Source of the DNA: a virus
Taxonomy: Duplodnaviria; Caudoviricetes
DNA length: 39,949 nt
Direction: 5' to 3' (one strand)
Virus record (IMG/VR): IMGVR_UViG_3300044983_000114
Span: 1-39,949 of that record
In this document: one piece after another, positions 1 through 39,949 of the stretch
How positions within the stretch are numbered: the first letter of the stretch is position 1
Layout: each line of letters begins with the position of its first letter
Program-made: the position numbers and the translations under genes
The notes under the pieces: generated by a model
Database searches by the model: none
Told to the model about the DNA's origin: nothing
The model's input: the letters and a program-made list of their open reading frames with translations, nothing else

Positions 1-39
1 CCGCCGCCGGCACCCGTGAGCCGATGGGTGAAAGGACCC
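1..39 (-). other. Putative cos packaging site (cosQ plus start of cosN)
   Basis: Minus strand reads GGGTCCT(TTC), 23 nt, then CGGCGGCGG. Lambda has cosQ GGGTCCT(TTC), 23 nt, then GGGCGGCGACCT. Fits the lambda-family portal and gpW-like gene. Truncated by the window edge. Confidence 0.5.
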
Positions 40-228
40 TCATCACGAGCACGACTCCGATGGGTCCGGCGGTTCGACTGCCGGGCGCTGGTAGCGTGGA
101 GGCGCGTCTATCTCCTGCCATGAGTCCACCAACACGCTCGCGCTTCGGGCGAACAGCTTACCCTCGTCCGTGACGGCGAACAGGTAATAGCGCGAGCAAG
201 CCATTGCGACGATCATGGATCTCCTGCT

Positions 229-477
229 TCACTGCACGTGAGGAGCTGGCTCCCCATCCACCACCAGGTACTCCTGCTCGGGCCCGAGCCCGAAGGGCGC
301 CAGCACGCACTCCCCGCCATGCTTCTCCGTCGCACCCTCGTCCCACGTCCATGAACAGTAAGCGCACCGCATGTACCAGCCCCGATAGTCGGACCTGACG
401 CGGCTCACGTAGGCAGCTCGCACCCTGAGCGCCACGCGTGCACACGTGGAATCAGTCTTGTCCCCCGTCTCTGCCAC
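229..477 (-). CDS. Hypothetical protein with CxxC motif (RCAYC...KHGGEC)
   Basis: GTG at 477 behind GGGAGG. The upstream part of the 229..924 track ORF overlaps other genes and looks non-coding. Confidence 0.5.
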   Translation of the reverse strand: MAETGDKTDSTCARVALRVRAAYVSRVRSDYRGWYMRCAYCSWTWDEGATEKHGGECVLAPFGLGPEQEYLVVDGEPAPHVQ

Positions 478-485
478 GCCTCCCC

Positions 486-764
486 CTACTCGCTCCACCA
501 CGTAAGCCACAGCGTATCCCCCACATAGGAGCGCGCAGGCTCGTCCCCGCAGCGGTACGCCATCGACCCGCATGGCGTCTTGAACTCCCACCAGGGCGAC
601 GCCCCTGCACCCGGTGACGCGTGGTATACCCGCGCCTCCACCACGCACGCCCGCCGCTGCTCTCGCCCACCCATCCCCCACCGCGCCATCGCTATCGCCC
701 CCACCACGTACAGGCCCAGCCCCAACAATGCCACCAGAATGAGCTCCCGGACGTCTTGCTTCAT
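486..764 (-). CDS. Small membrane protein
   Basis: N-terminal hydrophobic helix LILVALLGLGLYVVGAIAM; same strand as neighbours. Confidence 0.55.
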   Translation of the reverse strand: MKQDVRELILVALLGLGLYVVGAIAMARWGMGGREQRRACVVEARVYHASPGAGASPWWEFKTPCGSMAYRCGDEPARSYVGDTLWLTWWSE

Positions 765-933
765 TCCCTGACCGCTTCCATGACTTTTTCTTTTCCCTGC
801 CAGCTCTCAGCGACCCGCCGGCCTCACGAGCCGACAGGCCCGCATCACCGCGCCTCCTCCAAACCCGCGAGAACGCGGGACGCCCTCCGGCCAGCCCATG
901 CCGATGACCCGCGACGCCCCGCATCCCGCATTT

Positions 934-1212
934 TCACTGGCTCACGTACTCCTTGCTTGCATCGCCATCGGGACGTCGTCGGCCCGTACTCGGGTGCCTC
1001 ATCCATCCCTCCGGTTCACCGCTGCCATCCCACAGCGCGAGAGCGACGACCGCCGCTCCGGGTGTGTCGTATCACCAGACATCATCAAACGATCCGTCGA
1101 TGCCCTCGCTGTTGAGGCCGATCCGCGCGCGGCCAAACGTGAGCGGTACGATGCTCGCCGTCCGACCGTTCGCGAGCTTCCAGTCGCGCAGGAGGAATTC
1201 GTCGTCCCTCAA
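934..1212 (-). CDS. Phage hypothetical protein with in-frame TGA at 1072-1074 (candidate selenoprotein, 92 aa)
   Basis: TTG start overlaps the upstream stop (TTGA). The frame continues past the TGA as FDDVW*YDTPGAAVVALALWDGSGEPEGWMRHPSTGRRRPDGD to a stop at 934. SECIS-like hairpin at 1041-1058. Confidence 0.6.
1041..1058 (-). promoter_or_regulatory. Bacterial SECIS-like hairpin
   Basis: GAGCGGC-GGUC-GUCGCUC: 7-bp stem with a G-first loop, loop starting 20 nt after the in-frame UGA. Confidence 0.5.
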
Positions 1213-1451
1213 CCGTGCCCCGTGCACGAGCGCGCGGTGAGCTCCGCGGTCCACTTCTGCTCACACCAGAAACAACCCGTTCCCTCGATTGACAGCAGGT
1301 TCTCCGTGTCCAGCAGGAATTGATCGGCCGTTGGGTCCACTCGATACATCGCCAGCACGACCCACAGGTGCTCGCCCTGACGCTGCTCGGGAAGCTTAGC
1401 GTGATACTTGTGACGAGCCTCGACTTTGACCCCTACGCCACGGACTTCCAC
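1209..1451 (-). CDS. Hypothetical protein with C-terminal CxxC (GCFWCE...SCTG)
   Basis: GTG at 1451 after a G-rich SD; its stop overlaps the start of the next gene. Confidence 0.6.
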   Translation of the reverse strand: MEVRGVGVKVEARHKYHAKLPEQRQGEHLWVVLAMYRVDPTADQFLLDTENLLSIEGTGCFWCEQKWTAELTARSCTGHG

Positions 1452-1468
1452 CGTTCCCCCCCTTTCAC

Positions 1469-2143
1469 CTATCGCTTGAACTCCAGTGCTGCAGTCACCT
1501 CTGCTCGCAAGTTCTTGGCGAACACGCGCCGGCCGATGCGCTCCGCCGTGGCGTAGAAGTGCAGCCGCTTCGGCAGCTTCACGTGTTGCGCGAACACGTA
1601 GAGCACGCGCGACACGCCGGTCCCCACGCGCTGAAAGATGCCGGCGCCGGGAATGAGATATGTCCCGTTGAGCCCCTCCCACACCTTGCCGACCACGCCC
1701 AGCCGGCGACCGCGACGAGTTGCCGCCGTGGTCGCCTTCGGGCGCCTGAACTTGAGTCGTTGAATCCACAGCGCCTCGGGCACACTCGCCTGTTTCGACG
1801 GCCGCGCCTCCACCGGGACCGCGACGGACTTGCCCTTGAACGGTTCACGCACGCCGCCGACCTCGAACTGCGACAGCAGCAGTCGACGCTTCTGGCCGAC
1901 GGCGATTTCCGCATACGCCCGCCCCTGGCTGACGCTGGCAAACGGCTTGATGATCGCTACCTGCCGCAGCATGAATGCCGGCTTGCGGATCGTGAACTCG
2001 TCCTGTGCCTCGAGTTGCTCGGCACGCTGAATGGTTTTGGCCGTGGCGTTGATCGCGTTGACGACCGCGTATGAAATTCGCTTGTCGGCGTTGTGAAGCC
2101 GGTCGAGCAGTGCGGTCGCATCCACGTTCACGTCGATTCTCAC
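1469..2143 (-). CDS. Phage minor tail / tail-completion protein, lambda gpZ-like
   Basis: Basic 224-aa protein with AVVNAINATAK motif and C-terminal LHFYATAERI...AL typical of gpZ-like neck proteins; next to the cos-like site. Confidence 0.6.
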   Translation of the reverse strand: MRIDVNVDATALLDRLHNADKRISYAVVNAINATAKTIQRAEQLEAQDEFTIRKPAFMLRQVAIIKPFASVSQGRAYAEIAVGQKRRLLLSQFEVGGVREPFKGKSVAVPVEARPSKQASVPEALWIQRLKFRRPKATTAATRRGRRLGVVGKVWEGLNGTYLIPGAGIFQRVGTGVSRVLYVFAQHVKLPKRLHFYATAERIGRRVFAKNLRAEVTAALEFKR

Positions 2144-2496
2144 ATCCCTCCCGAGCAGTAGATGATCAGCCGCTCCCGCTTGTCACCGCCGGTCACGACC
2201 ACCGTGTAGATCGCGTCCGCTGGCACCGTGCCGATGTTCACGAACTTGTTTGCCCGCGGGCCCGTACCGCCGCTCGTCCCCACCTGTTTTCCTGTCTGAT
2301 CGAACACCTTGATGGTCGCCTTCGGGACCGCGCGCTTATCGGACATGAGGGTGATCTGGTAGTTCTGGATGAACCCGCCGCAGTACGAACAGTCGATCAC
2401 CTTGCGCCACTCCCCGTGAGCCTCCACGGTGAACGGCGGGTCCATGTTGTACTCGAACGCATCGCACTTTTCAGGGTCGTAGACGTTCACGGTCAT
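2140..2496 (-). CDS. Hypothetical protein (beta-rich, CxxC)
   Basis: Clean 118-aa ORF with overlapping start/stop on both sides. Confidence 0.6.
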   Translation of the reverse strand: MTVNVYDPEKCDAFEYNMDPPFTVEAHGEWRKVIDCSYCGGFIQNYQITLMSDKRAVPKATIKVFDQTGKQVGTSGGTGPRANKFVNIGTVPADAIYTVVVTGGDKRERLIIYCSGGM

Positions 2497-2561
2497 TCCC
2501 CGTCATCGCCGTTGATCCGGCGAATCCACCACAGCAGGTCCAGCAGTCGCCGAGCTTTCAT
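2493..2561 (-). CDS. Micro-ORF MKARRLLDLLWWIRRINGDDGE (22 aa)
   Basis: Strong AGGAGG SD; stop overlaps the next ATG (ATGA). Confidence 0.4.
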   Translation of the reverse strand: MKARRLLDLLWWIRRINGDDGE

Positions 2562-2680
2562 CACATCCTCCTGATTTGATGGTCCCAGCAGCCGACTCCC
2601 CGCGCTCCACCTCCTCCTCGATGACCACCGATAACCGCCCGAGCGCCTCAGACCCGAGCGCCAGCGCCTCGGCGAAGGCC

Positions 2681-2929
2681 TCAAATCCGCGCGTCAGCGC
2701 CCCGTGTGGCGAAAAACACACCTCTCCCCGGCCTCCGGGCCGTCGCCCGCCTGAAAAGCTCGTCATAAGCGATCCTCGCGAGTTCTACGCGAACCGTGTC
2801 CTCGTGACACGTCTGGCACTCCCACACCCGCCGGGTCGGCTCATACCAGGCCTTCGCCCACCGTGTCCCGCGCTTTGAGCCTGGAGCGAACGCCGGGATC
2901 CGGCCCCCGCACCCCGAGCACTCCTGCAC
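2681..2929 (-). CDS. Small zinc-ribbon protein
   Basis: CSGC...CQTC motif pair. Confidence 0.55.
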   Translation of the reverse strand: MQECSGCGGRIPAFAPGSKRGTRWAKAWYEPTRRVWECQTCHEDTVRVELARIAYDELFRRATARRPGRGVFFATRGADARI

Positions 2930-2966
2930 GTGGTACGAGTACCGAACGCCGATCCAGCAATCCGCC

Positions 2967-3110
2967 TCACGCGACGAGATACGACAACGCGAGCAACGCC
3001 AGCCCCAGCGGCGTGAGCTTCACGCGCGGCGGATTCGGCGTCGGCATCCACAGCGCATCCACGATGAAGCACACGAACGCCAGAATCAGCAGCACGGTAT
3101 GAACGTTCAC
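2967..3110 (-). CDS. 47-aa two-TM membrane protein (absent from the ORF track)
   Basis: GGGAGG SD, GTG start, MNVHTVLLILAFVCFIVDALWMPTPNPPRVKLTPLGLALLALSYLVA. Confidence 0.6.
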   Translation of the reverse strand: MNVHTVLLILAFVCFIVDALWMPTPNPPRVKLTPLGLALLALSYLVA

Positions 3111-3142
3111 GGTCCCTCCCTGAGTGACGCGGCCGACACTGT

Positions 3143-3433
3143 TCACCTGAAATTGATCTTTGCCCCGGTCCCGATGCGCTGCTTGGCTCTGGCCTCGTAT
3201 CGCGCGACTTCTTCCTCGGCCGCGTCAGCGAGAGCCTTGTGATACTCATCGAGCGAGATCACGCCCTTGTCGATGAGCAGTTCTACCAGCGCCCCGTGGC
3301 TCACCATCGCCATATTCACGCCGACGCGCAGGTGCTTCGGCTCGTGCGCGTTCGTTGTGTTCATTTCGTACGCGACTCCGCTTTGAATCGCGTGAGCCGC
3401 GCGCTCGTATCTCAACTCGTCATCCTCGAGCAA
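3143..3433 (-). CDS. Conserved phage hypothetical protein
   Basis: AHAIQSGVA...EPKHLRVGVN...LVELLIDKGVIS pattern recalled from phage proteins; tightly packed in the operon. Confidence 0.7.
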   Translation of the reverse strand: MLEDDELRYERAAHAIQSGVAYEMNTTNAHEPKHLRVGVNMAMVSHGALVELLIDKGVISLDEYHKALADAAEEEVARYEARAKQRIGTGAKINFR

Positions 3434-3434
3434 T

Positions 3435-3845
3435 TCACACCTCCGCCAGCGTTCCGTTCTCCACCCTCGCCTGCTTCGCGAGATGCTCCTCGCGCGTGAA
3501 ATCGTCCCGCGTCACCGCCACGTTGCGCGGCGCGTCGATCATGAGCGTTGCCTGCTCCGCCCGGTCGCAGCCCTTGAACAGCACGCGCACGCCGCGGCCG
3601 ATGCAGATCAACTCGCCGATCTCAATCTCGTGCGAGGTCATTTCCACGCCGTCGTCCGCATCGAGCTCCCGGTCGACCTGGCGAGCCAGGTGCATCTCGC
3701 TCGCCACGTCAGGCCCGCTCACCACGATGCCTCGCGAGGCCTCCACACCCAGCTTCACGCAGTCGCTGAATACCTCGAGCACCGTTACCCGCACCGAGCG
3801 CCCGATGTAGAAGCCGCGCCCCGGCCGCCGCCAGATTGGCAACAC
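3435..3845 (-). CDS. csrA: Tandem CsrA/RsmA-domain protein (putative translational regulator)
   Basis: Domain 1 MLPIWRRPGRGFYIGRSVRVTVLEV..VKLGVEAS and domain 2 IGELICIGRGVRV...LMIDAPRNVAVTRDD both align by eye to CsrA [46 protein letters not shown]. Confidence 0.75.
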   Translation of the reverse strand: MLPIWRRPGRGFYIGRSVRVTVLEVFSDCVKLGVEASRGIVVSGPDVASEMHLARQVDRELDADDGVEMTSHEIEIGELICIGRGVRVLFKGCDRAEQATLMIDAPRNVAVTRDDFTREEHLAKQARVENGTLAEV

Positions 3846-3848
3846 GTG

Positions 3849-4118
3849 TCACTTCCCCCTCTCCCCTGCCGCTATGAACTCTCGAACAGCCTCGACGTCG
3901 CCTTCAGCCACACGCACTGCGAGTCCGTTCAACCCAACCATCGCGGGGTCCGTGCAACGTCGTAGCACGATGTCACCCTCGTCCACCGCCAGCTCGAGCA
4001 TCGGAGGGTCACCCCGGCCGTCAGTGATCTGCAGCGTCAACTGGCCGTTCAGTCGGTCGAGTGCGGCGCCCAGCGCGTAGAGCAGGAATCTCGTGAGTAA
4101 TTCTTCGCGCGCGATCAT
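3849..4118 (-). CDS. Hypothetical protein
   Basis: 89-aa ORF, ATGA-coupled to the upstream gene. Confidence 0.6.
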   Translation of the reverse strand: MIAREELLTRFLLYALGAALDRLNGQLTLQITDGRGDPPMLELAVDEGDIVLRRCTDPAMVGLNGLAVRVAEGDVEAVREFIAAGERGK

Positions 4119-4447
4119 GCCTGATCCAACGCGCGTCGAAGGGCGTCACGACACAGCGGATCGGTAGTCTGGCCGGCCGCGTTGCCGATCACGCGCTCGA
4201 GCCGATCGACTTCAGTCCACAACCGCGCGTTGTCGGCCCGCAGTTCAATCAACTCCCGCGCCGCCCACTCGCATACGTTCTGCCCCCACGATTCCGCGAG
4301 ATACTTGCCGGCCTGCATGGCATCGAGCAGCGGTTTCAGGTCGGCTGCAACGGTCCGCAATTCCTCGGTCAGCCGCGCGTTCTCGACCCGCAGCATGTCC
4401 CGCTCGTCCTCGCATCTTTCCAGGGCGTGCCACGCCGGCGAGCTCAT
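4115..4447 (-). CDS. Coiled-coil hypothetical protein
   Basis: LRVENARL / LRADNARL heptads; ATGA-coupled. Confidence 0.65.
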   Translation of the reverse strand: MSSPAWHALERCEDERDMLRVENARLTEELRTVAADLKPLLDAMQAGKYLAESWGQNVCEWAARELIELRADNARLWTEVDRLERVIGNAAGQTTDPLCRDALRRALDQA

Positions 4448-5172
4448 GGCTTCACCGTCAGGATAGTGCGCGGCATGAGTCGCATGTCGGGTCCCGCTGG
4501 AGCTGCCACACCGGGGTTCTCGCCGTGCAGTCGGGAGAACATGCGCTCACCGTAGCGTTCCTGCAGCAATGGGATCTTAAGATTCGAAGTCCACCACGTC
4601 GGGCGGATTTCGTTGTATCGCTCGTCGATGAGTTGATCGAGCAACGATGCCGACCAGTCTTCCGCATACGGTCCGCGGAGCCGCTCGGCCCCCAGGTCAT
4701 CGATCACGAGCACCTGTGCCGCCGCCATGCCGTCGATGACGCTCTGCGCTTCCTCGAGCCCGCCGTCGGTCGTGGACATCACGCGCAGTCGATTGACGAC
4801 CTCCGGCCACGAGCACCACACGAACCATTTGCCATCGAACGCATGGATGCCACGCTCGGCAACATGAGGCGTCACTCGCGCGATGACCATTCGACGGAAG
4901 ATCACTGCCAGCGCGAACGTCTTGCCGAGGCCAGCACCGCCGACGAGTCCGAATCCGCGCTCGGGTCGCTCGCCCGCGAGGAGTGTCTCAACACTCAACT
5001 CCGGCTGCTCCCACAGCACCCGATGGAGCCCGGCAGGGATCCGGTCCTCCGAGGCGCCCAGCACACGCCGGCTCATCCCGGCACGCTTCAAGAACGTCTC
5101 CACCATGCCACCGAACCACGGCCGCTCGAGCACGGTCGTTACTGCCTCGACCATCGTTCCACCATCCGTCAT
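4444..5172 (-). CDS. DnaC/IstB-like AAA+ ATPase (helicase loader)
   Basis: Walker A GGAGLGKT, Walker B VLVIDDLGAE, IDERY...TSN and R..SRL motifs; directly downstream of the initiator. Confidence 0.88.
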   Translation of the reverse strand: MTDGGTMVEAVTTVLERPWFGGMVETFLKRAGMSRRVLGASEDRIPAGLHRVLWEQPELSVETLLAGERPERGFGLVGGAGLGKTFALAVIFRRMVIARVTPHVAERGIHAFDGKWFVWCSWPEVVNRLRVMSTTDGGLEEAQSVIDGMAAAQVLVIDDLGAERLRGPYAEDWSASLLDQLIDERYNEIRPTWWTSNLKIPLLQERYGERMFSRLHGENPGVAAPAGPDMRLMPRTILTVKP

Positions 5173-6020
5173 GCCTCAGCCTCCTCGAAGATACTCGGGT
5201 TGTTCCGCCGATACTCCTCGTCGCCCTCAGCCCTCAGATCTCTGCCGTTGCCCTTCGAGTGCTCGTCCTGCCAGCATCCATCGCGCAGCCACTTCGAAGG
5301 ATACGGGATGAATTTACCGCTTTCATCACGCCACTCAGAGGAGATTTTCGCGGTGTCCAGCCCCGCCATGATCTTGTCGAACAGGTCGTTACGGTCGGCG
5401 TCCACCTTGAGCCGCTCCCACACCCTCCACGCAGCGAGCTTCGACCGCTTCCGCGGATACGCTGTCCAGAATTGATCGAACCTGCCGCTCCATGATCCGA
5501 CGGCTGGCGCCTGCGCTGCGTCAGCAGCGCGAAAGGGTTCTAAGTCTTTTTCTTTTGCATATGCCTCTGCCTCTGCCTGTGCTGACCGGTGCTGACAGGT
5601 GCTGACAGGTGCTGACCGCTGCTTATGCGTGCTGACCGCTGCTGACTGCTGCTTACGACGTTCGCGGCTTCGCTGCTGCGCTTCACGATTCTGAGCCCGT
5701 CGAGTGTCTTGGTCTGCCAAGGTGCGATAGTGTAAGTAGTTAACGATTCGCCAGCCCCACGGTCGATGGGCGTCGATCCGCTCCAGCCGGCGGCCCTCAT
5801 GATCCTGTGATCGGCTCAACGGATCGGGCGCCTCCAGCACGGCAAGTCCTTTAGTAACAATCTCTATCGGGAGCCGGCTCCTCGCTGAAATAGAGTCTGG
5901 CGTCATGTCGATGTAGCCTTCCTTGTCGCAATTCGCGATCATGAAGACAAACGTGGCCCACGCCTCCCAATGGACCGCGAGCGTCCCATCCCACATTGAG
6001 GCGAAAATCTTCGCGTACAC
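5169..6020 (-). CDS. Phage replication initiator / replisome organizer
   Basis: N-terminal YAKIF..MWDGTL region, GWRIVNY..YR, central iteron-encoded linker, C-terminal FDQFWTAYPRK..K..A and FIPYPSKWL..WQDE. GTG start at 6020 after GGGAGG. Confidence 0.85.
   Translation of the reverse strand: MYAKIFASMWDGTLAVHWEAWATFVFMIANCDKEGYIDMTPDSISARSRLPIEIVTKGLAVLEAPDPLSRSQDHEGRRLERIDAHRPWGWRIVNYLHYRTLADQDTRRAQNREAQQRSRERRKQQSAAVSTHKQRSAPVSTCQHRSAQAEAEAYAKEKDLEPFRAADAAQAPAVGSWSGRFDQFWTAYPRKRSKLAAWRVWERLKVDADRNDLFDKIMAGLDTAKISSEWRDESGKFIPYPSKWLRDGCWQDEHSKGNGRDLRAEGDEEYRRNNPSIFEEAEA
5540..5659. repeat. Replication origin: eight 10-bp iterons (TGCTGACnGn) plus adjacent AT-rich tract
   Basis: 5580-5659 = tgctgaccgg tgctgacagg tgctgacagg tgctgaccgc tgcttatgcg tgctgaccgc tgctgactgc tgcttacgac. 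AT-rich 5540-5562. Located inside the initiator gene, as with lambda O. Confidence 0.75.
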
Positions 6021-6088
6021 CCCACGCCTCCCTTCATTCGAGCCTCCAGCCAACACCGCACCGTGATGCGCCGTGACGATGGGTGACA

Positions 6089-6121
6089 GTCAGCAGCTGT
6101 CAGCAACGGTCATGCTGACAG
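6089..6121. promoter_or_regulatory. Iteron-core copies upstream of the initiator (putative autoregulatory operator)
   Basis: GTCAGCA at 6089 and 6099 (10-bp spacing) and TGCTGAC at 6113. Confidence 0.5.
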
Positions 6122-6206
6122 CGCGCAACCCGTTGGAAACATTCACAGCCACGGCGTCACGTGCGGCGCACGCTAGCACCTCTGCCCCACTCGTCCAGTG
6201 AACTTT

Positions 6207-6716
6207 TCAATCCGCCGGCTCACGCCCCTCGGTCAACCGCCGGAGCTCCTGCGTCAACACCCGCCGCACGGTCCCGTAGTCCACCGGTCGCCGAACTGGA
6301 ATGCCCAGCGCGTTCACCTCCGGCGTCGCACGTCGGGTGAGTTCCGCCATCCTGTCAGCGCCGAGCTTGTCGGTAATCCATTCCGTCGCCTGCGTTGGGA
6401 ACTTGTGCCACCAGTGGATGTGACACGCGAAGCACAGCGGGATGGCGTTGTCTGGATCAAACTCCATGAACGGCACTCGCCCCACCGGCATGATGTGGGC
6501 GCGGTAGAGCGCCCGGTCCTTCCCGCACCGTTCGCACGGGCCCCACCACATCATCCCGTCACCTTTGGCGGTCGAGGTCTCGAACTTGCCCCAGCGGATC
6601 ATGACCACGCGGCGGTGCAGGTCCGCCAGATCGTCACGCTCGCGCGCCCACAGACCCGCGCGGTGCTTCGACACGGTGCCCGGACGGCCGGTGCGCGGCA
6701 TGGCCGTTCGTTTCAC
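6207..6716 (-). CDS. NinG/HNH-type nuclease
   Basis: CERCG...AHI.P.G....FDPDNAIPLCFACH..WH zinc/HNH signature; GTGA overlap at the start. Confidence 0.7.
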   Translation of the reverse strand: MKRTAMPRTGRPGTVSKHRAGLWARERDDLADLHRRVVMIRWGKFETSTAKGDGMMWWGPCERCGKDRALYRAHIMPVGRVPFMEFDPDNAIPLCFACHIHWWHKFPTQATEWITDKLGADRMAELTRRATPEVNALGIPVRRPVDYGTVRRVLTQELRRLTEGREPAD

Positions 6717-7024
6717 GTGGCACTCGCGGGCGGAAGCTGCTTCGTGTCGGATGGTGCCCACGGTCGCGGCCCGCAGGGCCCGGCGCGCTCCGTTCCTGGT
6801 ATCTCCGTCTGATCGGGGTCGTCGCCGAGCTTCCTCCAGAGCTTCGCCTCACGGGCGTTGAGTGCCACGTAGGTCCAGCGTGCCTTCTCCACCGTCTCCC
6901 AGGCGCTGTCAGCATCTTTCCCACCGGTCTCGAACAACTTGAGCGCCGCGACCAGTGCCTTGCCGGCGAGCACCGTTCGTTCGACCGATTCACGCCACGC
7001 CTTCAACGCATCGACGTCGGACAT
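6713..7024 (-). CDS. Hypothetical protein
   Basis: ATG at 7024 in a TGATG overlap; helical MSDVDALKAWRES. Confidence 0.6.
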   Translation of the reverse strand: MSDVDALKAWRESVERTVLAGKALVAALKLFETGGKDADSAWETVEKARWTYVALNAREAKLWRKLGDDPDQTEIPGTERAGPCGPRPWAPSDTKQLPPASAT

Positions 7025-8028
7025 CACGCACCTGCCTTGGCGAGGGTGGACGGGAGATGGTCGACGCAGTAGTAGCGACCCACGATCGCGAGCCCGGTCG
7101 ATTCGTTCGCGCAGATGGAGCATTGAGGCTGCGGGTCCATCGTCATTGCGAGTGGCGCCGCCGGCGCTGGAACTGGCCGCACCGCCTCGCTGGTTCCGAC
7201 AGACGCGCCCTTTTGCACCGCGACGGTCCCGAGCTTCTCCTTCAAGCCTGCCACGCCGATGCCGGCGCTCTCCGGCTTCTTCGCGGTGGGATCAGGGAAC
7301 GCCTCGTCAATCGCGATTTCGTTCTCGCGGATTGACACGATGGCACCCTGCATCAGCACCACCTGATCCACGCCGATGTCGCGAATCCCTTCCACGCCCA
7401 GCGCCGCGTAGATGCGCTCCTTCGGGACTCCCATCTTCGTGATGGTGTCCACGAGCTCGTCACGACGACGTTCCAGCGTTTCACCGGTCCCCGCAATGAC
7501 GGTCCGGGCTCGCGTGTACGCCTCGCTCCAGAACGCTTTCGGGATGCCGGCGAACACGGCGTTGCGCTGCGCGATCGAGCACGCCGCGTTCGCCGTGACA
7601 GCGATCATGTCCGTGCTGTATCGCCGCCCCTTGCTGTTCGTGATCCGGCGCCGCACCTCGCGCGTGATGCGAACGTTGCGCTCCAGGTCGAAGAAGAACC
7701 CCTGCGCGTAGACGAACTCGCGATCTTCGTCCGCCACGCGCGCGCCGGCGGCACAGTTTCCCCACGCCGACAGCACGATCTCACCCAGCCGCGCGCTCGG
7801 GCCCTCAATCATCTTCGTGCGCCCATCCTCCTCGCGCGGCACGGCGTACACGCACTCACGAGCGATGTCCTCGGTGAGCGTCGCCATCTCGACGCACGAC
7901 TTCACGAAATCCGTGAGGCTCCGCGGATAAGCGCGTGCCGTCGTGATCTGCTGGTCGAGCTCTACTTTGGCGAGCGATTCGCTCGGTGACTCCCGCACCT
8001 CCCACCCCTGCCCCTCATTGATCGCCAC
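7024..8028 (-). CDS. Putative ssDNA-annealing / recombination partner of YqaJ
   Basis: QITTARAYPRS...YAVPR...IEGPSARLGE..WGN motif family, recalled as typically found beside YqaJ exonucleases. Start uncertain. Confidence 0.65.
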   Translation of the reverse strand: MAINEGQGWEVRESPSESLAKVELDQQITTARAYPRSLTDFVKSCVEMATLTEDIARECVYAVPREEDGRTKMIEGPSARLGEIVLSAWGNCAAGARVADEDREFVYAQGFFFDLERNVRITREVRRRITNSKGRRYSTDMIAVTANAACSIAQRNAVFAGIPKAFWSEAYTRARTVIAGTGETLERRRDELVDTITKMGVPKERIYAALGVEGIRDIGVDQVVLMQGAIVSIRENEIAIDEAFPDPTAKKPESAGIGVAGLKEKLGTVAVQKGASVGTSEAVRPVPAPAAPLAMTMDPQPQCSICANESTGLAIVGRYYCVDHLPSTLAKAGA

Positions 8029-9019
8029 TGACGCCCCCGGAAGTTCGCTGCGTGAACGTGAAACGCCGATGGCCCGCATCGCGCTCGATGAATTGCTGCT
8101 CGAGTTGGACGCGCGCCTCCGGCGTCTTGAAAAACCCTGCTTCAGCCAGCCTGTCGGCCAGATGCGAACACAAACCTTCCCAGTCGGTTGATTGGCGGCC
8201 TCGCGTCCGGCGCCACGTCGCGCGCCAGCCGTCACCCGTGATGCCGGCCGCGTCGCCGATCATCTCTTTCAGCCGGTTTTCACAGAGCAGCTTTCGCTCG
8301 GTCCATTGATCCACCGCGGTGCGCGCGCGCGCCAGCTCGGCCGCTATCGCATTCGCTCCCGCGCTGCCCTGGAGCATCGGCCCGTCATCGCCGGGATACC
8401 GGTCGGAGAGCCACGAGCGGACCGCCTGGGAGCTGTCGATCTCAGGGCGTTCACCGCCGACCACGTGATGCTGCCACCACGCCACGAGCTGCGCGACCAT
8501 CGCGGCCTCGAACTCCCGGTCACGCTCGAGCGTGTAGACGCGGAAGTCGGATCCGCCCACGAGCACGGCCACATCCCACCGGTCATAGTCGGTGACGGCC
8601 ATGTAGTGACACATCTGTGCGACGTAAACCGCCGGGATGTCGTCGGTTCCTGGTGCTCCCCAGCCGTCGTCGCGCCGCGCCGTCTTGAGATCGAGGCCCC
8701 GGCGTTCGTTCATGCACAGCCGGTCCGGCGTGCCGATCAGGAATGGATGCTCGCGGTGTTCGAGGATCTTGCCGGGGTTGAACACCTGGCGCCCGGTGGT
8801 CTCGCAGTACCGGCGTGCGAGCAGGTCCTCGAGGTTGCGGCCCCACCACAGCCACTCGGCTTCGGCATCATCACGCGGCTTGAGCTCGCCGCGTTTGTCC
8901 AGCCACACCGTCAGCGGCGTGGCCCACGGTGACAGGCCGAGGATGGCAGCGGCGTCAGTTCCGCCGATGCCACGCCGCCTAGCCTCCAGCCACGCCGCGC
9001 GCGCGTCTACGACCACCAT
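8015..9019 (-). CDS. YqaJ-like viral recombinase / lambda-exonuclease family
   Basis: WLEARRRGIGGTDAAAILGLSPW, WG..LE, TPD, DLKT and Y..Q..HYM motifs. Confidence 0.92.
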   Translation of the reverse strand: MVVVDARAAWLEARRRGIGGTDAAAILGLSPWATPLTVWLDKRGELKPRDDAEAEWLWWGRNLEDLLARRYCETTGRQVFNPGKILEHREHPFLIGTPDRLCMNERRGLDLKTARRDDGWGAPGTDDIPAVYVAQMCHYMAVTDYDRWDVAVLVGGSDFRVYTLERDREFEAAMVAQLVAWWQHHVVGGERPEIDSSQAVRSWLSDRYPGDDGPMLQGSAGANAIAAELARARTAVDQWTERKLLCENRLKEMIGDAAGITGDGWRATWRRTRGRQSTDWEGLCSHLADRLAEAGFFKTPEARVQLEQQFIERDAGHRRFTFTQRTSGGVSGDQ

Positions 9020-9263
9020 CCCCGCCCCTCACCTCATGCCGATGCCCGTATAGGTCGTCGAGCGTGAGTTTCCCGTCACTGATCCGCACGATGGCCGCTG
9101 CAACGCGCGCGCGCGGCGCCGTCCGCCCCGCGATCCACGAGTACACCGCTTCTTTCCCGATAGGCTCCCCGGCTGCCCCGAGCTCGTGTATGAACGCCGC
9201 GACGGTGCAGGAGCCGACGAACGACGTGAAGTTGCCTCTCCAGCGACGCGGATCTCTCTGCAT
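8979..9263 (-). CDS. Cro-like HTH regulator
   Basis: IGKEAVYSWIAGRTAPR...IVRISDGKLTLDDL resembles a Cro/YdaS HTH; first gene of the recombination-replication operon. Start uncertain. Confidence 0.65.
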   Translation of the reverse strand: MQRDPRRWRGNFTSFVGSCTVAAFIHELGAAGEPIGKEAVYSWIAGRTAPRARVAAAIVRISDGKLTLDDLYGHRHEVRGGDGGRRRARGVAGG

Positions 9264-9413
9264 GGCTCGTGCCCCTTCACGCCCATGCAATCCTGAGCCG
9301 CTATCAATCACCGCAACGCGGCAACCTACATCGGCTTAGTCGGGCGGTTCAACGGTGACTTTCCAGCCGCCAACGTTCTATCCGCCGGCCAGTTTCGAGC
9401 CGGCGCCGAACGA

Positions 9414-9761
9414 CTACTTTCCGGCCGCCTTGTCCACCGTCCCCGCTCCAGCATCCGTCACAACGACAACCTTCGTCGGTAACTGCGCCGCACCGGCCCG
9501 TATCAACGCGCCCGACGCGGCTCGTTTGATCGCCGGCGCATTCCTGGTCGGTAGTCCCGATGCCCCGGCGATCTGCCGAATGGTCGCCTCCAGCAATCCC
9601 ACCCAGCCCACCGTCGGATTATTCGCCAGCACCATCGCCGCGGCGTCCTGCGCGATGGTCGACAGCAACGTCGCGCGCTCGAGGTCCGTCGGCTTCTTCA
9701 GCTTCGCCGCGATCCAGCCTCCCAGCGCCAGCGCCAGCACTCCCAGCACGTTCCCAAACAT
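9414..9761 (-). CDS. Putative holin-like membrane protein
   Basis: N-terminal TM segment followed by a basic patch; last gene of the lysis cluster. Confidence 0.5.
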   Translation of the reverse strand: MFGNVLGVLALALGGWIAAKLKKPTDLERATLLSTIAQDAAAMVLANNPTVGWVGLLEATIRQIAGASGLPTRNAPAIKRAASGALIRAGAAQLPTKVVVVTDAGAGTVDKAAGK

Positions 9762-9885
9762 GAGCCCCCGCTATCCGATGAATCAGAAGGACGATCACTT
9801 CGGTCCGCGCTCTCCACGCGGGCGCCCTCATGCCAGTAAGAGCGCCCGAGAACCACGGCTGTCCCGTGACCGTCCCCGATGAGAG

Positions 9886-10515
9886 TTAGCTGACGTTGAC
9901 CGACGCGGTCGCTGACGCCGTGGCACCGGCCGCGTCCGTCACCGTTGCGCCGAACGACGCGATACCGGCAGCCGCGAACGCTCCCGTGATGTTGCCGGCA
10001 GCGTCCAGCGTCAGCCCGTCCGGCAGCGTCCCGTCAGCCACGATGCTGTAAGGCGCGGTGCCACCGCTGGCCGCGAACGCGCCACCGAACGCGGTCCCGG
10101 CAGTCGTCTCCGAGGGTCCGGTCCATGCCAGCGCCAGCGTGACGGGAGGAATGACGACCGGCGTCGTGATGCCGGTGAGCACGTCCTTCACGATCTGTTG
10201 CCGCGCCGACACCGACGACAACTGCGCCGCCAGCGCATCGACGGCCTTCTGGCCGCCGGCATTCGAAGCCGACTTGAACGCCTCAGCAACGAGCGGAATC
10301 AGCGCGTCGATTGAGCCTTCCAGAGTGTCCACTGTTCCAACGTTCTCGGTGATCTTGCTGAGATCCACGTGTCCTCCGATGAAAATGATGAGCTTGTCAA
10401 TGTGAACGGAACGGTCATCCATCGCCTCTACGAACCTCCCTTCGAGCCTCGCGATGTCCTCCCGGAGCTGAAGCACAACGCTGTACACCTGCGGTCCGAT
10501 CGGGCTGTCATCCAC
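9886..10515 (-). CDS. Coiled-coil protein with C-terminal putative Ig (He_PIG-like) domain
   Basis: ASGGTAPYS...GTLPDGLTLD..G.ITG...F.ATVTDA.G signature. Confidence 0.75.
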   Translation of the reverse strand: MDDSPIGPQVYSVVLQLREDIARLEGRFVEAMDDRSVHIDKLIIFIGGHVDLSKITENVGTVDTLEGSIDALIPLVAEAFKSASNAGGQKAVDALAAQLSSVSARQQIVKDVLTGITTPVVIPPVTLALAWTGPSETTAGTAFGGAFAASGGTAPYSIVADGTLPDGLTLDAAGNITGAFAAAGIASFGATVTDAAGATASATASVNVS

Positions 10516-10527
10516 GCCATCCTCCCG

Positions 10528-11007
10528 TCACGCCACCTTGCCCTCGTCCACCTGTGTCTGAGCAATTTTGCGATCTGCGAGCTTCACGCGGAGCTCCGCG
10601 ATCTCGGACTCCATCAACTTGATCGAGTCAGTTTCTTCCTTAGCCGAGACACCCGCGCGCTGATTCGCGACGGCCAGCGCCTTCGTCGCAATCAGCGCCG
10701 CCACCTTGGCCGCCAGCGCCAGATCGAGCGCCTCGGTGAGCTGCGAATTCACCAGCGTGTGAATGACCCGCAGTTGCCCGCCCAGCTCACGCCGCGTCTC
10801 GTCAGCCTTGATTGCAATCTCCGCGTTGGACGAGACGAGATGCCGCGCCGCATCCTCCACGCGCTGCGCCACCACGTCCTGCCTTGCCCAATCTTCAGCC
10901 TTCTCAACGTGTCGCTGGCGTGCGTTGATCTGAAGCGTCATCCACGTCGATACCAGCCCGGCCAGCGCGACGATCATCGCGATCCACACCGCACTCATGT
11001 CAGGCAC
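10528..11007 (-). CDS. Membrane-anchored coiled-coil protein (holin/spanin candidate)
   Basis: N-terminal TM segment and IHTLVNSQLT motif; adjacent to the endolysin. Confidence 0.6.
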   Translation of the reverse strand: MPDMSAVWIAMIVALAGLVSTWMTLQINARQRHVEKAEDWARQDVVAQRVEDAARHLVSSNAEIAIKADETRRELGGQLRVIHTLVNSQLTEALDLALAAKVAALIATKALAVANQRAGVSAKEETDSIKLMESEIAELRVKLADRKIAQTQVDEGKVA

Positions 11008-11506
11008 TCTCCTCCAGCATTCCGGCGCAGCGGTTCATCCATCCCGCCGCGAACTCCGCCTGCGTGTGATCGTCACTGAGGATCCGGCCGTACTTCCGCA
11101 GCCGACTCGCCAGCACGCGATTGAACACATCGTTGGCATTGAGCGCCGCGATGGTCTGCGGCCCCATAACCCCGTCACCCGGCACCCCAACCCCACGTTG
11201 AACGATGATCGTTCCACCACGTAACCCGTGCTGAACCAGCGTATCGGCGACCAGCGCCCGCAGCCGCTCATCGCGGATCTGCACGAGGCCCGGCCCCACG
11301 ATGTAGCGTTGTCGCAGGATGGTCCGCGCCTCGCTATCCGACAGCGACTCCACCTCCAGCTCGCTCGCCGGTGCGTCCATGTGACGCCACTCTCCGAGCG
11401 TAACGGCTGTGATCCCGTACTTGGTCGGGCCGCCGCGATCCGCGACGTTGTTCGTGTAGCCGCCTTCGCGCTGCACGATTTCGTCAATGATCTGATCGAC
11501 GGTCAT
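11000..11506 (-). CDS. Endolysin, glycoside hydrolase family 108 with C-terminal peptidoglycan-binding region
   Basis: EGGY.N...DRGGPTKYGIT catalytic motif, DG.MGP.T, F..GWMNR. ATG at 11506. Confidence 0.92.
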   Translation of the reverse strand: MTVDQIIDEIVQREGGYTNNVADRGGPTKYGITAVTLGEWRHMDAPASELEVESLSDSEARTILRQRYIVGPGLVQIRDERLRALVADTLVQHGLRGGTIIVQRGVGVPGDGVMGPQTIAALNANDVFNRVLASRLRKYGRILSDDHTQAEFAAGWMNRCAGMLEESA

Positions 11507-11750
11507 CGGCGCCGCCGTCCATATAGGCCGAGCCGCGCATAGATCGCCGCGCGGAAGTACGGGGACAGGAGTCGTCTGAAGCCGTGAACCACCGGCAGAG
11601 GAGCTGCGGCCGGCGGTGCGTGTTCCCACGCCGGCCCACTGTACATCACCTGTGAGCGTTTGCATTCATGATTCGACCGGACGCGCGATCGCTCACCCGG
11701 CGCCTCCAGCAGCGGCGCCTCCAGCACCCGCAGCGCGAGCAGCACCGCCG

Positions 11751-11930
11751 TCAGCCCGCCGTCGTCCGGTCGGCAGGCTCCGCCGCGTGGATGCGTTGAT
11801 TGAGCGCCGCTATCTCGGCGTGCGCCCGCTCGATGACGTGGCTTAGATCCCACACCCGCGCTTTAAGTACCAGCAGATCCAGCGGCGCCATGTCCTTCGC
11901 CCCCCGCACCACCACACCCTTCTTTGACAT
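11751..11930 (-). CDS. 59-aa coiled-coil protein (below the track threshold)
   Basis: MSKKGVVVRGAKDMAPLDLLVLKARVWDLSHVIERAHAEIAALNQRIH..., starting 9 nt after the previous stop. Confidence 0.5.
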   Translation of the reverse strand: MSKKGVVVRGAKDMAPLDLLVLKARVWDLSHVIERAHAEIAALNQRIHAAEPADRTTAG

Positions 11931-11938
11931 CCGCGCCC

Positions 11939-13036
11939 TCAGCTTTCGATTGTGAAATATGAAACCAGCACCCTCAGCGACCCGGTCGTCGGTGCGTCGC
12001 TCGTCACGCGCAGGTCTTCGCCGTCAGCGCCGATCCCGAGAATCCCGTTCCCGCCCCGGATCACCGCCCCGCCCGGCGCGATGCCGGGATGCGACAGCAC
12101 CACGCCCGTCGTTGTCGGCGTGTTCACGGCGCCGAATCCAACCCGCAGTCCAACCTTCACGGTGTTGCCGTTGTCACATGCCGCCATGATATTCGTGACG
12201 ATGATCTTGAGTCCTGCGGCGACCGTGACCAGCGCCGTGTCCGTCTGCGCCGCCGTGTAGGCGGCCTCCACCGTCACCATGTTCGGGTGCCCCGGTATCG
12301 AGAACGGGATGCCGGCGCGGTTGAGCAGCGCGTCGCTCCGCTGGCCCGCTGCCACCGCCGTCGGGTTCGTTCCATGCGCCACGGCACGACCGCCAAGCTT
12401 CAGCGGGTTGCCGGCATCGGTGGCGCCGTGAGCCACGGTCCCATCAGCGATGGTCGAGAGCTGATTCGACGCATTCACCGCCACGCCGCGCTCATTCCCC
12501 AGCCCGTCACGAATCATCGTGTACAGGTTGCGGTTCGCCGACATCCGCAGCGTTCGAATCACGTCCTCACCCGCGGCCGTTGGCGCGGCGTCATCGAACG
12601 CTGCGCCCACCTGTATGATCTTGTTGCTGCCCGGTGAGTACGCGGAGCCGTCAATCGTGCTGCCGCAGATCCATTGACGGCCGGCGTTGTCCACCGCGAT
12701 GGTGCCGTAGTTCAGGTTCGTGGAATTGATCGTGGTCAACGCATCGTTTCGAACGCCCGCCAGCAGCACGCCGATGTCACCGCTGGCATACGTCCCCGTC
12801 TGCAGCGCCTTGCCGAGCTGCGCCGCTCCAGCACCCGGCAGGATCCGCGACACGATCCCGTAGTCACTCGCCCCCGGCACGGTGTTGATGACGCCGGCAA
12901 TCTGCAGCGCCGATGCTCCGGCAATCTGCACGCGCTGGCGGTACACCGTGTCAATCCCGACGAGGAGCTCCTCAAGGTCGATCTTCTTGCCGAGCCCCGG
13001 CGTGTCGGGATGCACCTGTATGGACTTGTCAGTCAC
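11939..13036 (-). CDS. Putative virion / tail-fibre protein
   Basis: G/A/T-rich beta-repeats (AGVRND, A.G.RSD); lies between tail tip and lysis genes. Confidence 0.65.
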   Translation of the reverse strand: MTDKSIQVHPDTPGLGKKIDLEELLVGIDTVYRQRVQIAGASALQIAGVINTVPGASDYGIVSRILPGAGAAQLGKALQTGTYASGDIGVLLAGVRNDALTTINSTNLNYGTIAVDNAGRQWICGSTIDGSAYSPGSNKIIQVGAAFDDAAPTAAGEDVIRTLRMSANRNLYTMIRDGLGNERGVAVNASNQLSTIADGTVAHGATDAGNPLKLGGRAVAHGTNPTAVAAGQRSDALLNRAGIPFSIPGHPNMVTVEAAYTAAQTDTALVTVAAGLKIIVTNIMAACDNGNTVKVGLRVGFGAVNTPTTTGVVLSHPGIAPGGAVIRGGNGILGIGADGEDLRVTSDAPTTGSLRVLVSYFTIES

Positions 13037-13038
13037 GG

Positions 13039-13515
13039 CTATGCCTCAGCGAAGTCGAACTGAAAGTCGAACGCCAGTGACGCCGCGCCGCCCACCATGT
13101 AGAACTCGGCGTTGCCGGTGATACCGCCGTTGGGAAGCAGCGTAATGCGCTCCTCCGGCGTCCCGTAGATCAGGCCCCCGAACCCGCCCTGCGCCGCACA
13201 GCCGATGCTCTGGCGCACCGTCGGCGTCCCGGTGCCGGCCGTGAACGTGGCGTCCGAGATGACCGTCGCCGGCGCCGGTGAGCTGGGATGCTTGCGACCC
13301 GGCGTGACGGCCGCGCCGCCGGTGTTCGCCGTGGTCGGGAACGTCTTGGCGCGGATCACCACGCCGCCCGACGTATTGTGCCGGCCGGTGACGAACAGGC
13401 CCGAGATCTGCGCGGTTGATTGATTCGCGATGGTCCGCATCGCGGCCACCTTGTCCTCGGTGCCCGGCGTGGCGTTGGTCGTGAGCCCGCCGCGGTTCAC
13501 GTCGTAGTAGAACAT
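13039..13515 (-). CDS. Putative virion protein
   Basis: G/T-rich beta protein in the tail cluster with a GGGGG SD. Confidence 0.6.
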   Translation of the reverse strand: MFYYDVNRGGLTTNATPGTEDKVAAMRTIANQSTAQISGLFVTGRHNTSGGVVIRAKTFPTTANTGGAAVTPGRKHPSSPAPATVISDATFTAGTGTPTVRQSIGCAAQGGFGGLIYGTPEERITLLPNGGITGNAEFYMVGGAASLAFDFQFDFAEA

Positions 13516-13520
13516 CGTGC

Positions 13521-13751
13521 TTACCCCCCTTGAATGGCCCTTGCGGTGCTCTCATCGATGAGCTGTAGGTCAAACCCCGTGCCGTACCGGTCGCACGCCG
13601 CACAGAGATACGTCACGCCCTGAACGTCACCGAACACGTAGCCGGCGAACCGCCCGCAGCTCGCGCAGTAGAACGGCGTCAGGTTGCCGAACGGTGATCG
13701 AATCACTCCTCGCGCCTCCTTCGCGAGACTGCTCAACTCCTCCGGCGTCAC
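13521..13751 (-). CDS. Small zinc-ribbon protein
   Basis: CASC...CAAC. Confidence 0.6.
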   Translation of the reverse strand: MTPEELSSLAKEARGVIRSPFGNLTPFYCASCGRFAGYVFGDVQGVTYLCAACDRYGTGFDLQLIDESTARAIQGG

Positions 13752-13755
13752 GCCG

Positions 13756-16700
13756 TCACTCGCTCGTTACGAACACGCGCGACGCCGGGCGCCGCCGGAC
13801 CCGCGTCACCGTCACCGGCGTTGCCTGCTCCGCCATGCTGCGCCACAGCGTCACGTTGAAGATCTGGAATGACACGAGCCCGTCGACAACTGCCTCCAGC
13901 TCGATTCTGACGCGCTCGTTCCGATGCCCGCAGTCAGACACCTCATCCGTCCACGCCTGCGACGTGCCGGTGAGCTCGGCGTACACGCGGCGCACCACGT
14001 CGGCCTCGTCATAGAACCGCAGCGTGTAGGTCGTCCCCGGCTCCGGCGTGGCCAGGACGCCGGCGTTCGCCCAGCTCCAGTCGGCGAGCCGGTTGCGGTG
14101 TTGCCACGCCACGGTGATGTCGCCGGCGTCAATCAGGACCGGATACGCCAGCCCGTTGACGGTGATCCCAGCCGGCACGTAGGGACGGAGCGAGCGCGAG
14201 CGCGTCGTCACCGTCACCTCGTCCACGTCATCCGCCGCCTGGACACCGAGCGGCGTGAACGCGAGCAGCTTCGCCCGTACCGTCACGTCATCCACGTAGG
14301 AGTCCGCCGATGTAAAGCCGGCTCCGAACGTCACGAACCAGACTCGGGCCCCGGCCACATGCGGCGCCGGCGTCGTGTCGGCCACGCCGCGCACGACTCC
14401 CGTGAGCGTGTACGTCCCGTCACCGTTGCTGGCGATGTACTGCCACGCGATGAACTCGTCGTCAATCAGCGCGACGTTCACGCCGCCGGCCAGCTCCACG
14501 TCCGACGCCGATGTGAGCAGTGCCAGCGGCCCGGCCACGATCAGCACGTCATCGCTGTATCCCGCCTGGCGTGACAGCAGGCCGCTCGGGGTCATGTCGC
14601 GCACCTCCACTACTTCGGCATACGCCGGCGTTCCGTCGATGCTGGCCCACACCTGATAGCCCGACTGCACCTGATCTGCCTGCGCCCCCAGCGTCAGGAC
14701 GACCCGCGCCGGCCCCACCACAAGCGCGTAGGGCGCTTCCACGAGCGCCGCGGCGACCAGCCCGGCCGGCGCGGTGACCGGATCGACCCAGGCGGACGCC
14801 GCGGGCGCCGTGTACGCTGTCGCAGCGACGCCGAACACGTCCTCCACGGCGTCAATTCGAATCATGCCGTCGGTGAGCGTCCCGGTGCTGATCCGCGTGA
14901 TGCGAATCACCATGTCGGTGATCCCGAGCGCCTCCCACGTCAGCCGCGCCAGCCCGCCCGGCCGCAGCGCCCACGCCACGCGATTCACGTACAGTTCCAG
15001 CACCGCCAGCGGATACGCCACGGTTTTGAGCACGCGCGCCGCGGTGAGCTGCGCGTTCGTGGCGTTGGAGAACCCGCGGAAGTCGTATTGCTCCTCGGCG
15101 ATGTCGCCGCCGCGGATCTGCACGTTCGCCAGATCCTGCGCCTGAGCGATGCGCTCGGCGAAGTTTCCCGCGCGGTCGATGTACAGCACCTTCACCGAAT
15201 TGAACGTGTCATCCCACGCCGGCCGTGACAGCCGGCAGGTCTGGACGTTGCTGCGATCCAGCCGCACCGGATCACCGGCGCCGTAGCTCGCGCGCACCAG
15301 CGTCAGGGTCACGAGCCCGGTCGCCGGATCGGTGAACAGCACCGCGTCGAGATGCCGCGTGATTTCAAGGATGAGATCCGCCGCCGTCGAGGCGTTGTCC
15401 ACCAGCATCGACAGCCCGAGCCCCTCCGTCGCCAACACGTCGCCCACGCTTCTGAACGCCGCCACGTCGATCTGCCCGCCGGGGATGCCAAGACCCCAGC
15501 GGTCGTTCGTGAGGATCTCGTAGAGCATCGCCGCCGGGTTGGCGTCACCCGCGATGTCGTGGTGCCCGCCGGCGAGCCCGAGCGTGTTCGGGCACCGCTT
15601 GAGCACGAACCCGATGGTCCTGAGATACGGCGACGTGCCGACGTACAACCGGCGCAGGACCGCGTAGGACATGCCGCGATAGGCCGGCAGGGGACCGAGC
15701 AGGCCCGTCAGATAGTCGTTCGCCGTCTGCGTTTCGGTGCCCTTGTATAGATCGATCCGGCCGGTGACGCCGCCCTCGCCCGTCTCGCCGCCGAAGAGCG
15801 TCGGCTGATCGACGTCGATCCGAAAGTAGTCACCCGCGTCGTGGTACGCTACGCCGTAGAGTTGGCGGTCCTGATCGGTGCGGGCATTCTGCAGGATGAG
15901 ATACCCCGGCGCCGGTGTCTGGAATGAGGCGCCGGAGATCCTGATCGTGTTTCGAAGCGCCCCGAGCGCCGGCAGACCGAGATATTCAGCCTTGAGCCAC
16001 AGCTCGAAATTCGCGAACCCGCCGGCAATCCTGAACAACGTCACCTGCGTCGGTAGCACGTCCAGCGTGAAGTCATGCCACGCCTCATCTACGTTAGCGT
16101 CAGCCGTCACGGAGATGACCCCCGACGTTCCACCGAACGGCCGCAGCTCCGCCGTGACCCGGATCAGCCCATCGCTCGGGAGCCCGTGCCGCCGCAGCCG
16201 TAGATGAATCGAGTAACCCGTGGTAGCGCCGGGATCGCTCAACGCCTCCATATGCCACTTGCCAAGGTGGAACAGACTCAGATCGCCGGACGAAATCTCC
16301 GTGTCGGTACCAGCGACGATGTACGACGCATCGGACCCGTCGGCCAGCGCCGCGCTCTGCGGATTCGAGCCGCCGGAGCCGCCGATCAACCCCCACTCAC
16401 TAACCGCCACGTCAACGTCGGGGCGTGACACCTGCGTGATGCCCGGCGCGTTGCGGTCGAATCCGAACGTGGCGTAGCTCGTGAACCGCGTGTCCGTGGG
16501 CGCCAGCTTCGCGCCCGTGGAGGGATGCGCCCACGAGTAGCGCGTCTCGCTCACCGCGAACTGACTCTCATAGGAGTCGCCCAGCAACGTGAGCACGTCG
16601 AACGCCATTCGCGCGCCCAGCGTCGGCGCCGTCGTCCGATCATTGTCGATGCTGTACGTCCGCAGGTTCCACGCGCGCCAGCCCGGCCGCGCGGCGGTGA

Positions 16701-17466
16701 ACACGATGCGGAACCGGCTCCCCGTATACGTCACCGCCGCGTGGATCCGCGGCCCGCCCGCGACGAGCGCCTCCGCGGCGTTGATGCCGGCCGCCAGCGC
16801 CGCCGCGTACCCCGGCCCGTCGTACTGCGCCGGCTGGAGCTCCACCGTCGTATCGGGCCCGAAGCTCAACCCGTCGTCCTGCACCTGATACACGAACTGA
16901 TCCGAGATGCCGTAGCGCACCTCGAACCCGTAGACCACGCGCCAGTCCGATCCGTACGTCGCTCGCATCGCCCGCTGCGCCTCCAGCGCGAGCGCGAACA
17001 GGTTCGTGTAGTTACCGTGCGCCATGTGCGCCACGTAGAACACGCCGAAGTCCGCCACGAGGCCGAACACGATCCCGTCGTTACTGACGTTGATCGTGAC
17101 CTTGCCGGTTGGCACCGGCCGATCGTCGAACCGCACCTCCACGAGCTCATCAACGGCGCCGTGGCAGAGCGCGAGCTGCGCGCCCAGGTAGTAGCGGAAC
17201 CCCGTCGTCTGCGTGACGGAGGAGAACATGCCGGTCTTAACCTTGTGAGTGATCGGGACCACCGCGAGGTCGCCATACCACACGACGTTCGGACCCTTCA
17301 CGTTGCACGTGCCCCACAGCGTCGGGATCTGCCGCCCCTCCTCCGCGGTCGGGACCTGAAAGTCGCCCAGCGCGCCCGGCTGAGGCGAGCCGAGCTTCGC
17401 CTTCGGCCGCAGGAGCTCCGATAGGACCGTGAAGCCGATGAACAGGAACAGGACCATCCAGAACAT
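13756..17466 (-). CDS. Tail tip / central fibre protein (Phage-tail_3 / GTA-like) with large insertion
   Basis: PTAEEGRQIP..WGT, YYLG..LALCHG.VD, P.YRG, ANPA..LYE.LT...WGLG, RGV..T.P..H..GA.VWF. An insert of about 430 aa separates the conserved halves. Confidence 0.85.
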   Translation of the reverse strand: MFWMVLFLFIGFTVLSELLRPKAKLGSPQPGALGDFQVPTAEEGRQIPTLWGTCNVKGPNVVWYGDLAVVPITHKVKTGMFSSVTQTTGFRYYLGAQLALCHGAVDELVEVRFDDRPVPTGKVTINVSNDGIVFGLVADFGVFYVAHMAHGNYTNLFALALEAQRAMRATYGSDWRVVYGFEVRYGISDQFVYQVQDDGLSFGPDTTVELQPAQYDGPGYAAALAAGINAAEALVAGGPRIHAAVTYTGSRFRIVFTAARPGWRAWNLRTYSIDNDRTTAPTLGARMAFDVLTLLGDSYESQFAVSETRYSWAHPSTGAKLAPTDTRFTSYATFGFDRNAPGITQVSRPDVDVAVSEWGLIGGSGGSNPQSAALADGSDASYIVAGTDTEISSGDLSLFHLGKWHMEALSDPGATTGYSIHLRLRRHGLPSDGLIRVTAELRPFGGTSGVISVTADANVDEAWHDFTLDVLPTQVTLFRIAGGFANFELWLKAEYLGLPALGALRNTIRISGASFQTPAPGYLILQNARTDQDRQLYGVAYHDAGDYFRIDVDQPTLFGGETGEGGVTGRIDLYKGTETQTANDYLTGLLGPLPAYRGMSYAVLRRLYVGTSPYLRTIGFVLKRCPNTLGLAGGHHDIAGDANPAAMLYEILTNDRWGLGIPGGQIDVAAFRSVGDVLATEGLGLSMLVDNASTAADLILEITRHLDAVLFTDPATGLVTLTLVRASYGAGDPVRLDRSNVQTCRLSRPAWDDTFNSVKVLYIDRAGNFAERIAQAQDLANVQIRGGDIAEEQYDFRGFSNATNAQLTAARVLKTVAYPLAVLELYVNRVAWALRPGGLARLTWEALGITDMVIRITRISTGTLTDGMIRIDAVEDVFGVAATAYTAPAASAWVDPVTAPAGLVAAALVEAPYALVVGPARVVLTLGAQADQVQSGYQVWASIDGTPAYAEVVEVRDMTPSGLLSRQAGYSDDVLIVAGPLALLTSASDVELAGGVNVALIDDEFIAWQYIASNGDGTYTLTGVVRGVADTTPAPHVAGARVWFVTFGAGFTSADSYVDDVTVRAKLLAFTPLGVQAADDVDEVTVTTRSRSLRPYVPAGITVNGLAYPVLIDAGDITVAWQHRNRLADWSWANAGVLATPEPGTTYTLRFYDEADVVRRVYAELTGTSQAWTDEVSDCGHRNERVRIELEAVVDGLVSFQIFNVTLWRSMAEQATPVTVTRVRRRPASRVFVTSE

Positions 17467-19076
17467 CAGACCAGGCTCCCGTTATAGGGATTGCGAGACG
17501 GCACGCGCGGGAACCCGAGATGCCGGACGAGGTTGTTGAACTTGCCGGCGCACGTCGCTTCCGTCCGGTCACAACCCGCGTACAGATCCACGGCGTCACC
17601 CGGCCGGAGCCCCGGCATCGCAAACTGGAGCGTCACGGTTCCGCCGGCATGATCGACGATGAACTGCCGCACGCCGTCAGCGTTCTCCAGCCAGCCGTTC
17701 GTGAACCAGCCGTCAGGGCGCGCGGAGCTGAACGACACCGTTGGGCCCGTGACGCCGATGACCGTTACCGTGTCCTTGAACGACGCCCTGGTGACGCCGC
17801 ATCCCGTCCCGTAGAGCGCCCAGTTGCAATGACTCTGGAACACGAGCGACGGCACGCGCCGCCGGAACATCTGCGAGATCGGCGCACACAGCAGCGTTGC
17901 CTCCGGCCCGTCGAACGACACGGTGACGACGCGCCCCAGCGCGAACAGCAACACCTCCGCCGGGTTGCTGCGATGCTTGCGCCAGACGGTTACCGTCACC
18001 GGCGTCGGCGGGTTGAAGCCGATGAAGAGTTGCGCGACGGGATTCGATTTCGGCACTTTGATGGAGAGGTTGAGTGCCGTCTCCTCCTGCGAGAAGTCCA
18101 GCGAGTCGCGCGTCAGCGCCGTCGGGATGAACACGCCGTCGGCCAACGTCACCTCGCGGTCTGCGGACGTGAATCTCCAGACGTTGTCGCCCTGCACGAA
18201 CTTGTAACACTCAACCGGCGCCCCCATGACGCCGGCGCCCTGCGCCGTCTCGTAGGACGCGAAGGTCAACTCCTCCACGCCCGGTGACGAGATGATCCGC
18301 GCCTGCCGCCGCGGCGATCGCAGCCTGATCAGCGTCGCGTCGGTGACATCCGCCGCCACGGCCACGTCGAGCTCGAAGGTGACATCAATCGTGTGGTCAG
18401 CCGTGACGGCGGTGAACGTGTAGCTCGATCCGGTCCCCGCGTCAGCACCATCCACCGTCACCGTCGCGACTCGATAGCCGGTATCGGGTGTGAACGTGAA
18501 CGTCTGATCGGCGCCGTGAGCCACCGACGCCGCTCCGCTCGGCGAGATGGATCCGTGAGCGCCGGCACTCGCCGTGATCGTGCTCGGCTCGTATCCGACC
18601 GAGAGATACGTGACCTGAACCGAGCCGGCGTTGCCGCCTCCCGGCGGGAAGTAGTACATCCACAGCCGCGGATTCGGCGTCACCGCACCCGGTGATCCAA
18701 ACGCCGCCGGAGCGATCGCCGTGAGCGTGGTCCAGCTCGTCGGGAACGCCGCGCAGTCGATGTCGTCCGTCCCCGGCGTGGTGCGGACGTAGATGTATGA
18801 GCCATCGTCCGCGATCAGGACGAGCTTTATAACCGTCCCGGCCGCCACTGTACCGACGCGACGGACCTTGAAGTTGACCGGATACGCCGTCGCTGGATTG
18901 AGCGTGTGGTCGAGGTTCGCGTCGAGAGTGAAGTCGGTTCGCTCGACCGTGTTGCCCGTCAGCGCCACGTAAGTCGTATCGCCGTCATCCGTGGCGACCG
19001 CCGCCCAGGTGGTCCCGGTGTTGGGGATCCAGCCGCCCGCTCGCGCGTCGTAGCCGTTGACGTGAATGAGGCTCAT
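17466..19076 (-). CDS. BR0599/DUF2163-like baseplate hub protein with N-terminal extra domains
   Basis: C-terminal CNWALYG.GC...GCDRT..TC..KFNN...GFP.VP..NP. Preceded by a beta-sandwich-like domain and a divergent InlB-B/Flg_new_2-like repeat (ITASAG..GSISPSG...V..GADQTFTFTPD.GY.V..V.VDG). Confidence 0.85.
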   Translation of the reverse strand: MSLIHVNGYDARAGGWIPNTGTTWAAVATDDGDTTYVALTGNTVERTDFTLDANLDHTLNPATAYPVNFKVRRVGTVAAGTVIKLVLIADDGSYIYVRTTPGTDDIDCAAFPTSWTTLTAIAPAAFGSPGAVTPNPRLWMYYFPPGGGNAGSVQVTYLSVGYEPSTITASAGAHGSISPSGAASVAHGADQTFTFTPDTGYRVATVTVDGADAGTGSSYTFTAVTADHTIDVTFELDVAVAADVTDATLIRLRSPRRQARIISSPGVEELTFASYETAQGAGVMGAPVECYKFVQGDNVWRFTSADREVTLADGVFIPTALTRDSLDFSQEETALNLSIKVPKSNPVAQLFIGFNPPTPVTVTVWRKHRSNPAEVLLFALGRVVTVSFDGPEATLLCAPISQMFRRRVPSLVFQSHCNWALYGTGCGVTRASFKDTVTVIGVTGPTVSFSSARPDGWFTNGWLENADGVRQFIVDHAGGTVTLQFAMPGLRPGDAVDLYAGCDRTEATCAGKFNNLVRHLGFPRVPSRNPYNGSLV

Positions 19077-19687
19077 GCCGGGACTTCCTGCGGCAACTCA
19101 CGCATCGGGATGAGCGCCGACGCGGTGTGCCCGCCCAGCCATTCGATCTTCGGCTCGTCGGTGTCGAGCCGTGAGAACCGCAGGAACGAGATGAACGTCT
19201 CCCGTGGCAGCGCTTCGGCGACGGGATACTCCAGCGACAACGATTCGGTCCCGTCGCCGTTGTCTACCGCGTGAGTGATCTGCCGGTAGGTGAACGCGCC
19301 GCCCGGAGCTCGAATCGCGACGTGGCGCCGTGCGCGTCCGACGGGATACACGTTCGCCGCGTAGCCGTGCGACTCCACGGTGATGATGGACACGCCGGCC
19401 CCGTGGTCAGCCGCGAGCTCGAACGCGCGTGTCCAGGTCGCGCACCAGAACGGGACCGCGCGACCGAGCTGCGCGATGACGAACGCCCGCAGCGCAGCTA
19501 CTTCGTCGCGCGTCACGCACGACCACGCGAACTCGAACAGCCCCTCATCTGCCGAGGCGGCCGCCGCCACGTCGCGGACGCCGGTCTGACTGTTCATCTC
19601 GAACAGGGTGCGTGAGGTCGTGTCGCTCGTTCCGCCGTCCACACGGTCCGGCTCCAGCTCGAGCACCGTATAGCCGCGGTAGGTCAC
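19073..19687 (-). CDS. Distal tail protein, C-terminal half paralog
   Basis: YRGY.VLE.EP, LRAF....GR.VPFW, ISFL...RLD.D...I.W; GTGA overlap at 19687. Confidence 0.7.
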   Translation of the reverse strand: MTYRGYTVLELEPDRVDGGTSDTTSRTLFEMNSQTGVRDVAAAASADEGLFEFAWSCVTRDEVAALRAFVIAQLGRAVPFWCATWTRAFELAADHGAGVSIITVESHGYAANVYPVGRARRHVAIRAPGGAFTYRQITHAVDNGDGTESLSLEYPVAEALPRETFISFLRFSRLDTDEPKIEWLGGHTASALIPMRELPQEVPA

Positions 19688-20250
19688 GTCTGCTCCGCCG
19701 TGAACGCGAGTCGGGCCTGCAAGACCGTCGACGTGAGCCACCGCACGCTCTGTCGATCCGTCAGCCGCGCGAGGCGCGCGGGGAACACGTAGCCGAACCC
19801 CGCCGCCCACGCCGCGGTCGCCGCGTCAACCGTCGTGACTCCTCCGGCGCCCGCGGCCGATACCTCGAACAACTCCCACGCGAACGCGTCGTGCCACACC
19901 AGCGCGTAACCGCCATCGTCGACCGAGCGTCGATACGGGACGCTCAGCGCGTCAGCTATCGGCAGGAGATGATCGCCCGGCGCGACGGCCGCCGTCAGCG
20001 GTGAGCCGTACTGCCACAGCGGCACGATCATGGCATCGGCGTGGTAGCCGTAGATCAGCCCGTCGGCGAGCTGCGCCTCGCGGCCCACCGACAGGATCGA
20101 GAATTCAAACGTCTCCAGTGCTACCTCGCGGAGCTGCTCGCGCTGTTCGAACCCGCCATAGCTCCGCATGACGTCCGTCAGGAACCCGAAGGTTTCCGTG
20201 ACCGCCTCTGAACCATCGGCCGACACCGTCCATACCGCCGGCACGGTCAC
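19684..20250 (-). CDS. Distal tail protein, N-terminal half paralog
   Basis: E...FLTDV..S..G.EQR..LR, VPLW and VFPAR.ARL; directly after the tape measure gene. Confidence 0.7.
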   Translation of the reverse strand: MTVPAVWTVSADGSEAVTETFGFLTDVMRSYGGFEQREQLREVALETFEFSILSVGREAQLADGLIYGYHADAMIVPLWQYGSPLTAAVAPGDHLLPIADALSVPYRRSVDDGGYALVWHDAFAWELFEVSAAGAGGVTTVDAATAAWAAGFGYVFPARLARLTDRQSVRWLTSTVLQARLAFTAEQT

Positions 20251-22517
20251 CGCCGCAGCGCCGCGCCGCCGGCACGCGGATTGTTGGACAGCACCCGAAT
20301 CACCATCCGCTGCCCTTCCGGTGACTTGAGCTCGCGCAGCACGAGCCCCGGCTCCAGTGCTACGGTGAGACTGCCTTCGAGTCTGGAGACGCCGGCCCCG
20401 GCAGCGAGTCCGCCGTCGGCGAACCGACGGGCTCCTCGAACTACGCTTAGAGCCGGCGTCTCGAGTCCCGCGTTCATCGTGCTGAGCAGGTTCAGCACGC
20501 CTGGCTGTGAAACCACCGCGGCGCGCATCACGAACTCGCCGGCAGACACCAGCGCCGGGATGGAGTCGCTCGTGCCCGTGCCGGGTCCACTCACCGCCCC
20601 GCCATCCGCCGCCCGTACCAGCCCGCCGCCTTTGAATCCGGCGAGTCCGACCGCCTCCAGCGTCTTCGTCAGGTAGAACGACGCCAGCGCCGCTGCCACC
20701 TGAGCACCGATGTTGCGGATTACGTCGAGGAACTTCTCCCCCTGCTGGATGGCCTGCTGCAACCCCGACGCGATGGCCTCACCGAACGCCTTGCGGGCCT
20801 GCAGCCCCAGCTCCGCCAGCCCGCTCGCGGCTTCCTTGGACTTGAGCCCCAGCCCGTCGAGCTGATCCTGAAACGCGCGCGCGGATGCGATGGCCGCGGG
20901 GTCGTTCGTCGCCTCGGCCGCCGCCCGCAGCGCCGCGGCGATCTTGATCAGCTCGGGAAGCCGCTGCGCCTCGATAGCCTTGAGCTCGACGTTGCCCTGC
21001 TTCTGCGAGATGACGTGGCGCGCGATGTCCGACTGAATGATGGCTTCCTGACGCTTGAGCTCTGTCAGCGCCGCGGCGCCGAGCTGCTCCTGGTTCTTGA
21101 ACGTCTCGGCCGCCGTCAGCGCCGCACGGAACCGCTCCACCTCGGCTGCGCGGTTCGGTTGCGGAACGCCTTTGGCCTCCAGCTCTCGAAGCGTCGAGTC
21201 GAGCTTCTTCGACTCCTCGTCGATGTGACGCATCGCGACTTCGTGACGCAGGCCCTCGGCCTCCATCTCCTTGTCGATGAACCGCTCGCGCTCCGCCTGC
21301 AGGCGTTCGATGGCCGCGAGCCGCTCCTTCTCCATCTCCGCCGGGGACTTGCCCGAGGGGATGATCGGCGCTTTCTCACCCTCCGCCAGCGTCCGCAGCT
21401 TCGGGAGCGACGCGGCGCCCTCGGCGCGCGCCTTGCCGAGCTTCTCAGCGCGGTCTAACAGCTTTGCGTCGCTGGCCGCCTGCTCCCGGTCAAGCTTGTC
21501 GTTCTGGTCCCGCACCAGCTTCACCTGGGCTCCGATGCGCTGGCCTATGCTGGAGAACGAGGCGGTCCCGACCGTGTTGATCGCTTCAAGGATGCCGGCG
21601 ATGGCCCGGCCGGCGTTAAACCACTGCTTGAAGATCGTGATGATTCTGGAGACGGTGGCCTCCACCACGAGTATCGTCATGCCGATGGCATATCCGACGT
21701 TCGCGCCCCACGTCTTCCAGGCGTCCTGGTTCGCGCCGATGTCCTCCTGCATGTCCGACATGGCCGCGTGGAGCGCCGGTGCCAGCCCTTCAATGAACCG
21801 CGTCGAGCCCGCGATCACCTGCGTTTTGATGATCTCGAAGTCGTCCTGAACCGCCTGCGCCGCGCGCGCCGCGTCATCTCCGATGAGCACGCCGAACTGC
21901 TGCGCCTTGCGGATCGCCCCCTCCAGCCCACCCTCGCCCCCGAGCTCATTCAACAGCGGGATGATTTCCGCGACGCCACGGCCGAACGCGAGGAACCCCA
22001 GCGCCGTCTTTTCGGGCGAGTCCTTGAGCAACGCGAACTTCTCCGCCACGAGACCGAGTCGCTCGGCTGAGTCCTTGCCCGCAAAGTCCTTCACGGTGAT
22101 TCCCAGCGCCGTGAACAGCTTCACGGCCGGGGCCGCTCCCGCAGCGAAGTCCGTCGTCGTGCGATTGAACTTTGTGAGCGACACCGTGAGCGTCTTCATG
22201 TCGACGCCCGAGGTCGTGGCAGCGAACCGAAGCGCGGAGAGATTTTTCACGGACGCGCCGACCTTCTGCGACATCTTGGCGAGCTCGTCGCCGGCCGCGA
22301 TCCCGGCCTTCGCCAGCTCACCGAGCTTCTCAATCCCCACCGCGATGATCAGCCCCTCGAGCAACCGCTTCGAGCCCTCCAGCGTGTGATTGAACTTCTC
22401 GAACCCGCTGGACGCCTCATGCCCTGCCGTCTTGGCCTTTGATACGACACGACCGAGCGCGGCCGTTACCTGCGCCTCGCCCTCGGCACTAAGTCTTACG
22501 CGAACGTCGTCGGCCAT
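20247..22517 (-). CDS. Tail tape measure protein
   Basis: 756-aa Ala-rich helical protein; C-terminal GG.VSGPGTGTSDSIPA.VS.GEFV..A. Confidence 0.92.
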   Translation of the reverse strand: MADDVRVRLSAEGEAQVTAALGRVVSKAKTAGHEASSGFEKFNHTLEGSKRLLEGLIIAVGIEKLGELAKAGIAAGDELAKMSQKVGASVKNLSALRFAATTSGVDMKTLTVSLTKFNRTTTDFAAGAAPAVKLFTALGITVKDFAGKDSAERLGLVAEKFALLKDSPEKTALGFLAFGRGVAEIIPLLNELGGEGGLEGAIRKAQQFGVLIGDDAARAAQAVQDDFEIIKTQVIAGSTRFIEGLAPALHAAMSDMQEDIGANQDAWKTWGANVGYAIGMTILVVEATVSRIITIFKQWFNAGRAIAGILEAINTVGTASFSSIGQRIGAQVKLVRDQNDKLDREQAASDAKLLDRAEKLGKARAEGAASLPKLRTLAEGEKAPIIPSGKSPAEMEKERLAAIERLQAERERFIDKEMEAEGLRHEVAMRHIDEESKKLDSTLRELEAKGVPQPNRAAEVERFRAALTAAETFKNQEQLGAAALTELKRQEAIIQSDIARHVISQKQGNVELKAIEAQRLPELIKIAAALRAAAEATNDPAAIASARAFQDQLDGLGLKSKEAASGLAELGLQARKAFGEAIASGLQQAIQQGEKFLDVIRNIGAQVAAALASFYLTKTLEAVGLAGFKGGGLVRAADGGAVSGPGTGTSDSIPALVSAGEFVMRAAVVSQPGVLNLLSTMNAGLETPALSVVRGARRFADGGLAAGAGVSRLEGSLTVALEPGLVLRELKSPEGQRMVIRVLSNNPRAGGAALRR

Positions 22518-23177
22518 TGCCGGTCCTCAGGATCTGCGGTATCGCCGGTGGATCTTCCCGGTGCTTCACGTGCGGCGCCCGCAAGGTGTGGATCAGCTGC
22601 GCGTGCCGGTACTCATCGATAGCCCTGGCGCGAACGATCTCCTGATAGGCTTCGAGCGCCTCGCTCAACGGCCAGCCGAGGACGACTCCAGCGCGGTCGT
22701 GGTCGTAGCCGGCGACGGTTCGGACGAGTCCGCCCCACTCACCGTATCGTTCATCGAGCTCGAGCCGGTCGGCGCCCCTTGAGAAGATCGCGCTGAACTT
22801 ACCCATGAGCCGCGACCGGCCTTGAAAAAAACCATGATCGTTGTCGCGAACGCCCCGTACAGTTCGAGCTTCTCGTCGTGGTCGGTGATGCCGCCCAGCG
22901 CACCCGCGGTTTCGTGCGCCATCTCCTCCGTCCAGTCCTCCACCTTGGAAGCGGCCGGCACGATCATTCCGCCGAGAAGCAACAACGCCCGGCCGCTGGC
23001 GAGACAGGTTGCGAGCAGTCGTTCGGCGTAGGCTTCCGGTTCCTCGCCGTCGTGCTGAACGCACCCCATCAGGCCCGCGTGCCGGGCTTGCATCATGATG
23101 AACAGATCCTGCCGAACCGTGATGTCGCTGCCAGCGTGTCGATATTCCCGACCGCCGAGATGGAGCTTCTCGGCCAC
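22489..23177 (-). CDS. Tail assembly chaperone, -1 frameshift (gpGT-like) product
   Basis: Slippery G TTT TTT TC at 22824-22832 joins the chaperone frame to the -1 frame (..FQGRSRLMGK..WGGLVRTVAGYD..WPLSEAL) ending at 22489. Confidence 0.7.
22665..23177 (-). CDS. Tail assembly chaperone (gpG-like)
   Basis: Between tube and tape measure genes; sequence becomes low-complexity after ..MVFF. Confidence 0.75.
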   Translation of the reverse strand: MAEKLHLGGREYRHAGSDITVRQDLFIMMQARHAGLMGCVQHDGEEPEAYAERLLATCLASGRALLLLGGMIVPAASKVEDWTEEMAHETAGALGGITDHDEKLELYGAFATTIMVFFKAGRGSWVSSARSSQGAPTGSSSMNDTVSGADSSEPSPATTTTALESSSAGR

Positions 23178-23193
23178 CGTCACCCCCTGTCGT

Positions 23194-24009
23194 TCAGGCC
23201 GCCGCAACTCTGTAAGCGCGGAAAAACTGCTCATCACCCGGATGATTCACCGTGTCGGCCAGCACCTTGCCCTTGAGCTTGAGCGATGCGAAATCGTCAC
23301 CGATCAAGTTCATCTCGCCGTCAGGTGACAGCGACACGATCCAGAACTCGTACGTGTAGACCGGTCCCGCCGTCGGGTCCCCTTCGAACTTCAGGTACAC
23401 CTCGACGAACTTGGACGCCCCGCCCTTCACGTACTCCAGCGCCGACGTGGCAATGGTCGCGTAGGTGAAATCCACCTCCAGCGCCGCCGCGTCAGCGATG
23501 GAGCCGCCGGGGATCACGTAGATCGTTCCCGACGCCGCGTTCACCGTGTAGTCGGTCCCGGCGACGTAGACCGGCGTCGAGCTCGGGCCCGATACGTTGA
23601 CGGCGGAGATGCTGCGCCGCGGCGTTCCGATTGGACCCTCGACCGGGAACGAGTATCCCTTCCGCACCCGCGCCGATGGCGGAACGTAGTTCGTGATCGT
23701 GGCGCCGGTCTGCACGTATGACGCCGTGGTTCCCATGAAAAACAGCGCGAGATTCTCGTTGGATTGCTCGTCCAGCTCCAGCTTGATCTCGGGCGTGCGC
23801 TTCGTGACCACCGCTTTCATGAGCCCGCGCTGCGCGTCAGCGGAGCTGTACTTCTCCTTCACGTCGTCGGTGATGCCGATGGAAAACGCCGTGGCGTTGC
23901 CTACGAATCGTTCACCCGTCCGCGCACGGATCGCGTCGAGTCGATCAATCGTGACCTTGCCACTACCGATATACAGATCGCCGGCGTTCACCGTTCCCAG
24001 CGGGCTCAT
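23194..24009 (-). CDS. Major tail tube protein
   Basis: YIGSG.V, ERFVGNA, NLALF..G, VSLSPDGE..LIGDDF motifs; expected position. Confidence 0.85.
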   Translation of the reverse strand: MSPLGTVNAGDLYIGSGKVTIDRLDAIRARTGERFVGNATAFSIGITDDVKEKYSSADAQRGLMKAVVTKRTPEIKLELDEQSNENLALFFMGTTASYVQTGATITNYVPPSARVRKGYSFPVEGPIGTPRRSISAVNVSGPSSTPVYVAGTDYTVNAASGTIYVIPGGSIADAAALEVDFTYATIATSALEYVKGGASKFVEVYLKFEGDPTAGPVYTYEFWIVSLSPDGEMNLIGDDFASLKLKGKVLADTVNHPGDEQFFRAYRVAAA

Positions 24010-24023
24010 AGAGGTCCCTCCAG

Positions 24024-25004
24024 TTAAATCCGTCGCTCCGCATCCGCGACGAGGTGCTGATATGGCACCTCCAGCTCAACGGTCGCGAGGCACAGCGCGT
24101 CATCTGCAAACTCGTATCTCCACGTCGTACGGCCTTCCTTGATCGGGTGCGTCAGGTGCCCGCCCGCCCCATCGCTGAGCCGCCTGCCGCCCAGCGCCTT
24201 CACTACCCACGCGAGCAGCGGATCCACCGCCTGATCCGGCCGCAGCGTCGCGCTCCCCTTGCCCCGGCACTCAATGGCCGTCGTGAGCGTCGCGCGTACC
24301 AGGGGTCCCCGGTTGCCGCCCTGGATCTCCGGCTCCTCGCTCAACGGGAACACGATGATCGACGGCAACTCGCCCACCTGCAGCGCCGCGAGCCGCGTCC
24401 GCTGCGCCGCCGGCACACCCGCCGGCGTCCCGGTGTTGAGCTGTGTCACGAGCCCCTGAATGATCGACTCCCGCACCGTGCCGACCAGCACCGCCGGTTC
24501 CACAGGCACCACCGCCGCCGGCTCATGGCCCACCGACACGTAGCTGATCTGAGCTTCCCCGGTGTTGCCGTTGGCGGATTGGTATTGAATCAGAACCGCC
24601 GACAGCACCGAGCCACCGGCCGCGATAACGCCGGCGTTCTCGTGGAAGATCGCGTAGTCGGTCCAGTCCTCCGACAGGTGCGCCAGCGACCACGAAATCG
24701 AATTGTGAATATCACCCTGATCATCCATGACCTGAACGTAAAGCCGGTTGGTGCCCGACTCGGCGTCCATCTCGCCTTCACGGCGAGCGCGAATGTTGAT
24801 GGGAATGGTCCGCAGATCAACCAGGTGATCGAGCGGGCCGTCGAGTTGAAAGGTTTGCCACGTCCCCACACTGGCGCCGCCGCAATGCATGAATGCCGTG
24901 TCGTCGCGCGTCGCGACGGCTTGCCACGCGGTGTCAGCATTGGTCACTAACCAGCCTTCAGCTCCTGGCGCCTCGGCGTCACCGATCACGTGCAGCACGG
25001 TCAT
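24024..25004 (-). CDS. Tail terminator-like protein with N-terminal extra domain
   Basis: C-terminal half TVRESII..L...ELPSI.VFP..E...V.Y matches tail terminator proteins; about 162 extra N-terminal residues. Confidence 0.7.
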   Translation of the reverse strand: MTVLHVIGDAEAPGAEGWLVTNADTAWQAVATRDDTAFMHCGGASVGTWQTFQLDGPLDHLVDLRTIPINIRARREGEMDAESGTNRLYVQVMDDQGDIHNSISWSLAHLSEDWTDYAIFHENAGVIAAGGSVLSAVLIQYQSANGNTGEAQISYVSVGHEPAAVVPVEPAVLVGTVRESIIQGLVTQLNTGTPAGVPAAQRTRLAALQVGELPSIIVFPLSEEPEIQGGNRGPLVRATLTTAIECRGKGSATLRPDQAVDPLLAWVVKALGGRRLSDGAGGHLTHPIKEGRTTWRYEFADDALCLATVELEVPYQHLVADAERRI

Positions 25005-25303
25005 AGATGGTCCACGAGCACCGCGCGCGTCACCGCGCCGTCCTGCTCTTTGGCGAAATCAGCGATCACGTAGTCGCGGTCATTCACCATGATGGCCGCG
25101 CCCGTCGCGAGTGGAAACGTGCCGGTTTTCACCAGCACTGTCCCGCTGGCGCCCGAGATGTGCGGGAACGTGTCGGCGAGCAGCTTCTCCGACGGATCGT
25201 TGAAGATGCCCTTTGCCGTCACCTCACCCATCACTACCGGGACGCCGAACGTGTCCAGCAACGGCTGAATGTCCTGCGCCCGGTAGTAGTCATCTCCAGA
25301 CAT
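25001..25303 (-). CDS. Head-tail joining protein (gpFII-like)
   Basis: FGV.V......GIF...G..I.V....Y.I.....DG..T...L pattern. Confidence 0.75.
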   Translation of the reverse strand: MSGDDYYRAQDIQPLLDTFGVPVVMGEVTAKGIFNDPSEKLLADTFPHISGASGTVLVKTGTFPLATGAAIMVNDRDYVIADFAKEQDGAVTRAVLVDHL

Positions 25304-25698
25304 CAGCGGTATTTCTTGAACCCGCGGATCGTGACGCCGTAGACGAACGACGGCGTCGTGCCGCCCACCGTGCCGACCACTCGGATGAACTTCTTTGCCA
25401 TCGTCATGTCGACCGGAATATCCGCCAGCACGTCAGCCCCGCCCGTCCCGAGCACGGTCGAGAACGCGGCGCCCGCGATGTCAGCGTAGGTGCCACCAAT
25501 CGTGTCGCACTCCTGAAGCTTCACGTCGAGGATGTTGTCCGCGTTCGCCGTGCCCTTGGCCGAGTGCAGCGTCGCGACGGCCATGCCCTCGAAGTCGTCC
25601 ACCTGCACGCCCGTTCCCGTCAGCGTCGCGGTGCGCGTCGCAGACACCGCGAGCGCCCGCACCTCCGACAGCACGAGTGATTTGATTGAAGCCGGCAT
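25303..25698 (-). CDS. Capsid decoration / cement protein
   Basis: TGTGV....FEG, DVKLQECDT..G.YADI.GA.F, KKFIRVV; follows the capsid gene. Confidence 0.65.
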   Translation of the reverse strand: MPASIKSLVLSEVRALAVSATRTATLTGTGVQVDDFEGMAVATLHSAKGTANADNILDVKLQECDTIGGTYADIAGAAFSTVLGTGGADVLADIPVDMTMAKKFIRVVGTVGGTTPSFVYGVTIRGFKKYR

Positions 25699-25746
25699 TT
25701 CTCGTTCTCCCTTCGTGGGCGCTGCGCCCCGGAATCTGATGAGCCG

Positions 25747-26004
25747 TTACTTGGTTGCCGAAGCTCCAGCCGGCGGATCACGGTGCTGCACCGCTCCTGG
25801 TACGAGCGCCGCAGTGCCCGGATGCTCCCGCCTGGGCTTCACATACGCAGGAGCCGACCGCGGCTTGTCCGTGGGGTCCGCGCGCACCACCCAGCCGGCC
25901 CGGATCTTGGCTTCCGCCGCCGGGGCCGATAGATCGAACACATCACCCTGATACACGTCGCGGCCACCGCCGAGACTGAACGCCGTCAATGCTTTCACCA
26001 GCAT
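25747..26004 (-). CDS. Small head-associated protein
   Basis: VKAL..F......GDVFDL....A...I.AGW motif common after capsid genes. Confidence 0.6.
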   Translation of the reverse strand: MLVKALTAFSLGGGRDVYQGDVFDLSAPAAEAKIRAGWVVRADPTDKPRSAPAYVKPRREHPGTAALVPGAVQHRDPPAGASATK

Positions 26005-26093
26005 CGCGTCAACCCTCCATTGCCCCGGCGCCCGTCCCCCTCACCCGCGAAAGCAAGGGTTGGGACGCCGAGGCCGATTGGAAATTGCTGCAC

Positions 26094-28205
26094 CTAGATG
26101 ATCGTGGCGCCCGTCCACTTCGCGAACGACTCGCCGTGACGGAGCACGATGTCAGCCATCTGGAACGACGTGACCTCGATCAACCCCCGTTTCTTCTGAG
26201 CGTAGGGATCGACAATGAGCTCCATCGACTGGAACAGCCCCACGATCAGGTCGCTCCAGTTTCCGAACACCGCGCCGCTCTCGGCTCCACCCGTCTTGGC
26301 ACTCCCCGTCATCACCTTCGACATCTGGTTCGACGCGAACGAGCGATAGCCGCCGACCGTCCCCTCGAGGAGCGTTCCCTGCCACAGCGTCGAGCTCGAC
26401 GGCGCCACGCCGGAAATCTCCAGCGTGGTCCGCATCTTCCCGGCCAGCGCCGGGGTCGTGACCCAGCCGAGATTTCCCATCAACGCGTTGTCCTCGGCGA
26501 TCAGGACCGTCGTCTGAACCACATCGTCCAGATCCGGGACACCCCCGACCGGCCGCACGTTCACGTCCGGCGCGAGATAGATCCCCTGCGGCTCACCGTT
26601 CGCACCGAGCCCGTAGATGGCCGACTCGTCCAGCTTGAGCGCATGAGCCAGCGAGAACTCCTCGCGAATCATCGATTCGATGTCGAGCGATGACTGCACG
26701 AGCAGCTGGCGCGAGTACGCCGTGGTCGCCTGCAACGTCTTGGGGACCATGTTCACGAGTCCGAACGCCACGTCCGAAGCCGTCACATCCACCGCCGGAT
26801 TCTCTCCGACCCAGAACACGCTCAGGCCGCCCGTCTGCTTCACGAACGACACCGGACCGCTGAGCCCGCCCATGAACCGCGCGCCCAGCCGGCCGAGCAC
26901 CGCCTGAACCCGCAGGAGCTCGATCATCTCGCCCGGACGTTCGAACACGGTTTCCGTGCCCTTCGTCGCGGTCTTGGAGTCGAGCGTCCGGCGCTCCCAG
27001 TCCTGCCACCGCTCATCGTCCGTTCGCAGATCCATCGGGACGAGCACGCCGCCCTTGTACGCCAGCCCCGATGCGGCCCGGTCACGCATCAGTTGCTTGT
27101 GGACCTCGGCTTCGATGCCGTCGAACTTCTCGCGCGCGAAGTCCTCCGCGCCCTCGCCGTCCGGCCGCTCACGCGCCGCCACACCGGCGCCCAGGCGGAT
27201 CGCTCGCTGATACGAGAACCGGCGCCGCGACTTCTCGTCCATCCGGTTGCCGATGTTCTCGGCCGCCGGCTGTGCAGCCGCCTTGGTCTTACGCTCGTCC
27301 AGAATCATGCGCGCGACCTGATCGGCCGTCTTGCCTTCCTCGATCCACGCCGCGGCGCGATCCGCCAGGCCGTTGTTCTGCGCCATGCGAAGAATCTCGC
27401 CGGCTTCCTTGCTGCGATTCGCGATATCCACGACAGCCGTGGCCCGCGCTGCCTGCTCCCGCTGTGACGCCGCCGCCGCCTCGGCCGCACGAGCATCCGC
27501 CGCCGCCTTCGCGTCGGCCTCCGCCTTGGCCCTGATTTCTTCTTCGGTCATGTTCCGAGCCTCCTGATTGCCGGCCGCCCCGGCGTCCTCCGCCGGAGCC
27601 ACCGCCCCGGTCGAGCTGCGTCCAACTCCCACGGTCACATCTGCTGGAATGGCGACGAGCGACACCTCCGCCGGCTCCCAGAGCGTGATTCGATAAACGT
27701 CAATCGTCAGCGGACGACCCTTCTCGTCCTTGCCGACGACCCGCTGCGTCACTTCCCAATCGCGAATGAAGTAGCCGACGGACGTGTTCAGCCGAATGTC
27801 GTCCTCGACGTCGTTCTGTACCTCCGCCGCCCGCGCGCTGCGCGAGAAGCGTGCGTCGGCGCGCAACACCCCGGCCTCAACCCGCTGCGAGCCCGGCTCG
27901 AGCACGCCCACCACGTCGCGCGGGCTGTGGTCCATCAGCAGATTCGCGCCGTTGTCCAGGCGCGTGAAGTCGATCTCGCCCTTGCCGTGACCGAGGATCT
28001 CGATCCCGTACCACCGCTCCACTTCCGTCTCGGACGAGATGGCGATTTCGAACAGCTTGCGGCCCGCGCTGTCGACACGGGCCGCGCGCTCGCGCTCCTC
28101 CGGCTTTACCGCGCGCGGCCGGCCCAGCGCCGGGAACTCCGCGAATCGCATGTCACCCAGCGTCTCCCCGGCGCGCAGCGGGAACGGCTTCTTATCCCCG
28201 GCCAT
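26094..28205 (-). CDS. HK97-type prohead protease fused to major capsid protein
   Basis: SSETEVERW.G.EILGH, LL.DH, SVGY, WEP.EVS.V.IPAD..VGVGRS (U35 protease), then a scaffold-like linker and capsid motifs WVGE, FGNWSDL.VG, VDPY, D...RH.ESF. ATG at 28205. Confidence 0.92.
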   Translation of the reverse strand: MAGDKKPFPLRAGETLGDMRFAEFPALGRPRAVKPEERERAARVDSAGRKLFEIAISSETEVERWYGIEILGHGKGEIDFTRLDNGANLLMDHSPRDVVGVLEPGSQRVEAGVLRADARFSRSARAAEVQNDVEDDIRLNTSVGYFIRDWEVTQRVVGKDEKGRPLTIDVYRITLWEPAEVSLVAIPADVTVGVGRSSTGAVAPAEDAGAAGNQEARNMTEEEIRAKAEADAKAAADARAAEAAAASQREQAARATAVVDIANRSKEAGEILRMAQNNGLADRAAAWIEEGKTADQVARMILDERKTKAAAQPAAENIGNRMDEKSRRRFSYQRAIRLGAGVAARERPDGEGAEDFAREKFDGIEAEVHKQLMRDRAASGLAYKGGVLVPMDLRTDDERWQDWERRTLDSKTATKGTETVFERPGEMIELLRVQAVLGRLGARFMGGLSGPVSFVKQTGGLSVFWVGENPAVDVTASDVAFGLVNMVPKTLQATTAYSRQLLVQSSLDIESMIREEFSLAHALKLDESAIYGLGANGEPQGIYLAPDVNVRPVGGVPDLDDVVQTTVLIAEDNALMGNLGWVTTPALAGKMRTTLEISGVAPSSSTLWQGTLLEGTVGGYRSFASNQMSKVMTGSAKTGGAESGAVFGNWSDLIVGLFQSMELIVDPYAQKKRGLIEVTSFQMADIVLRHGESFAKWTGATII

Positions 28206-29850
28206 TGATCCCCCGATCCCGGAACGCCGCGACGAGCTCCGCTCGGGACTTGCCGGCCGTCGTCTTGCCGTTCCCGTTTCCGTTGCCCTTGGCGGCGTCC
28301 TTGCCCTTGCCCTTGCCGGTGTCAGCCTCACCGTCAGCGTTGTCAGCTGCGTTCGGATCGGTGACGGTTTCCTTCTTCGGACCCGAGATGTCGACGCCGA
28401 GCTCCTCGGCCAGCGCCGTCTCCTCGGCGAGCGCCTCCATCACGGTTTCGAAGTCCTCGCCTTCCTCGGCAAGGAACGCCGTGCGCGAGCCGAGCCCGGT
28501 TTGAATCGCCAGCGCCGCCGCCTGGACGTCCTTCAACGGATCGACCCACGGCCAGCCGCGCGCCGTCCACTTGGCCGCGTAGAACTTGGTTGCGTCGCGC
28601 GAGTCCAGCTTGAGCGCGCCGGTGAGCAGCGCCGCGTTCATCCATTCTCGATACACGCGCTTCCTGAACGCGCGGATCCACCACGCCTGCAGACAGCGCC
28701 ACATCTCGCGCTCGATCAGGAGCCCGGAGCGCATGGAGGAGTAGTTGACGTTTTCGAGGTCGTTCGCGAAGGCGTTGTAGGACATCGACACGCCGGTTGC
28801 GACCTGGCGCAGCATCCCCTTCACGAAATCGGCGAACGCGCTGGTCGGATGGTCCGGGCTCCACGACGAGAACTCGTAGCCATCCGGCGCGAACTCGAAC
28901 GTGCCGGGATTGGCGTCCATCGTGTAGGTGTTGGTCACCGGGTCCGGGACAATCTCGCCGGCCGTCGGATTCGCCTTGCGCGTGAACCAGCCCATCTTGG
29001 ACGCCGCGGTACGCGCCGCGACGAGCTCCGCCTCGGTGTAGCCGTCCAGCATCTTGAGCGCGACCATCACCGCGACGAACCATGTGAACCCGCGCGTCTG
29101 GTTCACGCGCTCGATGTCCACGAGATGAATGATGTCCTCCGCCGGGATCTTCACGCGTTCCCGCGGCAGCATGTTCATCTTCGATGGCTTGTCGTAGGGA
29201 TGGTAAAACGCCGGGCGGCCGTACTGATCGACCTCGATACCCATTCGTATCTCGCCGGCGCCGGCGCGGGGCTCGTCGTTGAACGTCTCGTCGAACTGGT
29301 CCGGGTCGATGGACTCCAGCGCCAGACCGTAACGATTCACTTCCACGCCGCGCCGGATCCTGATGAACTGCTCGCCGTCACGCGCCGTGCTCTTGATCAG
29401 CAACCGCTCCAGCTCCGCCATCGACTGCCGGCCGTCCAGCGTCGGCGCGTCGCAGAAATCCGCCCACGCTTCCTCGATGGTTGTATTGATTCGCCGGCTG
29501 AGCTTGCCATCGTTGTCCCGCACGCGCGCCTGCAGACGTGGACCGTCGGGCCCGATCACGTTCACCGCCAGCCCGTTCAGATAGCCGCGCGCCCACGGAT
29601 TGTTTCGCTGCAGCTCCCGAGCTCGAGCACGCAACCGGCGCACGTTCCACCGCAGCTCGTCGTCGGGATGGAGCAGCGTCGCCGCCCAATCCGCCACGAT
29701 GCGATTGACCTCGGCGCCCTTGAACGTGTCCCGCTTGCCCTTGAACGCGAGCCATGCTCGCCGGGCATTCTCCGGCAACAGCTCGAGTGCTGCAGCTTCA
29801 ATCCGTCCGCTGAGTGAAGGCGCCGCACTTCCCGCGAGTGCCAGGCTCAT
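28192..29850 (-). CDS. Lambda-family portal protein
   Basis: LRARAREL.RNNP, GIEVD.YGRP..Y, R.NQ.RG, D...VNYSS.R, GWPWVDPLKD. Confidence 0.95.
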   Translation of the reverse strand: MSLALAGSAAPSLSGRIEAAALELLPENARRAWLAFKGKRDTFKGAEVNRIVADWAATLLHPDDELRWNVRRLRARARELQRNNPWARGYLNGLAVNVIGPDGPRLQARVRDNDGKLSRRINTTIEEAWADFCDAPTLDGRQSMAELERLLIKSTARDGEQFIRIRRGVEVNRYGLALESIDPDQFDETFNDEPRAGAGEIRMGIEVDQYGRPAFYHPYDKPSKMNMLPRERVKIPAEDIIHLVDIERVNQTRGFTWFVAVMVALKMLDGYTEAELVAARTAASKMGWFTRKANPTAGEIVPDPVTNTYTMDANPGTFEFAPDGYEFSSWSPDHPTSAFADFVKGMLRQVATGVSMSYNAFANDLENVNYSSMRSGLLIEREMWRCLQAWWIRAFRKRVYREWMNAALLTGALKLDSRDATKFYAAKWTARGWPWVDPLKDVQAAALAIQTGLGSRTAFLAEEGEDFETVMEALAEETALAEELGVDISGPKKETVTDPNAADNADGEADTGKGKGKDAAKGNGNGNGKTTAGKSRAELVAAFRDRGINGRG

Positions 29851-29852
29851 CC

Positions 29853-30455
29853 CTAGACCGCGCCCCTGAACCACGGCCACGGTCCCATCGATTCACTCCA
29901 CAGCCCCGGAAACCGGACCTGCACCTGCGCGAATTGCCCGCCGTTGCGCTCGGCGAGCACCGCGCGATACAGCGATGCGCGCAGGTTGAGGATCTCGCTG
30001 TTCGGCATCAGTTCGACGGTGCGGGTATCGATGCCATAGCGCTCGGGCGGGTCGACCGGCGTGACGCCGAGGCCGGCGCCCCAGCGCCGCTTGATGATCG
30101 CCTCCACGCACGCCAGCATCTGTTCGTTGAACGTCTGGAACGAGCCGGGGACCGCGGCGCCAATGTCCTGCAGCACCGCGAGGGTGCCCGAGCCGGCGAC
30201 GTAGACCTCATCGCCAATCGATGCCCGCTCCTCCCAGCGGTAGTTTCCTGCGGTCAAACCCTGCGTATCGGTCGTCGGGAGCGTGAACAGGAACGAATCG
30301 CCATCAGGCACGCCGTCGGCGGCCAGCACTGCGGCGCCCGCCATCCGCAGCGACAGCGCCCAGCCAGCCGATGCCGGGAAGTCGCTGTACTGCCGGTGAA
30401 AACGAACTGTCGTGCCGGGAATGATGAACTCGGGAATCTCCGTCAGGTCATCCAT
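29853..30455 (-). CDS. Head completion protein, extended gpW-like
   Basis: N-terminal beta domain (L.AG.Y.W) plus ML..VEA.I...Y.I..R.....EI..LR; immediately upstream of the portal. Confidence 0.7.
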   Translation of the reverse strand: MDDLTEIPEFIIPGTTVRFHRQYSDFPASAGWALSLRMAGAAVLAADGVPDGDSFLFTLPTTDTQGLTAGNYRWEERASIGDEVYVAGSGTLAVLQDIGAAVPGSFQTFNEQMLACVEAIIKRRWGAGLGVTPVDPPERYGIDTRTVELMPNSEILNLRASLYRAVLAERNGGQFAQVQVRFPGLWSESMGPWPWFRGAV

Positions 30456-30490
30456 GACGTGAACGAGAACACCGTAACCCGCTGCCGTCC

Positions 30491-30518
30491 ATTGTATTTT
30501 GAGGTAAGATCGCGACAG
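30491..30518 (-). promoter_or_regulatory. Possible sigma70-type promoter for the head/tail operon
   Basis: CTGTCG-16 nt-TACAAT in an AT-rich patch between the terminator and the gpW-like gene. Confidence 0.3.
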
Positions 30519-30533
30519 CAGAAGCATCCCGAA

Positions 30534-30570
30534 CGAAAAGCGGCGCCCGCAGCTCCGAGCTGCGGGCGCC
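30534..30570 (-). terminator. Rho-independent terminator
   Basis: Perfect 13-bp stem GGCGCCCGCAGCT/AGCTGCGGGCGCC followed by GCTTTTCGTT on the minus strand. Confidence 0.75.
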
Positions 30571-30602
30571 AGTCAGGTCGATTCCGTTCGGCCCTTTTCT
30601 CC

Positions 30603-31943
30603 CTACACCGCCGACATCACGTACGCCTTCACGTCGTCGAGCCCCGGCCCCAGCGGTTCACTCAGCCGGTCCGGGTCCGCCGCCATGCACCAGTTCGAGC
30701 TGAACATCACCTGCGTCCCGTCGGGTGACTGGACGCCATGAGCCTCGCGGCGATAGGCCGAGTCGATGGTTCGGGTCACGCCCCAGCGCACGCACTCGCG
30801 CGAGCCGTCCAGCGGCCACGACACCATCTCGGATGCGTATTGCCCCTTCCGGCCCGTGTAGGTCGCAAGCACCCAGCCAGGAGGAGCGCACCCGCAATGC
30901 TGATCCTCCGCCTCGATCATCCCCGCCGGCAGATACGCGGAGCCCGCGGACACGTGGCGATGAACGCCTGATGCCAGATCAATCGTGACAATGCGGCCCT
31001 CGGACTTCACCTGCGCCGCATTACACAGATTGCTCACCGCCACGCCCCGGACTCCGCCGACGAGCACCTCGCGCCCGGCCTCCAGCGCCATGACGCTGTG
31101 TGACAGGCACGCGATCCAGCCTTCGACGTCATTCTGAGTCGGCCCCATTCGCAGCCCCATCGGGCTCATGCGCTGCGGCGTCACCGTCAGGTCGGGATGC
31201 ACCACGAACACGCGCGCGTACTCCGGCGTCGCGCGCGAGCTGTACTTCACGACCACATAGGTCCCGTGCTGCGACACCGACACCCAGTCGATGTCACCGC
31301 CGTCCTCGGTGTCATACGGCATTGGAATGAAATTGCGCGGTCCGACGCGCTTCCGCTCGAGGTCGACGATCTGCAGGTAGTCCACGCGCCCGGAGCTGCG
31401 CGGTGACGGGAAGTGCGTGCTCACCGCAACCCAGCGACCGTCGGCGGATACCTGGCTTTCGTGGATCAGCCCGTAGTCAGCGTCTTCGCTCGGGATGCGG
31501 ACCGCGTACTCGATCGCGCCGTTCGTCGCATCCCACACGACCATCATCTGCGAGGCTTTGATCCACGAGACGAGCTGCGTCGAATTCACTCCGCCGCGCC
31601 AGCGGGATTCGTAGGACGCGCGCAGGAGTCGCCCGGCTGGAGAGTCCGTCAGGGTTGTGGTCACCGGGCGCCACGTCGCAGCGTCGAGGATCAGCTGCGC
31701 CGGGGATCCACCGCGTTGCTCGAGCTTCACCAGCCGGCCGTCCGGGCTCCACGGCTGATCCTTGGAGTAGTGATGTCGCGAGTCGATGTTCCATCGACCG
31801 GTCATCACCGGCAGCCCCACGCCGTCACAGATGCGGACGGTCCTGGTCCCATACCGGGGTTCATTCACCGGCACGAGATACTCGGGCCTCGGCGCCGCCA
31901 GCGCCGGAATCACAAGACCTCGGCTTCCCATCACATCCGCCAC
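30603..31943 (-). CDS. TolB-like beta-propeller protein
   Basis: YSKDQPWSPDG, VSADGRWV, VSQHGTYV, SPDGTQVMFSSNW blade motifs. Confidence 0.7.
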   Translation of the reverse strand: MADVMGSRGLVIPALAAPRPEYLVPVNEPRYGTRTVRICDGVGLPVMTGRWNIDSRHHYSKDQPWSPDGRLVKLEQRGGSPAQLILDAATWRPVTTTLTDSPAGRLLRASYESRWRGGVNSTQLVSWIKASQMMVVWDATNGAIEYAVRIPSEDADYGLIHESQVSADGRWVAVSTHFPSPRSSGRVDYLQIVDLERKRVGPRNFIPMPYDTEDGGDIDWVSVSQHGTYVVVKYSSRATPEYARVFVVHPDLTVTPQRMSPMGLRMGPTQNDVEGWIACLSHSVMALEAGREVLVGGVRGVAVSNLCNAAQVKSEGRIVTIDLASGVHRHVSAGSAYLPAGMIEAEDQHCGCAPPGWVLATYTGRKGQYASEMVSWPLDGSRECVRWGVTRTIDSAYRREAHGVQSPDGTQVMFSSNWCMAADPDRLSEPLGPGLDDVKAYVMSAV

Positions 31944-31986
31944 CCCACACCGTCACAGCCCCCGTCACCCTGCCGCCCTCCCATCT

Positions 31987-32208
31987 TCACTCAGTCAGGC
32001 CGCCGTGTCCAACGTTGCCGCGGTCGCCAATCATCTCCACGCCGTCAAAGCGGTAGAACCCCGCAGGAGCCTCGACCCACGTGTCGCCCGCCCACGCGTA
32101 CGTCATCCCGGCCACCGGCCCGTCCTGCTCGATCTGCGGCGCCGTCAGCGACCGTCCACAGCCGGAGAGCGCCAGCGCCGCCAGCGCCGCCAGCGCGACC
32201 CGCGTCAC
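31987..32208 (-). CDS. Small lipoprotein
   Basis: Signal peptide with lipobox LSGC. Confidence 0.7.
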   Translation of the reverse strand: MTRVALAALAALALSGCGRSLTAPQIEQDGPVAGMTYAWAGDTWVEAPAGFYRFDGVEMIGDRGNVGHGGLTE

Positions 32209-32333
32209 TTCGCGACCGGCTTCCGCGCATTCTCGAGCCGGCGCGCGTCACGCGCTGCAATCATCTTCTGGATCATCACCGCCGTCGCAATCTCGTGCAG
32301 CTTCGTGTTCACTACCAGATCGGTGTGCGTCAT
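32205..32333 (-). CDS. 42-aa hypothetical protein
   Basis: ATG after GAGG; GTGA overlap with the lipoprotein gene. Confidence 0.45.
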   Translation of the reverse strand: MTHTDLVVNTKLHEIATAVMIQKMIAARDARRLENARKPVAK

Positions 32334-32385
32334 TGTCAGCCTCGTCGTTGTCGCCGTCGGCCAACCCGCCGGCACGTATCTGTAG

Positions 32386-32470
32386 AGCACTTCGCGTGCC
32401 GCGCGTATGTCGTTGATGCTGCTCGAGCGACCATCCCGTCACCGTGCGCGATGCCACGCTCCACCATGCA
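32386..32470 (-). promoter_or_regulatory. Duplicated intergenic cassette, copy 2, with sigma54-like -24/-12 motif
   Basis: Closely similar to 38915-39000; contains CGGCACG-N4-GTGCT. Confidence 0.55.
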
Positions 32471-32552
32471 GCTTGCCCGTCGCGCCCACGCACGGCTTTG
32501 GGGAATCGCTTCTTGTCGAGCGCGTGCGTGGATAGCAACGGGGCACTGTCAA

Positions 32553-32744
32553 TCATTCGGGCGGCCATGCAACCACGTTGACACTCTGCGCTTCATCGCT
32601 GATGCCTTCGGCCAAGAAATCGGCGTTCTCGCGAGCGCGGCTTCTGGCCCGGAACACGGCGACCCTGCCAGGCGGCGGGCCTTCCTTCACATACTCGGTT
32701 TCGCCCGTTTTCCAGATCACGAGAATCGCCCACTTACTCGTCAT
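32553..32744 (-). CDS. Hypothetical protein
   Basis: 63-aa ORF overlapping the upstream stop. Confidence 0.55.
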   Translation of the reverse strand: MTSKWAILVIWKTGETEYVKEGPPPGRVAVFRARSRARENADFLAEGISDEAQSVNVVAWPPE

Positions 32745-33090
32745 CGCGGGCTTCCCGGATTATCCCGGCCCTGACGTGCCCTCCGGGCTGTTCGGTGCCC
32801 GGTCCGGTGCAGTACGACTCACGAAAGGCATCAGCTTCGTCCCACGTGGCGGCGCGGTAAATTCCGGCGTCGTGCCCGCAGCAGATCAATTCCACGATCC
32901 AATCGCTTCGACGTTCCGGCGGCGCGGCTGGCGCTTTATGCTTCAACTCATCGACGTATGCCACCAGCCGCCCCCACACCTCGGGCTCGAGATAGACCCT
33001 GTCGGTTGCGGTGATGCCGTTCTCGGCCGTGAGCCACAGTCCATAGCCGTCGAAATCGACGTAAGCCCCGTCGCCGAGATACTGCTTCAT
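32734..33090 (-). CDS. Conserved phage hypothetical protein
   Basis: YLGDG.YV.FDG..LWL..ENG....VYLEPEV motif; ATGA overlap. Confidence 0.7.
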   Translation of the reverse strand: MKQYLGDGAYVDFDGYGLWLTAENGITATDRVYLEPEVWGRLVAYVDELKHKAPAAPPERRSDWIVELICCGHDAGIYRAATWDEADAFRESYCTGPGTEQPGGHVRAGIIREARDDE

Positions 33091-33503
33091 TTCTCGTGCG
33101 CCGGCAGTGCAAGCTGGCCCGATTGGAGCGCCTTCAGGTGTGGAACGGCCCACTGGCCCATCGTCACGCCATTCGGCAGCACGACGTCGGCGAGGAACTC
33201 GCGCTCAAACGAGCTGATGCCCGACTGCACGGCCTCGAGCTTCGCTTTGATGATCAGCAGGAGGCACCGCCAACGCCGGCGTTCCTCGGCGCGGCGCCGG
33301 GCCTCGCTGCGGATCTTCGCCGGATCAGCCATCGGCAGGTGGATCATCACGGCCGTGTCGTGGACGCGGAACGCGACGTGGGCGCCGGCGTTCGATTCCC
33401 AGCCGCTCTGGAACTGCGAGCACCCGTAACCCGCGAGCACGCGCTCGATCTCCGAGCGGCTGCGCTCGACCGGGACAGACGTGCGAGCGGCGTAGCGTGT
33501 CAC
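33087..33503 (-). CDS. Conserved phage hypothetical protein
   Basis: YA..TSVPVERS..EIE..L..YG...WR.L.L.IKAKLEAV.SGI..FE.EFL...LP.G.T. Confidence 0.8.
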   Translation of the reverse strand: MTRYAARTSVPVERSRSEIERVLAGYGCSQFQSGWESNAGAHVAFRVHDTAVMIHLPMADPAKIRSEARRRAEERRRWRCLLLIIKAKLEAVQSGISSFEREFLADVVLPNGVTMGQWAVPHLKALQSGQLALPAHEK

Positions 33504-34966
33504 TTTTTCTTACCCTTCGGTTTTGCTGACGTCTGCACGGCGGCGTGCTGCTTCTCGATCGCGGCGACGTCGACGCCCAGTGCCCGCGCGATTTCAGGCA
33601 GCTCGCGCGGCCCGGCCCAGCCGTCGTTGTGTGTATCGAGGATGACGATCGTCGCGCAAAATCGCACGAGATCCTCCGCTGTCTTTCCGATCGGCTGCAT
33701 CTTTTCGTACTTGGCGATCGCGCCGCCGCGCGCGGCGCGATCGAGCAACCCGCCGACGATCAGCCTGCCCAGCGGCGTGTTGCCATGCGTGGCTGCCGTC
33801 TGAACCTTTTCCGAGATTGCGCGCAGCAGCGGACCCTGGATCCGCTTGTACTTCTCGATCTCTCGCTGGCGCTTCTCCTGCTCGATGCGGTTGCGCTTCT
33901 CCCAGCTGTCCTCCTTCGGCTTCGCCTTCGTCGCCGGCGCCGCCTCGGCCGCCTTCGCGCGCTCGGCCTTCTCGCGGATCTCCTTGCCCCAGTGAGTGCG
34001 GCACTTCTCGCGCGCGATGCATACCTGGAGCGATTCGCCCCGACGTGGCCCCACGACCACCACGCCGGTGATCGAGTGCTCGCACTTCTTCGAGCGGTGC
34101 TCGCCGTCCGCGCGCTTCCATGACCGTGGCCCGAAGGTGCGCGCCTGGGGGTCGCGGGCTTCCGGCTGCACGTAGTGCTCGTGGGTGATCATGATCACCT
34201 TGCGGTCCTGCGACTCGGCGGCCTTGAGGTCGAGATAGGCGTGTGGGAACAGCATCGGATCGACCGCGGCCGCCTTCGCTTCGAAGCGGACGTTGTCGTC
34301 GATCCACGCCTGCAGCTCGCGAACGCTGCGCGCCTTCATGCCGGCGTAATGGTCCTTCTCGGGCAGGTTCGGGTCGTAGGGGTCCCACAGCTCGTTCTCG
34401 TGCTGGAACAGTGCCGTCGTGTCGTTCGTGTCGATCGCCCGGTTCTGATCGGCCGGCTTGAGCCGCGCCAGCAGGATGGCGTGGCCGGCGGTGATTCGGC
34501 CCGCGACGAGCAGCTCCTGCGCGACGGGCACCATCTGTGTCAGCTTCACGCGGTCGTACACGTATTTGAGCGACATCCCGATCCGCTCGGCGATCCTCTC
34601 GGCGGTATAGCCGTGTTGGGTCATCAACACGGCGTAGCCCTGAGCTTCCTCGAGCGGGGAGAGGTTCGCGCGCTGCAGGTTCTCGAGGATCATCAACTCC
34701 ATCACCGCCTGGTCGTCGACGTCGCGGATCACCACCGGCAGTTCGGTGAGCTCGGCGCGCTTCGCGGCGCGGTACCGGCGGGCGCCGCCGATGATCTCGT
34801 ACCCGTGACCGTTCTTGCGCACCAGGAGCGGCACGATCACGCCGTTCTGGCGCACGCTCGCCTCGAGCTCCGCGAGCGCGGGTTCATCGAAATCCTTGCG
34901 CGGGTTGAGCGGGTGCTCCTTGAGCTTGCCGATCGGCAGCATCTGGAACTGGGCAGCCTGTTGCAC
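33500..34966 (-). CDS. parB: ParB/Spo0J-family protein
   Basis: NPRK.FD...L.EL..SV...GVI.PLLVR, GARRYRAA, ENLQR..LSPLEEA, then an HTH. GTG start after AAGGAG. Confidence 0.9.
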   Translation of the reverse strand: MQQAAQFQMLPIGKLKEHPLNPRKDFDEPALAELEASVRQNGVIVPLLVRKNGHGYEIIGGARRYRAAKRAELTELPVVIRDVDDQAVMELMILENLQRANLSPLEEAQGYAVLMTQHGYTAERIAERIGMSLKYVYDRVKLTQMVPVAQELLVAGRITAGHAILLARLKPADQNRAIDTNDTTALFQHENELWDPYDPNLPEKDHYAGMKARSVRELQAWIDDNVRFEAKAAAVDPMLFPHAYLDLKAAESQDRKVIMITHEHYVQPEARDPQARTFGPRSWKRADGEHRSKKCEHSITGVVVVGPRRGESLQVCIAREKCRTHWGKEIREKAERAKAAEAAPATKAKPKEDSWEKRNRIEQEKRQREIEKYKRIQGPLLRAISEKVQTAATHGNTPLGRLIVGGLLDRAARGGAIAKYEKMQPIGKTAEDLVRFCATIVILDTHNDGWAGPRELPEIARALGVDVAAIEKQHAAVQTSAKPKGKKK

Positions 34967-34977
34967 GGAGATCTCCT

Positions 34978-35469
34978 TCAGGCGATGGGGCGTTCGCGGC
35001 CGTGACGACGGAAGTATTGCGAGCAGTTCGTGCACCGCCCCCTGCGCGATGGCCGGGCCGCCCGTGAGCAGTTCGAGCATGTGACAATCGGGCGCGGCTT
35101 GATCAACTCCGGGTGCCGGCGTTTCCAGTGGCGATCGCCGGCGTACGTCTGCGGATTGCGCTGAAGGTACTGCCGGCCCTTCGCGGCCATGTCGCGGGCG
35201 TTGTCGCCGCGGGTACCGACGAACAGGTGTGCCGGATTCACGCAGAGCCGGACGTCGCAGTGGTGAAGCACGCACATCCCGTCAGGAACGTCGCCCTTCA
35301 CGATCTCGTAGGCGACTCGATGCGCGAGCGCGGTCTTGCGGGAACCGATGCCGGCGCGTCCGTAGCCCCCAGCTGCAGGCGAGCCCTTCCAGAGCCAGCA
35401 GCCATCACCGGATACGATGGTCACTCGCGCCCAGAACCACGCGAGCGCGCTGGCATCGAGGGCGGTCAC
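34978..35469 (-). CDS. HNH endonuclease (HNH_3 type)
   Basis: CWLW.G....GYG, AHRVAY, VLHHCD...CVNP.HL..GT..DN..DM..KGR. Confidence 0.9.
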   Translation of the reverse strand: MTALDASALAWFWARVTIVSGDGCWLWKGSPAAGGYGRAGIGSRKTALAHRVAYEIVKGDVPDGMCVLHHCDVRLCVNPAHLFVGTRGDNARDMAAKGRQYLQRNPQTYAGDRHWKRRHPELIKPRPIVTCSNCSRAARPSRRGRCTNCSQYFRRHGRERPIA

Positions 35470-35470
35470 G

Positions 35471-35698
35471 TCAGCGTCCCTCTGGTTTCACGAGCGCGGC
35501 ACAAGGCGCGTTCACGATGCTCTCTCCGCCGGCTGCGTCCTGACAGGACACGCACAGCGCGCTACGCATTCCTCCGCGCGTCCACGACCCTTGCGTCGGC
35601 GAGCCGCAGCCGGGACAATCGAACACGCGGGCTGATGCCGGCACGCCCCCACAGAGCATCACGCGTCGCCGCCCGCCGCCCGCTCTGCGCTCCGTCAT
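35471..35698 (-). CDS. Small zinc-finger protein
   Basis: CPGC...CVSC; ATGA overlap. Confidence 0.55.
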   Translation of the reverse strand: MTERRAGGGRRRVMLCGGVPASARVFDCPGCGSPTQGSWTRGGMRSALCVSCQDAAGGESIVNAPCAALVKPEGR

Positions 35699-36378
35699 AG
35701 ACCCGCCTCCGGGCGCCACGGCTGATGCTGATTGGAGCGCTTCCAGAACAGGTGCTCGTCACCCCTCATCAGCATCAAGTGCGCGAGAACGTCGTCGCTC
35801 GGGCACATGGCGCCTGCCCACGATCCCTCGTAGAACGCGATCGGGTGCAGGCACAGCACCGCGAGGATTCTTTCCCCCGCGATCGCCACGGTCGGCTTGA
35901 GCCGCCGGAACAGATACATCACGCCGCTCCGATGGCTCTGCTCAAGGAACATGCCGGTGAGCAGATACTGCTTCATCTGGTGGTAAGTGAGCAGCCCGGA
36001 GAGGGTATCGAGCGCGTTCGACTCCTGCTCGATCCCCCACGCCGCCGAGCAGCCGAGCGTGCGGAGATCGTGCTTGAGGTGATGCTGGCCGGATTGGAGG
36101 CCCCACGAGATGCGGCCCTCTTCCTCGATCACGAGGATGTCGCCGTGCTTCTCGAAGCTCCACCACTTGTTTCGGAGCTTGAGGTTGGGACCGTCCTCCT
36201 CAGGCATCGGGTCGGCGTCGGTCAGCGTGGCAAGCGCGCTGGCGAACGGATAGGTCGGCTCGACGACTAGCTTCTCACCTTGCAGCGGCATCGGGATCCC
36301 AGCGTAGTAGTCGCGGTCCTTGGCGATCTCCCGGAGCACGTTGCGGACTCGAGCGTTCGCGTCGACGTCGGTGCTCAT
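35695..36378 (-). CDS. Uncharacterised protein with LCLHP...D..LAH..L...DE..F....N.H motif
   Basis: ATGA-coupled to the GG-ending protein; conserved-looking Cys/His/Asp C-terminal domain. Confidence 0.75.
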   Translation of the reverse strand: MSTDVDANARVRNVLREIAKDRDYYAGIPMPLQGEKLVVEPTYPFASALATLTDADPMPEEDGPNLKLRNKWWSFEKHGDILVIEEEGRISWGLQSGQHHLKHDLRTLGCSAAWGIEQESNALDTLSGLLTYHQMKQYLLTGMFLEQSHRSGVMYLFRRLKPTVAIAGERILAVLCLHPIAFYEGSWAGAMCPSDDVLAHLMLMRGDEHLFWKRSNQHQPWRPEAGL

Positions 36379-36806
36379 CCTCCGGCGCTCCGCGATACGG
36401 CGATAGCCTTCGTCTCGCTCGCCTTGATCCCACGCTTTCCCTTGCCAGGCGGCCGACCACGCCGAGGCTTCTCGGGCTCGGGCTCGGCCGTGGGCTCAGG
36501 ATCGTCGTCGTCGTAATTATCAACCGGATCGTCATCCGGCTCGCGAAGCTCAACCTTCGCCGGCTCAACGGGAATGGGATCGAAGTCCGCGATGATGTAC
36601 TCCCGCACGTCCTCGCGGAAGTCGAGTGCCCGCTCGAACGCCTTCTTGCCGTCGCGATCGACCTCGACGAGCAGCGCGTAACCACGCCTCAGCATGTCCT
36701 TCACGATCCTCGCCGCGCGGATCGCCTCAGCGGGGTTCGAGTCGTCGAAGGTGAGTTTCGTATCGCCCGCTCCGACGTTGAGGATGCCCACCGATCCGTT
36801 CTCCAT
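36375..36806 (-). CDS. Small protein ending in di-glycine (..AIAVSRSAGG) with acidic tract and AT-hook
   Basis: ATG at 36806 after GGGAG; GDTKLTFD..N..E...A....GY motif; PRRGRP AT-hook. Confidence 0.75.
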   Translation of the reverse strand: MENGSVGILNVGAGDTKLTFDDSNPAEAIRAARIVKDMLRRGYALLVEVDRDGKKAFERALDFREDVREYIIADFDPIPVEPAKVELREPDDDPVDNYDDDDPEPTAEPEPEKPRRGRPPGKGKRGIKASETKAIAVSRSAGG

Positions 36807-36929
36807 CTCCGCTCCCTTCCCATTTCCAGTACCGGCCAGAGATTCTCTTTCACGGCAGGGTCCCCGCGTCTGGTGGTGCAAATTCACCGGGCGGCCAGCT
36901 TGGAAATCAGCTCCACGACCGCCCGGCTC

Positions 36930-37034
36930 CTAGACCCAGTCCCACCACTTCCGCGGTCCCGTCAGCCCCCCGTCGGGCTGGTCGGGGTCGCCGATGTCGG
37001 GCACCATCCCCAGCCATCGCAGGAGCGTCAGCAC
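36930..37034 (-). CDS. Micro-ORF D MLTLLRWLGMVPDIGDPDQPDGGLTGPRKWWDWV
   Basis: GTG start overlaps the stop of ORF C (GTGCTGA); Trp-rich C-terminus. Confidence 0.45.
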   Translation of the reverse strand: MLTLLRWLGMVPDIGDPDQPDGGLTGPRKWWDWV

Positions 37035-37144
37035 CAGAACCCCGTGCCGCACTCACCTTCATTCGCGATGCCGTACAGCATGATGTACTGCGTGATCTTC
37101 CACCATTCCCACGGTCCGGCTGTCAGGATCTCCGTGAGTCCCAT
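37028..37144 (-). CDS. Micro-ORF C MGLTEILTAGPWEWWKITQYIMLYGIANEGECGTGFWC
   Basis: TGATG coupling to ORF B. Confidence 0.5.
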   Translation of the reverse strand: MGLTEILTAGPWEWWKITQYIMLYGIANEGECGTGFWC

Positions 37145-37215
37145 CACGCCCACCATTCGGCGTTGACCTCACGCCAGATGCAGCTGCACATCAGTTCCAG
37201 CAGGTAGAGGACCAT
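37144..37215 (-). CDS. Micro-ORF B MVLYLLELMCSCIWREVNAEWWA
   Basis: TGATG coupling to both ORF A and ORF C. Confidence 0.5.
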   Translation of the reverse strand: MVLYLLELMCSCIWREVNAEWWA

Positions 37216-37316
37216 CAGCACCACCACTCGGCCGGCACGACTTCCGGCACGGGCGGATGATCCGCGGCGTTCTGCATTTGCAGCAGGATCAAAAGCGTGT
37301 ACTCATCCGGCCCCAC
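37215..37316 (-). CDS. Micro-ORF A MGPDEYTLLILLQMQNAADHPPVPEVVPAEWWC
   Basis: GAGGAGG SD 6 nt before the GTG. Confidence 0.5.
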   Translation of the reverse strand: MGPDEYTLLILLQMQNAADHPPVPEVVPAEWWC

Positions 37317-37455
37317 GGCGTTCCTCCTCGGGTTCAGGTGAGCCCGCCGGTGTGGCGGGCGCCAGCAGGCGCGCTTCGAGCGCCTTGATACGGCCGGCGA
37401 GCTCCTCTGGGATCTCCCGACCGTCACATTCAATTTCCGTGATCGCGAGCTTCAT
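37303..37455 (-). CDS. 50-aa hypothetical protein (MKLAITEIECDGREIPEELAGRIKALEARL...)
   Basis: GGAGG SD with ATG; below the track threshold. Confidence 0.5.
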   Translation of the reverse strand: MKLAITEIECDGREIPEELAGRIKALEARLLAPATPAGSPEPEEERRGAG

Positions 37456-37469
37456 CCGCCCCTCCCCCC

Positions 37470-37793
37470 TCAGTCTTTCCCGAAGCCCAGCACGCCGGAT
37501 AATTCCCGACCATCGATCTTCGCGACCGCCGCGCGCGCGTATTCAATGGCCGCGCCTGCAGCGTCTCGCAACCCTCCCGTGTTCTCCAGGCACGGCAGCG
37601 TCGCCGCCAGCACGTCTGAGCAGTCCTTTAGCGCCGCTATCAACTCGAGCACGCTGTCAGCCCGCATCTTCCACCGCTCCTGGTCCCACGGCTCAAGGGC
37701 GCGAAACGGCATCATTGTTTCCGCCCCCGTCGCCTTGAATGGTGACCGCCACAGCGCCTCAGCCACTCGCTCTCGCGCGTCGCCGCCGATCAC
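37470..37793 (-). CDS. Hypothetical phage protein
   Basis: RERVAEALW..., AAVAKIDG; GTGA-coupled. Confidence 0.6.
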   Translation of the reverse strand: MIGGDARERVAEALWRSPFKATGAETMMPFRALEPWDQERWKMRADSVLELIAALKDCSDVLAATLPCLENTGGLRDAAGAAIEYARAAVAKIDGRELSGVLGFGKD

Positions 37794-38002
37794 CGCGCTC
37801 TCCGTTTCCGCTTCGTGGCTCGTTCAGCTTCCACCTGGTCCATCACCGCCCGCACGAACAGAGCGCGCAGCCCCAGCGCATACACGCGGCGCGTGCCCTT
37901 CTCCCGGAACGTTATGATACCGGGCGGCTCGATACCGACGATCAGATCCCGGCCGTCGTGGGGCAGCGTGCGGTAGACGGGCTTCGTGAGCTTCGTGCTC
38001 AC
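37790..38002 (-). CDS. Small basic hypothetical protein
   Basis: TKLTKPV.R...LIV.IEP..II.FREKGTR..Y; GTGA overlap. Confidence 0.65.
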   Translation of the reverse strand: MSTKLTKPVYRTLPHDGRDLIVGIEPPGIITFREKGTRRVYALGLRALFVRAVMDQVEAERATKRKRRAR

Positions 38003-38187
38003 GGCTTCACGTCGCGCGGGACGGAGTCGCCGCCGTTCAGGTAGTGCACGCGCGCCGCCGCGGCCTCCGCGGTGACGTGATCGCTCTCGGGCTCCCATAC
38101 CCCATCCGGGTCGTAGTAGCCCACGACCCACATATCGGCCCAGTTCTCGGTCGCGCGAGCAACTTGCTTGTAGACCCACGCGGTCAC
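37999..38187 (-). CDS. Conserved small phage protein
   Basis: W.VG.Y.PDG.W.PESD.....AAARVHYLNGG; GTGA overlap. Confidence 0.7.
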   Translation of the reverse strand: MTAWVYKQVARATENWADMWVVGYYDPDGVWEPESDHVTAEAAAARVHYLNGGDSVPRDVKP

Positions 38188-38474
38188 TGGCCTGCCTCGG
38201 CCTTCCGGATGGCGTCGGACGCCTGCTGATGGAACTGATGCCCGCACGGTTGGGCACCGCCGTCCGTCTCACGCACGAGATCCACGAGCGCGCGAAGCAA
38301 TTCCGGCGCGGCGGCAATCAGCCGGGCGTTGGCGTCCCCGTAGCTTTGGGCAACGAGTTCACCGTCATGGCCTGCCGCGGCCGATTCAATGCGAATCGGC
38401 CAGCCTTCTGATACTCCGACTTCCTGCGGCGCCGTACTGCGGGCGCGCCACGGTCCCGGCGTGTGCGCGGTCAC
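38184..38474 (-). CDS. Conserved phage protein (HTPGPW...ANARLIAAAPELL family)
   Basis: Characteristic HTPGPW and ANARLIAAAPEL motifs. Confidence 0.8.
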   Translation of the reverse strand: MTAHTPGPWRARSTAPQEVGVSEGWPIRIESAAAGHDGELVAQSYGDANARLIAAAPELLRALVDLVRETDGGAQPCGHQFHQQASDAIRKAEAGQ

Positions 38475-38854
38475 TGGCCGGCCTCAGCTTTCGTGATGGC
38501 GGCGCGGAGATCATTGACCACACCCTGATCGGCGGCGTCGCTGTACATCTCGCGCAGCACGATCGGTAGAGCCACCTTGCACGCCACCAGCAGATCCAGC
38601 GCGGCGGTCATCTTAATTACTGCCTCGCGAACTTGTTCGCGGTAGAACGCACCTTCGGGAATCCAGCACGTTTCCGCGAGCACGATGCCGCCCTGTTGGA
38701 TGCTCCACCGCTCACTCGGCTCGATACCCGGGCGTTGCTCGTGGACGAGTTCCCACGGCAATAAGGAGAGGGGGGTCCTGCGAGCCGGCGGAGCGAAGCC
38801 GCGATTCTCCTCAGCGTCAGTCCACGGAATTGCGTTCGCGCCATCGTCCTTCAT
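38471..38854 (-). CDS. Divergent member of the same family
   Basis: LPWE...AALDLLVACK...RAAITKAE; GGAGG SD. Confidence 0.7.
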   Translation of the reverse strand: MKDDGANAIPWTDAEENRGFAPPARRTPLSLLPWELVHEQRPGIEPSERWSIQQGGIVLAETCWIPEGAFYREQVREAVIKMTAALDLLVACKVALPIVLREMYSDAADQGVVNDLRAAITKAEAGQ

Positions 38855-38914
38855 CCGCTACCTCCAAGTTTCGAGCCCGGCGTCATTGCCGGCCCTCAAC
38901 ACCCCTGTTCTACG

Positions 38915-39000
38915 TGCACCGCTCGTGCCGACCCCTATGTCGTTGTGCCTGCTCGAACGACCATCCCGTCACCGGGCAGAATGCCCCGGGGCGCGGTGCA
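38915..39000 (-). promoter_or_regulatory. Duplicated intergenic cassette, copy 1, with sigma54-like -24/-12 motif
   Basis: Closely similar to 32386-32470; contains CGGCACG-N4-GTGCA. Confidence 0.55.
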
Positions 39001-39013
39001 AATGGCCCCCGAC

Positions 39014-39949
39014 TTAGGCTTGCCACTGAGGTTGGTACGCTTCGCCGCGCTTACCGAACGTCGACGCGATGGCGTTGCGCGCCGTCAACTCCTGCGGCTC
39101 ACCCAGCTCGTCACCACCCAGCATCGGCCGCAGCTCGGGATGGACCGGGAGAAAGTGCACCTTGGGCGTGCCATCGTCGTTCTTCACGACGTCGACCACG
39201 CGCACAACCATCAGTTTCTCGCCGTCCTCGAACTCGCGCGTGTAGAGCTCGCCCCAATCGTCGACGTGGATCCGCGTCATCCCCGAATCCTTCACGTAGC
39301 GGTCGAGCCCGTAGCGTTCGGTCATCACGCGACGGACCTCGGCGTTCTCTTCGGACTCGATGTGCTCGAGCGTGATCCAGTCAGGCCGAACGATCACGAA
39401 CGCCGGCACGAACACGCCGTGCCAGAAATACAGATTCTCAGCGTCGGATTCGACCGCGGCGTGAGTCGCGTTGTGCAGACGTCGCGTGCCATTGGCGCTC
39501 GTCTCAACATGTACCACCGGCTTTGCAACCCAGTAGAGCGTGCTCTCGGTCCAGAACATAAACCACGCGCCCGAGATGAACGCCTCGAACATGGGCTTCG
39601 CCCAGGCGACCTTCTTCGAGGTCCCGAGCTGCTCGGAACCGATGTGAACCGTAGCCAGTACCGATGCCTCCCACCACCACCACCAGCCCGACCATCTGCC
39701 AGACAAGTGAATACACCAGGAGGCAAACCTCCGATCGGCGGCGCGGGCGGCGCGGGCGTCGCGGGCGTCGAGGGCGGCGCGGGCGTCGAGGGCGGCGCGG
39801 GCGTCGAGGGCGGCGCGGGCGGCGCGGCCGTCGAGGGCGTCGCGGGCGGCGCGGGCGTCGCGGGCGTCGAGGGCGTCGCTGGCGGCGCGGGCGTCGAGGG
39901 CGGCGCGGGCGTCGAGGGCGTCGAGGGCGGCGCGGGCGTCGAGGGCGGC
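39014..39949 (-). CDS. DUF6745-like protein with N-terminal tripeptide repeats (5' truncated)
   Basis: Frame is open to the window edge; RLHN...A.....LYFWHGV.VP, I..E.NAE.RRV..E.YG, L.V.P, TA..A.A.TFG motifs. Confidence 0.8.
   Translation of the reverse strand, partial: AALDARAALDALDARAALDARAASDALDARDARAARDALDGRAARAALDARAALDARAALDARDARAARAADRRFASWCIHLSGRWSGWWWWWEASVLATVHIGSEQLGTSKKVAWAKPMFEAFISGAWFMFWTESTLYWVAKPVVHVETSANGTRRLHNATHAAVESDAENLYFWHGVFVPAFVIVRPDWITLEHIESEENAEVRRVMTERYGLDRYVKDSGMTRIHVDDWGELYTREFEDGEKLMVVRVVDVVKNDDGTPKVHFLPVHPELRPMLGGDELGEPQELTARNAIASTFGKRGEAYQPQWQA
39736..39949 (-). repeat. Coding tandem repeat of 9-bp units (ALD/ARA/ARD)
   Basis: About 23 units of GCCCTCGAC, GCCCGCGCC or GCCCGCGAC running off the window end. 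Confidence 0.9.

What the first reader, a model, noticed from the sequence alone, without database searches (positions are those of the whole stretch)
934..1212. Candidate phage-encoded selenoprotein: in-frame UGA at a probable Cys position followed by a SECIS-like hairpin
Seen: the ORF track stops at the TGA (1072-1074), but the frame continues 45 codons with a conserved-looking sequence (FDDVW*YDTPGAAVVALALWDGSGEPEGWMRHPSTGRRRPDGD). It is followed by a 7-bp hairpin GAGCGGC-GGUC-GUCGCUC whose loop starts 20 nt after the UGA. Known: bacterial SECIS elements lie just 3' of the UGA, with a G early in a small apical loop (E. coli fdhF loop contains GGUC), and Sec usually aligns with Cys in homologs. 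From memory only, related small phage proteins read D.WCY....A..A...WDG..EP.GW.RHP..GRRR, which puts Cys exactly at this TGA. TGA is the normal stop elsewhere in the window, so this is not genome-wide recoding. Inference: the phage may use the host SelABC machinery to make a selenoprotein of an uncharacterised family.
Basis: partly seen in the sequence, partly recalled or inferred. Interest (0 to 1): 0.85.

Follow-up and report, generated by a model that had tools for sequence, protein, structure and literature searches.

The report
Phage selenoprotein family with covarying SECIS
A small gene of an uncultured soil phage carries an internal UGA "stop" where relatives have cysteine, and dozens of divergent relatives keep both that UGA and a co-varying RNA hairpin behind it, so the phage most likely borrows its host's machinery to insert selenocysteine, which no paper I found reports for a virus of bacteria.

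Summary
Confirmed, on the minus strand. The gene at 1212-934 (92 codons) has an in-frame UGA at codon 47 and a GGUC-capped hairpin 20 nt downstream. The hairpin alone is ordinary (z about -1; 12% of the window's TGA triplets pass the same SECIS model). The comparative evidence is decisive. Of 141 dereplicated loci (window included), 97 have TGA at this column, 31 a Cys codon, 3 TAG and 10 something else; 169 of 196 database proteins have Cys there. In the TGA genes, the three most covarying of 190 third-position pairs are exactly the hairpin's three; Cys alleles show none. Code 4 and pseudogene decay are excluded. The three TAG alleles keep the hairpin, and two sit beside actinobacterial marker genes, a phylum with published UAG-reading tRNA-Sec. 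No phage record carries selC or selD, so host machinery is inferred. The host is unidentified and insertion untested. The protein has no Pfam or NCBIfam family and no clear fold match; its role is a guess. I found no published phage selenoprotein. This scan has noted such candidates before on other DNA, probably including this family (e1-9773552).

The parts
934..1212 (-). 92-codon gene of an unnamed, mostly viral protein family, with one internal UGA at codon 47
   Evidence: homologs; AlphaFold2 model pLDDT 88.8 and 90.7, with Cys in place of Sec
1072..1074 (-). in-frame UGA, predicted selenocysteine 47, in a D-x-W-(C/U)-Y motif
   Evidence: Cys in 169 of 196 proteins; TGA in 97 of 141 dereplicated loci
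1041..1058 (-). SECIS-type hairpin: 7-bp stem, GGUC loop at 1051-1048, in which G1051 and C1048 covary as a pair around a GU tip
1209..1212 (-). TTG start overlapping the TGA stop of the upstream ORF (likely translational coupling)
946..1032 (-). codons 61-89: the family's near-invariant C-terminal block (W61, E66-P67, G69-W70, R72-H73, G77-R78-R79-R80, G83-D84, E88), made only if the UGA is read through
934..936 (-). true stop codon, also TGA, with no conserved hairpin role; internal control against TGA reassignment
   Evidence: 66 of 97 TGA members end on TGA

Best explanation
The gene has an in-frame UGA at a cysteine column followed by a covarying hairpin, and it most likely encodes a 92-residue phage selenoprotein made by the host's selenocysteine machinery. 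Shown: the UGA, its alignment with Cys, the open conserved frame behind it, and selection on the RNA hairpin in UGA and UAG alleles but not in Cys alleles. Inferred from established bacterial biology: host SelB carrying Sec-tRNA(Sec) binds the GU-tipped hairpin 20 nt downstream and inserts Sec in competition with termination, so full-length protein would appear only in cells with active SelABCD and selenium; otherwise a 46-residue stub lacking the invariant C-terminal block is released. Inferred, weakly (about 35%): the product is a non-structural accessory protein, a four-stranded meander plus helix with an Arg-rich C-terminal block, that binds a phosphate-bearing host target (nucleic acid or nucleotide-bound protein), with Sec/Cys47 as a reactive or metal-binding residue. 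The confidence below is for Sec insertion, not for this function.
For: Column: Cys in 169 of 196 proteins; TGA 97, Cys codon 31, TAG 3, other 10 among 141 loci dereplicated at 85% nucleotide identity, window included. Covariation at synonymous positions (U of UGA = 1): pair 21-30 Watson-Crick in 79 of 97 (shuffled 28.0; all four pair types), 18-33 in 74 of 97 (32.0), 24-27 in 92 of 97 (61.0); Cys alleles 13, 8 and 14 of 31, at shuffle level. These three pairs rank 1-3 of all 190 third-position pairs from -12 to +48, also after dereplication at 70% (63 genes). Five core pairs intact in 83 of 97 TGA, 3 of 3 TAG, 0 of 31 Cys, 0 of 10 other. G25 in 92 and U26 in 95 of 97. Published bSECIS criteria (PMC13188914, Fig. 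2A) met by the window, 84 of 97 TGA (80 at spacing 20), 3 of 3 TAG, 4 of 31 Cys, 1 of 10 other. The same GGUC occurs in E. coli fdhF at 22-25, and a GGUC/GGUU tip at 32-33 nt in 21 of 21 TGA alleles and 0 of 9 Cys alleles of selD from one bacterial phylum, so spacing 20 lies inside the natural range. Frame open for at least 44 codons after the TGA in 96 of 97. No tRNA-Sec over cut-off in 46 phage records and no selD in 47; no tRNA in the window.
Against: No experiment, proteomics or RNA data. The host is unknown (best capsid match in 301 genomes of one phylum 39%). The genome-bin evidence does not discriminate: the two bins with selA, selB, selC and selD that hold TGA alleles (G002, G003) are matched by bins with Cys or Asp alleles that also have sel genes (G004, G005 selA; G006, G007 selB, selC, selD), and G001 holds the same gene as G002 without any sel gene. 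The hairpin lacks the U17 bulge and the G23 position that E. coli SelB needs on fdhF (PMC8659212). 13 of 97 TGA alleles fail the bSECIS criteria, one is broken by a TAA right behind the TGA (L127). The selD gene of G002 itself showed no hairpin by my test. The column tolerates Asp, Glu, Gln, His and others, which argues against an essential redox-catalytic Sec. Part of the stem conservation is tied to the encoded Ala-Ala-Val-Ala/Val-Ala peptide, so only the third-position pairs count as RNA evidence.
Confidence: 0.92

Rival explanations
1. Programmed stop-codon readthrough without selenium: the hairpin stimulates near-cognate decoding of UGA (Trp or Cys), giving a set ratio of stub and full-length protein.
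For: Structured 3' elements are known to stimulate readthrough in viruses (PMC3159437, search listing only). Three database proteins have Trp at the column. The hairpin is not an exact fdhF match.
Against: The column is Cys, not Trp, in 169 of 196 proteins, and no TGG was found at it in 141 loci; one Trp protein (P0005) matches locus L152 in peptide and contig length, and L152 has TGA, so it is a gene-caller artefact. The invariant GU tip at a fixed 20-nt spacing is the SelB-binding signature, not a generic stable stem.
Confidence: 0.04
2. Nonsense mutation or a gene split into two pieces; the downstream part is dead or translated on its own.
For: One allele has TGA followed at once by TAA (L127). 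Gene callers stop at the TGA.
Against: The same stop at the same column in 97 divergent genes (63 below 70% identity; median terminal branch 0.54 substitutions per site), with an intact frame in 96 and synonymous covariation. The joined sequence folds as one confident domain with the site on an internal strand.
Confidence: 0.02
3. These phages or their hosts have reassigned UGA genome-wide (code 4 Trp or code 25 Gly).
For: UGA reassignment exists in some phages (recalled; no call).
Against: 66 of 97 of these very genes end on TGA at the family's C-terminus; 335 TGG codons and no second in-frame TGA in the 35 codons before the site or up to the first stop (the downstream half of that zero holds by construction, the open frame across two conserved Trp columns in 96 of 97 does not). 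The window's long genes end mostly on TGA (24 of 35 ORFs) and match phage profiles unbroken.
Confidence: 0.005
4. Sec is inserted, but the point is regulation rather than chemistry: UGA plus SECIS makes the protein conditional on the host's selenium or SelB state, and the residue itself matters little.
For: The column accepts Asp, Glu, Gln, His, Tyr; all near-invariant residues lie behind the UGA, so termination would switch the protein off.
Against: Most non-Sec alleles keep Cys (169 of 196), which points to chemistry at this position. This reading is compatible with the best explanation and differs only in purpose.
Confidence: 0.2

Closest known systems
Bacterial selenoprotein genes with an in-ORF SECIS read by SelB (consensus bSECIS model; prototype E. 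coli fdhF)
   Same: In-frame UGA at a Cys column; hairpin in the coding region; G-led 4-nt loop; spacing within 16-37 nt; identical GGUC tetranucleotide in fdhF.
   Different: Phage-borne; GGUC at 24-27 rather than 22-25; perfect stem without the U17 bulge; protein matches no Pfam or NCBIfam family and has no CxxU or thioredoxin-type motif.
Poxvirus selenoproteins (molluscum contagiosum GPx1, fowlpox GPx4; PMC8310308 passages)
   Same: A virus relying on the host's Sec machinery; the fowlpox SECIS also lies in the coding sequence.
   Different: Those are captured cellular glutathione peroxidases of eukaryotic viruses with eukaryotic SECIS; this family is mostly viral, uses a bacterial-type SECIS and has no known cellular selenoprotein counterpart in what I searched.
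PHROG phrog_24748 (unknown function), including Caulobacter phage CcrBL9 gp257
   Same: Same protein family: 24 of 63 aligned members match it, best E 5.6e-13; CcrBL9 gp257 is a tblastn hit.
   Different: The window's protein itself does not match at E 0.01; the four cultured phages and four plasmids read all have TGC at the column; no function and no Sec form recorded.
UAG-encoded selenocysteine of Geodermatophilaceae (tRNA-Sec with CUA anticodon; PMC5330540 passages)
   Same: Three relatives have TAG at the column with the hairpin fully intact; L031's record carries WhiB and L159 lies beside an Lsr2 gene.
   Different: Their hosts are not identified; the markers point to Actinomycetota, not to this family; TAG is one substitution pattern away from TGG or a plain nonsense change.

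Membership tests
Bacterial selenoprotein gene (UGA + bSECIS) | In-frame UGA with conserved coding sequence on both sides | tested here: met
   frame open at least 44 codons after TGA in 96 of 97
Bacterial selenoprotein gene (UGA + bSECIS) | UGA aligns with Cys in homologs and with UGA in other homologs | tested here: met
   Cys in 169 of 196 proteins; TGA in 96 of 140 other loci
Bacterial selenoprotein gene (UGA + bSECIS) | bSECIS model: 3-9 nt loop, 4-16 bp stem, G in first two loop positions, spacing 16-37 nt, energy at most -7.5 kcal/mol | tested here: met
   window: loop GGUC, 8 bp, 20 nt, -11.8; criteria from PMC13188914 section 5; my own script, not bSECISearch
Bacterial selenoprotein gene (UGA + bSECIS) | Hairpin under RNA-level selection, specific to Sec alleles | tested here: met
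Bacterial selenoprotein gene (UGA + bSECIS) | UGA is an ordinary stop elsewhere in the genome | tested here: met
Bacterial selenoprotein gene (UGA + bSECIS) | selA, selB, selC, selD present in the translating cell | tested here: inconclusive
   host unknown; present in bins G002 and G003, absent from G001, also present in bins with non-TGA alleles; not on the phage records
Bacterial selenoprotein gene (UGA + bSECIS) | Selenium shown in the protein; dependence on SelB | not testable with these tools
   needs 75Se labelling, mass spectrometry or a reporter
E. coli fdhF-type SECIS (strict) | Bulged U17 and G23-U24 at fixed distance from the UGA | tested here: not met
   GU at 25-26 and an unbulged stem; requirement from PMC8659212 passage
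Known bacterial selenoprotein families (BSepDB, 111 families) | Sequence homology to a catalogued family | tested here: inconclusive
   no Pfam or NCBIfam match; the BSepDB supplement was cut when stored and its family table S2 was not seen
phrog_24748 | Profile match | tested here: inconclusive
   24 of 63 family members match, the window's protein does not
AP2/ERF-like nucleic-acid-binding fold | Three-stranded sheet packed on a helix with significant structural match | tested here: inconclusive
UGA-reassigned (code 4/25) phage | UGA used as sense codon throughout the genes | tested here: not met

The most novel reading that the evidence does not exclude
A phage-native selenoprotein family, with no cellular selenoprotein counterpart, spread over many unrelated soil, sediment and freshwater phages of several host phyla, whose Sec codon follows the host's tRNA-Sec anticodon (UGA in most, UAG in phages of UAG-reading actinobacteria) and which makes a phage function conditional on the host's selenium machinery.
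Probability: 0.5. Interest if true: 0.92.

Novelty: new variant of a known kind. Interest (0 to 1): 0.82.

Why it matters
The recoding mechanism is known, but the 2025-2026 prokaryotic selenoproteome review, database and predictor papers that I checked do not contain the words phage, virus or viral, and the viral selenoproteins I found in print are captured poxvirus peroxidases. A phage-native family would show that viruses of bacteria evolve Sec use on their own genes, that gene callers hide such genes by cutting them in two (the protein databases held almost only the Cys forms, while DNA searches returned mostly TGA forms), and that selenium supply or SelB can gate phage functions. Nearly a hundred natural SECIS variants with one fixed geometry give a ready test set for SelB recognition rules, and the codon at this site could serve as a host marker.

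Tried and rejected
Folding the window's hairpin alone: not significant. Rfam around the gene: no match to E 5. Pfam, NCBIfam, PADLOC, PDB sequence search: nothing credible. Fold searches on two models: no Foldseek match at E 0.001 in PDB or BFVD, best VIA-align Z 4.7 and 5.4 among tied unrelated chains; this shows neither a new fold nor a function. ESM Atlas: unnamed, mostly viral clusters at 0.91-0.92; best named leads PsiB 0.75 and Nmad4 0.76, below the trust level. Gene neighbourhood: no shared partner; the commonest neighbour family occurs at 11 of 141 loci and the window shares none. Longer fused forms: 3 proteins, no Pfam. Tree of 140 proteins with the site and the hairpin codons masked: 14 changes needed for the Sec label, but only 3 of 137 branches strongly supported and the careful search unfinished, so one origin is not ruled out and I make no claim on direction or number of switches (one of 141 rows dropped for a short upstream part). 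Host search by capsid protein in one phylum: 39% at best. A second family-type motif in the window (TGA at 19547) is out of frame in a tail gene, a chance match, 1 of 1278 other TGA triplets. A TAG inside a formate dehydrogenase of G723 is not at the Sec site and has no hairpin. The record classed as a provirus (G050) showed no recognisable host genes at its ends by eye. No RNA holder listed.

Full report
Observation. The feature lies on the minus strand. Bases 1212-934 read 46 codons, a TGA at 1074-1072, 45 further codons and a final TGA. The TTG start overlaps the stop of the upstream ORF, as in a packed phage operon. The hairpin is as described: a 7-bp stem (1058-1052 with 1047-1041) and a GGUC loop that starts 20 nt after the UGA. 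On its own it is unremarkable: z between -1.3 and +1.0 in five folds, and 84 of 677 minus-strand TGA triplets in this 66% GC window pass the published bSECIS criteria. The window is a tailed phage record, 56% complete, with portal, capsid-protease, tape measure, tail, GH108 lysin, RecE, ParB and DnaC-like genes. The gene sits among small accessory genes downstream of the replication module. The only run holding the stretch is a soil metagenome that may be its source.

The column. A protein search gave 53 homologs, 41 with Cys at the UGA column; a profile search found 2306 representatives at 50% identity, and among the 196 proteins aligned, 169 have Cys and 27 another residue. Protein databases cannot hold the TGA forms intact, so I searched DNA: 14 and 80 (best of 138) viral loci, 80 (best of 388) metagenome loci and 8 genome loci. 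One locus did not cover the column. After removing duplicates and dereplicating at 85% identity, 141 genes remained, window included: TGA 97, TGC/TGT 31, TAG 3, other 10. These loci were ranked by likeness to the window's protein, so the proportions are not the family's true make-up. Of the 96 other TGA genes, 45 are on IMG/VR viral contigs, 49 on metagenome contigs and 2 in genome bins. All four cultured phages and four plasmids that I read have TGC.

The RNA signal. Numbering the U of UGA as 1, the hairpin pairs 21-30, 18-33 and 24-27 join third codon positions and so test RNA selection apart from protein. In TGA genes they are Watson-Crick in 79, 74 and 92 of 97, against 28.0, 32.0 and 61.0 in shuffles; in Cys genes 13, 8 and 14 of 31, at shuffle level. 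Shuffles ignore relatedness, so I ranked all 190 third-position pairs between -12 and +48: these three rank first to third with excess 0.53, 0.43 and 0.32, the next is 0.13, and the result holds for 63 genes below 70% identity; none of the three is among the top seven in Cys genes. On nine sequences the stated structure beat every slid control. Positions 24 and 27 switch together (GC 73, AU 12, CG 7) around G25 and U26 (92 and 95 of 97). The five core pairs are intact in 83 of 97 TGA, 3 of 3 TAG, 0 of 31 Cys and 0 of 10 other alleles.

Comparison with real SECIS elements. The consensus model (PMC13188914, section 5 read) asks for a 3-9 nt loop, a 4-16 bp stem, G in the first two loop positions, 16-37 nt spacing and at most -7.5 kcal/mol. 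My script found this in the window, 84 of 97 TGA (80 at spacing 20), 3 of 3 TAG, 4 of 31 Cys and 1 of 10 other alleles. E. coli fdhF has the same GGUC at 22-25, but E. coli SelB needs U17 and G23 (PMC8659212, passages), which this hairpin lacks, so it is not a strict fdhF-type element. As a positive control, selD genes from 30 genomes of one phylum showed a GGUC/GGUU-tipped hairpin at 32-33 nt in 21 of 21 TGA alleles and 0 of 9 Cys alleles; one further selD (G002) showed none. The phage spacing lies between these natural cases.

Rivals. Genome-wide UGA reassignment fails: 66 of 97 of these genes end on TGA at the family's C-terminus, the frame crosses two conserved Trp columns without a TGA in 96 of 97, and the window's long genes end mostly on TGA. 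One Trp-bearing database protein matches locus L152, which has TGA. Pseudogene decay fails on the same conservation, though one allele (L127) is broken. Selenium-independent readthrough cannot be excluded without experiment, but a Cys column, no TGG among 141 loci, and an invariant GU tip argue against it.

Machinery and host. No tRNA-Sec over cut-off lies in 46 phage records (the weak hits are ordinary tRNAs) and no selD in 47, so the machinery would be the host's. The host is unknown. Bins G002 and G003, which hold TGA alleles, have selA, selB, selC and selD, but G001 holds the same gene as G002 with none of them, and bins with Cys or Asp alleles also have sel genes; this is compatible but not discriminating. 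The TAG alleles are suggestive: all three keep the hairpin; L031's record is one of 3 of 46 with WhiB over cut-off and L159 lies beside an Lsr2 gene, and Geodermatophilaceae read UAG as Sec with a CUA tRNA-Sec (PMC5330540, passages). Three cases and phylum-level markers do not prove codon tracking.

The protein. AlphaFold2, given Cys at 47, predicts one compact domain (pLDDT 88.8 and 90.7): four strands, a helix at 51-60 and a structured C-terminal block, with residue 47 on the fourth strand. All near-invariant residues follow the UGA, so termination would give a non-functional stub (inference). There is no Pfam, NCBIfam or PADLOC family; 24 of 63 members match phrog_24748 of unknown function. 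Fold searches give only tied weak hits to small meander-plus-helix proteins such as MmoD, an AP2 domain and AcrF1. There is no conserved neighbour and no second conserved Cys. My best guess, about 35%, is an accessory protein binding a phosphate-bearing host target through its Arg-rich block, with Sec/Cys as a reactive or metal-binding residue; substitutions by Asp, Glu, His and Gln lean towards a ligand role rather than redox catalysis. This is inference only.

Novelty. Searches for phage selenoproteins (listings and abstract starts) found none. Term searches in the full text of PMC13188914, PMC13326102 and PMC12013277 gave no occurrence of phage, virus or viral; passages of 10.1101/2022.07.06.499078, PMC5029168, PMC10778597 and PMC4607533 added nothing on phages. 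PMC8310308 (passages) names poxvirus peroxidases as the viral selenoproteins. [quoted passage not shown] The BSepDB supplement was cut and its family table unseen, and subscription journals are largely missing from the library. Earlier notes of this scan report many phage selenoprotein candidates; one shares 3 of 17 words with this protein and is probably the same family. They are unchecked and not counted as support.

Verdict. The mechanism works like, and by every sequence test available belongs to, bacterial UGA/SECIS recoding; selenium insertion itself and the host's sel genes are untested. A phage-native selenoprotein family is a new variant of a known kind. Confidence in Sec insertion 0.92; interest 0.82.

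Noticed in passing
L031:2618, L118:603, L159:2593: Three relatives have TAG instead of TGA at the Sec column with the hairpin fully intact; two lie with actinobacterial marker genes (WhiB, Lsr2).
   Followed up: partly
L037, L054, L073, L078, L106, L158 and one more: Seven TGA alleles use a variant tip, C-GU-G with the 3' strand shifted by one base (a bulge after the tip), a second SECIS geometry within the family.
   Followed up: partly
L127:1590: TGA followed at once by TAA while the hairpin and downstream frame are intact: a recent pseudogene, an assembly error, or a protein ending in Sec.
   Followed up: no
L152:950 and protein P0005: A database protein reads the TGA as Trp, apparently because the gene caller chose code 4 for a short contig.
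   Followed up: partly
window 1209-1442 (-): Upstream gene coupled to the selenoprotein gene ends in a CxxC...C motif with His residues, possibly zinc-binding; no Pfam or PHROG match and no homolog among the neighbours of other loci.
   Followed up: partly
window 3435-3845 (-): CsrA-like regulator with two matched stretches in one 136-aa protein (tandem CsrA domains).
   Followed up: no
window 33500-35275 (-) and 39014-39706 (-): Long ParB-like protein and a DUF6745 protein; no terminase was recognised in the record, which is 56% complete.
   Followed up: no
L095 / L096: The same phage-like stretch with the TGA gene lies on 83-kb contigs in two bins of different phyla, so at least one is mis-binned.
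   Followed up: partly
L229, L231, L233 and 117 plasmid records: Cys forms of the family occur on plasmids, including Pseudomonas megaplasmids; one sits beside a restriction-modification pair (L229) and one between an SOS-associated peptidase and dinB (L231).
   Followed up: partly
L141 and L142 (one 133-kb contig): Two distinct copies of the family on the same contig, about 26 kb apart.
   Followed up: no
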